Shown in pieces: positions 1 to 64,000 of a DNA stretch of 64,000 bases; within the stretch, counting starts at the first letter, position 1, and the number at the start of each line of letters is the position of its first letter. The notes beneath the pieces were generated by a model. The model did no database searches. It worked only from the letters and a program-made list of their open reading frames with translations, and was not told the origin of the DNA. Source of the DNA: Hydrolagus colliei. Taxonomy: Eukaryota. The DNA is taken from assembly GCA_035084275.1 (NCBI GenBank), contig CM068743.1:43772001-43836000 (forward strand), written 5' to 3'. The position numbers were made by a program, and so were the translations under genes.

Positions 1-359
1 ATGTTAGAGATAGTTTTGGGTTACAAGGTGTTTTACTGATGGTGAGCCGTCAGTAATAATGTCACATTCTTGGTGATCCAGTCAACACCACTCTGTCGCA
101 AATATGCTTGTGAAGCAATTTGAGACATTCTCCAAATGTGAAAGAATCTATACCAAAGGAAAGATTATTATTATCACTTTTTCACTCCAAATGTCACTTT
201 GAAATTGGCTTTTTTTTTTACTAAGGCATGCTTTCTTACCTGTCGCAAACAAACTTTTTCTGAATAATGATAATCCCCATGGGCATGGGATGTCTTATGT
301 TATCAGATCCATATTGACATAGTCATGATATATTATTGAATTGATTTAATAAAAGAGAC

Positions 360-1810
360 AACAGGGTGTGTAGGTGATGGCAAGCTGTGTTGATGGGGAA
401 GGACTTGAAGGAGGCTAGGGAGCGGGCAAGGCAGAGTCACTGCAGGATGGAATTCCAGAGGTGAGGGGCAAAGTTGCTGAATGCTCGCTTGCCAATGGTG
501 GGGCGGGTGTTCCGGGGAACATGGAGCAGGGCGGCGCCTGCTGAAGGGAAGGGACAGGCAAGTTGGTAGGGGTTTTGTTTGTCGCAGATGTATGGGTGGG
601 GCGAGGCCATGGAGTGCTTTGAATGTGTGGACCAGGATCTTGAATTGATTCCTCTGGGTAATGGGGAGCCAATTGAGTTGGGTGAGAATGGGGTAGATGG
701 GGTCACGGAGCTTGGAGCGGTAGAGGCCATGGGCTGCAGAGTTCTATATTATCTGCAGCCTATGGATGGAGGAATTGGTAAGGCTAACAAGCAGGGCATT
801 CGCGTAGTCGAGCCTGGCTGTGATGAAGGTTTCAGCAGCCTGAGGGGTGAGGTAGTGACAGAGTAGGGTAATATTGCGGAGGTGAAGGAAGGCAGAGCAA
901 GTCAGAGCGTGGATGTGGGTGAGGAAAGACAGTTGAGGATCAAACAAGACACCTAGGTTTGTGATTGGTTTAGTAAACATCTGATCACAGATGTTTAAAA
1001 TATCACTATAGACTTTGACCAGGGCTAGAGGCAGCATGGAAACCGGATTGTAGCAGTTCAAAAAGGGAAAGGCAAGAGCAAAAGGAGTGAAGTTGGGGAG
1101 CAACAATTCTTTCCAGGGCCTTAGATAGGAATGTGAGTTTGGAGATAGGACAGAAGCTGAAGTGTATGGATGGGTTCAGCAAAGGTTTTTTTTCAGGATA
1201 TGGGTGATGACAGCTATTTTTGGGTGGGAACAGATGCCGGTGGATAGGGAGAGGTTGATGATGTCAGTTGGGAGGTGGGTGGCTAGGAGGTGGAGCTGGG
1301 AGATGAGGAGAGAGGCAGATGCGGTCGAGTGAGCAGGTGGTGGGTTTCATTTTTTGGATGCGAACAGATTGAGCAGAGGGGGAGATAGGGTCAAATGTAA
1401 TGGGGGTGGGGTGGGAGCATGTTGGATCCTGTGGCAGAAGTAATGGGAGGGTAGTGATGGACGCAGTAGAGCTGGCTGAAGGAATCCCTTCAATTGTAGA
1501 TTCAAGGAAGTCTAGCATCTCCTCGCAGTTGGAATTGGAAGATAGGATGGGCGAGGCGTGGGAGAGTAAACAGAGGTGATGATTTATAGTGGAGAAGAGG
1601 AGCCTGAGGTTATCAATGGAGTAGAGGATGGAAGAGAGGGATTTGTGGAGAAAAGATAGTGAGGAGTGTAGGTCAGTTATTGAGCGCCAGAGGGGCAGGA
1701 GTTCAGGTGACTCTAGGGCAGCAGAGAGGGAGAGGCAGGAGATTTTTTTCTTGGGTGGTAAGTGAATGTTAGAGGATTGAGTAAGGGGAAGCGATGTGGA
1801 GGTATTCATT
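360..1810 (-). mobile_element. Degenerate L2-clade LINE fragment (ORF2 RT and C-terminal region)
   Basis: Minus-strand peptide remnants TTCSLD, NLGVLFDPQLSFLTHI, AFLHLRNI, ITARLDYANALL and RAFSNFAPHLWNS are typical of L2 ORF2; multiple frameshifts. Confidence 0.9.
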
Positions 1811-2586
1811 CAATTATAAATCCGCATGAGCATTGCATACACACATTTAGTACTAAAAAATAATCTCCTTCAATAGCTTACAGAGGCACTTGAGACAAAC
1901 TAGGTGATATGATGAGAAGTTCATAGGCTCAGATATCAGTCTGAATAAAAAGTAGTTCATCTTTGTTGTGGCAGCAACATGCCTTATTAAGGAGGAGGAA
2001 AAACATCAATCTGGGTTCCTGTTTATGATCACTAACCAGAGATGCCTTGCTGTAAAGCTTTTGTGTTCGATCAACATGTGGGTCAGAATGGGGTATCTCT
2101 ATGATGGTCCCTTGATTGAATAAACACAATATGAAGGGCAATATTTTTATCATGGCTAATTGAGTGAAACACAGAGAGATATGAATTACAGAGAGCTTTC
2201 TAAATTATGTCCCACTAGAAGGTGAAAAACAAAGGAAAATGGCTTCAGGACAAAAGGAGGAAGTGGATAGTAATGTGGAAGAGAAAAGTTGGAAGAGTAA
2301 AAATTTGTTTTGAAGAATTACTAATCTAGTGGGCAAGCAAATTTACTGGCGATCGAACAATCAACCATTAGATGCTCTCATAGGATGTTGCAATTTAATA
2401 AGAACTTTCATTTGATTTATTGCACAGCTCTTTATTACTGGAACAGAAGTGGATTTCAACATCTTTGTGTTCTCAGCCTGCTTTTAGAGATTGTCAAAGA
2501 GTGACAAATTTATTTAACCAAAGTTATACCGGGGAGAGAAAAGTGAACAAATGGCATGTGGGGGCTGATGGCATTATTTTCCTTAC

Positions 2587-2841
2587 AGAGGTAATGGAAC
2601 TAGCACAGTAAAGTTCACCTCAAGCGGCAAAAGATCCCTGACAACACAATGAATGTTCTCAAATAATATTGGATTCTTTGCATGAATACACAATGCATAT
2701 CTGGCAAATGTTGACAGTCCATTCCTGTCTGGAACAATGCGCTTCATATATACACAGTGGTTACAGTGGTGATATCTGTCTACAATTTCCACTGATTTGG
2801 TGTCCTCCGAAGTGAAGAAGTTAATCTTTGAATACAGCAAA
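2587..2841 (-). CDS. Candidate internal coding exon (255 nt, phase 2-2) of an unidentified gene
   Basis: Stop-free frame LLYSKINFFTSEDTKSVEIVDRYHHCNHCVYMKRIVP...IHCVVRDLLPLEVNFTVLVPLP in non-repeat DNA, with acceptor atttctccaattcaatcag and donor ct|gtaagg; alternative donor gag|gtgaac. Confidence 0.55.
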
Positions 2842-3060
2842 CTGATTGAATTGGAGAAATAATATTTTTTTCTAGCCTACCAACCTGGATAAAGAAAGCA
2901 ATAATAATAATAACCTAGCATTTGATAAAGTGCTCAATCAGGTTGTCGAAACTTTCAAACTGCTTAACTGGATTTACTGTAAAGTGTAGTGAATGCGTAC
3001 TTTGGGGACAATTTACTACCAACAGTAATGTTCTACAAACAGCCATAAAAATGAATGAGC

Positions 3061-3117
3061 CCCCACATTGGGCTTTGGGCCCCACATTGGGCTTTGGGCC
3101 CCACATTGGGCTTTGGG
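3061..3117. repeat. Perfect 19-bp tandem repeat x3 (ccccacattgggctttggg)
   Basis: Three identical units at 3061-3079, 3080-3098 and 3099-3117. Confidence 0.97.
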
Positions 3118-3227
3118 CCCTCTGGAACTCAGAACTAGCAAATAAATAAAAGATTACAGGATTATTCTATTCTTTGTAATAGTGGAATATTGTCACTACT
3201 AACAAGAGAAGAATTAGACATGCTTAC

Positions 3228-3269
3228 AATCCCAGGTAATTGTAACAACAGCAGAACCAAAACAAAGTA
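3228..3269 (-). CDS. Candidate 42-nt exon
   Basis: Acceptor ttttcactacag and donor att|gtaagc; the phase-2 frame TLFWFCCCYNYLG joins in frame to the 2587-2841 exon. Confidence 0.3.
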
Positions 3270-3944
3270 CTGTAGTGAAAATTTAACAGCAAGATTATAC
3301 TGACACATCTTGCATTCTCAAGAAGCAAAATTAAATATAGGGGAGAATCCATGCCCCAATAAGGACATATTTTAAGCAACAGGTTAATGGAACCCTCGAA
3401 AACTACAGCAATTTCAATGCCTTTAGATCCAGGGTAAACTACTGTATAACGAACCAATATATGCCTCTCAGGCTAAAGCTCTATAGTCTAACTGTAGTAT
3501 GATCTATTATCCAATTTCTTATCATCTTCACTTGGCTTCTTGTCAGTTTTCATCTGATATATCTATACAATGGTCTGCAGGCCAGATCGAAACTAACTGT
3601 CTGTACAGTGTATTGTGGACAACACCAACTGGTAGAGCCTGGGCTGCATTAGTTCTGGATTCACATGCTGCCTCTAGGCTCAGCTGTACCAGTGCTGCTG
3701 AGATAGCATCTGGCCTGTTTGTATCCAGATCAACAGCAGTTGTACTTTAATGTTCATTGACCTTGCTAGTCTAATGAAGGGCTTTGAACAGTGCTGGCAT
3801 TTGCTACAACATATGCTGTTTTATCAGCAGGTTAGCTTAAATGAGCAGACTCCAATTAAATTCAAAAGAGAAGGGAAGTAACATTTTGTGTCCACTTTCC
3901 ATTGCTGGATCTATAAAAAGGATTCACCCAGATCAAATAACAGA

Positions 3945-4192
3945 GATAAAAATAAAGTGCTTTAAAGGCTGAAAATCTGAAATGAAAAAAAATTGGATAG
4001 CATGGAAATGCACAGCAGGTCAATCAGCATCTGAAGGAGAAAAATTGTTTAAAGTTTTGTGTGAGACTATATTTTGTGACTCAGAGTCTTGTGCTCTGAT
4101 GAAGAATTCCACTTGAAATGGGAGCCTATCTTTTCCTTCCAAATATTAGTTGACCTGATTTTAATTTCCAGCTTTTTCTAGTTCTATTTCAG
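3945..4192. mobile_element. Old degenerate palindromic element related to 8990-9224 (Penelope-like terminal repeat)
   Basis: Arms cagcaggtcaa / ttgacctg and ctgaaat / atttcag; central ctctgatgaag...ttgaaat at 4094-4119. Confidence 0.5.
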
Positions 4193-4606
4193 TCAAATTT
4201 CAGTTTGAGTGATCTCTGCAGGATCCCATAAGATGTAAATGTTGGTGCTCAAGTGCTCAATTCTCTATTTACAATCTTCTACTGATCTGGAATACACCCA
4301 GGAAGGAATCCTTGTTCTTAAAGAAGTACTGTTGATAGAAGAAATGTTAATGTATCATTCTACCATCAAACATCTGCCAATAAAAATGTGTCATTTTAAA
4401 CCATGACAATGAACTAAGGTTGGCTGCTGCATTTCGCCCACAAAATACACAATCAATTCAAATTACAGTATAGTATGTGAAACGCTTTGAGACATATTGA
4501 AGATGTGATGCGGTAATATATTAAATGCAAGAATTATTATTATTACTTTTTTTATTTTATTGTGCATTCATCTTCAATTCATCTGCAAAAAAGATAAATC
4601 CATTGA

Positions 4607-6365
4607 ATCATAGAATCATAGAATCTTATGGCATAAAAGGAGGCCATTTGGCCTATTGAGTCTGTGCTAGCTCTTTGAAAAGAGCAATTCAATCCCACTC
4701 CCCAGCTCTCTCCCCATAACAGCACAAACCCGTCCTCCCCAAATAAGCATCTACCTCTCTTTTAAAGGTTGTTATCAAATCGGCCTCCACCACTTTTGCA
4801 GGCAATGCATTCCAGATTTGAACAACTCGCTGACTAAAAAAAATTCTCCTCACCTCCCCTCTGCTTAATAAAAAACTATTTTAAATCTGTGACCTCGAGT
4901 CACTGATACACCCACCAGTGGAACCAGTTTTTCCCTGTTTACCCTGTTGAATCCCCTCATGTTCTTCAAAACCTCTATTAGATCTCCTCGTAACCTTCTC
5001 TGCTCCAATGAGAGTAAACCTAGCCTCTCTAGCCTTTCCTTATAACTGAAGTCCCTCATTCCTGGTACCATCCTGGTAAATCTCCTCTGCACCCTTTCCA
5101 ATGCCTTAACATCCTTCCTAAAGTGTGGTGACCAGAATTGATCACAGTACTCTAGCTGAGGCCTAACCAAAGTTTTATAGCGGTTAGTCAGAACTTTCTG
5201 ACTTTTGTACTCTATTTTTCCTAACTTTGTGTCATCTGCAAACTTGGAAATGGTACTTCCTATACCCAAGTCCAGATCATTAATATAATTTAAAAGGAAC
5301 AGTGGTCCCAATCCCGATCCCTGGGAGAATCTACTGTATACTTCCCTCCAGGCAGAAAAGCAGCCGTTCACCACAACTCTCTGCTTTCTGCCTCCCAGCC
5401 AGCTCTGGATCCATGCTGCCACTGTCCCTTTACACCATGGGCTTCTATTTTCCTTATAAGCCTTTTATGTGGCACTTTGTCAAATAAACTACATCAACTG
5501 CATTACCCTCATCCACCTATTCCGTCACCTTATCAAAAAATTAAAATTTGTCAGGCAAGATTTGCCTTTTAACAAATCCGTGCTGCCTGTCCTTTATTAA
5601 CCAATATTGTTCTATCTTGTCCCTGATTATAGTCTCCAGAAGTTTCCCCACTACCGACGTTAGACTGACTGGCCTGTAGTTTCCAGGTTTGTCCTTCTGC
5701 CCCTTTTTGTGCAGGGGAGTAAGATTAGCAACCTTCCAGTCCTCTGGCACCACCCCTGTGTCCAAGGAAGATTGAAAGATTGTGGCCAGTGCCTCTGCTA
5801 TTTGCATCTGTACTTCGCTTAGTAACCTAGGATGCATCCCATCCGACCAAGTAACTTATCTACCTTGAGCGCCATCAACCATTATAGTACTTCTTCTCTG
5901 TTTATACTTATCCTATTAATTTCCTCTACCCTCTCCTCCAATACTGTGGCATTGGCTGCATACTCTTATTTTGTGAAGACACATGCACTCATTCAGTACA
6001 TTAGCCATGCCCTCTGCCTCCACAATAAGATTTCCTCCTTGGTCCCCAATTTGCCCCACCCCAACCTTTGACTAACCTTTTATTCTTGATATGCTTGTAA
6101 AATACTTTAGGGTTCCCTTTAATGTTACTCGCTAATCATTTCTCGTACAGTCTTTTTGTCCCTCTAATTTCCCTTTTCAGTTCTCTTCTGCACTTCCTAT
6201 ATTCTGTTTGGTTGTCTTCTGTATTTTGGGCATGACATTTGTCATAAGCCTCCTTTTTTTGTTTTATTTTAGTCCCAATTTCCTTAGTCATCCAGTGAGG
6301 TTTGGATGCCCTACTTTTCACCTTTGTGGGCATGTATTTGTTCTGTCACCAAACTATCTCCTCCA
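4607..6365 (-). mobile_element. 5'-truncated CR1-clade LINE
   Basis: Peptides [37 protein letters not shown] and LVRPQLEYC; 3' tail (aatcatag)n at 4607-4625. Confidence 0.95.
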
Positions 6366-6432
6366 TCACTTCACTTCCCATCTATACAGCATAGAAGAGA
6401 ATAATATGAACAGAAGGAAACCCAGACAAGCT

Positions 6433-6577
6433 CTTGGCAAACTTCACTTGTTACATTTGCCCACAAATATATACAGTCAATTCACTTACAGTATATTCTG
6501 TGAAGCACTTTGGTACGTCGATAAGATGTGAAAAGCACGATATCAAATGCAAGGATAATAATAATAATTATTATTAT
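6433..6577 (+). mobile_element. 3' part of tRNA-derived DeuSINE-type SINE
   Basis: cccacaaatatatacagtcaattcac...gtgaagcactttg...tatcaaatgcaagg followed by (taa)/(tta) tail; matches full copies elsewhere in the window. Confidence 0.8.
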
Positions 6578-6679
6578 CTTCAAAAACAACCTTTTCATCA
6601 CCTTCTGCTTGCTATTTCTAAACATGTTTTAAATCCAAATAATGTAACTTGCCATAATTTTATAATTTTGTTTGCAATT

Positions 6680-6875
6680 GTTTTTGCTCAGCCAGGTGTC
6701 TGACATCACCATGATTACGAGTACCCGAACCAGACTGAGAGTTCCACATATGTGTTGTCTACACAAGGGCATTTCCATGTGCCAAGAAAGACATTTGCAA
6801 TTGTTCCCAGAGGGACACATTTAGTGAACTTAATTCCAGTGAGTATGAAACATAGGTTGGTGGGAGCCAAGGCAT
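6680..6875 (-). repeat. Unclassified old dispersed repeat, copy 1 of 3
   Basis: Reverse complement catatgtggaactctcagtctggttcgg...tgtcagacacctggctga aligns by eye with 30460-30630 and 61555-61770. Confidence 0.65.
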
Positions 6876-7366
6876 TTACAAATATCATGTGTAAAACGTT
6901 GTTAAATGCCTTCTGAAAATTCATGCAAATTATATACACTGGATAATTTATGACCACTGCTGCACTAATTTAGTTTCTTAATCTAATTAAAGATTTAAGC
7001 ACAAACTCTATGGTAGATAGTTTACAGGTTTGAAGAAAAAACAGTCAGTGGAAGACAGTTCTAAGTTTTGATTCTCAAAGCATACATTATATAGTTATCG
7101 GAAGATAATAAATCCAGAGCCAATGGAATTCACAAAAACAGTAAAAATTAATAATTGAATTCACAGACTATACAGCACCAAATCAGGTCATTCCACACAA
7201 ATAATCCATGCTGGTATTTATACTTTGCATGCACCTCCATCCCTCCTAAACCCGTCTCCTAAATTCCAGCATTCTCTTTTTCCTCGCGTTTGAAAGAAGG
7301 AACAAAAACTCGGAACCTATTGAAAGCAGAAGCAAAGAACCTTGAGAACAAGCTGCCAAAGCTAAC

Positions 7367-7462
7367 CAACCATTGGATGTACAATCATAAAAGCCTTGAG
7401 CAAGATGAATACTGCAGCAACAGAATAATAGAGACATATCTGTCAAAATCATCCCAAACTCA
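7367..7462 (-). CDS. Candidate 96-nt exon
   Basis: Strong acceptor ttgtttcctttgttcaaatttttacag; open phase-2 frame EFGMILTDMSLLFCCCSIHLAQGFYDCTSNG; donor tg|gttagc is only moderate. Confidence 0.25.
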
Positions 7463-7684
7463 CTGTAAAAATTTGAACAAAGGAAACAACAAAGAAATGT
7501 AATAGTATCAGTCCATTGAAAATATGCATAAAAGAATTGACAAGATTAATAATCCAATAGTACAAAACCACCACGAAATATCATTAAAAGTTAGCATTTT
7601 TTTTATCAACTTGTTAGAAACTGATATAAAAAATTCTAAATGTACACTATATAGTGTAAAATAATTGAATTGAGTTGCTAAGCA

Positions 7685-7830
7685 TAATAGTAATCCTTGC
7701 ATTTGATATAGCACTTTTCACATCTTCTAGAGTTTCAAAGCGCTTCACAGAATATATTGTAAAGTGAATTGACTGTACATTTTTGGGCGAAATGCAGCAG
7801 CATAGTTGATGCAAGGATTATTATAGGTAA
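7685..7830 (-). mobile_element. SINE 3' fragment (same family as 18582-18898)
   Basis: taatccttgcatttgatatagcacttttcaca...caaagcgcttcacagaatat...gtgaattgactgt. Confidence 0.85.
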
Positions 7831-8789
7831 CCACAGGTATGAAACTGCCGAACACAGTAGATACCTAAACATTCTGGATAATTCTTGCTGATCTCCTCAA
7901 GTAACATATATATATTTAGCTAAGAGAGATTTTGAAATAGTTAAAACAGCACAGAACCAAGCAACCAGATACACAAATTTGATGTGTTACAATAGGTAGT
8001 TATGGGAAGTAGAATTAAGTACATACAAGATTATTATTATACTAAAGCAGAAGTTTACAGCACACAAACACACTTTTTTGGCTCATCACAGTCTGCAGTG
8101 GTGTTTTTCTCCACATGAGTCAATCTAAGCCAAATCCCTCCCACAAAATGATTTGAGAATGTAACCTTCATTGTAATGTCACACCTTGTTCTCCTGTTCC
8201 ATTCTTTGCTTCTCCTATATATTGTCCAAGACACTGATTTTGTCCTGGGTTTCTTGTTCATCTCTTCAGTTTGTATAATCAGCAGTTGTGTCATTACTCA
8301 ATATTTTGTATATCAAATGCACAGTTTATTAGTAATATTATTGTTACTACTCCTCTGCCACTGTTAAGTGCTCCAAGAGCATTACACAAATGCAATTTGT
8401 TGTTGTACTGCTTGACAATTATACTTGCTTGATGTGTCTGAGGAAAAATAAGAATCTGATCGCTTCCTTTTTTGAAAAATCTATTTGGCATTGATTTGTT
8501 CCAAACTATCAGAGCTGTTAAAAAGTCAAATATACAATGTAACATCACAACATATCCATCAACAAGGGTTAATAAACAACATTTTCTTTTCAAAAAGGGT
8601 TTTCATTGCAATAAAGCAAATTATATTAATACAGGATTTCCCACTTTTTCTAATTTTGACTCTTTGAAATGTCTAGAAGATATGAATGGCACCATATCAA
8701 ATGCATGGATTATCATTATTTACTGTGAGTTACAGCCCATCTTAATGTTGTGTTACTGATTTTCACTCACATGCATCTTCCAGCGAAGT

Positions 8790-8985
8790 TCTTTAGATAG
8801 TGCTTAAGAGCAGAAACCTTGTCCAGTTTTGCACTCCATAATCTAGGAATATTGAGCCCAATGCTGTATCTCAACTACTGTCCCAGTTGACATCAGCTAA
8901 CTCAGCAACGTCCTGGATTCAAACTTGCAAACCTCTGATCAATTAATATAGCCAAATAGATAGTATATTTACCCACCGGACCATT
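8790..8985 (-). mobile_element. LF-SINE-like ancient SINE relic
   Basis: cagttgacatcagctaactcagca...ggattcaaac resembles the reverse complement of the LF-SINE tRNA-like head and body (recognised from memory). Confidence 0.5.
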
Positions 8986-8989
8986 GCTC

Positions 8990-9224
8990 GAATAAAAACA
9001 GAGATCGCTGGGAACACTTAGTAGGTCAGGCAGCATTTATGGAGAAGGGAAAGGAGTTAATATTTCAGGTCCATGACCCTTCATCAGAATCGCTAGGGTT
9101 CTGATGAAAGGTTCTGAACTTGAAACATTGACTCACTTTCATTTCTCCATAGATGCTGCCTGACCTGCTGAATGTTCCCAACGATTTCTATTTTTATTTC
9201 CAGCATCTGCAGCATTGTGCATTT
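8990..9224. mobile_element. Palindromic Penelope-like terminal-repeat element with two hammerhead-like cores
   Basis: Inverted arms of about 100 bp (aataaaaacagagatcgctgggaacac...aggtcaggcagcat / atgctgcctgacctgctg...gttcccaacgatttctatttttatt); CTGATGA-stem-GAAA on both strands at the centre. Confidence 0.6.
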
Positions 9225-10729
9225 CTGGATTATTGAAGGAGTTGGCTATTTCTTGTTCAAAGTGTAAAGAAAGGTGAAAATGAATTGACAAGTGTTTTGT
9301 ACGGTTGGAGGCGAACAACCTTGCCAAAGTGGAGGTAAATAGTCCTGGTGAAGGTTTGGATGTTGGGTAGAAAGGACAACTGACATTTGACAACTAGGGT
9401 GTCCATTGATTCAATGGTTTCAGTTCGGTCTGCACTTGCTATAGTAATATGTTAGACATATGTTCTTTTTGTGTTCATTCCTATGCTTAACAAGCTCTCT
9501 GGAGAGAAAGCCATGTCAGTATTGCAATTTTCTTTCTACTCCTGTTCACCTGAATGATATATGATGATCTTGTACAAATTGTTTCTGGTTGTCTGCCCTA
9601 TTTATCATCCAATAACGATTCTTATTCAAAAAAAACAAAAGTTTGAATAGTTTATTAAGAAGAAGCTGGTGTGTTGCCTTATTTATGTAAAGGTGAAGTG
9701 TCATCTTCAATAACAGACTCAACTGCCTGGGATTTCCATAATTTTAAGCCATACTATCAACTGTCAAAATGTTTCACTTTGTATGTTTACAAATTTATTC
9801 TATTGAATTTCTTTCCTTACTAAGTTCTCCCAAACTCCTTTGAATGTGTCATAAAGAAATTTAAATCTCTGTGGCTTGATGTAAGCCCCATTAATCTCCA
9901 TTAATAAACTGCAATCATATGACAAGCCCCCAAATGCATTAATAATTAATTTTAATAAACTGATTGATTAACCTAGTTTGTTTGCATCATTTACCTGGGA
10001 AATTTCCCTTATTTTCTTTCCCTAACTTTCCTTTACGGTACGTGAAGTGCTTTGAGAGTGTGGTGCAAGGGGGTTATGGGAGGAGACCTAAAGGCTATGC
10101 AGATGAGAGCAACAAGTATGATCCACGTTGTGAGAGCAATGAGGAATTTGCAATGATTAGAGAAGCCACAACTCTTCTGTTTTGAGAAAAGTTGTCTCAT
10201 AGGTGACCACATAAAGCAAGAGAACCTAAGTTTAGAGTTGCAAAGGTCAATTTAAGGACAGATAATAAGATAGTTTTCATACCTAGAGGGTAATTAATAA
10301 CTGTGAAAGCTTACTCAGAAGGTTGAGGCCCGGTTGCTGGACTCATTGAAAAAAAACAGGTTGATGCTTTGATGGGAGAACATTAGAGTGGATAATATAG
10401 AATGATGAGGTCAGATGGGAGATCAGGGCCTTTTTCATCTGAACTTGTAATCGTGTGAGACATCCTCCTGATGTGAAATATAAAATTGGTGTTGCTATTG
10501 TATTTTGAAAACATTTCCAGACATTAAGATACTGGGTGTGAAAATGCAATGTTCACCAAGTAGTTTTGAAACATCAATTCCACTTTACTGTTCAGGAATT
10601 TTGAAATCACATGATTAATGTGAAATTGGTGAATATTAAATTGTGGGTCCAAAACATGCAAAGTCCACAAAAGGAGGCCAGAACCTGCTGAGAGTGGGGA
10701 GTGAACAGGTTGATATGCCATTAGCAGGT

Positions 10730-11340
10730 CACAGAGGAAGGTAACAGCAAATTTGTGGATGAAGATTTTGAACACTGTCCTCTGAGGGATAGGGAGCCAG
10801 TGGAGCCAGGTGACGGCGGGGATGATAGCATCATGGAACCTGTTACGGGAGAGGACATGAGCTGCAGAGTTCTAAATGATATGCAGCTTTTGGAGATAAG
10901 ATTTGTGAATTCAAATGGTGCCAGTCAGCACCTTGGGACATCCTCCTGATGTGAAAGGCGCTCTATAAATGTAATTTAGTTGTTGTTATTGTAAGTGTGA
11001 CAAACACAGGAATGAGGGTTTCAGCAGCCTGAGGGGAGAGGCAGTGAAATAACCATTGCAGTGGTGTGTGAAGGCAGAACGGGTTATGGCATGGATGTTT
11101 GGTGAAAAGGTTGAATGTCAAACAAGATGCCTGGGTTCCAGACTCGCGCCGTTTGGTGGAGTGTGCGTCCATGGATGGTGATGGTGCAAGTGTCTGAGGT
11201 GTGGAGGTGTTCATGGGAGTCATTCAGGAAGATCTTGTTCATATTCAACAGGAGAAAGTTAGCTCTCAACCAGAGCTTGATATCTGACAGATTTTCTTTT
11301 GGGACAGGTCAAAGAGACAGCACAAAGAGATATAGTTGAC
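10730..11340 (-). mobile_element. L2 LINE fragment with a short plus-strand L2 3' tail nested at about 10925-10990
   Basis: Peptides ANFLLLN, NPGILFD and LSPQAAETLI; nested ccttgggacatcctcctgatgtgaaaggcgct...ttgttgtt. Confidence 0.8.
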
Positions 11341-11889
11341 AACATGACATTTGTCTCTTTGAGCAAAACTGTTTGTGTTTGGGGCAAAACGGAAACCTGA
11401 TTGGAAGGGTTTGTATAGTTAGTGTTGGTTAAGGACAAGTCAAGCTTTGAATAGGAGATGGGAATTAAGGAAATATCAGATGTTCAGATAGACTATTGGT
11501 TTCAATATTAAAGATCAAAGATTATAATTGAATTGGAATCTGTTTTGTCACATAAGCAAAACTAATATTCATGCTAAAAAGGTAGGTTATGGTTTGTTAA
11601 TATCTAGAGAATTTTTTAAATTTGGTTACCAAGCAAGAGTATTGGTTAATGTTACCATTCTTCAAATATCACTAAGACATTTAATTCTCTCATTGCCGCT
11701 GATGAAATGTATTGCATCATAGAACTCGAAGGAAAAGTACAGTGTTTGATCAACATAATAATTAATGACCCTGCTTCCGGCTAATAAGCTTCAGATTTGC
11801 AGCATGACTGAAAATCCATATTTGTGGCTGGTCTACCTGTAAATCATTGTAAGTTTGCTACAATTTGCTTAGTGAAAGTACTTGTAAGC

Positions 11890-13560
11890 AAAATAGAAAT
11901 GCATGGTATTAAAGGGACTGTGGCAGCATGGATGCAGAAGTGGCTGGAAGATACAAAACAAAGAGTGCAGTATTGGGACTACTGCTGCTGTTGGTCTATC
12001 TAAATGACCTAGACTTGAGTGTAGGGAGTACAATTTCCAAGTTTATAGATGATACAAGCTGGAAAAAGTAGTAAAGAGTGAGGAGGATTGTAGCCGACTG
12101 CAAGAAGACATAGACAGACTGGTTAAAATGAGCAGACACATGGCAGATGAAGTTTAATGTGGATGAATGTGGAGTGATGCATTTTGAAAGGAAGAATGAG
12201 GAAAGGCAGTATAAACCAGATGGTAGAAACGTAAAGAGGTGAAGAACCTGGGAGTTCATATCAATAAATCTTTGAAGGTGGCAGGACAACAACAACAAAA
12301 TGGCTTGTATAGCGCCTTTCATGACAGGAGGACGTCCCAGGTGCTGATCAGTCATTGTTTCAGACCAGAGCAGGGACAGAGAGTGTGGAGTGAAAGGCAG
12401 GGATTTAGGATGATCATTGGGACCATCAAAGAGGAGAGTCTTAAGGCTGAAGGATGCTAACGAGGGAGCGAGTTTGAGGGACTGCGAGTAGGAGTTCCAG
12501 CAGTTGGGGTAGAATGGCTGAAGGCTCGCCCGCCATTGGTGGCAAGGGTGGTTGGGGATATGGAGCCTGCCAGAGCCTGCTGAGCAGGGGTGGGGTGAGC
12601 AGGTTGGGTGGGGTGGGTTAGGTGTTCGTAGAGGTAGGGTGCGGCGAGGCCATGGAGGGCTTTGATGGTGAGGACCAGGATCTTGAATTGAATCCTCTTG
12701 GTGATGGGGAGCCACTGGAGGATGGGGGAGATGGGGTCACGAAGCTTAAACCACATAGTTCTGGATTATCTGCTGTCTATGCAGGAAGGAATTGGGAAGA
12801 CCGACAAGCAGGGAGTTGGCGTAGTCAGGTGACAATGTGATGGTGGAGTGAATGATGGTTTCAGCGGCCTGAGGGATGAGTTAGCGGTGGAGTTGGACAA
12901 TATTGCGGAGGTGAGGAAAGGCAGAGTGTGTCATGTTTTAGATGTGGGGGAGGAAAGACAGTTGAAAATCGTACAATACAGTTCCTGACTGGCTTGTTGA
13001 GGTTGAGTGTGCAACCATGGAGATTGTTGCAGCCAATGCCTGAGGACAGGTAGGTAAAGGTATTAAACAAAAAGCACACAGGATACTAGGCTTTATAAGT
13101 AGGGGCATGGAATACAAAAGTCAGGAAGTTATAAAACACTGGTTAGGCCTCAGCTGGAGAACTGTGTTCAATTCTGGGCACCACACTTTAGGAAGGATAT
13201 CAAGGCATTGGAGAGGAAGCAAAAGAGATATACCATGATGGTACCAGGAATTTGGGACTTCAGTTACCAGGAGAAGCTAGATAAACTAGCATTATTCTCC
13301 TTAGAGCAGAGAAGGTTAAGAGAAAACTTGATAGAAGTTTCCAAAAATTATCAGGGGATGTGATATGGAGAAATTATTTCCACTGGTGAATCGGCCAGAA
13401 ATGTTATTTTAGTGGATGGTTGTTTGGGTAAGACAGGTTTGTAGGGCTATGAGGAGAGAGAATGGTTTGTGGTGGGATTGGGTTAGTCAAAGAGCTGGCA
13501 CAGACACAATGGGCCGAATGGCCTTCTTCTATACTGTATCATTCTATGATTCCATGATGA
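11890..13560 (+). mobile_element. CR1 LINE 3' fragment interrupted by an L2 insertion
   Basis: RT-region DNA (aatgacctagacttg, tggcagatgaagtttaatgtg, gttaggcctcagctggag); 3' end gggccgaatggcct...ttctatgattc. Confidence 0.9.
12289..13042 (-). mobile_element. L2 LINE 3' fragment inserted in CR1
   Basis: Peptide LQWLPITKRIQFKILVLTIKALHGLAAPYL; (aac)n tail; flanked by AGGACA at 12283-12288 and 13043-13048. Confidence 0.92.
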
Positions 13561-13793
13561 TTGCCACCTGGATTTATGGATGAAAACAGGAACAAGACAA
13601 CTAGTTGATAGGCCTTTCTCCATAAAAGGATAGAGTTTGTGCATTTTTTATCTTTACTTGTGCATTTCAAACCACAAAACCACATGAATGTTTGTGATGA
13701 CATACCATACCTTTGGCTAATTCATTTATATTCATTAAGGTACCGTAGTTTAAACCATGATATTGGTTACAGAGGATTCACAAAAAAGCCTTT

Positions 13794-13955
13794 GTAAATA
13801 TTGAATTCAGACAGTAACTGATGGAGTATCACTCATAACCACCATCGGACCCATGGGAAGTCTGCTACAATTTGTTCAGTAAAGACTGTTTCAGACTGGA
13901 ATTCCCATGAGCCACCAGGAGGCAACTCCAGTTACTATCAGTATTCAATATTTAC
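13794..13955. repeat. Fold-back (nested inverted repeat) element of 162 bp
   Basis: gtaaatattgaat...agtaactg / cagttact...attcaatatttac; inner arms catgggaa / ttcccatg and agtctg / cagact. Confidence 0.75.
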
Positions 13956-13989
13956 CTTTCTTTTGTAATGTTTGTGGCAGAAAACATGG

Positions 13990-14345
13990 TTCCAGTCTAA
14001 CACAGTTGCTAGCATTCTTACTTTGGCATTAGAAGGTTAGCGAGATCAAGCTCTTTCAGATCTTACTCTATGCTGACACTCAAACGCAGGGCTGGAGGAG
14101 TGTTGCTTAGTCAGAGATACTGTCATCTTGATACAACCCTAAAACAAGGACTTGTCTACTTGTTCCAGTGGACATTAAGGATCTCCTGGTGCTATTTGAA
14201 AGAATGGGAGAGAGTTTCTCCTCATGTCTTTGCCACACTCGCCGCCAGATAACATTGGTCATTCAATTCAAGGCTGTTAATGGAACATTGCTGTGCAAAG
14301 ATTGGTCTCGTGAGTATCGCTTAAAAATACCACAGTTAATATACT
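13990..14345 (+). mobile_element. Old SacSINE1/AmnSINE-like DeuSINE copy
   Basis: gctgacactc...ggagtgttgc...gtggacattaaggatctcctggtgctatt...ctgttaatggaacattgctgtgcaa. Confidence 0.65.
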
Positions 14346-16554
14346 TTAGAGTAATTCCTATTAACATGATAAGGCTCTATATCAAACATAATGGATTATT
14401 ATATTTTAAATTCCATTGTATTTCTGACTATCAGTGTGAGGGTATGTTTGTGTGCCTGAGCATTCAGTGGCTTCTTGAAGTAAGGAATATAAAATTGCAT
14501 TGGTGCTCCATGAGATCAAGTTGCTTTGGTGTGGTGTTGATGATGTAGTTGGTAGTTTCATGCTCAGTGTCGTGCACACACAGTTGAACAAACTTCTAAG
14601 AAACTGTGTCCTCTGGTAAGAGAGGAAACTCGAGCATGCAAAATATGTTTTAGTTCTCTACTTATACTTATACCACTTCAAAAGACAAATAAGTGATTCA
14701 CTGGTAAATGGGATGGTTGTCAAAAGATGTTGGAGTTCTCGCCTGCTATTTCACCTTGCTTTGATGCTTCCCCAAGACAGAAGCTTCCAGTCTTTGCTAA
14801 TGCCTAATGTCCTAAAGATCATCTGCTGTCTAGGTGATGATTAACATTGCATTATTAAATATGAATCACAGTTACCATCTAGAAATGCCTGACATTTTGT
14901 TTGCAGCATCCCCAGTTCCTGGAATACGTACAAACTTAGGTTGTTTTGTTTGTATGAATACTTGTTGATTGCTTTATAAGCAAACCATCAGCATAATCAT
15001 CTGCAATTTTCTGGATAACATTTGTCTTACAAAAGTACACATTAGTAATTGGCAAATAGGTCTTTGCCACCAGCTGTACCATTTGTATTATGTCACCTGG
15101 CCTCCTATAGATTCCCATTAAAGATTGTAATTACACTTTTTTCCAGTTCTATGGGACACAATGAGCCATTCCCTTGAATATTTTATTAAATGGAACAAGT
15201 TTCCACAAATGTCAAAATACATTCAAACAGCTTAACTACCAATAATAAAAACATACCTTGTGGCATCACCTCTAGGATATTTCAGCATAAAAAATTTAAT
15301 TGGTGTAATTTTCCTATTTTCCACCCACTCTTAAATCTTTGGCTCTCAGGAGATTAAAAGCCAATATCTTGCCTATTGGTGTGACAAGGATTGTTTTCCC
15401 AGCAAAAAAAGTTTATGTTGTGGCGTTTTCTCTGGAGTATACTGATGCTCATATTTTGATTATTAGATCACTGATACAGTGAAGGATTTGGACACTTTGC
15501 TCTTGCATTGTGTGAGTGAATAGGCACAAGCCAAAGTGAATTACCAGGAATCAAATATATTCTTCTCCCGTTCCATTCTCATCAGCAGTTCAATCAGAAG
15601 AAGTGAAAATAGCTCATTTTCATTTATTTTTAATTTAGAATGAAGTGGTCAAAATTTCTGTGTTTTTTCTATCATGTCCAATAGGTTGCAATACGAGGCA
15701 ACTCAGTTCAAGAGGACTGTTGTGAGAAGTGAGAGCCTGAAAACATAATAATATTTCCATGAAGCTGTCAATCTTGCCAAAAGAAACTTTGGTCTCAGGA
15801 CACTGATGAGAACATAAGGGCAGATTGAAGCAGGAGAAACCAGGGAGTAACATATTGAGAGCAGCAAATGGAGCAGCATATGTATTGGAATATGGCAGAT
15901 AGCCAGTTATCTTTGTTTGAAATTAATGTCCTGCAATAAGCGACAAATTAATTAATTCATTGTGTATTACCAATTGCTACAATTGTAATTATGCTGTTGC
16001 CTAGGACCAAGAAAAGCATACCAGGAAAGAAAGAACCTAAAGGACATTGTTGCCAGTTTAGGGGTTAATAATTTTCACATTGTGCCTTGCACACAAAAAA
16101 TGTCTGTGATAGCTCTGAATGAATGTATCACCTCACTTGGGAGTTGTGGGACAGGCCTAGTGCATGGCAGAGCTAGATATATCTTTTTCACCACACTTAT
16201 AGCTTTGAACTACAACTTTATGCCTGAACGGAAATGCTGGGTAGACATTTTTTCCTGTGGATTTCTTTTGCTATATTATTTTCTTCTATTAAATGTTTTT
16301 ATTTATTGACAAAAATCAATTTGCAGTAAAGCCAATCAGTGAGTAATATCATCAATGTGTTGTGTGCCCAAGAGCACTTGCATTTTGGTGATCCGAGGAA
16401 AAGTATATCATTGTATACAATACTGTAGTAAAACCTTCTGTTTGTGGAGAACCTTTCATCAAAATAATCCTTGCATTTGTTATAGAACATTAGCAGGTCA
16501 TTGAGACGTTTAATGCTTAAAAGGATATACTATAAAATGCTGGGATTGGTAAAT

Positions 16555-16900
16555 TTGAGGCATGGCAGCCAGTGTACACATCTCAGCTGAAGGACAGCAA
16601 CTCCAACAATGCAAACGCCCCTCTAGAACATCATTGGAACATCAGGTTAGTCTTTTATTCTGAATTTAATCAAGAGTGGGCCTTGAACATACTATGTACC
16701 TACCTTTTGAGTCACAGATGAGAATGTAATCAACAGAGCCAGGCTGACTCATAGCTAAGAGCAGACATTTTAACCTGCTTTGCAAAATCAAATTGATTTA
16801 ATAATAATAATCCTTGCATTTGATATATAGCACTTTTCACATTTTCTAGACTTCTCAAAGTACTTCACAAAATATACTGTAAAGTGAATTGACTGTATAT
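16555..16900 (-). mobile_element. Old DeuSINE fragment (about 16555-16750) plus young SINE 3' fragment (about 16800-16900)
   Basis: catctcagctgaaggacagca...accttttgagtcacag; ataataatccttgcatttgat...gtaaagtgaattgactgt. Confidence 0.6.
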
Positions 16901-17474
16901 TTAATATGATCCAATTTTTTGGAAGGAGTTATCATCCCTGGGAAAGCGAATTTGCCAATTGACTAACAATTTGATTCCTAATTACTGCTGGGTAAACAAG
17001 AGGTGTATGGAGCAAGGAAATTTGCCCAACATTTTGTCTTGCCCAGAAATTGAACCCAGGCTTAATGTGAAAATTAAATACAGATAAAATGTGTGAGTCT
17101 GGGTCAGACAACAGACATGATAAAGTGTTAGATGAAATGTCACGATTATTATTATTGAAGATTTGGTTCATAGTACAGGAAGATGCTTGTTCTCTGTTGG
17201 ACATAGAAGGATGAGAGAAGATCTGGGCTGTTAAGGTGACAGATGGGGTAAACGGGAACCAAAAGGCTATGTGGCACGGGACCTCAGAGGAGCAGCATTG
17301 TGTCCAATCACCATCTGGACATTTGTTTCACCTGTTTGTTACTGGGAAAATCACTCCATCAGAAGATGAAATCAAATACCCCTGGTACCTAGGTCAGACG
17401 TTCTGTGGGAAGCTGAGTTGACAACATTCTTTGTACTGACACTTGTAAACACAACATGAGTGGCATTTAGTCGT

Positions 17475-17710
17475 GCTTAGTCAATCAGTCACACTCTCTC
17501 TTCAAGGTCAAAAGGTTGTGAGTTCAAACCTTATGTTAGGACATCTTTGGGTCACTCAATCCAAGACTATTTGTGGGATGCTGCTGTGTGAAATTGGCTG
17601 CCACGTTTTGCCAATAAAATATAGTCACTCCAACCCATAGTACTTTCTGAAACACTTTGAGACGTCCTTAGGACGAGATGAGTGGCTATATCAAATGCTA
17701 TGATTATTTG
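17475..17710 (+). mobile_element. DeuSINE-type SINE with internal deletion
   Basis: tcaaaaggttgtgagttcaaacc head; tttgtgggatgctgctgtgtgaaattggctgccacgttttgcc Deu-like core; ctatatcaaatgc tail. Confidence 0.7.
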
Positions 17711-18299
17711 AATTTTTTTCAAGTAGAAGTCTAGCCTGTGTAGAGTAATTGCATTGTAAATTGGGCCCTTCTTCAATAAGATGTCAAACCAAAATTCCCT
17801 TCTGCTGTTATTTAAACAGTCTAATGCCAAAAATGCTGTGGAATAATTGGAAATAAAAGATTTTCTTGGAGTTCTAGAAAACAATTCCTTGGATAATACC
17901 AGTTATTCACTATGACTATTTTTTGAGACACTGCTATGCGCAAATTTTGTACTGTGTTTCTCAATGAATTATTATCTTAATTTGGAAGTTAGATTGAGTT
18001 TTAACAGTTTGCCACAAAAATAATGTATTAATATTTGTCCTATTGTAACACTATATGATCCTGAACACCTTAATCTTTGAAATTAAAGCAAACATTGGCA
18101 AACACCTGCAATGTGCTATAATCTCCCACATCATGTATACAATATTCTATCAACTCCATAGAGTCCTCTGAAGTGAAAAGCAATATTTAAATGTAACATG
18201 TTGCCTTTTGTTGTTCTCACACAACCACTTAAATTCAATTCAGGGTAAATTTGGATTAGGATGGGATTACAACAACAATTTGCATTGATATAAACAGAG

Positions 18300-18545
18300 C
18301 GGATGTTAGGAAAAAAAAATTCGGCCAGCGAGTTGCTCAGATCTGGAATGCATTACCCGAAAGTGTAGCAAAAGCCATTCCAATAACAACTTTTAAGAGA
18401 AAAGTAGATGGGTATTTGGGAAGAAGAAGATTGCAGGGCAATGGAAAGAAAGTGGGCCAGTGAGATTGAGTTGGATTGCTCTTTTCAGAGCTGGTGTAGA
18501 CATGATGGGCCAAATGGCCTTCTCTATGCTGTATGATTCTATGAT
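18300..18545 (+). mobile_element. CR1 3' end fragment
   Basis: tctggaatgcattaccc...gggccaaatggcctt...tatgattctatga; same subfamily as the tail at 4607. Confidence 0.85.
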
Positions 18546-18581
18546 ACAGTAGCATTCAGATGTAATGGTCTCAGAGTGCTT

Positions 18582-18898
18582 ATAATAATGATAATCCTTG
18601 CATTTGATATATCACTTTTCACAACTTATCAATGTCTCAAAGCGCTTCACAGAATATACTGTAAAGTGAATTGACTGTATATTTGTGGACAAAATGTGGC
18701 AGCCATTGCACACAGCAGTGTCCCATAAACTGCTGGATTGAAATGACAAATTTTATTCGTGTGTTTTTTTTGGACGGTTTATTATTGGGTGTGTGGAGTA
18801 AGGAAACTTGCCTAAGGTTTCGCTCAGATCTGCCTGGATTTGAAACACAGGTCTCACACTTGTAAGGTGAGTGCTCTAACCACTGAGCTACAGGAGCT
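18582..18898 (-). mobile_element. Full-length tRNA-derived SINE (tRNA-like head, Deu-like core, L2-like tail)
   Basis: Minus strand gtagctcagtggttagagcac (A box) and gtttcaaatcc (degenerate B box); core gggacactgctgtgtgcaatggctgcc; tail gtgatatatcaaatgcaaggattat. Confidence 0.9.
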
Positions 18899-20113
18899 CC
18901 ACAATTGCTCTATTATCCAAGATAATTGTGAGAAAGACTTAACTACAAAAACACCAACACTTTTACTTCAGAAGTTGGAATGTTTCGGATTAAATCAAAA
19001 TGAATAGTTGAACAGAAGACAGATTGACCACCTGGATATCTTGCAATACCTTATTGTGTTGAAAGCAACATAATGATCCAGTTATCTAACTGAACTGACA
19101 AGATCTGATTATTACACCTTGTAAACTAGCCCAACCCACATCACTGCAATAAAATACAAACTTACATTTGTATAGTGCATGCTCTTTGGACATTCAAAAA
19201 AGGGCTGAATCATACTGTCTAGGTACCTGAGCTGTATGTAGGATATTTGTGGGGGAGAGGAGGATGAACAAAAGCAAAGTCAAACAACAACAGCAAATTA
19301 CAGTACAGTACATATATGTAGGGCCTTTCACATAGGGAGGACTTCAAAGTCAAAGAGGTAGATGTATGAAAGGGGCTATAAGAATGCAAGTTTTGTTGTC
19401 TTATCCAACCAAGTGCTAATATTGATAATGTACAGTGTTAGCTTTTTGACGTAGAACATTTCAATGCTTTTTGTTTGCTTGGTTAGTGGCCTAGTTTAAG
19501 AAGACTGATATTCCATCAGTCTTACCAAAATCATATGCCCACCCCCCCACCCAAAGAGCAGATCTAAAATTACTGCCAATCAATTGGGTTTGAACTATCA
19601 CCCTGAGGGGACAGAGATAGTTCAAGTGATTGATGGTCAATTGCGATAAACTGTGATTCTGAGGCAGTAAAGCCCAGTCAAGTGAAAGGAAAAGCCTCTG
19701 TGTCATGTATGAGATACAACCGCAGAGAGGGTTAGCTTCTGTAATCTTCATTTCCTGTCAATAATTTATATCAAGTAAATTCCTGTTGTTAATCTAGAAG
19801 AGGAACAGGTCAGGGCCTGGCCTCTGGTAATGGTGACACCCCCCCACTCAACCCCACCACCCCACCTTACACTCACCCCATCATTGAAGGCTGAGTTCCC
19901 ACACAAGTAATAATACAAAGTTTTCCTTAATGTCCATTTCAATACAGTGTAGTGACTAATAAGAGTGTCTACATCTCCAGAACCCAGATGTGACCAGAAT
20001 CCAACCTTCCAAAATTAATTGCATAATAGAGTTAGTATACTACTTGATTGGGTGTTACTTGATTTTCTTGTGCTTTGATGAGCTTGCACTCTGTAAATAA
20101 ATCTAAGCAGTAC

Positions 20114-20224
20114 TTGTCTGTCCCAATGAAAGATTTTTGTTTTTCCAGCATGGTTGTGTTCCATAATAAATCCATTTGTTTTCACCTCAATGGTTACCTC
20201 AGTAACTATAATCTCCAAATCTTC
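20114..20224 (-). CDS. Candidate exon (111 nt, phase 0-0)
   Basis: Frame EDLEIIVTEVTIEVKTNGFIMEHNHAGKTKIFHWDRQ within a 115-aa ORF; acceptor gtattaaag; the donor is ambiguous (caa|gtactg or gag|gtaacc). Confidence 0.3.
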
Positions 20225-22636
20225 CTTTAATACACACATGTATGATATAATTAGAAATGAAAACAAATCACTATATTTCCATTCAATTGCCAGTCGAATA
20301 TTAAATGTAAGCAAAATATTGCCTAAGGAATTCAAGTTGTTGAAATATACCTTAGTCAACAAACTAAATTAAGCTTAGAAAAATAATATCGCAACCTTAA
20401 AGCCAAAAACCATAGAGTATCAACATTTCTAATTTTCAGCGAAAAGTTTGTAAAATTGATTATTTGCCTCAATTATCAAATGTTTCTAGGAATTTTAAAG
20501 AACTGCACTGCATTATTTTTAACCTCATACAACATATTGATGGGAGAGGAGTGCAATATGCAATGGGTTCATTAACACAAGGATAACATATATGCCTAAA
20601 TACATTCTTGAAACATATACTGATCTCTCTCTCCCCCAATTAAATTCTGGAAAATTAATTTGTCCAAAGGCTTTTCTGATTGAAATTCACTTTTTTAAAA
20701 AAAAAACTGTAAAGGATCCCAAGAGTTTAATTCAAACTACTGGAATAGCCTTTCAAATTTTAATTTTTAATCTTAATATTATTACTGTATTTGGAGAAAA
20801 AACATTACATCACTTAGAATAAATACCTTCAGTAACTTAGCTCAAGCAAAAAAAAAGTGGCGGGTGTGAGTGGGTGGTGTTTGGAATTGAGGGTCCCAAA
20901 AGGCTTTCTATTGAAACTCCATTGTTATTACATTAGATACATACCAAAGGTAGTGTTAGTACCATTGAAGTTTAATGTTCAAAGTCACAAGGGGAATTTT
21001 GATGAAGAATTTCCTTTGTCCCAATTCATTTTACTTTTCCAGAAAACCCATCCTACCAAGTGGCTTTTTATAGCATTAAATTATTTCTTAGATCAATCCA
21101 GTGGCCTAATCTCAACCATTGGTAACCAATTCCAGCTGTTGATTATATGATGTAAAGGAGTCCAGTAGATAATACAGTGGAATACAGCTTTAGTTTAACA
21201 TCTCATTCAAAGGATGGCATCTCTGCTTTTGCTGCATCCTCACAACTCTATCCTAAGATCAAAATCTGAGCTTCTATGCATGGTAGCATCCTTCTAGTAT
21301 GCAATATCTATTCTGAGATGGATGCCTGATTTTCTTTATATTCTCGGGTTTGCTTATCATCCTTTGTCTCATGCTTTTAAGTGCTATTTTAAACTTTTCT
21401 TTCTACCTGTTTGCTCCTGTTGACTTACACTTCCGATAAAACCACACTTATTTCCTCTGTCTTCCCATCTGTGAACGTGTTCCTTCTAATTCTGAGAATT
21501 CCATCTATGGATCCTATTTACTCACTTGTTGTTTTAAATCTGAAATTGCAGAAGAGAATTAGTGAGTCACATCCATGGTACATCCATGCCACTCTTTTTT
21601 TCCTGAGAACTGTAAAGCAAATGCAACAGTGAAGAGGGTAGTCAGGGAAGATATTACAGCCTGTGAGACAAAGGGAATGCACAGAAGATAAGAAACATAT
21701 TAAGTGACCGGGGAGTGGTTGAGGCCTGGATACTGGACACATTTAAAAAGCAGCTGGATGGTGCAATTTCATGACAGTAGTTTGAGTGTTCTGCAGGGAT
21801 AAGATCAGATGGGCCAAGAACCTTCATCATCCAAATCAATATTGCAATCTTTTCAGTGGTTGATCTCAGGGGTGGGAAAAATATATAGTTATAGGGAGCT
21901 GGAATAAATATTTTAAAGGTTGAAGAAAATAAATCAAATTGAGTATAAAATACTTAGATGTATAAAATGATAATTAAAAATAAAGTAGATCTGCTGACAG
22001 TCAAGATATTTAAACTCAAACTTGACATACCTAACTAATAAAAATTGTCATACAACATCTAACCTATTATTTTTCTGGCTGTTGTCCTGCACTGTGGGGC
22101 ACAAATCGTCACCATACCTATCAACTAGGTAAATCACATCTCAACAATCTCCATCAGTTTTAGCAGGTGAAGTAAGGTGTCAGGCTGGCTCAATTTGTAT
22201 CACTGTCATCTCTGAGTTAGAAAACTGTGGGTTCACGTCCCATAATAGAGAGCAGCATGGTGGGGGACTGAGCATCAGCACAGATGTAATGAGATGAATG
22301 ACTCCTTTCTATGTTGTCGTTTGAATATCAGAGGAAAATATTCCATTGTTCACTGAGGATTGTAAATTTTGAGGAAATGTTATTTCTGTAATACTGCTGT
22401 TATATCATGCTAGATATGACCAGAGGGTACGTGAGGGAAGATTGGATAAAGATTTCCATATTTGCTAACCCAGATAGCAATTCTGTAACATATGGCATTG
22501 AAATAAAATCTTCACATTATGATTGAAGCAGCAACATTCTACATGTGTGCTGCCGTTTCAAATTGAGAGTACGCTGGCAGATTGAAGGATTTGACCTTCA
22601 GTCTTGTCTTTCAATCATCTGTCCTTTCCTACTTAC

Positions 22637-22780
22637 CAATGCATCACACAGAGACACATCCATTATTGCTTAATTCAGATCACAAACTGTGATGCCTTTG
22701 CATCTGGCCTTTATCTCTGTGCAACAAAGCTTGCAAACTCTGGCTGAGTTGTTGAAGTGCAAACAAGTATGGTTGTCATT
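22637..22780 (-). other. Candidate spliced exon, possibly the first coding exon (ATG at 22663, MDVSLCDAL)
   Basis: Acceptor ccttttatctgcatcacag, strong donor ttg|gtaagt, Kozak-like ataATGg; the phase-0 end is compatible with 20114-20224. Confidence 0.3.
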
Positions 22781-24233
22781 CTGTGATGCAGATAAAAGGT
22801 GGCACAATGATACGTGTTTTCTTTGATATACAACGCTAATTCATTTCCAATAAGCAATAATCCTTTTTCTGCAAGACTGCATTTATTTATCAGGGAAATT
22901 CCCCCAAAACCACAATTTTCTATTTCAATTCTGTTCTTTATATTGGCAAATTTTCTAAAAGGCAATTTTTTAATTCTGTAATTACTTCCAGCTTGCAGTT
23001 ACCTTACAAATAGCGCAAACAACAAAGGAAATTCAGCAACAAAGTGACAGGGTAATATGTGTAAACTGAGCAGAATTCTGCTGCCTGCTAGCAGGTCTAT
23101 GAAGACAGAAGGCACTGTTAAAAAGACATAATTTAGACAGAGTTTGAAAGCAGAGTGAAAGCAAGGATGAGGAATTCAATGAAAGAGTTCAAAAGAACAG
23201 AGGCAAAGTGCCTGAAAACTTATTCAGTATTTTTTTTCCGGTGGGAGGAAGTGGGAGGGCATACATAAGGCCTGAGTCCATAGATTAGGGAGTAGGAAGA
23301 GTAGGGAGGCAGAGTAGGAGTCCATAGAAGCAAGGTGAGTAAGATTGTGGATATATTTGAATGGAAAAACAACAAAAGAATGACAGCTGGACTCCATTAT
23401 CAGAAAGTTTTTGGTTCAAAGCCCACACTCGGGTGTTTGAGCTCACAATCAAGATTGGCAATCAATGCAGTTGAGGATACCTTGGTTAATCCTGCACTTC
23501 CTTCAAGTGAGACATTAAACTAAAAGTATACATTTGCCTGTAATAGGTCATGTTAAAATCTCATGAAATTATTTGGAAAAACAATTCATTTTGTCCAATT
23601 CCCTGGCTAATAATCATCCAATAAAAAAACAATGAGGATGGAAATGATGGACTTGTGGAATTTCATATTAGAGAATATTATATTATAATATTATATTAGA
23701 GAATAACCATATCACGGTTTATGGAGTTCTCAATCGATCAACCGACCGACCGACCAATCAATCAATCACAGCAATAGGGTATAGCATGAGGGCAAATTAC
23801 AACATATCTAAAGAAACTAGGCTAATTTTGTCAGTTAAAGATTGTATGCCATTAGAGCATCCTACCTTAAAAAAATTCAAGCAGGAGAGAATTCAGTGGA
23901 GAAGCAAGGATGATAGTGAATCAGGGGAAAAAAACATAACCAAGATCTTTAAAACAATGAAGTGTCATGTAAGCACCTAGAGCTTTTAGTCCTGAAAAAA
24001 GTATGAGTTTATTGTCTCCTCTCTTTAGGACATTACATAAAGAAAAAGATCGCCAAATGTCATCTAATATGTAGATAACAATATAATTCACAATAAGCTT
24101 ACATCAACTGAAATGAGCTTACATCAACAGAAATGAAGCACATCACCATGTGCTTCTGTATATTGCCATATTGTGCAAACTGTAGGAGGATGTAAGAAGC
24201 GGATGCTGGAGGAAACTCAAAGACTGTAATCAC

Positions 24234-24370
24234 AATAATCCTTGCATTTCATGTAGCATCTTACCATGTCTTTGAAACATCTCAAAGTGCTTCAAAGAAT
24301 ATATTGTAAAGTGAATTGAATATTTTGTAGGCATAATACAGCAGTTGATTGTGTACAGAGGTGTGGTGGC
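24234..24370 (-). mobile_element. SINE 3' fragment
   Basis: aataatccttgcatttc...tctcaaagtgcttcaaagaatatattgtaaagtgaattg. Confidence 0.75.
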
Positions 24371-24619
24371 ACAAACAGTTGTGGATTGAGCGACTCCTTT
24401 TTTTTTACGTTCTTTGATCTGTATGATCTGGAGTCTGTGGAGTGTAAAGTTAGAAAGGCCGGGGAGCAATGTATTGGAGAAGTCACACCAAATCAACTCA
24501 AACTGTGATGTTAACCAAAATAAAGGAATTTTGAAAAAAAGGATTCATGAGTGAATGCAATAGAACTTTACAATATTGGCACGGCTTTTCAATTTCTTGC
24601 TTGAGTTATCTAATAACAG

Positions 24620-24910
24620 TAATAATCCTTACAATGGTACCTTTCCCCACAAAGGTTGTCCCAAAAAGTTTCACAGGTTACACTATAATGTGTTTGCAGT
24701 GACTGTTTTTTGTGGGTGAATGTGACAACCTATTTGCAATCAGCAATGTCTCACAAACGACCATTAAGAGAATTAGCATTTTATTTGGAGGAAATGTTGG
24801 CCAGGACACCGAGGGAAACTCCCTTCTTTAATGAATAGTGCCACAAGATCTTTAACGTCCACCTGGACGGGCAGACAAAACCTTGGGTTAACATATCATC
24901 CTTAAGATAC
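24620..24910 (-). mobile_element. Old DeuSINE (SacSINE1-like) copy
   Basis: ttggccaggacaccgaggga...aatagtgccacaagatctttaacgtccacctggacgggcagac. Confidence 0.75.
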
Positions 24911-25055
24911 CTTTGCATCACATAGCTAATGTTTTGTTCCCAGACAAGATTGACCAATTTAAATTCCAAAAGAAAAGGCTATGTGTATAAGGTAAAATTG
25001 AGATTCACAATTAAGTATTCCTAGTTCCATTTCCGGTCAAAAGAGAAATAGTTAC

Positions 25056-25288
25056 TTATCAAGAACCTGCGCAAGTGAAGTTGACTATATTCCCATGAAA
25101 CAAGCTTTTTGATGCAGCGCAGCTTGTGTAGTTTCATTTCCTTCGAAGTCTATTCATGCATTGACCACAACCACAAATTTGTTAGCTCAGCAGCTGTCTG
25201 CCCAGCCAGACTGTGTGCTTTCTTCTGAGCAATTTGTATTCCACTTACTGAAGAAAACAACACATTACCACAGTTTGTAAAACAACCT
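25056..25288 (-). other. Candidate exon (mostly non-coding; short ORF MKLHKLRCIKKLVSWEYSQLHLRRFLI from 25137)
   Basis: Strong acceptor gtttttttctgtatttcag and donor taa|gtaact; all three frames have stops upstream of the ATG. Confidence 0.25.
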
Positions 25289-25742
25289 CTGAAATACAGA
25301 AAAAAACAGCAATCTCGTTATTTAATAAACTTTACAGTTTAAATGAATTAGTGTAATACTCTGACACGATTCCAGAGATTTTTCTATTGCTGTCAGCACC
25401 ACTGTTACTGGCCCACTGGAGGGGTGTATTTCACAGCTTTCAGCATGAGATGATCAATGCGTATTTCTTAACCTGCTGTATGTTAGGGTAGTATGCCCAT
25501 TCCCTCATGTTTTAGAATAATGCGTGAGAAACAAAGTGCTGTAATTCACAAAAAAAAAGAGAAGAGACTATTCTCTCATCAAATAGATTGTTACAAAGGA
25601 AAGGGACAAGATAGCATGGGAATCATGGATAAACTACATTTAATATGGACTCCATCCAACTCATTTTGAATTACCTTAATGGTTAGCCAACAAAATGATC
25701 ATAGAAATAACAAAACAGCATAAATTTATGCCATAAGCCCAA

Positions 25743-25768
25743 TGTGTGTGTGTGTGTGTGTGTGTGTG
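25743..25768. repeat. (TG)13 microsatellite
   Basis: Seen directly. Confidence 0.97.
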
Positions 25769-26106
25769 ATGGAAGAAGGGAGAACATCCTTTAGATTGCT
25801 CCACTTGTATCTCAATTAAGTACTTTTTAAAAGAATAAACTCCAATTCTGCTCTCAGAAATTAAATAGCTGCTTATCTCTCTATAAAAAATATATCCACA
25901 CCATCACTCTAAGTACCCAAATAGTCCCCTCTTCTCCAGTTGTTAAATAACAAGAATATTTGTGAGACATTCAAGATTCTCTTCATTATTAATTCCAATT
26001 TCCCAAATACCACTTGTTTCTTTTCTCTGAATTTGCTCTCATTGTTTAAGGCTATCGTAAAGGTGGGTTGTCAAAATTACGTTGCATTTTCCAAAGTAAG
26101 CTTGTA

Positions 26107-26360
26107 AACAACAACAACAACAACAAACAAAATTATACTTGTATGGTGCCTTTCACTTCAGGAGGATGTCCCAAGGCACTGGGCAGTCACTGCTTCAGAC
26201 CCGAGCTGAGGACATGGGGGTGGGGGGGAGGGAAGTGGGGGACTAGGATTTGCCAATGGGTCAATTGAAGAGGAAAGGCTTGAGACGAGACTTGAAGGAA
26301 GCCAGGGAGGGAGGGAGGCGGAGGGACTGCGGGGTGGAGTTCCAGAGGTTGGGGGCAGGT
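26107..26360 (-). mobile_element. L2 3' end fragment with (aac)n tail
   Basis: (aac)n, cctttcacttcaggaggatgtcccaaggcact, ggagttccagaggttggggg. Confidence 0.85.
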
Positions 26361-26995
26361 TTCATTAACTTAATTGCATTGTCTTTTTTTATCTTTTGGT
26401 TACTGTCAGATTGTTTTATGAAAAATATTTTGGCTTGTTCTTGAGCATTAAACTGTTTAACAGTATATATTGTGGAGCATGGAGGATAAATCTCTTAGCA
26501 ATCATGTAAATCCCTGATATTAATCCTCATATGCCATAAAACAGGAAATTCACAATCAAGATACCATGGAACTTTTCATAAATGTCATCTTTCTGTGAAA
26601 TTATATTGCTCGAAAAATGAATTTACTACAGCATCCTCCACTGGAAACATCAGGAAATTATCTTTTTTGGGAAAGGATTTACCAAGTGGGGAATGCAAAT
26701 CTTCCTATGTTTGTATTTTCCTGATATCTAGTAAAATTTGCCTTGATGGTGTTCCATCATCTAGGTAACAGTCCAAATTTACAATGCTTATGATTGTGCA
26801 AATCGGAAAAACTGATTTCCAGAATAAAACAGAATAAATATCTAAACAAATATATGTAAGCATGTATCAGCAGCATGTGGATATTTCCTAGCAACTCACT
26901 GATGGATAACATTGTTTGGCCTCGGCTTAGATGTAGGTTGCAATGCTAAGCTGTTGGCTAAACTAATTTAATTAAATTTTCTGCATCCTCTAATA

Positions 26996-27299
26996 CCACG
27001 GTTCTCAACCAGGGGTACATGTACTCCAGGGGATACAAAATTACATCCAGGGGGTACAGGTGATTCATTGATTTATTTAGCTCTCTTATTTAGCATTTTA
27101 TAGTCTTCCAAATTGTATATTTAATTGTTATTCCCCTCATTTTGTATATGCTAGTTATTTTGTTATATAGAAAAGCTTGGTCATAAAATGCAAGTGGAAT
27201 GAAGGGGGTGGTGTGTGTGTGTATGTGGTTCAGTCGGGGTACACGATAATGTTGAAAATTAACAAGAAGCACATTACTGAAGAAGGTTGAGAATTACTA
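26996..27299. mobile_element. hAT-Charlie/MER5-like MITE
   Basis: Termini ccacggttctcaacc / ggttgagaattacta; subterminal ggggtac repeats; degenerate flanks ctctaata / atctaaca. Confidence 0.7.
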
Positions 27300-27519
27300 T
27301 CTAACATAATTTCCCCATATGAGTGGAGGCTGGGAGATGGGTGGCAATGCATAAGTAGTTAATCAAAACTGCTTGAGTTCAGATTTGAGGAAATCCATCA
27401 AATACATGTGTTTGTAATTGAAAGTGAGGAAGCAGGAAGTGTGAAAGGGATAAATGGTGGTGGAGAAGAGGAGTCTAGATTTGTCATTGGCTTCCATGAT
27501 GTTCCTGGTGTAGAAGTTG

Positions 27520-27856
27520 AGCCAACAAAAAATAGAGTGCCTTTCACATTGGGAAGACGTCCCAAGGCGAGTATAGGGGAGTGGCATGGTAGAGGGGAGG
27601 GGAGGGGAGGGAGAGAGGTGGGTAGGCAATAGAAGGCACTATCAAACAGGAGTGTCTTGAGACTGGCCTTAAAGGAGGCAAGGGAGGAAGCGAGGTGAAG
27701 TGAGGTCCAGGGATGGAGTTCCAGAGTATGGGGACAGAGAGGCTGAAAGCCCAGCTACCAATGGTAGAGCAGGTCGAGTGGGAGCAGACTGGAGGCTGCT
27801 GAATGGAGGCAGCAAGCAGGTTGATAGGGAGTCACCAGGTCGGAGAGATAGGAGAG
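27520..27856 (-). mobile_element. L2 3' fragment (continues at about 30354-30450 after the CR1 insertion)
   Basis: gtgcctttcacattgggaagacgtcccaaggc tail; peptide WLLIPRRIKFKILVLTFKA resumes after the CR1. Confidence 0.85.
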
Positions 27857-30353
27857 CATGTAGGAAAGGTAAAACACTAACAGTGGGTGATTTCAATCTT
27901 CACAGAATAGGAAAACCAAATTGGCAAAAGTACGTTAGAGGAAGAGTTCATTGAGTGTATGAGAGACAGCTTTCTGGAGCAGCAAGCCGAGGAACTATCT
28001 AGGGGACAGGCCATCCTAGACCTTGATTTGTGTAACGAAACAGGGCTAGTCAGCAATGTAGATATTAAAGCTCCTCTCGGGCAGAGTGATCACAACATGA
28101 TTGAATTTTGTATTAAGTTAGAGAGGTATATAGTTAAATCCGAGGCAAGTATTTTGAATTTAAATAAGTCTAATTTTGTAGGTATGAGGAAAGATCTGGG
28201 TAAAATAGACTGGAGAATCAAATTAGGAAGTAGAACAGTGGACCAACACTGGCAAATATTTATGGATGTAGTACAGAATTCCCAGAGGTTCCATATTCCC
28301 CTGCGGAATAAGAGTACCGCAGGGAAAACAATTCATCCGTGGCTAACTAGAGCAGTTAGGGAATGTATAAAATTAAAAGAAAAAGCCTATAAAACTGCTA
28401 AGAAAAGCAGCAGATCTGAGGATTTGGAGAGTTTTAAAAACCAACAAAGAATAACTAAAAAGCTAATTAAGAGTGAAAAATGGAGTATGAGGGCAAGTTA
28501 GCTAGGAACATTAAGTCAGATTGCAAAAGTTTTTATAAATATATTAAGAGGAATAGGCTAGCGAGAATAAATGTAGGTCCACTTCAGACAAAGACAGCAG
28601 AAGTTGTAAGGAGGGATAGTGATATGGGGGGAGTCCCTAAATTAATACATTGCGTCTGTCTTCACCCTAGAAGAGACAACAAGTCTGCCAACAATAGGGA
28701 TACATCAAGGGATAAATGACAGGGAGCAACTTAGGGAAATCTTCATTAGCAGAGAATTGGTGCTAGTGAAACTGATAGAACTAAAAATTGATAAATCCCT
28801 TGGTCCCTTGCAACCCAGGGTCTTAAAAGAGGTTGCTTATGAGATAATGGGGGCCTTGTGTCTGATCTTCCAAAATTCCTTGGATTCTGGAACAGTCCCC
28901 ATAGATTTGAAGATCGCACCACTATTTAAAAAGGGTGGAAAGGAAAAGATGGGGGAACATTAGGCCAGTTAGTCTGACATCGGTGATAGGAAGAATTTTA
29001 GAATCTTTGATTAAGGATGTTTTAGTGGGGTATTTAGGGGAGCATGATATAATTAGGCCATGTCAACATGGCTTTACAAAAGGGAAGTCACGTTTGACCA
29101 ATCTCATAGAATTTTTTGAGGATATTTTGAGTAAACTAGATAGGGGTGAATTAATGGATATAGTCTATTTGGACTTCCAGAAGGCATTTGATAAGGTGCT
29201 GCATAAAAGGTTGATCCAAAAGATAGGGGCCTACGGAATTGGGGGGAACATATTGATATGGATTAGGGAATGGTTAACGGGTAGGAAACAAAGAGTAGGG
29301 ATAAACGGGTCCTTCTCAGATTGGCAGGATGTGACTAGTGGAGTGCCACAAGGATCAGTCCTTGGGCCTCAGCTATTTACCATCTACATCAACGATCTAG
29401 ATAAGGACATCGAGCTTAATATATCTAAATTTGATGATGAAACAAAATTAGGAGGAAGTGTTAATACCAAGGATGACATTTAAAAAATCCAGCGCAATAT
29501 AGATAGGTTAGGTGAGTGGGCAGGTAGGTAGCAGATAAAGTATAATGTAGGGAAGTGTGAAGTCATCCACCTAGGTCACAAAAACATCAGAGCAGGTTAT
29601 TTTTTAGAGGGGGAGATATTGGAAAGTGTTAGCATGCAGAGGGACTTGGGTGTCCTTGTACAACAAACACAGAAAGTTAGTACGCAGGTGCAGCACGCAA
29701 TTAGGAAGGCTAACGGTATCTTAGCTTTCATTATGAAAGGGTTAGAGTATAAGAGTAGGGAAGTCTTGCTGCAGCTGTATAGGGCCCTGGTGAGACCACA
29801 CCTGGAATGCTGTGTGCAGTTTTGGTCTCCTTATTTATGAAAGGATGTACTTGTCTTGGAGGGAGTGCAGTGTAGGTTTACTAGGTTAGTACCTGGAATG
29901 AGGGGGATGAGTTATGATGATAGGTTGATTAATTTGGGCCTATATTCTCTGGAATATAGAAGAATTAGAGGGTATCTTATAGAAACCTATAAGATTATTA
30001 AGGGGCACGACAAAGTAGATAGTCGGGGATTGTTTCCACTTGTTGGAGAATCTAAAACCAGGGGTCACAGTCTTACAGTTAGGGGTCAGCCCTTTCACAT
30101 TGAGTTGAGAAAAAACCTCTTCACTCAGAGGGTGGTGAATGTATGGAATTCTTTACCCAAAGGGCTGTTAATTCTCCGTCCTTGAACATATTCAAGACTG
30201 AGTTAGATAGATTTCTCATTTATAAAGGGATTAAGGGACATGGGGATAAGGCAGATAGCTGGAGTTAGAGTAGAATATTAGCCATGATTGAATGGTGGGC
30301 AGGTTCGATGGGCCGAATGGCCTACTCCTGCTCCTATTTCTTATGTTCTTATG
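27857..30353 (+). mobile_element. CR1 LINE, 5'-truncated, ORF2 endonuclease end plus RT (pseudogenised)
   Basis: Peptides [51 protein letters not shown] and LVRPHLE; tail (ttcttatg)n. Confidence 0.97.
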
Positions 30354-30459
30354 AGAGGGTAAGGCCATGATTGGCCTTGAAAGTGAGGACGAGGATCTTG
30401 AATTTGATCCTCCGGGGGATGAGAAGCCAATAATGCCAATAATACCGGGCGAGAGATAG

Positions 30460-30630
30460 ATAAGCAGGATGCATTCTTCCAGGGAGAGAATGTGGATTAT
30501 ATTCCAGCAATCGATCTGTGTAATGTTCATGTATAGGTGGGATATGTGGAATTCTCAGTTTGGTTTGGATAGTCGTAAGCTTGGTGTTTGGTTTCTGCAT
30601 GTGTCAGATACCTGGTTGACTAAAACAAAA
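30460..30630 (+). repeat. Unclassified old dispersed repeat, copy 2 of 3
   Basis: atatgtggaattctcagtttggtttggata...tttctgcatgtgtcagatacctggttga. Confidence 0.65.
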
Positions 30631-31119
30631 TCTGTATAATTTTTTTTCTAAACCCACTTTATTTATTTATGTGATGATTTTATGGCTTCCCTTTACAAAC
30701 TGGCTGACCAGTGGAAAATATCTATCGCTATTCACCATAACATAGCCATTGATAGCTTTTAAATCCTCTATCATAACCTCCTCAGCCTCAATGAAAAAAG
30801 CTGTAACTTCTCATTGTTTTCATAACTGACAAGCCTTCTTCCATTATAAATTCCCAGCGAATCTATTACTGGACCATCTCCAACCTGCCTCTAATAGGGT
30901 GCCCAAAACTGTACATTTAAGCATTCTATTTGCCTTTTTTATGGCCTGTGCTACCACCCTCAATAATCTATGTACCTGCAAGCCAAGACTCCTACATTGA
31001 GATTATTATTTAATTAATAAATTATTAATATGACTTATTGGCACTCACAATAGCAAAGTTAGACTGGTACTCAACACAACTGAGAGAAATGATTCTATAT
31101 AAAATGGTTGTGGGTTCAA

Positions 31120-31465
31120 CAACATCAGAAAAAAATTACATTTGTACATCGCCTTTCACATCTGGAGGATGTCCCAAGGCGCTGGAGCAACAGTATTCTG
31201 AACTTCAGCTGGAAGTAGGGCTTGGGGAGGGTGGAGGTCGGGAAGAAGGAAGATGATTGAAAACACAGCCAAAGAGGTGGGCATTGAGGTGGGTCTTGAA
31301 GGAGGCAAGGGATGGGACGAGGAAGAGGGACTGCAGGACGTAGGTCCAGAGAGTACGGTAGAGTGGCTGAAGGCCCACCCACCAATGGTGTGTAAAGCAG
31401 GTCAGAGCCCGCTGAGTGGAGGCAGTGGGCATGTAGGTAGGGAGTTAGGAGGTTGCAGGGTTAAG
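31120..31465 (-). mobile_element. L2 3' end fragment
   Basis: cgcctttcacatctggaggatgtcccaaggcgct tail; peptide SLASFKTHL. Confidence 0.85.
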
Positions 31466-34035
31466 GGGTTCTAGCCCCATGACAGGACTTTGAGCTCAAT
31501 CTACATTGACATTCTTAATACAAAAAGACAGCAGAGGAATTTGTCTTTGTGTCCTAGCCAACAATTTCCCAAATAAAATAAATTCAAGGTTGTGTCTGGG
31601 ACATTGTATCCTCACCCCTACCAGGCTCTGCTCTCTGAAACCTTGCAAGGCTTCATCGGCTCCCTGTCACAGAATGGATTGGTTTTAACATCCTCACTCT
31701 CACTTAATACCCTGGCAGCTATTTCTATCTCGCTCTGTATCTCTATATTTCTATCTTTATTACCTGAATTATTTACCTCCCTCGTGAATAATTCAGGTAA
31801 ATTTGTTTTTTCTAGAGGAAATTGCATCCATCTGTTGGAGCAAATGCAATGAGCACCTTGCTTCTTTGTTGTCTTATAGGTCTTAGCTGTAGCTGCTAAA
31901 TAAATGGCGTGTAAATATCTGTCTCGAAGTGGCCCCACCTGGCATTGACATTTAATTGAAGCAAACAAAGTGTCTCTGAGAGATTTCCTTCAGTTAATTG
32001 ATCTACAGGGACTGGATGAGGACTCTACAATTATCTGTGTTTTCCATTCTAGAAAGGTCGCCAGTATTTCACTACTAATGATTGAAGGGAGGAGGGGGTT
32101 TGATGGGGGAAATAATAGCTTGTGACTGTATTGAAAAAGAGAATCAAGTTATTCCTCAATCCAAGTTCAAGTTAAACGAAACAGCAGATGTTGTTTAAAA
32201 ATAAATGAAACATATTGTATGTTGCTCTGCAGCTTTAATGATGTCTTTGTGAACCAAGCAAAAAAAAAGTAGCAGGGCATTACAGAAACCAATTGCACAG
32301 ATTGTCCAATTTAGTTGCATTGTGCCTAAATTTGCCTGTTGACAGCTGATTTATGAATAATCTACAGAATACCATTCTCTAATGAAATGGTTTATTGCAG
32401 ATGCATTCAAATCATTTCTGTTTGTGAAAATATAATACTTAGGCTCCTTAGGGTGAGTTTGGGTGGAAAATATGTTCTTCTGCCGGATGCTCTCGCTCGC
32501 TTGAAAGTCTAACCACATTTCTCATACACCGAGCAGAGACCTACTGGAATGAGTTGCAACTGGAGTGAGGCAAGACCAGAGTGAGAAGGAATTGGGTGAG
32601 AGTGGGAATTAGGTGCAGAGAGGGAAGAAGGTGCTAAGTGAACTGTATAAATAATTTAGAAAGTAAGTAGAAATGACAGCACACGGAGTGTCGGGAATGT
32701 GGGAGTTAATGGAATGTGAGACTGTCTTGAACCATTACTTCTGCAGGAAATATCTCTGGCTTGACACTCTCCGACTCAGAATTATTGAGCCGGAGTGCAA
32801 GTTAGACGCACTCTGAGAAATAAGTAAGTGGTAGAAATTTCTGGATAGGTTTATCCTGAACTCAGTCATACCCCACAGGAAAGAACATGTACAGGAAACG
32901 GAGGTCACTACTGTCAGTAAGAAAGTTAGTGGGAACCTAGGAGAGGAAGAGAAGGACGTCTCATAGACAGTGGTCCTGTCCTACAAGAATGATGCACTCG
33001 ATTCCTTTGAGCAAAAGAAGAATGACTGTGGACTAAGATACAGTGGAGCAGAAGGCTGTCCAAAGTGGAGAAGAGCAGAATATAAATGGACTAGTGATAA
33101 GGGATTCAAATATAGCATCCTCTGTAGCCAAGAATGGGAGTCCCATCAGTGTGTTGCCTACCTCATATCAGGGTAAGGAACATCTCTAAGCTGCTGGAGA
33201 GGAATTTGGAAAGGGACTGATCCAATTGTCGTTGTCTATATTGGGGCAAACAATATGGAAAAGAACACAGAGTGGGTCCTACAGAGGGAGTTTCAGGAGT
33301 TAGGAACTAATTGAAAAGACAGGACCTCAAAGACAACAATCTCTGGATTACTACTCAAATCCCATGCAAATTGGAATAGGAGAAACAGATTAGGAAAGTT
33401 AATGATAGGCTAAAGGATTGATGTGGGAAAGGAGGGTTCCACTTCATTGTCACCAATACTAGGAATAGGAATAGCTGTACCAATGGGACGAGCACCACCT
33501 GGACCAAAGGGAACCAAAGGGTAAATAGGGCCGTGGCAAAGGCTTTAAACTCATAAATGTGTGGGGGAGGGATCATATTGAAATGACTCAAACCAGACAA
33601 AAGTAAGAAATAAGGAGAATATAAATAGTCAGGGAATTAAAACAAATGTAGAATGGAAGTGTGAAAAGACTGTCATAAATAACGCAAGAGGAACAATTAA
33701 TAATAATAAACTAAACTATCTATACAGCAATGTACACATCATCTGAAATAAAACAGGCGAACTGGAGGCAATAATTCGTAGTGAGGAACCAGATATAGTT
33801 GGGATTACTGAAAGGTGGTTATACAATGAACAGGTCTGGCAATTAAACATTGCAGGGTATAACATTATCAGCAAGGATAGAGATTGGAAAAAGGATGGTG
33901 GAGTTGCCGTACTTATTAGGGATAACATCACAGTAGTAGAAAAAAACCAGACAAAATAAATTGGCTAGATGTAGCAGAAAAAGGGAATAAGGGAATGGAA
34001 TTCCATTAATGTGTATGTACTCCTTTTGTACACAG

Positions 34036-35108
34036 TAGGGTCCGTCAATATGGAAATTTTCCGATTTAGATATATCGATGGACTCATATCGAGATATACC
34101 GAAATATCGATATTTTTGGGTTTTTTGTACTGCACATGCGCGCGTCACACGCGCATTCGGGGTGCGCGCGCATTGCGGGTGCGCGTGCATTTTGGGTGCG
34201 CGCGCATTCGTGGCCTATCTTCTAAGGAGGTAAATATCTTTCTCTCTCTGTGTCTCTCACTCTCTCCATCTCTGTGTTTTTCTGTCTGTGTGTCTCTGTG
34301 TTTCTCTCCCTCTCTCCTCTCTCACATCCCCCCCATCTCTATCTATCGGTATATTATCAGATCCACCCCGTCTCTCCCCCCCCACCCCTCCAACCGTCCC
34401 TCTCTCGCACCCCCCACCCCCGTCATCTCTCTCCCCCATCCCCCCCAGCCATCTCTTTCTCCCTCCCCCCCCAGCCGTCTCTCTCCCCTCCCCCCAGCCA
34501 TCTCTCTCCCCTTCCCCCCAGCCTTCGCTCTCCCCCCTCCCAGCCGTCTCTCTCCCCCTCTCCTCCCCCCCCTGCCGTCTCTCTCCCCCTCCCTCCAGCC
34601 GTCTCTCTCCCCCCTTCCAGCCGTCTCTCTCCCCCTCTCCTCCCACCCCAGCCATCTCTCTCCCGCTCCCTCCAGCCGTCTCTTTCCCCCTACCGTCTCT
34701 CTCCCCCCCCCCAAGCCGTCTCTCTCCCACTCCCCCCAGCAGTCTCTCTCCCCCTCTCCTCTCTTCCAGCCGTCTCTCTCCCCCCCCCCAAGCCGTCTCT
34801 CTTCCCCTCACCCCCCCCCCCACCTAGCCGTCTCTCCCCCCCATCCACCCCCACCCCCATCCCTTGCATACCTGTATATTGTATTCTAGGACTATGAATA
34901 CAAAATGGCGGCTTTGCACCTCGGTCTGTGCATTGTATATAGAGATGAGCATTCTGGGTCTTGTAGTTCAGTGTGCTCGCATCCCGATTTTTTACCTCGA
35001 CATATTGATTTTTCTATATATCGATTTTTTTTTAAATGTCTATATCGGTGTATCGATATGAAAATTATATCGGGTTTTAGTGATATATCGATATATCGCC
35101 GAACCCTA
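34036..35108 (+). mobile_element. Non-autonomous hAT DNA transposon, copy 1 (1073 bp)
   Basis: 8-bp TSD GTACACAG (34028-34035 and 35109-35116); imperfect TIR TAGGGTCCGTCAATAT / ATATCGCCGAACCCTA; subterminal ATCG/CGAT repeats; no transposase ORF. Confidence 0.95.
34365..34862. repeat. C-rich minisatellite (core cccagccgtctctctcccc) inside hAT copy 1
   Basis: Many tandem variable-length units; extreme pyrimidine/purine strand asymmetry. Confidence 0.95.
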
Positions 35109-35168
35109 GTACACAGTATCTCAACAAATCAACAAAGGGGCAATTTCTGCTGGATTTAGTAATAGGAA

Positions 35169-35477
35169 ATAATAATAATAATAATCCTTGCATTTGACAT
35201 AGCACTTTGCATGTCTTCTAGACCTCTCAAAGCACTTTACAGAATGTACTGTAAAGTAAATTGCTGGATTATTTGTGGACTAAATGCGGCAGATAATTGT
35301 GCACAGCAGTTTCCCACAAACAGTCATGGATTGAAAATTTACCATTTTTTTTAGGAATTATTATCAGGTGTGTGGAATAAGGAAACTTGCAGAAGGTTTC
35401 GGCCTGACCTGCCTGGAATCAAACCCAGGTCTCTCGCTTGTAAGGCAAGTGCTCTAACCACTGAGCTACAGGACTTC
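35169..35477 (-). mobile_element. Full-length tRNA-derived SINE inserted in CR1
   Basis: Minus strand gtagctcagtggttagagcacttgccttacaagcgagagacctgggtttgattcc head; Deu-like core; (att)n tail; AGGAA duplicated at 35164-35168 and 35478-35482. Confidence 0.92.
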
Positions 35478-37611
35478 AGGAATGAACCAGAGCAGATAAG
35501 ATAAGTACACACAGGGGAACAACAGCGATCATAACTTAAGAAGGTTTAAGATAATGATTGAGAAGGGCATCCATATGACAATGACCAGGATAATAGATTG
35601 GGTAAAAAGCTAACTTTGAGGGGATGAGAATGGAAGATGGAAAAATAAACTGGAAAACAGTAAAGGCAAACAAAGTACTGTAATAGAGCAACAGTGGGAA
35701 ACATTTAAAACAGTGATCAATAGAGTTTCAGAGAAATCTATTCTGGGAAAAAACAAGATAAAGCTAATTAACAATGAGGCACCATAAATGAATAAAGATA
35801 TAAGGGCAAAGTTGAGACACAGGAAAGAGGCATTCTCTAACTATATAAACAACTAGGAAGAGCATTACAAAAAAACACAAAGAGGTTAGGAAGATAATAA
35901 AACAACAATTAGGAAGGCAAAGAGGAACTTTGAAATTTAATTATCAATAAATGTAGAAAGGAACAGTAAAAATTCTACAGACATATAACTAAAAAAATAT
36001 TAAATAGGAATAGAGCCACTAAGGGGTGCACAAGATAAGCCGCGACAGCGAAATGGCAAAAATATAAAATAATTATTTTGTCTCAGTATTCACCAGGGAG
36101 ACGGATCAGATGGACATGAATGTAGAAAAAGAGATCAAAAATAGTATAAATCCATTTAAGATAAAAAGGGAGATATAATCAAAACAATAACGAAACTCAG
36201 AGAGGATAAAACCCTGGTCCAGATGGATTGCATCTGGGTATATTAAAAGAATCGAGGAAATAAGTAGTACAGGCACCATATCCCGGGTATAATAACTCAT
36301 TACAAAAGGGAGTAGTGCAAGAGGACTACTCTCATACGATAGCTAATGTTATTACTATATTTAAAAAGGGAGATAGAACAAGCCCAGGGAACTATGCACT
36401 TGTTAGCTTAACATCGGTGGTAGGAAAGATAATGGAATCCTTACTAAAGGATGTAATAGAAAAGCATCTAGAAATGGAAAACATAATAAACTATAGTCAT
36501 CACGGATTTCAAAAAGGGAGGTGATGTTTGACGAACCTCATTAAATTATTTGAAGGGGTAACAGAAAGAGTAGACAAGAATAATATGGTAGATGTGATAT
36601 ATTTAGATTTCTAAAAGGCGTTCAATAAGGTATCATGTAATAGACTAATGAATAAGGTCAGAGCATGTGAAGTCAGGGGAAAAGTAGTAGAATGGATAAC
36701 AAGCTGGCTACAAGACAGGAAACAGAAAGTAGGGGTAAAGGATAGCTACTCAGAGTGGCAGTGGTGTTAACAAGAATCGGTATTGGGATAACTGTTGGTC
36801 ACAATATCCATTAATGATTTGGACTCGGGAATCAACATTACAATTTAAAAATTTGTGGGCAAGACCAAATTGGGGGGAGTAGTTATTACAGAGGAGCACT
36901 GCAACAAACTACAGCAAGACATTAATAAACTTGTTGAATGGGCCTTTAAATGGCAAATGTATTTAAATGTAGAAAAGTGTGAGGTGGTAAATTTTGGTAG
37001 GAGGAATAAGGAAGTCATATACACCCTGGAAAATAGAAACTTATATGGGGAAAATGAGCAAAGAGATCTAGAAGTACATGTGCACAATTCACTAAAAATA
37101 GTTAATAAGGCCATAAAACACGCAAACCAGGGGTTGGGGTTCATTTTTAGAGGGACAGAAATGAAAAGCAGGAAGTTATGGTAAACTTATATAGAACCTT
37201 GGTTAGACCACACTTAGACTCCTGTATGCAGTTCTGGTCCCCACATTATAGAAAGGTTATAGAGGCACTGGAGAATGTGCAAAGGAAGTTCACTAGGATG
37301 ATCCCAGAACTGAGAGGTTATAACTATAAGGAAAAGCTGAATGTTCTTAGGTTATTTTCTCTTCAAAAGTGGAAAATATGGGGGGATCTGATCTGTCTTT
37401 AAAATGATTAAAGGTTTTGATAGGGTAGATATAGGGAAGATGTTTCCGCTTGTGGGGGAGACCAAAATTGGGGGCCATTAATATAAAACAATCACAAATC
37501 GAGGAGGGAAGTTAAAATAAATTATTTATGCAGAGTGTTGCGAACGTGGAGCTTGCTAACACAAGGAGTTGTTGAGTCAAGCAGCATAGATGTATGTAAG
37601 GGGAATACAAC

Positions 37612-38880
37612 AGATACAACAATTTGTATTTATATAGCGCACTTCACACTGGATGGCATCTCAGAGCACTTCCCAATAATCGAATAGGAGGGTCACAAGG
37701 TGGTACTTCAAAGAGGCTAGGGAGGGGACAACGCAGAAGAACTGTGGGATGGAGTTCCAGAGGTTGGGGGCAGAGTGGCTGAAGGCTTGCCCGCCAATGG
37801 TGGAGCCAGTGGGTTGGGGGACGTGGAGCAGGCTGGAGGCTGCTGAGCGGAGGCGCAGGCAGGTTGGAGTTGAGTTAGGTGGTCGCAGAGGTAGGGTGGG
37901 GTGAGGCCATGGAGGGCTTCGAAGGTGAGGACCAGGATCTTGAATTGAATCCTCTGGGTGATGGGGAGCCAATGGAGTCAGGCAAGGAAGTGGGAGATGG
38001 GGTTACGAAGCTTGGAGCGGTGGAAGACACAGGCCACTGAGTTCTGGATTATCTACAGCCTATGGAGGGAGGGATTGGGAAGGCCAACAAGCAGAGTGTT
38101 GGCGTAGTTGAGCCGGGATATGATGAAGGAGTTTCAGTGACCTGAGGGGTGAGGTAGTGGCTGAATATTGCGGAGGTGAGGTAAGGCAGAGCAGGTCATT
38201 GCTTGGATATGGGGGAGGAAAGACAATTGAGGATCGAACAAGAAACTTAGGTTCCTGACTGGCTTGGTGAGGTTGAGTCTGCCTCGGTCTTGTTAACGTT
38301 CATCTGTAGAAAGTTAGCTCTCATCATTGGTTTCTGACTGGCTGTCGGTCAGGACAGCAGTAGTCCGGGAGTTGAGAGTAGAGGCATAAAAATAGAGTTG
38401 GGTGTCATCCGCATACATGTGGAAGTAGACCCCATATCTGCGGATGATGTCACCATGGAGAAGCATGTAGATATTGAAATGTACTGGGCCAAGGATAGAA
38501 TCCTGGGTGATGCCACAGGTGACAATGCGTGGGTTGGAAGAGAAGCCATTTGTGGCCACAACGTGGAGATGGTGAGAAAGGTAAGAGTCGAACCAGGCAA
38601 GGGCAGTTTCGTGAAGGTTGAGCTGAGAGGAAAGGTGGTGCAGGAGGATGCAGTGGTCGACAGTATCAAAGGCAGCAGTGAGGTCAAAGAGGATAAGGGG
38701 GCTGAGAGAGTCCTGATCAGAGATGTTTAAAATGTCATTGGAGACTTTGACCACTCCTTTCTCCATACTATGAGCAGCACGAAAGCCGGATTGTAGGAGT
38801 TTGAAGAAGGTATGGCGAGAAAGAAAGTAGTGAAGCTGGGAAGCAACAATTCATTCCAGGGTCTTAGAGAGGAATGGGAG
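37612..38880 (-). mobile_element. L2 LINE fragment (RT to 3' end)
   Basis: Peptides LPFLSKTLE, FDLTAAFDTVDH, FHMYADDTQLY and AFSHSAPNLWNS; L2 tail at 37612-37670. Confidence 0.93.
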
Positions 38881-38993
38881 TAGAAAGGGTACTGGGAATC
38901 TGGAACTCTCTTCCCAAAAAATCTGTGCATGTAGGACCCTTTCAAATATTCCACACATAGATGTATAGATTCTTGTTGGGTAAGGGTATAAAG

Positions 38994-40530
38994 TAGGGAA
39001 CGGCGATATATCGGTATATCGGTTAAACCCGATATGATTTTCATATCGGTATGCCAATATAGACATTTTAAAAATACCGATATATCGAAAAACTGTATAT
39101 CGAGGTAAAAAATGGGGATGCGAGCACAATCAACTACAAGACCCAGAATGCTCATCTCTATACACAATGCACAGACCGAGGTGCAAAGCCGCCATCTTGT
39201 ATTCATAGTCCTCGAATACATAATACAGGAATGCAAGGGGTGGGGGAAGAGAGACGGCTGTGGGTGGGGGGGGTGAGGCAGAGAGAGACTGCTGGGGGTG
39301 GGGTTGAGGGGGAGAGAGACTGCTGGGGGGGGGGGGGGGTGAGGGGGAGAGAGACGGCTGGGGGGGGTTGAGGGGGAGAGAGACGGCTGGGGGGAGGGCG
39401 AGATAGACGGCTGGGGGTGAGAGGGGGAGAGAGACGGCTGGGGGTGGGAGAGGGGGAGAGGTATGGCTGGGGTGGGGAGAGGGGGAGAGGTACGGCTGGG
39501 TGGGGAGGAGAGGGGGAGAGAGACGGCTGGGGGGAGGAGGAGAGGGGGAGAGAGACGGTTGGGGGGAGGGGGAAATAGACGGCTGGGGTGGGAGAGGGGG
39601 GAGAGACGGCGGGGGGGGGGGAGAGGGGGAGAGAGACGGCTGGGGGGGGCAGAGGGCAGAGAGACGGCTGCGGGGGGGAGAGGGGGAGAGAGACGGCTGT
39701 GGGGGAGAAGGGGAGAGAGATGGCTGTGGGGGAGAGGGGGAGAGAGATGGCTGGGGGGGAGAGGGGGAGAGAGATGGCTGGGGTGGAGAGGGGGAGAGAG
39801 ACGGCTGGGGGTGGTGGTGGAGAGAGATGGCTGGGGGGGGAGGGAGAGTGATACGGCGGGGGGGGGGGGGGAGGAGAGGGAGAGAGAGACGGCTTGGGGG
39901 AGAGAGACGGCTGGGGGTGGAGGGAGAGAGAGATGGCGGGGGGGGGGAGGAGAGGGGGAGTGAGATGGCTGGGGGGAGGGGGAGAGAGACGGCTGGGGGG
40001 GGGGAGAGAGAGAGACGGCGGGGGTGGGGGGGTGGAGAGTGGGAGAGAGACAGCTGGGAGGAGGGGGAGAGAGACGGCTGGGGGGGGGGAGAGAGAGAGA
40101 CGGCGGGGGTGGGGGGGTGGAGAGTGGGAGAGAGACAGCTGGGAGGAGGGGGAGAGAGACGGCTCGGGGGTGAGGGAGAGAGAGACGGCGTGGGGGGGGG
40201 GGGAGGGAGAAAGAGACAGCTGGGGGGGTGGTGGAGGAGAGAGACGACGGGGGTGGGGGTTGCGAGAGAGGATGTGATAATATACAGATAGATAGAGATG
40301 GGGGGGATGTGAGGGAGGAGAGAGGGAGAGAGACATAGAGAGACACAGACAGAAAAACACAGAGATGGAGAGAGTGAGAGACACAGCGCGCGCACCCGGA
40401 ATTCGCGCACACTCCGATGCACGCGCGCATGCGCAGTACGAAAAACTGAAAATATCGGTATTTCGGTATATCTCGATATGAGGTAACCGATATATCCATA
40501 TCCGGAAAATTCCCATATCGCCGTTCCCTA
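38994..40530 (-). mobile_element. Non-autonomous hAT DNA transposon, copy 2 (1537 bp), inverted relative to copy 1
   Basis: Perfect 16-bp TIR TAGGGAACGGCGATAT / ATATCGCCGTTCCCTA; 8-bp TSD GTATAAAG (38986-38993 and 40531-40538); non-repetitive ends colinear with copy 1. Confidence 0.97.
39238..40262. repeat. G-rich minisatellite (core ggggagagagacggctgggg) inside hAT copy 2
   Basis: About 1 kb of tandem variable units; reverse complement of the array in copy 1. Confidence 0.95.
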
Positions 40531-41021
40531 GTATAAAGTAATGTGGTGTTAAGGGCAGGTAATTGGAGTTGAGGTACAGACCAACAATGATTTAACAGAA
40601 TAGCAGAACAAGCTTGAAGGACTGAATAGCCTATTCCTATTTCTGTGTTCCTATGACAGTCCAAGGTTTGAAGATAGAGTTACAGGCCGAGTAGTAGAGG
40701 GCAAAGGTAGTTGTGGTGGAGAGATGGCGAAGAGCGTGGACAAAGAGGAATGTGTTGAGGGACCTTAAACGTGTTGAGAGAAAGAATGAATCAAAGATTG
40801 AAATTCTGGATAGTGGAGGCAAAAAGCTGAAAGCCAGACCACTGATATTGGGGCATGAAGCAGGCCCATGCTTGCTGAGTAGAGGGAGCAAGTGGGTTGG
40901 TAGGGTGGGACTTTGGATGAAAATTTAAAAGGGCTTCACCGTATATACTGTAAAGTGTAATGACTGTGTATTTGTAGGCAAGGTGTTGAGGGTGCAGTGT
41001 TTTCTACAGATAATAATATTA

Positions 41022-41390
41022 CAGTAAAAGCACATTTATCTGGCACCCTCTGGGGGGGATCTACTAATTGACTGTGTTGGATAATCGGGCGGCAAGTTGC
41101 CGAAAACCCAACGCAAAAAATGTACTTATTTTTAAACATACCATATTAATAATATACTAAATAGTAACAGAATATTGTATGAATACTTACCAATAAAGAT
41201 TCCAGCACGCTCGGTAAAATGATCGGTAAAGAAGCATTTTTTACCTATCGATAAAAACCCAGAGTTTGTAAATTTAATAAGTGCACATGTGCAAAGTGAG
41301 CATACTCGGGATTGCTGGAATGGGGAATTGCCCCGGGAGGGGGGTCACGCAATCCGGTCGATCAGGTCATGGATAAACAAGCTTTTACTG
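41022..41390. mobile_element. Tc1/mariner superfamily (pogo/Tigger-like) MITE
   Basis: TA-CAGTAAAAGCACATTTATC ... GATAAACAAGCTTTTACTG-TA (16/19 TIR match, TA target duplication); appears to lie inside a SINE remnant (about 40930-41010 and 41400-41570). Confidence 0.85.
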
Positions 41391-43548
41391 TACTTAGTTA
41401 TATGCGCACAGCAGTGTCCTGCAAACAATCATGTAGCATATTATCAATATTATCAGTCAAGCAATAGTTAGGCAGAACATCAGAAAAACCTCCTTCTCAT
41501 TTTGAATCATACATTAGCGTCCATATGTACAGGCAGACAGAACCTTGGTTTAACAACTCATTGAGCAACGACTCACATTATGCAAAAAGTCACAATATTT
41601 CATTGACATCCAATTAAAACTGTGCTTGGGAAACATTTTTACCAAAATGACAGCGTTCCGACCTAGTGAAAGCGGTTTCAGATACCATTCATGAATACAA
41701 TTAACACAAAATCTTTCATTGATATATTAGTGTGTTCAAGTGGGAATGCAAACCAATGAACACATTGTTGATTCAATAGTCTATTGTTTGCTTAATGTAT
41801 CTATTTGTATGTTCAGGGATTACCCTCATATATACACTGGATAAGCTTGCTCGTTTTCTTATTCATGGTCAGTTATCCATTGAACCTATTTCTCTATCTC
41901 ACCTTCTCTTCTCAGCTCTAACCTGACTTATTTTCCACTTGTCACTATACAAGCTTGAAGCTCATGTTTGGCTCAGTTTGATCTCCACATTTGAAACGGC
42001 TATAATATTGGGAAGATCTTAGAAGTGTGACAATTTCCTTTTCAGCTGTATTCTTCAATGTATCAATGAAGGAGAAATGTCTTTAAACATTTATATAGGA
42101 GAGTAATAGATGCGAAATGGAGGAAATGATGGGGGCAGGCATTTGATGTGTATTTGACAACTGAATTGCAGAAAATCACTGTAGAATTTAAGACATTTAG
42201 CATTGCTGAACCAGTGCTCTGTGTTATGACAATATGAAGTGGACATACTCTCTTCTCAGCAATGCTCAGCACGAAAAATGACAAGAATCATTTGTAATTA
42301 ATTCTCCCTCTTTAAATCTTCCTTTTTTTTCCAGAATGATTGTAGTTGGTAGCAGGACACCATGCTTAGATAATTAACAAAAACACTGCAGGATGCTGAT
42401 AGCACAGCAGCCAATGTCTACCATTTACAGAGATGAAGGAAAGCAACATAATTATTCAGTTCAACAATGATACTACAGAGATTTGAAAATATGAAAGTAG
42501 TTGATTAGGCAATTCCACGCCAGAGCACTTTTATCTTGAAAGGCAAAAAGATTCAGGAAGTGGTCTTTTGTAAGAGCAGTCTTTAGTATGGGGTTATTTA
42601 AATCCTTAAATTTGTGGATTTATTCAGGCTGCTCTTCATGAAAATAGAATGAGTCTGGATACACATTTTGTTGCTTTCTTCCATTTTATTGCTATCTTAT
42701 AATGCAAAATTGTAGTATACATCTACCCCTTCTCATAATTTTCATGTCATACAAGTTCAGGATCAAGTAGAGCATGCCCCGAATGGCTGATGCCAATATG
42801 CGATGACCTTTTCGATGTCTTTGAAAATGGTCCACAAATATTCTCAGAAAGCTCTAGATTGAAACTACATTTTTTCAATTCCTTCTCATTGTCCATTATC
42901 TGGTAAACTTTAGATGCAACACTGACAGTAATTCATCACAAATCTAATGAGGTGGGACCTATTACTAAAGCTGGATATATATTCCTGCCTCCTGGTACTT
43001 GGCAGTTCTCTATATTGTGTTCAAGACTTGGTTTCCTTATTAAAGAATGTCATTAATAAACACCACAAATTAAATCCTAATATCCTGTTTTATCTTCTGA
43101 CTAATTGCATACAATGTACAATGATTAAAGGGCACCATTGGATGGTTACACAAACGCTCAGTGATTCATCACATGTTTGCTATAGCTTTTATTTTACAGA
43201 GCTTATTAATATTTCAAGTAATAATTGGTAAGGATGCAGGCTGGATTCAAATACAAATTCTAACAACTAAGCAAAAGCAAAATACTGAATATAGTAAAAT
43301 TAACAGTTAAATAATTAAATTGTGCTTTTAGCAAGTATGTTCACATGTAAGTATGCTCTGCATTGTTTAATCCTGAGAGATATGCATGCAATGGTGACAG
43401 TTTTAGACACAATTTCTTGTTAAACCCATACAACTGAAGAAAGTAAAATAAACAGATGAATTCTAGAATGTTTTGAAATATAGAATTTGGGCAGATTTTC
43501 TTTTCATTTTCTGATTTCACATAGTATGAATGAATTTTGAATTTAATA

Positions 43549-43858
43549 AAATAAATAATAATAATCCTAGAATTTGGTATAGCGCTTTTCATATCTCCTG
43601 GATGTCTCTAAGCGCTTCACAGAATATACTGTCAAGTAAATTGACAGCATATTTGTGGGCGAAACGCGGCAGCCAATTGTGCACAGCAGTGTCCCACGAA
43701 CCGTCGTGGATTGAAATTACCTATTTTTTTTTAGGGATTATTATTAGATGTGTGGAGTAAGGAAATTTTCCCAAGGTTTCGCCCTGACCTGCCTGGATTC
43801 GAAAATAGGTCTCACTGCTTGTAAGGCAAGTGCTCTAACCACTGAGCTACTGGACTCC
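43549..43858 (-). mobile_element. Full-length tRNA-derived SINE
   Basis: Same head, core and tail as 18582-18898 and 35169-35477; CpGs retained (gcgaaacgcggcagcc). Confidence 0.92.
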
Positions 43859-44499
43859 ACAATTTATACGATATGAACTGTCAACAGGAAATCTCAACTA
43901 CTATTGAAATTCTAAATCTGAATTTTCCCTTTTAGATGACAGTTCCTTTCCATTCAGAAACTGAAATTTGACCACATATCTAGGTATGTTTGTTTTTTAT
44001 CTGCTTTGAGAATCTCAGCGGGGTCCATTTTACTTGATGGTGTAACTTTTCATTCATCAACCCTGGTAATTGATATTGTGAGTTCAAAGATGAAAATATT
44101 GAAAATTGATTTTCAGAGACTTGTGAAATTTAGGATCTACAATCTGTTCACTTTTGAAAAATGCAGTTAAACCGGGTTAGATGTTTTCAAAGACATGAAT
44201 TGGTCCATGAGTATGCACTATGAATAAACTACAAAGTTTGTGTCCAAGTGAAACAAAGGAATTACTAGCCTGTAGAGTGTGGCATTGTATGTCATGATTC
44301 CATTGACCCTATGGGTAGAGTTGCTTTCTTCTGCGCTGTAAATTTCTATGTCATTGGCTATCTTTAGGCTAACTTACTGTGATAGAGTGTGTGGAGAAAT
44401 TAACCACCTTCGCCACAGGCATGATCAAAGAGTTGAAAGCAACTTGATGTGTTTGGAGGATGGTAGGGATGTGTTCAGGTTGGTTGAATGGCTGTTCTT

Positions 44500-45030
44500 G
44501 TGAGCTAAACATTTAGGTGATGGATGTAAAGGGAGCAAAATAAAGGAGTTGGGACAGAAAGTTCCAGAGGGTGAGGATTGGTTGACTGAAGGCTTGTTCA
44601 CCAATGGTGGGGTAGTGAAGGCAGGGAACTTGTAGCAGACCTGAACTTACTGAGTAGAGGGGGGATGAGCAAAAATGGGCAGTCAGAGATGATCTCAGAG
44701 ATAGGGAAGTTGAGAGTGTTCTGATCAACTGCCAGTCAGACATCAAGATCTATGTGAATCTTAACTTTCTCAAACTCAATATTAATGTATGTGAGGCTAT
44801 CGTGCTCAGCTCCCATCAGTACCTCTGCACCTCAAGCATCTACTGCATTGATGTCCTTGGTTATTTCCTCCAAATCACAGAGCCTGTGCAGAATCTATTT
44901 TTATTTTGTTCAATGCTCAACTCTCCTGCATCTAAACAAGTTTATTTTTTCATCTTAGTAATATCACTTGTCCCCTCCATTACCTCTCCCCCAATACAAA
45001 AACACTCATCCACAACTTTGTCACTTCTTC
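44500..45030. mobile_element. L2 fragment with an internal inversion (minus 44500-44720, plus 44720-45030)
   Basis: Minus: PTIGEQAFS...LWN; plus: NFLKLN...aaaacactcatccacaactttgtcac. Confidence 0.6.
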
Positions 45031-45164
45031 CCTCAAACTCGTTATATTTGGAACGGGGGTGCTGAGGGGAGTGTGGAATGGGGTTAAAGAGAAGGAGGGA
45101 AGTTGTATTTTGTGGTTGGAAAGAGTAGCTTGAGATTTTCCGTGGCCTTTAGGATGACCATACA

Positions 45165-45400
45165 ATCCAATCCAAAATTGTATTTGTATAGCACCTTTAC
45201 ATGGGGATGACATCCCAAGGCACTGGACATTCAGAGACTTGGACCCGGGCTGGTGGATGTGATCAGTGAGGGTAGAGGGCAGGGAGGTTTGGAGGGTGCT
45301 CAAAGCCGCAGTTGAAAAGAGGGTTTTGAGACATGCCTTCAAGGAGGCAAGGGAGGGAGTGAGGTGAAGAACCATGGTGCAGAAAGAGGTATTCATCAGA
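45165..45400 (-). mobile_element. L2 3' end fragment
   Basis: ttgtatagcacctttaca...catcccaaggcactg; peptide SLASLKACLKT. Confidence 0.85.
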
Positions 45401-45747
45401 GTGGCAGCAGTTTTGTTCAAGCAAATTTAGCAATGGACAATAAAACTGCTTTTGTGGTACTTTGCCCATGGGATTCAGATTGAGAGAATGCAGGTGAAAG
45501 TTGAACACAAACTAGCTGGTCAAACATTTATAGGATATTTTTTAAAATATTATTTCTATAATATTCATGTTTTGTGATGGTCACAAAAGTCTACATTTTC
45601 GGTAACTGCATAATACTCAATAAATGCTTCATATTTCGAATTGTCATATTGTTATCCCTTAGTTCATTTCACTTATTGAGAACCCAAGATTAAAAGCATA
45701 TATCATTTCCACTGGCAAGACATTTCAAGGGAACTATGTGAGTAGAA

Positions 45748-45769
45748 CCCCCCCCCCCCCCCCCCCCCC
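45748..45769. repeat. Poly-C run (22 nt)
   Basis: Seen directly. Confidence 0.95.
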
Positions 45770-48700
45770 GCCCTCCCAAATGATGACATGTTCTCATTGA
45801 GAATCTATTTCATGTGTTTATAAGTATAATAAATCACTGAGAATAATAGGATATGATAGATGTGATTTTATCATTTTAGAGTTATCAATTCTGCCTCACA
45901 TGGTTAATTATCATAGCATATGGCTTGTCATGTTATATCTTTTAAATATTTCTGTCGGTTGGATTTTTTTTCTCATAGAAAATATGTTGGTAATTCTCTG
46001 TTTAAAGTTTCTAAAATCCTTAACCTTTTGATATGTGGAAGAGAAAATAGGAGACATTTGTTTACAGCAGAACAGAAACAGTATTATGCACATAATGTTT
46101 TACTATTTTCTGTAATTGGGATACAGTATTGTGTAATTTTCTGTAACTCAATAGGATTCGCAAGCGAAGGAGCCATTAAGTAGGAGCATTTAAACATCTG
46201 AGATTTACCTTATAATGTGATCCATTGATTCTGTGCAATGCAACAAGATGCCCTTACAAAATGAGAAAATGGAAATTAATTGAAACAAAGAAAAAGAAAA
46301 AGTAATTTTAAGTCAAATACAGATACAGTTTGGAAACCCGTTGGAATGGAATAAAGCTTGATCCAACATACTCTAACCCAGGATCTCATCCTACCCCTCT
46401 ATAGACTGATTCAGAAATTCAGGTTGATAAAGTGTGGACGTGAGGAAAGCAAATTATAAAACTGTTATAAATGATTAAAAGTGACTAAATATGTAGAATG
46501 GCTAATACATAATAATAGATTTGGATGCAGCATCTCATCACATCATCCTAATGTCTCAAAGTTCACAAGATTTATAGTGACTGTGATTTTCGTCTCTGTG
46601 CTTCCCATATGGGTGTAATGCAAACTGATCATTTGACAGCTAGCACTGAGTGAAACTTTACTCCACTCAAATATTTAAACTGATAATTAGTTATACTCAA
46701 GAATGAGCAGGACTCCATGTCCCATGAGTGATTATTAGCTACCTTCAATATATTTAATGGATGTTTTACCCATTTATTGGATTAACTGGCACCTTGACAT
46801 TTGTAGACATGTGCATTTCCCTGAAATGATATAGCAGCTATTTTGTATTCATCGTTGTCAACACAAGGTGTCTAGAAACAAATGTTGTGTTATAAGATTA
46901 TTATTGAGGCCTTGAAGGATTTATCACTTGATTATTCCTGACAGTCTGTGACTATATCAAGGTAGTATCAACTAACTACCACAAGAGTGTTAAGTGAAGA
47001 ATTAATTTAAACCCATACCTTGATGTGAAGAATATCAAAATTTTCACACCATTCACACAAACTTTGAACAAATTCTTCCAACAAAAAATTGAATGCCGTA
47101 TTATATACTGTACTTAAAAATTATTTATTTTCTCCGTAAAATTGTATTTACACATTGTTTACACAACCAGCAAATAAAATCTCAAGTGCCACTGAATATT
47201 TCCACTATTACTGCAACTCAGACATTTGCACCAATTGAACTTAAAGAGTTGATTAAATTTAACACAAAATCAATTGCGTTATTTAACAGGGAGTTCAAAC
47301 TGTTGTTGTTGATACGTGCAAATATAATACCAAATTACATTTGTATAGTGCCTTTCACATCAGGATGCCATCACAAGATGCTGAACAGTCAGGGATTTGG
47401 ACCCAAGCATAGAGAGGTGGGGGAGAGTGGGAGTTGAAGTCAGGGAGGGTGGAGGGCAGAGAGAGTAGCCAGTGACTGATAACATGGTCAGAGATGAGTT
47501 TTCCCAGCTTTCTGTTTTTTTTTCAGATTTCCAGCATCTACTGTATTTTGTGTTTTATCTTTCCTCACATCCTGTTATTAATTCATAGTTTTATAACTAG
47601 TTTGATACAACCATGATGCATTAAATAAATTTCTATGCTATAATCCCTATTTAAATGGATTTATTAAACTAAAATGAATGGGTCATTCAAGTGATGAACA
47701 ATTGACAAATAATAAGCTAAAATTAATACCCAACCTAGGTATTGTTCCCTGATATTTAATTATTTGGTAATACAGTTAACAACAGCTTTGCGAATCTTGT
47801 GATCTGAATAACTGCAACTTTGAGACAAACTGTAATGGCTGTTGGTGTTCATGTTGAAAGACAAGAGAGGCAAAGAAAAAAAAATCCAAAGCTTAATAAA
47901 AACACCCATGAAGTTTGCATCTTATATCATGGAAAAAAAATAGATCTTCTGACGTGATTGTAATGTTTTAATCTCATTGTGGGATTCCAATGACTGCTAC
48001 AAACCATTTGAGCTTCACTCTTGTGAGGAACATCTGAAGTCTACAAATGGATTATTGTTGTGAATAACTACCAGATATCCACCAATACTTCACATTTCTG
48101 AATCTCTCACTGTACAAGCATTTCCATCGATGCAGGCTGATGGCACTGACAGTGAATAGTTAAATAGTTAAACAGAAGTTAGAAAATAGTGGAAATTACA
48201 CTTCAGTTGTGATGGAGTAGTGCTGTGGGGTTGAATAGGGAAGCAGCAACTCTAATAGTTATTTCTTAAGATTGAATACGTTACTGCAGTCTTTGAACAT
48301 TTGAAAGGTATATCACTTTTATTTTTCTGCATATAATAAAAGTATTTAAGATTTATGATGTCTTCCGAGTAACACTATTAGATTTTGAAACTGTAAAATT
48401 CAAATTTACGTGGCATTCCAGATCCATGCTGATGTTTATCCTGCTTTTTACAGATTTTGTTCAGATTTTGAATCTATTTTGTTTTGAACAAAATGTGATT
48501 TCTAAATGAAGTAGAAATGGAAGAATCACAAGTCACTGTACTGTGTTGATACATAAATCATTGGACTGACTGATCCTGAGGTTTCTGTGTTTGTAAACTG
48601 CCAACAGTTTGTGTTAATGATGTTTTAAAAACAATTTTCTATTTAGAAACAGACCACATCCCGCTAATAGATAAATGCACTATCTGGGTGGTAGAGTCTC

Positions 48701-49819
48701 ACAAGCAAAAAAATGTCTTCTGTAGTTGCCTCATAATACACAATTACTGTAGCTGACAGCTACCTTCTGTGAAGTGCTTTAAGATGATTTGACATTATAA
48801 GTGTACATCTAATGTAATGAATATTATAATCCTTGATGTATTATGAGTTATTTGATTGCAGTTGGCCATTGGTGTCGGGAACAAAAGAGATGTCACAACC
48901 AGTTTAGGAAAAATAAATATCAACTACTTTAACAACTCTACCTGAATACCTACACAGTTGTACACTGAACACAATTTAAATGTAATCCTGGAAAACAGTT
49001 TTAGGTTCAATCTTGATTTGGAAATAATTTTTCTGCAAGTCTTTTGCTGACTTCTCACCTTTTGGTGAATTCCAACTTATAGTTGCAATTTAGAATCTCG
49101 TTAACTATCTGAACAATGACTTCACAAGATAGGTCAAGAAAACGAAAAGCCATCAGTCTATTTAATGTCCAGAACACTTAGCTTCCAATCAAAGCATCAA
49201 GCTGTTTCTAGATGAGTCAATTTTCCTAGTTTTAACCACCCTTCATGGTAACCTATTGCAGTCATTAATCTGAGTAAAGAGTCCTTCCTGGTGTCTCTCC
49301 TCAACTTGCCCTTTGAAATTGTATACTTGTTTCCTCTTGAATATAAATTGACAGTTGACATGGAGTTGAGTGCTCAATGCCATTCTCAATGCACAGAGCC
49401 ATGAAGTTGAGATTGTGGCTTCACTCTGAGTGCTTTGTTCATCAAAAAGCTGTGATCCAACTAATCTGCAGTGGAAGCCATTTTTTTGTATCAGTTAGAT
49501 GCCTGACAAATGTGGAAGACCATCACTATGTTTAACAGTGTCCAAACCAAGCTGAGATTCCCATGCATCTACACATGAAAATTCCAGAGATAGATTGCTG
49601 TAGTGGTATGCACACTGTCTTACTCTCACCCTGCTTACTCTGGAAAGTATTAGCCTCGGGTTGGCAATAGGCTGCTGGACCCCAGCCTTGTAGTACCGTT
49701 AGAATCTAACCAGCTAAAACTGCATAGACATAGTACAGCTTGGATCACACTACCTGATAGTGCTTTAGCCTGCAAGTTTAACAGGAACTGAGTGGGAGGA
49801 TTTCCTGCCCCCAGTAACT

Positions 49820-50320
49820 GGTCTCTTGCCTCTGAGTCAAAATGTTGTGGATTGAAGACCCATTCAGTACATGGATTCACATAGTCCAAACTGATACTCC
49901 AGTTCAGTGCTGGGGTTGGGAGGGTGTGTGGAGCGGGGGTGGTGTTGCATTGTTAGAGGTATAGTCCAATTGATGAGACATTAAACTGAGGACCCGTCTG
50001 CCTGTTCAGGTGGACCTTGAAAATCCCATGGCGCCATTCAAAAAGAGATGGAAGTTTCTTCCAATGAATTGGACAACAAATCCTCTGAAATATTGAAAAC
50101 AATTGGTCACATACCACATGACTGTTTTGGGGGATATTACTGCCCACAAACTGGATGCCACACTTTGCCCACAAAATATATACAGTTAATTCACTTATAC
50201 TATCCTTTACAAATATATCCTGCATAGGTATAGTATATCCTGTAAAGCAATTTGTGATGTCTTGGCAATTTGATTAGGCGGTAATTCATTTTCCTCAATT
50301 GAAAAGATTATTACTATTAT
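49820..50320 (+). mobile_element. Old SacSINE1/AmnSINE-like DeuSINE
   Basis: gcctctgagtca...tgatgagacattaaactgaggacccgtctgcctgttcaggtggac...atcccatggc; (tta)n tail. Confidence 0.75.
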
Positions 50321-50345
50321 TATTATTTTAATGTCATAGTGCTAT

Positions 50346-50640
50346 ATCTATAGCTCAGTGGTTGGAGCACACGCCTTGTAAGCGAGAAACCTAGGTTTGA
50401 TTCCAGTATGGGCAAAACCTTGGGCAAGTTTCCTTACTCCACATGCCTGATCGTAATCCCTCTAAAAAAAATTATAAATTGGTCATTTCATTCCACGACT
50501 GTTTGTGGGATACCGCTGTGTGCAATTGGCTGCCACGTTTCCACCACAAATATACTTCATAGAATGTTCTGAGAAGTGCTTTGAGACATCTACAATATGT
50601 GAACAGCACTATATCAAACGCAAGGATTATTATTATTATT
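50346..50640 (+). mobile_element. Full-length tRNA-derived SINE
   Basis: tagctcagtggttggagcac (A box), ggtttgattcc (B box), gtttgtgggataccgctgtgtgcaattggctgcc core, (att)n tail. Confidence 0.92.
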
Positions 50641-53600
50641 TCTCAGATTGCCAAAGACAATCTTTGCCCTATCAGTGGAAATGATATTTTATTTGGAATG
50701 ACTCCAAAGTTCCAATGTATTTCTGTTACAATATTGCTTTCACTGTCACACTGCAATACCAGAAAATGTGCTGATTTGGTCAATCCACAGGGATAGAAGT
50801 CTCCCGAAATCTGTTGGATTAATGACTGTTAATATATTTCTTGTGTGGAAACTTTCTGTATTGATTCTATGTTGCTATTTTCCACAATTGCTATTTGAAA
50901 TTTGCTCTACAGTATGTTATTGTATGAACAGGATGGGATAAACATTCAATGAAGGGAAGCAATTTTCCTGCGCAATATATCAAAAAAAAGCCTTCAGCAA
51001 GTCATTATAAAGAACTCTATATTTGTTTTTCCTCTTTGATTTATGTATTTCCCTGCACACTGTGCACTATCCCAAGCTAAGGCAGAGATAAACCAATGGG
51101 ATTCACATGAGTCCAATGTTGCAAGAGCAGGTGAATGATTTAATATCTGGCAAGGAGATAGGCTTTTTTTTTGCTGAATTCCCCTCCACCCCCCTAACTT
51201 AATGCCTCAACAGAGGTTTAACTTTATGCCTCAGGAATCCATTCCGCCTCCAGTTTGATCTCGATGTTAAGTTATCAGAGCACAACAAAGCAGACAAGTG
51301 CAGCCCATTCTGAGTGATATACGTCAGAGTTCAAGACTTTATGAGGCATTAAATGCATCCCATGTGAGCACTTCATTAGAGATTTCAAATGCTCCATTGA
51401 TTTCTCCTTCCATTCATGTGAATAGATAGAGGGTGTTAATTGTGCTGTGTTTAATCGATTGAATTTTACACCCGAATATGATAGCAGATTCATGCTTTTT
51501 TGCATAATGGTATCTTGCAGAGTTTAATGCTCTTATTTCAAGACAATTGATTGGTTAGTACTTACCAACTATTTGATAAGATTAGATAATTGAATTCAAG
51601 TGAATTCAATAGAGATGACTTGATTAAATTCCTTGTTGGATTTAGTCACCCAGCAAGTAGAGAGTGATTGCAATAGTATCAACACAACAATGATGATTAG
51701 ATATGGGGAGTGAATAAGGTTATTAACACTATTTAAACCAAGGGAAGCTGATTTCACATCAGATGTTTGTTAAAGCATGGATCCCATTTGTAAAATATTG
51801 TGAATTGATTTTCTATTGTAAGTAGAGGTGTCAGATATTATTGTATTTTGTCACATAAAAATTTATAATGATTGTTTTTACTGATTACTCAGTAGAGTGC
51901 AATTATTTTTCTATGACTTTTAATTGACTAGCAACCAAGCAGCTGACAATAACAAGGGTTCAATACTGTGATCCTTTTCTCTGAAAAACACTCAAGTAAC
52001 CATTTTTCAATAAGATTGTTGTGAAATAAGTAACTCATTTCATAAGTATTCTTATTGCTGCTCCTTTGTGCCAATTTTGACTTCTTTATGTGCAGTGATT
52101 TACAAATATTTGGATTTAATTGGTTAAAGGACAAAAGAGTACATGAGCAGAACAGTAACAGACATGTGGATATGTGGATATGTACTACATAGATGTAAAT
52201 CAAAATAAAAAATGAGTTTAATCAAAACTCTCAATTTCCAATTGATCATCCTGTTTCTTTTTACATAGATCTATTTATTCCTCGCAAGACGAGGAATTCT
52301 CAAAACAATCAAGGCAAAAAGACCCTGAATTGATTGTCAGAATTATTCAGTATTGGGGAAAGGCACTGCAATTGAAATGTGTGTGTGGTTAACAATTAAA
52401 GGCAAACATGGACTAACTAAACTGTATTGTCACATCAAAAATGAATGGGAACCTACATGAGTTGACACAGTTCACATTCCAGGGAACCTATTAAGCCTTA
52501 CAGACAGTTGATCAGACTAAAGATATTCACATTATTGTGGGCTTTACAGAGTGCTGGATGTGAAATACTGTTATTATATGTAAAATTGCTAGGTGGGTTT
52601 TATGTTTGGATTTTTTTCTGATGTGGGATCAATATCACATCAATTTCCAACAGTGAGTGAAAAATATTATTTGAACTAATTATTGTGAGCAAATATGTTT
52701 GACATATCGAACAACGCACTTTCTGCTACAATGTGCTAATGGCATTGTTGCAACATCCCGTTTTGTTCAGGTTTTCTTCATGACGTAATAACCTGGGAAT
52801 GTGTCCTGACATAATGGATGTACATGTCAGCAATGGGCTTGAAATAGGAGAATAAATAGGACAAGGACCAGAGAAGGAGGAAAGAAGGAGCTATAAAGAT
52901 AAGCAAACACTGGCCAGATGTAGCGAGTTGGAGGAGGTCAAATATGATGGTGAAGATGGGATTAGAAAACATTCGCCTGGCAGTCTCATCTTTCTGCCCC
53001 ATGTCGGCTACCACCCTCATTCTGTCTTGATCCCTCACCCATCACGCCCTCAGCACCTACCACAGCCCCACCTTTGCAATCTTTCCTAACTTTCTGTCCA
53101 CCGATGCCTACATCAGATGCAAGGATTATTATTATTATTAAAACAAAGTGAACCCACCACAAATATTCTAAAAACATTCTAATGAATATTGGTTTAAGAG
53201 GCAATTCATCAAGCTCTATTTATCAACAACTCTTTAAGTATTCCCACAAAGCTTTCAATGTCTTGATTTCCTTAAAATACTATAGTTGGTTGGAGAGCTC
53301 CACAATACGTGGCAGAGAAGGTTAATTTCATTGTTCTGGAGTGAATTGGTTGTGAGAGCTTAAACATTTGTGTCAAGAAACGTGAAACTCAAATCATGAA
53401 TGGCAGTCTGCACAATTTAGTTAATTTGTCCACCAGAACAAAAGAGTGAAATCCACTTGTGCAGCATATTAAGAAATAAGGGGGAGCTGCAACTGCTTAC
53501 TTTGGTGGGGATTAGGTTAAATCAGTGAGAGATCAGAGTCAAGCTCATTGAATGACGCTTCATTGAGCGAAATGTCTCTATATTCCAAATAGTGTGGGAA

Positions 53601-53934
53601 TAACTCTCCCACTATCCCATTTGAAGTCAACCAGGAACTCTGCTGTATGGCTTGTCATTGACACATGTTGCATTCTACAGATCAATTCATAAATTACACA
53701 CCAATACCTCCAACAATTGTAGTCACTTAATATATAATCTGTGATTAATGAAACTCCCAAACAACAACAACTTTGATGTATACAGCGCCCTCCATGCTGG
53801 ACAGCTTCTCTGAGCGCACAAAATAGTGTAACTACATTATACCATTGTAAGTAATGCGTAAACGATCACAACCAAAACACAGATCACAGTGCAAAATAGT
53901 TTATATACCATGTCTGTGTTGTTAATGATTTAGA

Positions 53935-55111
53935 TCCTAGATTCCTACCTGACCCACCGCCTACATATTGTATCTTCCAATGGTTTCTCCTCAAACCCCT
54001 GCACAGTTTCTCACGGCGTTCCCCAGGGCTCTGTCCTCGGCACCCTCCTTTTCACCATTTATAAACTCCCTCTGGGCGATGTCATCCGCAAACATGGGGT
54101 AAATTTCCACATGTATACGGACGACACCCAGCTGTACCTTTCCGCCTCATCCCTCAACCCCCAGACCATCGATGTTCTGACAGCATGTCTGTCCGATATT
54201 GAGTCCTGGACGAGCGACAACTTCCTCCAATTGAACGTGAGCAAGACCGAGGCCCTCCTGATTGGCTCAAGCCAGCGCCTCCGCACATCGGGCGCTGCCA
54301 GCCTCAACATCCAAGGCTGTACTCTCCGCCTCACAAAGCCAGTCAGGAACCTCGGCATCACGTTCGACCATAAACTCTCCTTCCTCCCCCACATCCGTGC
54401 CTTGACCGGCACCACTTATTTCCACCTACGCAACATTGCCAGGGTCCGCAACTACCTCACCCCCCCACGCTGCTGAAACACTCGTGCATGCGTACATCAC
54501 CTCACGGCTGGACTACGGAAACTCTCTCCTCGTCGGCCTTCCCAGTTCCTCCATTCACAGGCTGCAGGTCATCCAAAACTCTGCAGCCCGTGCGCTATCC
54601 CTCACCCGCCTCCACGACCACATAACCCCCACCCTCGCCCGTCTCCACTGGCTCCCCATCCTCCAGAGGATCGAGTTCAAGATCCTCGTCCTCACCTACA
54701 AGGCCTTACACGGCCTTGCCCTCGCCTACTTAACCAAATTACTTTCCTCCTATAAGCCCACCCGGACCCTCCGTTCAGCAGGACTTGGCCTGCTCCAAGT
54801 CCCCTGCCCGAACCGCCCCACCATCCGAGGCTGGGCTTCCAGTTTCTCCGCTCCCACCCTATGGAATTCCATCCTCCAACCCCTCCGCCGTGTTTCTTCC
54901 CTTTCCTCTTTCAAGGCCGGTTTGAAGACTTTCCTCTTCGACCGTGCCTTTTGTTCCTCCCCGAACTTTTCGACCTCCCCTATGTGTTTCACCCCTTCCC
55001 GAACACTCCCCTCCCAGCTCGGGTCACACGCCTCCTGTGCAGCGCCTTGGGACGTCCTCCCGACGTGAAAGGCACTTTATAAGTTTAAGTTGTTGTTGTT
55101 GTTGTTGTTGT
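53935..55111 (+). mobile_element. Young 5'-truncated L2 LINE (RT C-terminal half)
   Basis: Peptides [39 protein letters not shown] and LHWLP; apparently one frameshift near 54460-54470 in the downstream part; many intact CpGs; (ttg)n tail 55089-55111. Confidence 0.96.
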
Positions 55112-56489
55112 AGATCAAGTTAGAGTTGAATTCATTTGAATTCATACTTACAACAACAACAAAATTACATTTGTATAGCACCTTTCAAGTCAGGTGGAAG
55201 TCTCAAGACTACTTAAAGCCATATGTTCGCTAAGTCCCTGATTCTATAATTCTTCCATCAGAATCCCTAGAGGTAGTAGTCAGAAGGGTTCTGACACAGA
55301 ATACAATGACAACACTTTGTGATAGCTCTGAATCCATGTATAAAGTGCCTTGAGCTCCCTCTCATGGGAAGACTCAGTATTTCTAAGGAAGTCTTTGTTG
55401 GGGTTCTTTGATATTGTAGACAACAACTTATATTTATATAATGCACTGCACAGAAAGTAGTATTCCAATGTGCTTCACATTGGCTGAACACAATGCCAAG
55501 CCAGACATCCTCTAATTTTTACAATTAACATGTTTTCTATCCCATTGCTGGCTCAGTGATATCGCTTTTATTGCAGTTCAATGCAGAATTGTTACTGTTC
55601 TGGTAACAAGAGATTTAATGAAAGCTCCCACTTTTACCAAACTTCACAAATCCTTGTGCTATTTGAGAGTTATCAGATACCGTCACATTTAGAACAGTTT
55701 GTAACACCACTGCACCAACATTTCCAATGTACAAGTCAATACATCCGACAAGATGAATTTCTCAGCAGCCATCACACTCTACACATCAAGAGACAAAGCC
55801 TTGGAGAGTGCCTTAGCACTAGACAATGTTTTTTGAAGTGAAGTATTGGAGTGGGTATCCTGAGTGTTGATCTGAAGGCACTGCACACTAATCTTTTACA
55901 TCAGGCACTTACTCCATGAGACTATCACATCAATAACATTGTGGGCCACCACAAATCTCTTCAGCTAAATTTTCTAGTATTAGGCCTCTTGTTCCAGATG
56001 AATGCTTTGTGCTGATGGTGTATACAGATAGATAGTTACAGGCATTGCAACGTTTGTGTTGATTTTTTTTTCAGAATTTGTGCATTGCTGGTTATTCTTG
56101 GTTTCCAGATATTCTGGAAGATGACTACAAGAAGTGTATTATAAGACCCTCAGAATTTATTATCTATAATGATCACTGACAAGAAATATATTTGTTCATG
56201 CAAATTGGCTGTCCTCCTAAGCAATTGCTTATTTGTTCAGGAGAGGAGACAAGTGAAGAGAGCTGTACATGATTTTCTTCACAATAATAACAAACAAATG
56301 TAAAGTGACATTGCATTTCAAATTAATACATCATCACATCATGTGTATACAATGAGAAGAGATGCACTATATTTTCACAAAGATATTGTCTTTTTAATGC
56401 ATGATAGCAGTTATGTAGTACTTTGTTTAGAAAACTGGCTATCCACAGCATATGTTGTACTTGCCTCAAAAATAAATGTTTGTGAGTCC

Positions 56490-57243
56490 CGTAGAGTTTG
56501 GGATATAGTACTCGCCTCGCAAGTGAAAGAAGCTGGATTCGGTTCCTGAAAGGGCAAAATGAGCGCAGACAAAACCCTTATCCATGCTTTGGTCACCTTC
56601 CTCCTGGACTATTGCAATGCCCTCCTCACTGGTCTCCCCAGCTCCACCATACATAAGAATCAATTGATCTGAAACCCTGCCGCCTGGATACTCTCCTATA
56701 CAAATCTTCTTACCGCCACCACACCAATCCATGCAAGGCTCCCAATTACTGCAAGATCCTCTCACTCATTTTCAAATTCCTTTATGCCCTTGCCTACCTA
56801 TCTACCTATCCTATCTGCTTACCCCAAATTCCCAAACCAGCTGCCTCTGCTCAGCTGGCTCCGGCTTCCTCTTTGTCCCTCGTCATTTAGGCTTCAGCTA
56901 CAACACCCTGAAACTCTGGTACTCTCTCCCTCAATCCCACTGTTTTGCCCCCTCCTTCCCCACCTTCAAACCACTTCTAAAGACAACAACAACAACAACA
57001 AAATTCCATTTGTATAGCACCTTTCGTGTTGGGAGGAGGTCCCAAGGCACTGGATAGTCAGTGATTCGGACGCGAGCTGGGGTCGGGACCAGGGCAGGTG
57101 AAGGGAAGGGAGAGTAAGAGGAGTGACCTTCATTGTTGAACAGGAGAGTCTTGAGGCAGACTTGAAGGAGGCTAAGCAGGGAGCAAAGCGGAGGAATTGC
57201 GGGATAAAATTCCAAAGTTGGGGGCAGAGTAGCTGAAGGCTTG
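56490..57243. mobile_element. Two tail-to-tail L2 fragments (plus 56490-56982, minus 56983-57243)
   Basis: ctggactattgcaatgccctcctc on the plus strand; (aac)n followed by tatagcacctttc...cccaaggcactgg for the minus copy. Confidence 0.85.
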
Positions 57244-57439
57244 TGTTGTTAGAAAATATTTATTGTTCGATACACATCAATATAACTAGCAGTAAGTAGG
57301 AACCAATTTGTTAGTCAATTGGCAGACCACTCTCCATGGTTCATAATACCTTTTTTTTAAAATCCATAACTGTGTGGGACTCTACTGTGTACAATTGGCT
57401 GATTGGGCACTTAAGACACTGCAAAGTGCAGCATTCTGC

Positions 57440-57610
57440 TGAGCACCACCCTATCCATACCCTCAGCCACCCTCTAATCCTCCTTGTCCTCCACCTTCCC
57501 TTATCCTAAACTCCGACCCCTCTCCAATCCAAATCCATGACTTTCCAAGGCCTTGGGACCTTCTCCCAACGTGATAGATGCTATACAATGTGTAATTTTG
57601 TATTGTGTTA
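57440..57610 (+). mobile_element. L2 3' end fragment
   Basis: ccttgggaccttctcccaacgtga...gctatacaa. Confidence 0.65.
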
Positions 57611-57929
57611 TTCCCAAGTAGTCTGTCTTGTATTTGACAACACATGGCTTACATGTGTCTTTGTTAAGGATGGCATTTTCTAATCTCCTTTTTGGCATGA
57701 ACTGTGCAACTATTTACACAAATAAAACGTTCAGTTTCTAGCTTCCAATATTACTTACTTAGAAACCATAGTGGCACACAATTGTTTTAGTGCAGAGTGA
57801 ATTAGAATATTGCTGAAATCCAGAGTATAGTGTTGTTATGCCTGACAGCCTGAAAATAGCTCCCATCATTATATTGGAGTTTGTCAATAATCCCACCTCA
57901 GTATACTTTTGCGCGTGTTTTCACATGTG

Positions 57930-58450
57930 TCAGCCTGATTCAATTGGTAGCATTGTCAGCTATGAGTCCGGAGGCTGGGGTTTTAGCTCCATGTCAGGAC
58001 TTGAACCCATACACTCAAAGCTGACACTCTAATCATAGAATCATAGAATCTTGTGACACACAAAGAAGCCATTCGGCCCATTGAGTCTGTGACGGCTCTT
58101 TATAAAGAGCAATTTAATCCCACTCCCCAGATTTCTCCCCATAACCATGCAAACCCATCCTCCACAGATAAATGTCTACCTCTTTTTTAAAAGTTGTTAT
58201 TGAATTGATAATGCAGTGCTGGGGCGCATTGCATTGTGGGAAGCATGAATATTAAACCGAGGTCTACCTGTCCAGATTAGTGTTAAGTAGCACTATTGAA
58301 AAAGAGTTTCTTCTGGCCAACAATCCCCCCAATACAATTGATGATTTACTTCATGACTGCTTCTGGAACATAGCTATGTGCAAATTGGCTACTAGAATGA
58401 TACACAAAACACAGTTACATCACTTTACAGTACATTCTGTGAAGTACTTC
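57930..58450 (+). mobile_element. Old DeuSINE interrupted by a CR1 3' tail (minus strand, about 58032-58205)
   Basis: ggtagcattgtcagctatgagtc...gctgacactct, then aatcatagaatcatagaatc...ccattcggcccattgagtc, then gcagtgctgggg...attaaaccgagg. Confidence 0.75.
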
Positions 58451-58689
58451 ATCCTATGCCAATAGTTACCTTCCTTTCTTCTCGGCTGATTGTCAATCTA
58501 TGTCTTTGTTAAACACTATGAGACTTTATCCTATGTGTAACACACTCTAAAAAGGCAAGTTGTTGTTGTTGGATGAGTTATTAACTCAATGCCGGTACGC
58601 ATGCACACTACAAATCCCTTGATATTATTCAAAAAGAGAATTCCTTTTTTCTGGTGGTCTGGTCTACAATCCCCCAAATAAATCAAAAT

Positions 58690-58985
58690 CAATCAAAACC
58701 TACATTTATATAGCACCTTTCATGTCGAGAGGACATCCCAGGGCACTGTACAGTTATGTATGGACAAGAGCAGGGTGGGAGAGGTCACGGCAGGACGAAG
58801 AAGAGCAGGAAAGCCGACTGTATATTTGTGGGCAAAACGTGGCAGCCAAATTGCGCACAGCAGTGTCCCACAAACAGTCATGGAAGTGGGATTAGCGGAA
58901 TAAAGGGGGCAAAGATGGCAAGGGGAGGGAACGGGGTAGGGGGAAGGAGAGCAGCAAAGCCGACTGTATATTTGTGGACGAATAA
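58690..58985 (-). mobile_element. Mosaic L2-tail / DeuSINE-core element with an internal 22-bp direct repeat
   Basis: L2 tail at 58698-58750; Deu-like core at 58816-58884; aaagccgactgtatatttgtgg at 58810-58831 and 58956-58977. Confidence 0.65.
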
Positions 58986-59929
58986 AATTGATAATGTACT
59001 TCATGACTGCACAAAATAGTCACACCACTTTATAGTATATTCTGTGAAGTGCTTTAGATGTTGCAATAATACTGTAAAGTGATATATCAAATAAGGATAT
59101 TTTTATTTTATTGTTATCAACAGATGAGAATAAAGGTAATACACAAGATAAAATGTAATCACGTTCATGGAATCAATAGAATTCCTGTTTTATAAAAGTA
59201 AAAGGTCAACACATCAATAAGTAAAGTCCAAAAGATTGATTAAAGAAGCAAGGATTATATGGTACCAAATTGTCTCATCTAAACAAGATATAACGTTGTC
59301 TTTACATAATTTTCCAACCCTTTAATCGATATTTGAGTTCAGGTATCACTGAACTTTACTACAGCTATCGTGAAGCAGCCAGTTTTGGAGAACAAAGGAA
59401 ATGGGCACATTAATCAAGCGACTTAACTGGAAATTGCTTATTGCGTGAGAGTATTTTCAAATAGCTAGGATTAATACATGGTATGGGTAACAAATTAGCT
59501 AAATTGCACTCCCCATTGTATTTCATTCCTTGGCAAGATAGAATTGAAATATTAGAGAAGGAATTTGTAAGAATTTGAAGCATCATATTTTATGAGGTCT
59601 GTTTTGCTTTTACGATATTAGAAGTACATTAAATTATTTTATTTAGTGATATAAGTGATTTCTTTAATATCATTTTGATACAGCTCATACTGACAATGTT
59701 TGAATACTCCATGAACAACATATACAAGCAATTGATCATCTGGAACATGCATGGAATGAGTACAGAGAAAAGGGTATTAAACTGACAATTTGATCATTGA
59801 TGGTCAATTGATATAAAACTTCTATATATTAAGCTAATTCTCAATAAGCTCTTTCATGCAATAAAGGTGACCTTTGAACCATTATGTCATATGATTTGAA
59901 TATGATCTCAATAAGTGGAGTAACCACAT

Positions 59930-60955
59930 TCATTCTGCCTTCTCTCACATTAAAAATTTGCTCATTTCTGACATAGCCTCTTCACCACCCCACCCCACAA
60001 GCTGGTGAGACTCTAATTAATACCTTAATTATTTGCAAATTAAACTATTACAATGCCCTCATTGCCAGATATCTTAGCTCATCACTATAGACTATCCCCA
60101 ATGGTGCAGCCCATGTCCTCTTCCACATTAAACTGTGCCAATCTATCACCATATCCTGGTTCAGCTCCACTGACTTAGCATCCCCCAGTGGATGAAATTA
60201 AAAATTCTCATCATCACCTTCAAATAATTCTATGGCCGCAGCGCATCCAACCTTTGCAAGCTCCTTCCACTGTACTTCTTGGACACTTCCTCCACTCAGC
60301 TAAGATTGGCCTGTATCATATACCTTACTTCTACGCCTGTCATATCCAATTGACAACTAACTCTGTGTATTCTTCAAACAGAATTAATAATCATTTCCGA
60401 AAGATGGTATCATCTCCTCACTGGTCTCCCCTCCTCCACAATCCACAAAGTCCAGCTCATTCAGAACTCTGCCACCTGCTTTCTCACCCGCACCAAACTT
60501 CGCTCCCCCATTACCCCAGTCCTTGCCAGACTTCACTGGCTCCCTATCCCAGAGAGGATCGACTTCAAGATCCTCACCTTTGTCCTCAAATCCCGCCACT
60601 CCTCTGCACCCCCTACCTCTCTGACCTCCTCTCTCCTCAAACCAGTACCCATTGCCTTCGATCGACTGGGTCTGGCCTCCTCCATGTCCCCTGAATCCTC
60701 CACTTCACCCATGGCAGCTGTGCCTTCAGCCACTATGCCCCGAAGCTCTGGAATTCCCTTCCTCACTACCTTCGCCTTGCCCCCTCTTTTCTCAGCTTCA
60801 GGTTCCAGTTGAAGACCTTTCTCTTCAACCACGGCTTTGGTCACTTTTCTACCCCTGCCCTGGCTCGGTCCCGGGATCCGCTATTGTAATGCTCTCTGAG
60901 ATGCCATCCGGCGTGGAGGGCGCTATATAAATCAAAGTTGTGGTTGTCGTTGTTT
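59930..60955 (+). mobile_element. Two tandem L2 3' fragments (old about 59930-60330; younger about 60400-60955)
   Basis: aactattacaatgccctc; cttcactggctccctatcccagagaggatcgacttcaagatcctcacc; tail gggcgctatataaatcaaagttgt. Confidence 0.85.
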
Positions 60956-61554
60956 TGTATTTAACCAATTATTTAATACCCCTTCCTTTATCAGTTCAGT
61001 CAACTGTATGGAGCATTTCAAAATATCCTCCTGGCACAAAGCCATTATATGAATACAAATTGATGTTTTTGCAACTAATCTTCTCAGATATACCATAGCA
61101 GCCAAACCTGTCTAAGCATGCAGCATTAAACAAAACTATTTAGTACTACGTCACCTCCAGGGAAATAATGGTCTATGTAAGGTCAATCTGGCATTACATT
61201 TCTCCTTGGGCGAAGGAAGCTGTTTTAAAATTATTTTCAAGCTAAGGGATGCTGGCACTGCACTATGCAACATCCTTCACTATTTTTACTCAATATTAGG
61301 TTCAAGTGTTACTAGATCATAATTATAATAATCCTTGCATTTGATATAGTGCTTCTCATATCTTCTAGACATGAAAAACTTCTAGATTGTAGATTAGGTG
61401 CATAACAAAGTACTCCTAGCAATATTCCTGGCCCAACTTTCTGTTCCAAGCTGGCCAAGCAGTAGACACTTGCCAAAGTGTTTTCAATGGTAAACAGTGT
61501 AGTTTTAACAGGATGAGTCCCAACAGTACCTGAATACGCATATTACAGTCCCCA

Positions 61555-61770
61555 GGCCTTGGCTCTTGCCAATATACACCCACTGCTCTGCAAATATATA
61601 ATCAGGTTGCTTTCCTGCAGGGAGTCAGTGAATATTGCATTCCAGTCACAGGAAAATGTCCATGTTTAGGTGATATACATATGTAGATCTGATTGTCTGG
61701 TTTGGATATTCTAAACCTTGTTGATGGATTTCTGCATGTGTCAGACACTCAGCTGATGCAGAAAATATGG
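61555..61770 (+). repeat. Unclassified old dispersed repeat, copy 3 of 3
   Basis: gccttggctcttgccaa...catatgtag...tctggtttggata...tttctgcatgtgtcagacactcagctga. Confidence 0.65.
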
Positions 61771-62389
61771 AAATCATAAGTACCCCACCATGGCATTCCA
61801 ATTTTCACTTGTTATGTCTGAGGTGCCCTCAAAAATAGGCTGTCACAGAATTACCCATAATTAGCAACTGTTTGCTGTCAGTCAGAAAGCCATCATGCTT
61901 TTCATATTAATCTTTTCACCTGATTGAGAGAATCAAACTTTCACCTCAGTTTGAGCAGGATAAGGACAGTTGTCTAAAACTCATCCAAAAAATAGCATCT
62001 GAGAAATTTTGAGAAAATGAATGGAAGATCTGAAGCGTGAATACGCTGTCATTTTTGACATTAGTAAAATAATACACATTTTTCTGTGATATGCAAATTG
62101 TTTCTTCTCTGATTCATATTGCTCTAAGGGTATAAGAACCGATCATTCATGAAAGACTTATCAAATCCCACAGGCAACTATCGCTTTGTACATTCCTCCC
62201 ACAAAATTAATTATTTAATCCTTCACTTAATACCTATTTTTTCCACATTCAACACTTGCATTTAGATTATGTTGTATAACAACTGAAAGATTTCAAGTGG
62301 AAAGACAAATATTCTATTGGTAAATATTGTGATAAACAATCAGTGTATAAAATCTTATTCCCTTTCTTAAAACATCTTTACCAAAATCT

Positions 62390-62780
62390 CAACAACATCA
62401 AATTGTATTTTTATAGCACCTTTGGTATCGGGAAGATGTCCCAAGTTGCTGAATAGTCAAGCATTTGCACCTGAGCTGGGAATCAGAAACAAGAGGGGTG
62501 CAGTGTAGGAGAGGTGAAAGGGGGAAGGCAGCCAAAGTGATGGTCAAAGAGGAAGATCTTGGATGAACATTGAAAAAGGCAAAGTAGGGAGTGAGGTGGA
62601 GGGATTCCAGGATGGAGTTCCAGAGGGTGGGGTAGAAAAAACAGTGTAAGTGGGACAGACATGTAGCAGGCCAGTGCCTCTCAAGCAAAGTGAGAGAACA
62701 GGTTAGTATGGTGTTAATAAGTCACAGGGGTAGGGATGAGAATGAACTCCAGCAAGTAGGGGGAAGCTTCCTAGATTTTC
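62390..62780 (-). mobile_element. L2 3' end fragment
   Basis: ttatagcacctttgg...gatgtcccaag; peptide PTLWNSI. Confidence 0.8.
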
Positions 62781-63902
62781 AAAAGTAAAATAAATAGAGG
62801 TGTTCCTATTGTTTGGATTTGCCTTAATAAATTAAATAGCATTGGAAAGAGAGGTGGAGTTATGATAATCTGCCAAGATAGACTTTTTTGATTGAAACTG
62901 GGTGTACAGTGGTATCTCAAGTGGGCAGAACTTCAGTGAGAGTGAGAAAGAATGTAGTATAGAAAACAAAGAATTCCATGCATTGTGTCAAGAGCAAATG
63001 GAAACAAAGGTTTTGCCATTCATTTTGGTGAATCTTGAGGATAAATTAAAGGGAACGATGCAGTGGCGTGGGGGAAATCTTTGGAAGAGTATTTTATTTA
63101 CTGTTTTTATCCTTAGCGATGGTTGTAATTCACAAAGATATTGCATTTTATTGAACAGTTAAGCTTGAAACATGCGCCTTCAGATAAAAAGATCAGCAGG
63201 TTTATTAATTCACATAATTCTTGGAATGGAACCCAGAAATTAAAAATCAGAATAGATTTAATTTTAGTGCATTAATTCTATTGTGGTCCTCAAAGGGTTA
63301 TTAATTCCTTCCAAAGTGATATACTGCACCATTCTGCCAACTGATCTTTTTCTAGTTTAACACATTATAGCACTGTAGCTTTTAAAATGCATTTGTATAT
63401 CACATTGAAATACAAATACAGGTAGATAAACAATAGAAGGTATAACTGTAATTGCAAACTCATTATTTATTTTTTCCATTCACTTTCTGTTTATTCCCAT
63501 TATATGGGTTTTCAAATACATTAAAAAAAATACAGCTACAAGGGTTGAATAAAGAGCAGGTAAATGGGATGGTAAGAATTCCTCCTGAGAGAGCTGGCAG
63601 ACATGAGGGGCCAAATGAAAACAAAACCGAATAGAAGTGTATATGCTCAACCCCAAGAATAAAATATTTATTCCATTACCCAGTTTTGTTTTTGCATCTA
63701 AACATATTAAAATGTAGGTCATTCACTGTTAAATTTCACTGAGACACATCAGCCCATTTTGCCGTCTAATCACTTTTGTGTAAAATGTGCATTTTTATTA
63801 GGTATTTTCTAGAGTGTTCTTTTCTATAGCTAGAATGAGTGACAAGAAGGATTGCAGCACAAACATTTGCTACTTGGCCAATTTTAGATGGAGTTTATAG
63901 AA

Positions 63903-63936
63903 ATCCTGATCCAAGCATAATCCTGATCCAAGCATA
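63903..63936. repeat. 17-bp tandem duplication (atcctgatccaagcata x2)
   Basis: Seen directly. Confidence 0.9.
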
Positions 63937-64000
63937 GCATTTTTTGGCCAAATAGTTTCTGTGTTTAACAGGATTTAACCAGATAACAGCTGAAATAAAT

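Follow-up and report, generated by a model that had tools for sequence, protein, structure and literature searches.

The element at positions 8990–9224 of the window, the 64,000-nt stretch of Hydrolagus colliei DNA under analysis, is read here as two copies of the hammerhead-bearing repeat (pLTR) of a Penelope-like element (PLE), joined head to head. They likely derive from one abortive insertion and would now be inert; we put the probability of this reading at about 0.8. Judged by sequence, the arms are almost certainly the pLTR of an abundant, endonuclease-positive PLE of the Neptune/Nematis type. For the mechanism itself, i.e. two primings followed by run-off, our confidence is moderate. 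The element is a minimal PLE insertion, ordinary in kind, and likely a dead stub left at this locus. Old, decayed and one among thousands, the stub matters little by itself. The family to which it belongs, however, gives countable footprints of how PLEs make inverted repeats and one-sided tails, features that are called still undefined in the relevant passages of PMC8557442.

Both the inverted arms and the two hammerhead cores are present within the 235 bases of 8990–9224 when the letters are re-read directly, and the initial annotation of this DNA, which described two divergent cores at the centre of inverted arms, read both motifs correctly. The arms are self-complementary over 8991–9198 (81.9 % across 210 columns, E-value 6 × 10−52), and an alignment of copies places the outer limits, 8990 and 9224, at the two ends of the repeat family. 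With the C of CTGA numbered +1, such that ribozyme cleavage would fall between +29 and +30, the short arm (8990–9089, minus strand) covers approximately −1 to +100 of the family, has no tail and displays 87 % identity to a solo family copy over 101 bp. The long arm (9098–9224, plus strand) covers −2 to approximately +134, lacks 7 bp where the tail begins and is 83 % identical to a solo copy across 138 columns. The arms are unequal, as the extra PLE ‘tail’ (approximately 9201–9224), defined by alignment with 24 other copies, is found on the plus arm only. Between the arms lies an 8-bp junction spacer (9090–9097) that is foreign to the parent element, copies of which read CCCCAG at this point, and that varies from one copy to another. 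Candidate copies of a decayed 14-bp target-site duplication abut the element at 8976–8989 (left) and 9225–9238 (right), agreeing at 8 of 14 letters in the register fixed by the element ends. This is not significant alone, with the best 12-mer (8/12) being reached by 11 % of random pairs when the register is free; in the family, duplication lengths peak at 13–14 bp. Against the family majority, 14 of 119 non-CpG sites are changed in the plus arm and 12 of 94 in the minus arm, so the window copy is old. Both have drifted by around 12 % at such sites, and a single one of 16 variant sites is common to the two. No coding remnant of the parent PLE exists within the window, and, since both copies are reduced to the repeat, no frame is left in the element.

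The plus-strand core occupies 9098–9134 (C at 9101, GAAA ending at 9125), where the cut would be at 9129/9130, and the minus-strand core occupies 9053–9089 (C at 9087, GAAA ending at 9063), with a cut that would be at 9059/9058. Both are decayed minimal hammerheads, pointing away from each other on opposite strands and 14 bp apart. In the plus core the stem III palindrome is broken (ACAT) and helix II is weakened; in the minus core the ATAT palindrome is retained and helix I is down to 2 bp. A descriptor for the minimal PLE hammerhead, which specifies the core boxes, the bulge, helix II, palindromic positions 15.2–16.2 and a helix I of at least 3 bp, is consequently passed by neither, the plus core failing on ACAT and the minus core on its 2-bp helix I. 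The same descriptor is passed by 61 distinct family copies within 880,829 bases of fetched loci, a set enriched by selection, and by none in each of three shuffles, which bears out the earlier description of a minimal type I hammerhead. By the criteria of PMC4209133 the family motif is, on its sequence, a good minimal hammerhead. An Rfam scan of the window element returned no hammerhead match up to an E-value of 10.

The family majority has an ACGT palindrome and a GUU triplet, exactly as had been proposed for the ancestral stem III. The accompanying suggestion, that CpG decay had given ACAT and ATAT, holds in part: ATAT is still palindromic, but it lies two changes away from ACGT, of which CpG deamination would account for only one. 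The ancestral stem I put forward with it (agggtt/aactct) is not that of the family, which has CAGTT before the core and GACTC after it (AGUU with GACU), with G at +30 in 93 of 108 arms. In the window, AGG falls within the junction spacer and AACTC is derived. Covariation of stems I and II, offered at the outset as a check, was not found; between subfamilies these two helices show only changes of the wobble type or in the loop, in a comparison that samples a single family and thus has little power.

As the cores are on opposite strands, no transcript carries both, and each would hold one core plus the complement of the other. For the same reason, the dimer cleavage envisaged in the initial annotation cannot come from the palindrome. 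A single long hairpin is predicted for either strand (z approximately −17 to −18); the plus-strand fold has −144.5 kcal/mol and a z of −17.9, with none of 200 shuffles as good. In these predicted folds the pair probabilities for helices I and II are 0.0 within the whole element, and for the isolated cores are approximately 0.2–0.3 (plus) and 0.0 (minus). Any transcript across the window copy is therefore predicted to form a hairpin of approximately 100 bp that would bury its one sense core.

Within its own genome the repeat is abundant. A DNA search produced 80 matches from 40 scored of 4456 first-look candidates; a strict core pattern has 521 matches (control, 0), a loose one 3394 (5 for the reversed control), and patterns built from the 3′ half of two subfamilies have 763 and 2236. 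When 25 palindromic loci are aligned, following removal of five duplicates, the arm is constant, the centre is variable and the tail is one-sided. Strict short palindromes with both cores number at least 197 genome-wide (control, 0). Amongst the 50 of these that were listed the junctions vary, with only the shortest recurring, and in a separate junction comparison 10 of 10 were distinct; many of the spacers resemble short copies of the element's own 5′ bases. Thirty loci chosen by the core alone include solo arms as well as arms with inverted partners of varied length, and shared sequence continues upstream in five of the 30. Inverted partners span approximately 30 bp to 1.1 kb overall, with those in longer regions measuring approximately 1.1 kb, 415 bp and 210 bp. 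Truncated insertions grade into one another, each with a junction of its own, and the palindrome sits at one point along this range. A literature search by title and start of abstract returned no paper on this family, no shark-specific description and no account of twin priming in PLEs.

This continuum bears directly on the proposal, made in the initial annotation, of a non-autonomous fold-back family, by which the palindromes would be retrozymes that are transcribed, self-cleave and are copied as a palindromic unit. The sheer number of short palindromes with both cores speaks for it, as does the share of the window's form amongst sampled insertions (14 of 113, see below) and the report that animal retrozymes are PLE derivatives (bioRxiv 10.64898/2026.07.22.740005, in the portion drawn on here). 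The non-LTR retrozymes described in the same source are likewise non-coding, hammerhead-bearing and PLE-related. They are, however, tandem units with at least two complete motifs on the same strand, unlike the present element with its one motif per strand. Moreover, junctions are copy-specific, arms grade continuously in length, the two cores occupy opposite strands, where the predicted hairpin buries them, and the ends are not at the cut site. The proposal is already largely refuted by the diversity of junctions, and we regard it as highly improbable.

The parent of the arms becomes apparent from longer copies. In one of these (L044), the 1.4 kb upstream of the arm runs into reverse transcriptase (RT) motifs, a C-x4-C-x2-C linker and a GIY-YIG motif. 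The RT piece of this locus has 153 genome matches, and in 26 of the best 30, the query's own locus included, the arm lies in sense downstream of the RT/GIY-YIG frame. Five of those RT loci possess, in addition, an upstream arm in inverted orientation; in each the tail is confined to one side. Using the N-terminal protein sequence of a relative as query, 36 places were found and 20 were fetched; in 11 of these 20 the arm stands directly before the frame, with the ATG at approximately +169, and one tandem junction of the arm occurs at L264. Being located both downstream of the RT frame and before its start, the arm constitutes the 5′ leader as well as the 3′ end of the parent PLE, and the link to PLEs made in the initial annotation is thereby upheld. 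The longest copies contain a DKG-type motif, RT motifs, the C-x4-C-x2-C linker (L092, L094 and L095) and a GIY-YIG motif with two cysteines inside it, all read in truncated and frameshifted copies. No intact full-length parent was seen among the copies, such that the link between arm and parent rests on truncated ones. Since a CX2-5CxxC linker between RT and endonuclease defines the Neptune and Nematis clades, according to the relevant part of PMC8557442, the parent would be of Neptune/Nematis type by the linker criterion alone.

Protein comparisons are in keeping with this assignment. Relatives number 454, including shark proteins at 62–64 % identity and full-length proteins with both RT and GIY-YIG; relatives at 53–56 % identity pass the GIY-YIG cut-off. 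The relatives point to a cartilaginous fish as the probable host. In Pfam, a 517-aa frame matches RVT_1 at an E-value of 1 × 10−4, which is below the cut-off for acceptance, and GIY-YIG at 0.18; the first three ORF pieces gave nothing under an E-value of 0.06, and a PDB sequence search was likewise empty. RNA reads from another organism, in three raw runs of one sample, cover the arm in both directions about evenly, and in those runs there is no position on the arm at which many molecules begin or end. In the same runs (X2–X4), the coding part (L092:3046–4000) favours one direction by approximately 2- to 6-fold in most bins. These reads have no bearing on the window locus. Of the sequencing runs listed for a parent copy, none is of RNA.

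To view insertions irrespective of their 5′ ends, 113 were picked by their 3′ pattern. Of these, 89 are from the window's subfamily (the first on contig C1 among the 763 matches, one duplicate dropped) and 24 from the second (the first 30 loci of the 2236, six duplicates dropped). Pairs, meaning insertions with an inverted partner reaching +80 or beyond, account for 41 of the 113. The tail, taken as a 3′ end at +120 or later, is on one arm in 39 of these 41 pairs, on both in none and on neither in two. Target duplications scoring at least 9 flank 24 of 41 pairs and 14 of 64 solos, compared with 0.9 % of shuffled flank pairs; eight of the 113 were left out of this test, as their inverted match is partial. 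The duplications are 9–17 bp by score, with the peak at 13–14 bp, and the targets are AT-rich. Beyond the tail, the 113 copies share no sequence except unrelated repeats. The arms of one insertion have few private variants in common, a weak signal of 14 in 226 sites (6.2 %); shuffling gives 2.8 % on average and 6.6 % at most.

These duplications, along with the unequal arms, argue strongly against two further readings, a DNA transposon of the MITE type, bounded by terminal inverted repeats, and a hairpin adopted by the host as a microRNA. A long hairpin is certainly present, and weak matches to microRNA precursors do occur, comprising five of the seven Rfam hits of the element (the other two being snoRNAs). 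All seven, however, fall well short of their gathering scores and do no more than register the hairpin. A MITE or DNA transposon should have equal terminal inverted repeats and a short duplication of fixed length; here the outer ends are unequal by approximately 35 bp and the duplications are long and variable, thereby disposing of the DNA-transposon outcome that had been named as one to look for. In addition, the arms have drifted with hardly a variant in common, and they belong to an RT-encoding element. For the family this reading is refuted, and for the window element its chance is negligible. Annotators should be cautious nevertheless, as such hairpins are mistakable for MITEs, microRNA precursors or new retrozymes.

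With regard to the 5′ ends, 68 of 154 arms begin at −7 to +1 (7.6 per position), compared with 1.1 per position over +2 to +43 and 0.17 over −60 to −8; arm boundaries, set by local alignment, may be off by a few bases. The region of the ribozyme cut, +28 to +32, accounts for only two of the 154. Truncation at the cleavage site was considered, as two inverted arms in the RT loci begin at +29, but was rejected for want of any excess there among the 154 arms. Copies of the ORF start that reach the core behave similarly, with five of six beginning at −3 to +4. This pile-up just before the ribozyme, and not at the cut site, would fit two separately primed cDNAs, both running off the RNA at its start. 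Because the arms span the cleavage site, the template would be uncut RNA. The sequence at the pile-up resembles the initiator consensus. An internal TATA-less promoter with an initiator is described for Penelope (PMC2377424, as far as the section drawn upon goes).

The same position also looks like a splice acceptor. The template, from the same parent, might have been spliced, in which case the pile-up would mark its 3′ splice site (AG before −1) instead of the start of the RNA. Parent copies (L089, L082 and L059) do possess, at approximately −45 to −2, a branch-point-like CT(C)TAAC, a pyrimidine tract and a CAG directly before the hammerhead. The bases at −4 to −2 are C in 34, A in 42 and G in 54 of 73 cases, frequencies like those of an exon end. 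Additionally, an intron of D. virilis ends at helix I of a hammerhead, according to the relevant passage of PMC4209133. On the other side, no common upstream exon is found in spacers or solo copies, and no RNA joint falls at this position among the joints listed for another organism. Furthermore, all eight junctions from an ORF fragment to an arm restart at A(−3) or C(−4) and keep the AG, whilst none lies at a GT donor and the upstream partner does not go on with GT. Splicing is thus considered a very unlikely source of the pile-up, and run-off at the RNA start remains preferred.

Those eight copies (L262, L266, L269, L271, L274, L276, L280 and L281) each have a 3′-truncated start of the frame joined directly to a fresh arm, and in five (L269, L274, L276, L280 and L281) two hammerheads sit on the same strand, approximately 310–1120 bp apart. 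The joints look like products of template jumping; as a possible source of retrozyme-like dimers, these copies are more promising than the palindromes. In 12 of 27 non-parental cases a G stands before A(−3) (P = 0.15 against one third), forming TG in 9 of the 12; this could be a copied cap, or could result from snap-back on the complement of helix I. One pair's junction (L039:1536–1602) holds around 60 bases of an unrelated, abundant repeat, possibly via a template switch. That this spacer might be a host exon was ruled out, as it is a piece of another repeat.

The mechanism that we favour would begin with a staggered cut, approximately 13–14 bp wide, made by the element's own endonuclease. 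Each freed 3′ end would then prime reverse transcription inside the element RNA, one at approximately +100 and the other at approximately +135, and these two sites would yield one arm without the tail and one with it. Given that priming would be in the repeat near the 5′ end of the RNA, both cDNAs would run off at approximately −4 to −1 after 100–140 bases, and end joining would connect the cDNAs, leaving a few additional bases, or bases copied locally, at the junction. More specifically, and with only slightly better than even odds, a dimeric PLE enzyme would prime both strands of one 13–14 bp staggered cut at two internal sites on uncut RNA. Some of these events would end in a collision at the first site, comparable to L1 twin priming; most would proceed until the cDNA runs off at the true start of the RNA, a few bases ahead of the hammerhead. 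Four of 17 tail-bearing partners end at +87 to +102, near the other priming site, as would be expected if the cDNA met the other primer on the same RNA. In PMC11167929, a PLE protein is shown to cleave both strands and to begin reverse transcription at two internal positions that delimit the tail, working mostly from uncut RNA. These positions were determined for a Poseidon element, of another clade than the Neptune/Nematis-type parent here.

Alternatively, with the same parent, the inversion might stem from one cDNA priming itself by folding back, or from an antisense template, and endonuclease resolution would set the tail. Both components have been proposed for PLEs, self-priming in passages of PMC3846280 and endonuclease resolution in passages of PMC8557442. 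Six of the 41 junctions overlap by 3–10 bases, one locus (L121) is joined through the complement of helix I, and the spacers that look like short copies of the element's 5′ bases would also suit such an origin. Against this, 34 of the 41 junctions hold 1–61 extra bases and not a loop of parent sequence, and in four pairs one arm consists of the tail region only and the other of the short arm only, such that neither can be a fold-back copy of its partner. We therefore consider fold-back unlikely, and retain two primings with run-off as the preferred account.

The layout of an inverted truncated copy, a one-sided tail and a target duplication is already published for PLEs. Insertions of endonuclease-positive (EN+) PLEs are described with an inverted 5′-truncated copy, a one-sided tail of 30–40 bp and a target duplication (PMC8557442), and a similar layout is given for Pen2a_Av and other PLEs (PMC3846280), in the parts of these papers that deal with insertions. 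The present family matches this unit, so far as those parts describe it, in its head-to-head inverted copy, one-sided tail, heavy 5′ truncation and duplication of variable length, as well as in the C-terminal GIY-YIG and CX2-5CxxC linker of the parent. It differs in that both copies in the window element are reduced to the repeat alone, and in its duplication peak (13–14 bp versus 8–10 bp in the rotifer examples). Metazoan PLE hammerheads, as characterised in the portion of PMC4209133 used here, share with the family the CUGANGA and GAAA boxes, a single bulged nucleotide ahead of helix II, the G-C at the base of helix II, a short helix I and the palindromic 15.2–16.2; dual motifs 100–700 bp apart on opposite strands are already noted there. 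Unlike these, the window cores are 14 bp apart, have both lost defining pairs and have U at H17.

A further comparison is with the Poseidon element PAc of Anolis (PMC11167929), in which two 3′ ends bound a tail approximately 100–135 bases past the hammerhead, insertions do not start at the cleavage site and targets are AT-rich. Its frame starts inside the hammerhead, whereas the ATG of the present parent is at approximately +169, and PAc belongs to Poseidon, whilst the linker here is that of Neptune/Nematis. The passages of that study drawn on here do not address inverted products or 5′ ends, and the later steps of PLE integration are left unvalidated in it. The one-sided tail in 39 of 41 pairs, the 13–14 bp duplication and the 5′ pile-up form predictions directly testable in the published in vitro system. 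If the mechanism is true, the stubs would be a genomic record of PLE integration, explaining inverted repeats, one-sided tails and the excess of solo repeats by one model; they would also locate the start of the RNA and rule out its cleaved form as template.

Elsewhere in the window, a second head-to-head PLE stub lies at 3948–4192 and is far more decayed than that at 8990–9224; it has an inverted tail-bearing arm at 3948–4042 (73 % identity) and a hammerhead-like core on the plus strand at 4096–4118. A tail-only piece of the same pLTR repeat is found at 47495–47556 (87.5 % over 64 columns). Open stretches resembling RT remnants from other non-LTR retrotransposons are located at 4865–5464, 27911–29483, 38314–38850, 53934–55068 and 60354–60812, and a tRNA-Val-like match at 35404–35475 is possibly the head of a SINE.

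Follow-up and report, generated by a model that had tools for sequence, protein, structure and literature searches.

What kind of sequence places a long G-rich array between short inverted ends twice within 64 kb, and does such an array go on changing in length once it has been inserted? A reading made from the sequence alone had proposed that the window (the whole 64-kb stretch of DNA that was analysed) holds two copies of a hAT transposon with TAGGG terminal inverted repeats (TIRs), exact 8-bp target-site duplications (TSDs), conserved ends, and arrays of about 0.5 and 1.0 kb. All of these were seen, at 34036-35108 and 38994-40530, and the arrays measured 498 and 1,032 bp.

Two copies of a hAT family and its partner

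The features of the two copies are as follows.

34028..34035, + strand: TSD of copy 1, GTACACAG, repeated exactly at 35109..35116 (+)
34036..35108, - strand (G-rich strand minus): copy 1, non-autonomous hAT of the older TAGGGTC-TIR subfamily, 1,073 bp
34036..34051, + strand: right TIR of copy 1, then CGATAT-type subterminal repeats up to ~34110
34150..34210, no strand: CG-rich 17-bp tandem in the right arm of copy 1
34366..34863, - strand: G-rich minisatellite of copy 1, 498 bp
35093..35108, - strand: left TIR of copy 1
38986..38993, + strand: TSD of copy 2, GTATAAAG, repeated exactly at 40531..40538 (+)
38994..40530, + strand: copy 2, non-autonomous hAT of the younger TAGGGAAC-TIR subfamily, 1,537 bp
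38994..39092, + strand: left TIR and subterminal repeats of copy 2, 88-90% identical to the left end of the autonomous elements L067 and L070
39093..39237, + strand: probably captured segment of copy 2, absent from the autonomous element
39238..40269, + strand: G-rich minisatellite of copy 2, 1,032 bp, ~35 units, 13 predicted G4 motifs
40012..40181, + strand: private tandem duplication of an 85-bp three-unit block in copy 2
40515..40530, - strand: right TIR of copy 2

The TIR pair of copy 1 is TAGGGTTCGGCGATAT / TAGGGTCCGTCAATAT, and copy 2 has TAGGGAACGGCGATAT at either end. The TIR quoted in the sequence-only reading is true of the younger subfamily, but of that one only, which accounts for 4 of the 40 systematically picked copies. 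The TIR pattern has three matches in the window, against 0.15 expected, and none of 100 shuffles reached three. Left ends of the two copies can be aligned over ~245 bp and right ends over ~250-325 bp. The CG-rich tandem of the right arm differs in length from copy to copy, and the autonomous element has a related sequence. Within the putatively captured segment of copy 2 are two words that we take to be ZNF143/THAP11-like (39133-39151) and YY1-like (39188-39199). On one strand, purines make up 85-86% of both arrays and G alone 64%, the longest G runs being 11 and 15; the array of copy 1 consists of ~17-19 units of GAGAGACGGCT(G)n..., and 8 G4 motifs are predicted in it when loops of up to 12 are allowed.

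A junction 17-mer has 5,984 exact matches genome-wide and no control matches, and since it is present in 28 of the 40 systematic copies, we estimate a family of ~8,500 copies. Of 61 copies, both ends were found in 58; TSDs of 47 were exact, and those of 52 had at most one mismatch. Exact TSDs also flank 24 of the 36 systematic copies having both ends. The target consensus nTnnnnAn is followed, position 2 being T and position 7 being A, each in 38 of the 47 exact TSDs; an 8-bp TSD of this form defines the Ac family of hAT elements (PMC8961557, PMC10368747). The 16-bp TIRs are accompanied by asymmetric subterminal repeats, CG(A/G)TAT occurring 11 times in the left 120 bp of copy 2 and six times in the right 110 bp. 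Like classical MITEs, the elements are non-coding, TIR-bounded and numerous, and no match to the partner's coding region was found within them, but they span 588-3,064 bp rather than having a short uniform length, given as ~400 bp (PMC9659126). Judged by these sequence characters, they are, as had been proposed, a non-autonomous hAT family, here of Ac type and with several thousand copies; the TIRs, the nTnnnnAn TSDs, the copy number and a partner with the same ends all agree with that assignment.

The partner, for which a search had been recommended, was found: both TIR types occur on elements of the genome that are 4.8-5.7 kb long and have zf-BED and Dimer_Tnp_hAT domains. The nearest named homologues of its transposase are ZBED1-like (31-50% identity), and there are weak matches to Hermes (E 5e-4). 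Of 136 domain matches 18 were retrieved, and none of the eight copies examined was fully intact; two have an open spliced frame, L063 without a start codon (residues D178, D245, CxxH, RW and E609 present) and L069 without the first catalytic Asp. From the common ends and the parallel TIR variants we infer that this BED-domain hAT likely mobilised the non-autonomous family in trans. The array is not a piece of the autonomous element, because the purine tract of the latter (366-1,205 bp, in the same orientation) has another unit and GAGACGGC is missing from all five tracts measured.

The arrays among copies and within single copies

A G-rich body is present in 59 of 59 copies picked by similarity and in 39 of 40 picked systematically. 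The proposal that the transposon spreads it genome-wide is supported, an array being present in essentially every sampled copy. Array units are 24-35 bp, with 2 to ~90 of them per copy, and arrays range from 78 to 2,550 bp in the systematic sample and from 200 to 1,673 bp in the similarity-picked set, while the parts around the array are constant (median non-array length 461 and 490 bp in two subfamilies). Typical array length, and the first and last units, depend on the subfamily: arrays are longer in the young one (median 696 vs 421 bp, p=4e-5), whose terminal branches are 0.007 vs 0.024 in the older, and they spread tenfold, from 163 to 1,622 bp, within one young wave. In the systematic sample alone, array length and the proxy of age were not significantly related (rho -0.29, p=0.11, n=33). 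Seed-only arrays were seen in 6 of 40 copies; one of them, L099, has a short branch, so that contraction could account for some short arrays. There are also elements with the same TIRs and TSDs but no array at all. Since array-less and seed-only elements have TSDs, they have moved; the array is not needed for mobility, and it has no shown job for the element.

The length statistics leave out L024, whose right end comes from another element, and L008, L034 and L037, which have no right end; L086 was dropped as the same locus as L039. The tree excludes 8 of 92 copies that had no anchor, copy 2 among them. An 'old/mid' split was abandoned because its markers failed to separate clades, and the split by TIR type was used instead.

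Copies whose left ends are identical can have arrays of different length, for example 411 vs 888 bp, and in the comparison of array length with end divergence, which the sequence-only reading had advised, divergence did not track the length difference (rho 0.03 and -0.08). Changes confined to single copies are seen directly. A duplicated private k-mer occurs in 15 of 57 copies, and among k-mers seen twice, 117 of 787 have both occurrences within one copy, against 16.6 expected. The 85-bp duplication of copy 2 contains a 33-mer found twice in the whole ~1-Gb genome, both times inside copy 2; likewise, a 573-bp duplication in L031 carries a private motif that occurs exactly twice genome-wide, both inside L031, and its two blocks have since diverged by four more unit indels, with 5 of 15 paired units identical. 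L008 and L010 occupy the same site, with flanks 98.5% identical over 9.7 kb, and their arrays differ by at least four unit events; L008 sits at a contig end. The shared left flanks of L006/L009/L025 and of L033/L035 were considered as duplicates and rejected, being separate insertions into other repeats.

These duplications and unit differences bear out the earlier proposal that array length changes after insertion, with the qualification that a private duplication could date from a donor copy that later jumped, which would place it in one lineage and not strictly after this insertion. Besides growing, as 'expandable' implies, the arrays also shrink. 'Hypervariable' is not supported: a rough, indirect estimate from one pair and an assumed substitution rate gives ~10^-5 per generation, some four orders of magnitude lower than for CEB1, and from copy to copy the units can still be aligned in order. 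Contigs from run X5, a further sample of this organism, include the array start; a single contig spans the copy 1 junction, by only 23 bases, and the contigs could not show alleles. For organism I (run X15), cover is deep on the left segment but the array start has barely any, a lack of contig cover that is a hint only.

The arrays are predicted to form G-quadruplexes. Mean G4Hunter score is 1.83, with 79-82% of 25-nt windows at or above 1.5 (0.8% elsewhere in the 64-kb window), and all 33 systematic copies scored have at least two predicted G4 motifs. The mean lies above the threshold of about 1.5, but shuffles of the same base composition scored 1.90 and 1.94, and a special G4 design was rejected for that reason. 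The suggested tendency to form triplexes was not borne out, because neither array of the window contains a perfect purine mirror repeat with arms of at least 10 and a spacer of at most 8; the median purine run in the two arrays is 4-5 bases.

Origin of the arrays

We consider it highly probable that this is a hAT family, likely moved in trans, whose middle is a passenger G-rich minisatellite that changes by units within individual copies, likely via replication slippage and unequal exchange. The ends would derive from the autonomous element and the middle would have been captured from elsewhere. A seed of 2-4 units (a G run plus AGAGAC/GGGACGGC, ~80-120 bp) may then have grown in successive master copies, so that younger waves would spread longer arrays; this order from seed to long array is suggested by a midpoint-rooted tree with weak internal support. 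After insertion, the array would drift up and down at a moderate rate through G-run slippage, gain and loss of units and block duplication, and the predicted folding into G-quadruplexes may add to its instability.

It is rather unlikely that the length differences arose mainly in transposition, through error-prone gap repair of the donor or masters of varied length, with inserted arrays nearly stable. In hAT elements, internal rearrangements are known to result from the gap repair that follows cut-and-paste, and the subfamily differences in typical length and terminal units are what such an origin would give. However, duplications include substitutions private to their copy, the duplicated blocks of L031 went on diverging, and whole units distinguish the two versions of a single insertion site. 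Artefacts of assembly or sequencing are a very improbable source of the differences. Long G runs are error-prone in sequencing, G-run lengths here may contain such errors, and L008 ends at a contig edge; against this, the units have distinct substitutions in conserved order, the array start recurs in contigs of the second sample, and the partial identity of the L031 blocks means that they are not a collapse or expansion error.

A functional array, in which G4 folding or the adjoining promoter-like words raise copying or transposition and longer arrays are favoured in later waves, strikes us as distinctly unlikely. Longer arrays in younger waves would suit it, as would the autonomous element's own, different purine tract in the same orientation and the purine arrays carried by at least three unrelated TIR families of the same genome, but array-less and seed-only elements with the same TIRs moved, lengths vary tenfold within one young wave, and array units differ between families. 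A broader version, to which we give little credence, is that in this fish lineage the unrelated families (the hAT derivative, its autonomous parent and the other TIR families) independently grew purine- or G-rich arrays in their middle that aid copying, one possible route being forks stalled by G4 and subsequent gap repair. Were this true, longer arrays in each younger wave would reflect selection acting on the transposon itself, and nature would have provided, in ~8,500 dated copies, an experiment on the birth of G4-prone minisatellites.

The passenger reading and known systems

Our literature search met no description of this hAT family, although Repbase and Dfam, which lay outside that search, may have an entry. 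The kind is known, and the family is apparently an undescribed example of MITEs with variable internal tandem arrays. The Tc1/mariner MITE miDNA4 of Xenopus tropicalis and Xmix/Xstir of X. laevis are likewise non-autonomous TIR elements with an internal tandem unit in one or variable copies and a repeat spread genome-wide (PMC9659126, PMC12628747), whereas here the carrier is a hAT and the unit a 24-35 bp G-run minisatellite. miDNA4 and Xstir yield free-standing satellites; in contrast, the first 21.6 Mb of C1 hold 39 array clusters, none of them free (31 tied to element ends by coordinates, 8 by alignment). DTC84 of the clam Donax trunculus is similarly present in high copy number, its flanks forming a cassette around repeat variants that stand in order and vary in number, each copy being unique, but it has at most five core repeats and duplicates AA at its target (PMC3879986). 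The copies here have 2 to ~90 units and 8-bp TSDs, and their hAT partner has been identified.

By analogy, the central VNTR of hominid SVA is also a GC-rich, G4-predicted, length-variable array on a non-autonomous carrier, whose younger subfamilies have longer arrays or arrays more prone to form G4 (PMC3667099). SVA, however, is a LINE-1-dependent retrotransposon with demonstrated length alleles (PMC3667099), whereas ours is a DNA transposon, having a TIR at either end and TSDs of a constant 8 bp, whose length differences were seen between copies of one assembly; it does not have the SVA-type traits of LINE mobilisation, a poly(A) tail and variable-length TSDs. Hermes and hobo, of the Ac family, share the short TIRs, subterminal repeats, 8-bp nTnnnnAn TSD and BED-domain transposase of the partner (PMC10368747, PMC8961557), but here the element is non-coding with a probably captured middle, and the partner is distant from Hermes and nearest to ZBED1-like proteins. 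The human hypervariable minisatellite CEB1 is a G-rich, G4-prone array with variant units too; it mutates at 8-16% per paternal transmission (PMC2360154, PMC6409989), against the rough rate estimated here for a transposon-dispersed array.

Nothing known is overturned by these results, as frogs, clams and primates already provide described cases of transposon-borne variable arrays. The family does preserve seed-only arrays alongside medium and long ones, on elements whose ends can be dated, and so provides thousands of replicates for how G-rich minisatellites arise and change; it may also serve as a large set of length markers. At least 6,000 copies, with arrays averaging ~440 bp and ~8 predicted G4 motifs each, multiply out, as a lower bound, to ~2.6 Mb of minisatellite and about 46,000 such motifs per 1-Gb genome.

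The hAT family and its passenger array

Both TIR- and TSD-bounded copies that the sequence-only reading had described, with arrays of about 0.5 and 1.0 kb, are real. The assembly measures 1.003 Gb, and the window (G000:C2:43,772,001-43,836,000) holds three matches to the TIR pattern against 0.15 expected. The arrays, 498 bp in copy 1 and 1,032 bp in copy 2, are built from units of 24-35 bp, each consisting of GAGAGACGGCT(G)n and a GA spacer, and are 85-86% purine and 64% G. Both copies are surrounded by decayed LINE fragments, and a domain scan of 36 of the longer reading frames, from a total of 169, found RVT_1 and no other domain.

Features of the window
34036-35108, minus strand: copy 1, TSD GTACACAG
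36264-36521: weak RVT_1 domain match
38317-38850: RVT_1 domain match
38994-40530: copy 2, TSD GTATAAAG

Two transcription-factor-like words, which we take to be ZNF143/THAP11-like and YY1-like, lie at 39133-39199 and in the corresponding part of copy 1, with a splice-donor-like CAG/GTATG immediately 5' of the array. Together they could be a captured gene promoter and first-intron start.

Left-end searches, one per window copy, gave 1,752 and 2,777 candidates, from which we fetched all 39 other top matches of the first search and, for the second, 20 of 39. The array is present in each of these 59. With the window copies included, both ends were found in 58 of 61, and the 8-bp TSD is exact in 47 and has at most one mismatch in 52. 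T at position 2 and A at position 7 (each in 38 of the 47 exact TSDs) is a pattern shared with the Ac family, according to PMC8961557 and PMC10368747. To avoid selection by likeness, 40 further copies were taken in fixed steps from the first 100 listed matches of a non-array motif, all on contig C1. A G-rich body lies 3' of the junction in 39; the exception (L110, G000:C1:20.27 Mb) is interrupted by a nested hAT. That insert is an autonomous-type element with an internal deletion. Arrays in this systematic sample range from 78 to 2,550 bp, six copies having only the seed of 2-4 units. As the exact junction is retained in 28 of the 40 and its 17-mer has 5,984 exact genome-wide matches (control, 0), the genome would hold about 8,500 copies. 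The young TIR 16-mer has 4,127 matches; the TIR quoted in the sequence-only reading occurs in only 4 of the 40. The small element is a genuine non-autonomous hAT of high copy number, and the minisatellite rides in it as a passenger.

Elements of this kind are already known: variable internal arrays, like that of the small element, are described in the non-autonomous TIR elements miDNA4 and Xmix/Xstir (reviews PMC9659126, PMC12628747) and DTC84 (PMC3879986), and the G4-rich VNTR of SVA (PMC3667099) offers an analogy to its array. The literature searched, to which Repbase and Dfam do not belong, yielded no account of the family or of any hAT whose array is G4-prone.

The probable partner transposon

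A genome search for the hAT dimerisation domain gave 136 matches, 18 of which were fetched. Eight are three-exon elements of 4.8-5.7 kb, two of them cut or interrupted, that fit as the probable partner: they share both TIR types, have exact or near-exact TSDs wherever both ends exist, and encode zf-BED and Dimer_Tnp_hAT domains. Their ends match those of the small element at 73-90% identity, along stretches of roughly 100 and 150 bp, and the protein is ZBED1-like (31-50% identity), with weak matches to Hermes. The spliced frame is open in two of the eight, L063 and L069; as L063 has no start codon and the first catalytic Asp is missing from L069, present-day activity is putative. The middle of the small element has no match in the partner sequence and was likely captured from elsewhere. 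Short array-less elements with the same TIRs and TSDs exist (L064:9174-9461, L060, L068, L028:3929-4276), and the array is therefore dispensable for movement.

The partner carries its own purine tract, of a unit unrelated to the small element's array and on the identical strand. Across the 484 kb of sequence that was fetched, purine-rich arrays were also seen in three or more further inverted-repeat families. Such arrays are therefore a common feature of this genome and not peculiar to the hAT derivative.

Other purine arrays
L063, L064, L065, L069, L070, 3' of the transposase gene: partner tract, 366-1,205 bp, GGAGAGAAGGAG unit, 93-99% purine
L016:4037-4676 and L034:1514-2140: unrelated TA-flanked inverted-repeat element, presumably Tc1/pogo-like, variable internal GGCAGGGA-type purine array of 260-350 bp
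L057:1080-1965 and L083:1020-1975: third inverted-repeat family, GATAGAGAGGAGGGGGG-type arrays of 243 and 425 bp
L009:3766-4349: inverted-repeat element with two different G/purine-rich arrays

Array change and growth

The minisatellite changes inside individual copies. End divergence does not predict array length difference, and length varies even between copies with identical left ends (411 vs 888 bp). Once G runs are collapsed, a private k-mer is found twice within its copy in 15 of 57 copies, and 117 of 787 twice-seen k-mers are confined to one copy, against 16.6 expected. A 33-mer from an 85-bp block of copy 2 occurs twice genome-wide, both times inside copy 2; likewise, both genome-wide occurrences of a 21-mer lie in L031, 573 bp apart, in blocks that have diverged by four unit indels since duplication. 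L008 and L010, on separate contigs, represent one insertion site, either as alleles or as paralogues, and their flanks differ by 82 mismatches and three gaps of 18-24 bp across 9,674 columns. Their 0.75-kb arrays have at least four unit-level differences; a script counted eight events, of which one is an end effect, and altered units are the better reading of some. An 84-bp tandem array of zinc-finger-like period adjoins the insertion (L078:1039-1985; L079), so the pair may be paralogues of a duplicated cluster rather than alleles. Per kb, array events are some 17 times as frequent as changes in the flanks, and the comparison is unsaturated because 18 units still pair in order. Substitution rates are of the order of 10^-8 per generation; on that assumption this one pair gives, as a lower bound, about 5-8 x 10^-6 events per generation, whereas the paternal rate of CEB1 is 0.083-0.156 (PMC2360154), and the array is variable, with "hypervariable" unsupported.

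We suggest that the arrays grew from a seed via successive masters, which fits three observations. The young wave (TAGGGAAC TIR) has longer arrays than TAGGGTC copies (median 696 bp, n=36, vs 421 bp, n=48; p=4e-5) and shorter terminal branches (0.007 vs 0.024); seed-only copies sit among longer-branched ones in the tree; and L038, an older relative, shares the small element's backbone with a different array unit, and is the same seed expanded another way. Against seed growth count the non-significant length trend in the systematic sample alone (rho -0.29, p=0.11) and the midpoint-rooted, weakly resolved tree, and young copies down to 163 bp show that arrays shrink too. Over the initial 21.6 Mb of C1, 39 of 39 array clusters are tied to element ends, and no free satellite was found there.

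Copies with unusual arrays
L038:2427-3790: older relative, longer parent-derived left end, unit of a G run plus AGAGAC, long GATA/GATGTCTA run
L121:2377-4400 (G000:C1:13.40 Mb): 2-kb array in which identical variant units follow one another in runs of about 11, left end missing

The L121 array abuts a coding fragment, which we presume to be Tigger-type. In organism I, the sister species (run X15, contigs alone), the element ends and captured segment are deeply covered and the array start is almost absent, which hints at a lineage-specific origin of the long array.

The window arrays have a mean G4Hunter score of 1.83, with 8 and 13 non-overlapping predicted motifs, and at least two such motifs occur in 33 of 33 systematic copies. 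Shuffles of the same bases score just as high. Triplex formation is unsupported, as neither window array contains a purine mirror repeat with arms of at least 10. By analogy with CEB1 in yeast (PMC6409989), G4 structures may contribute to array instability.
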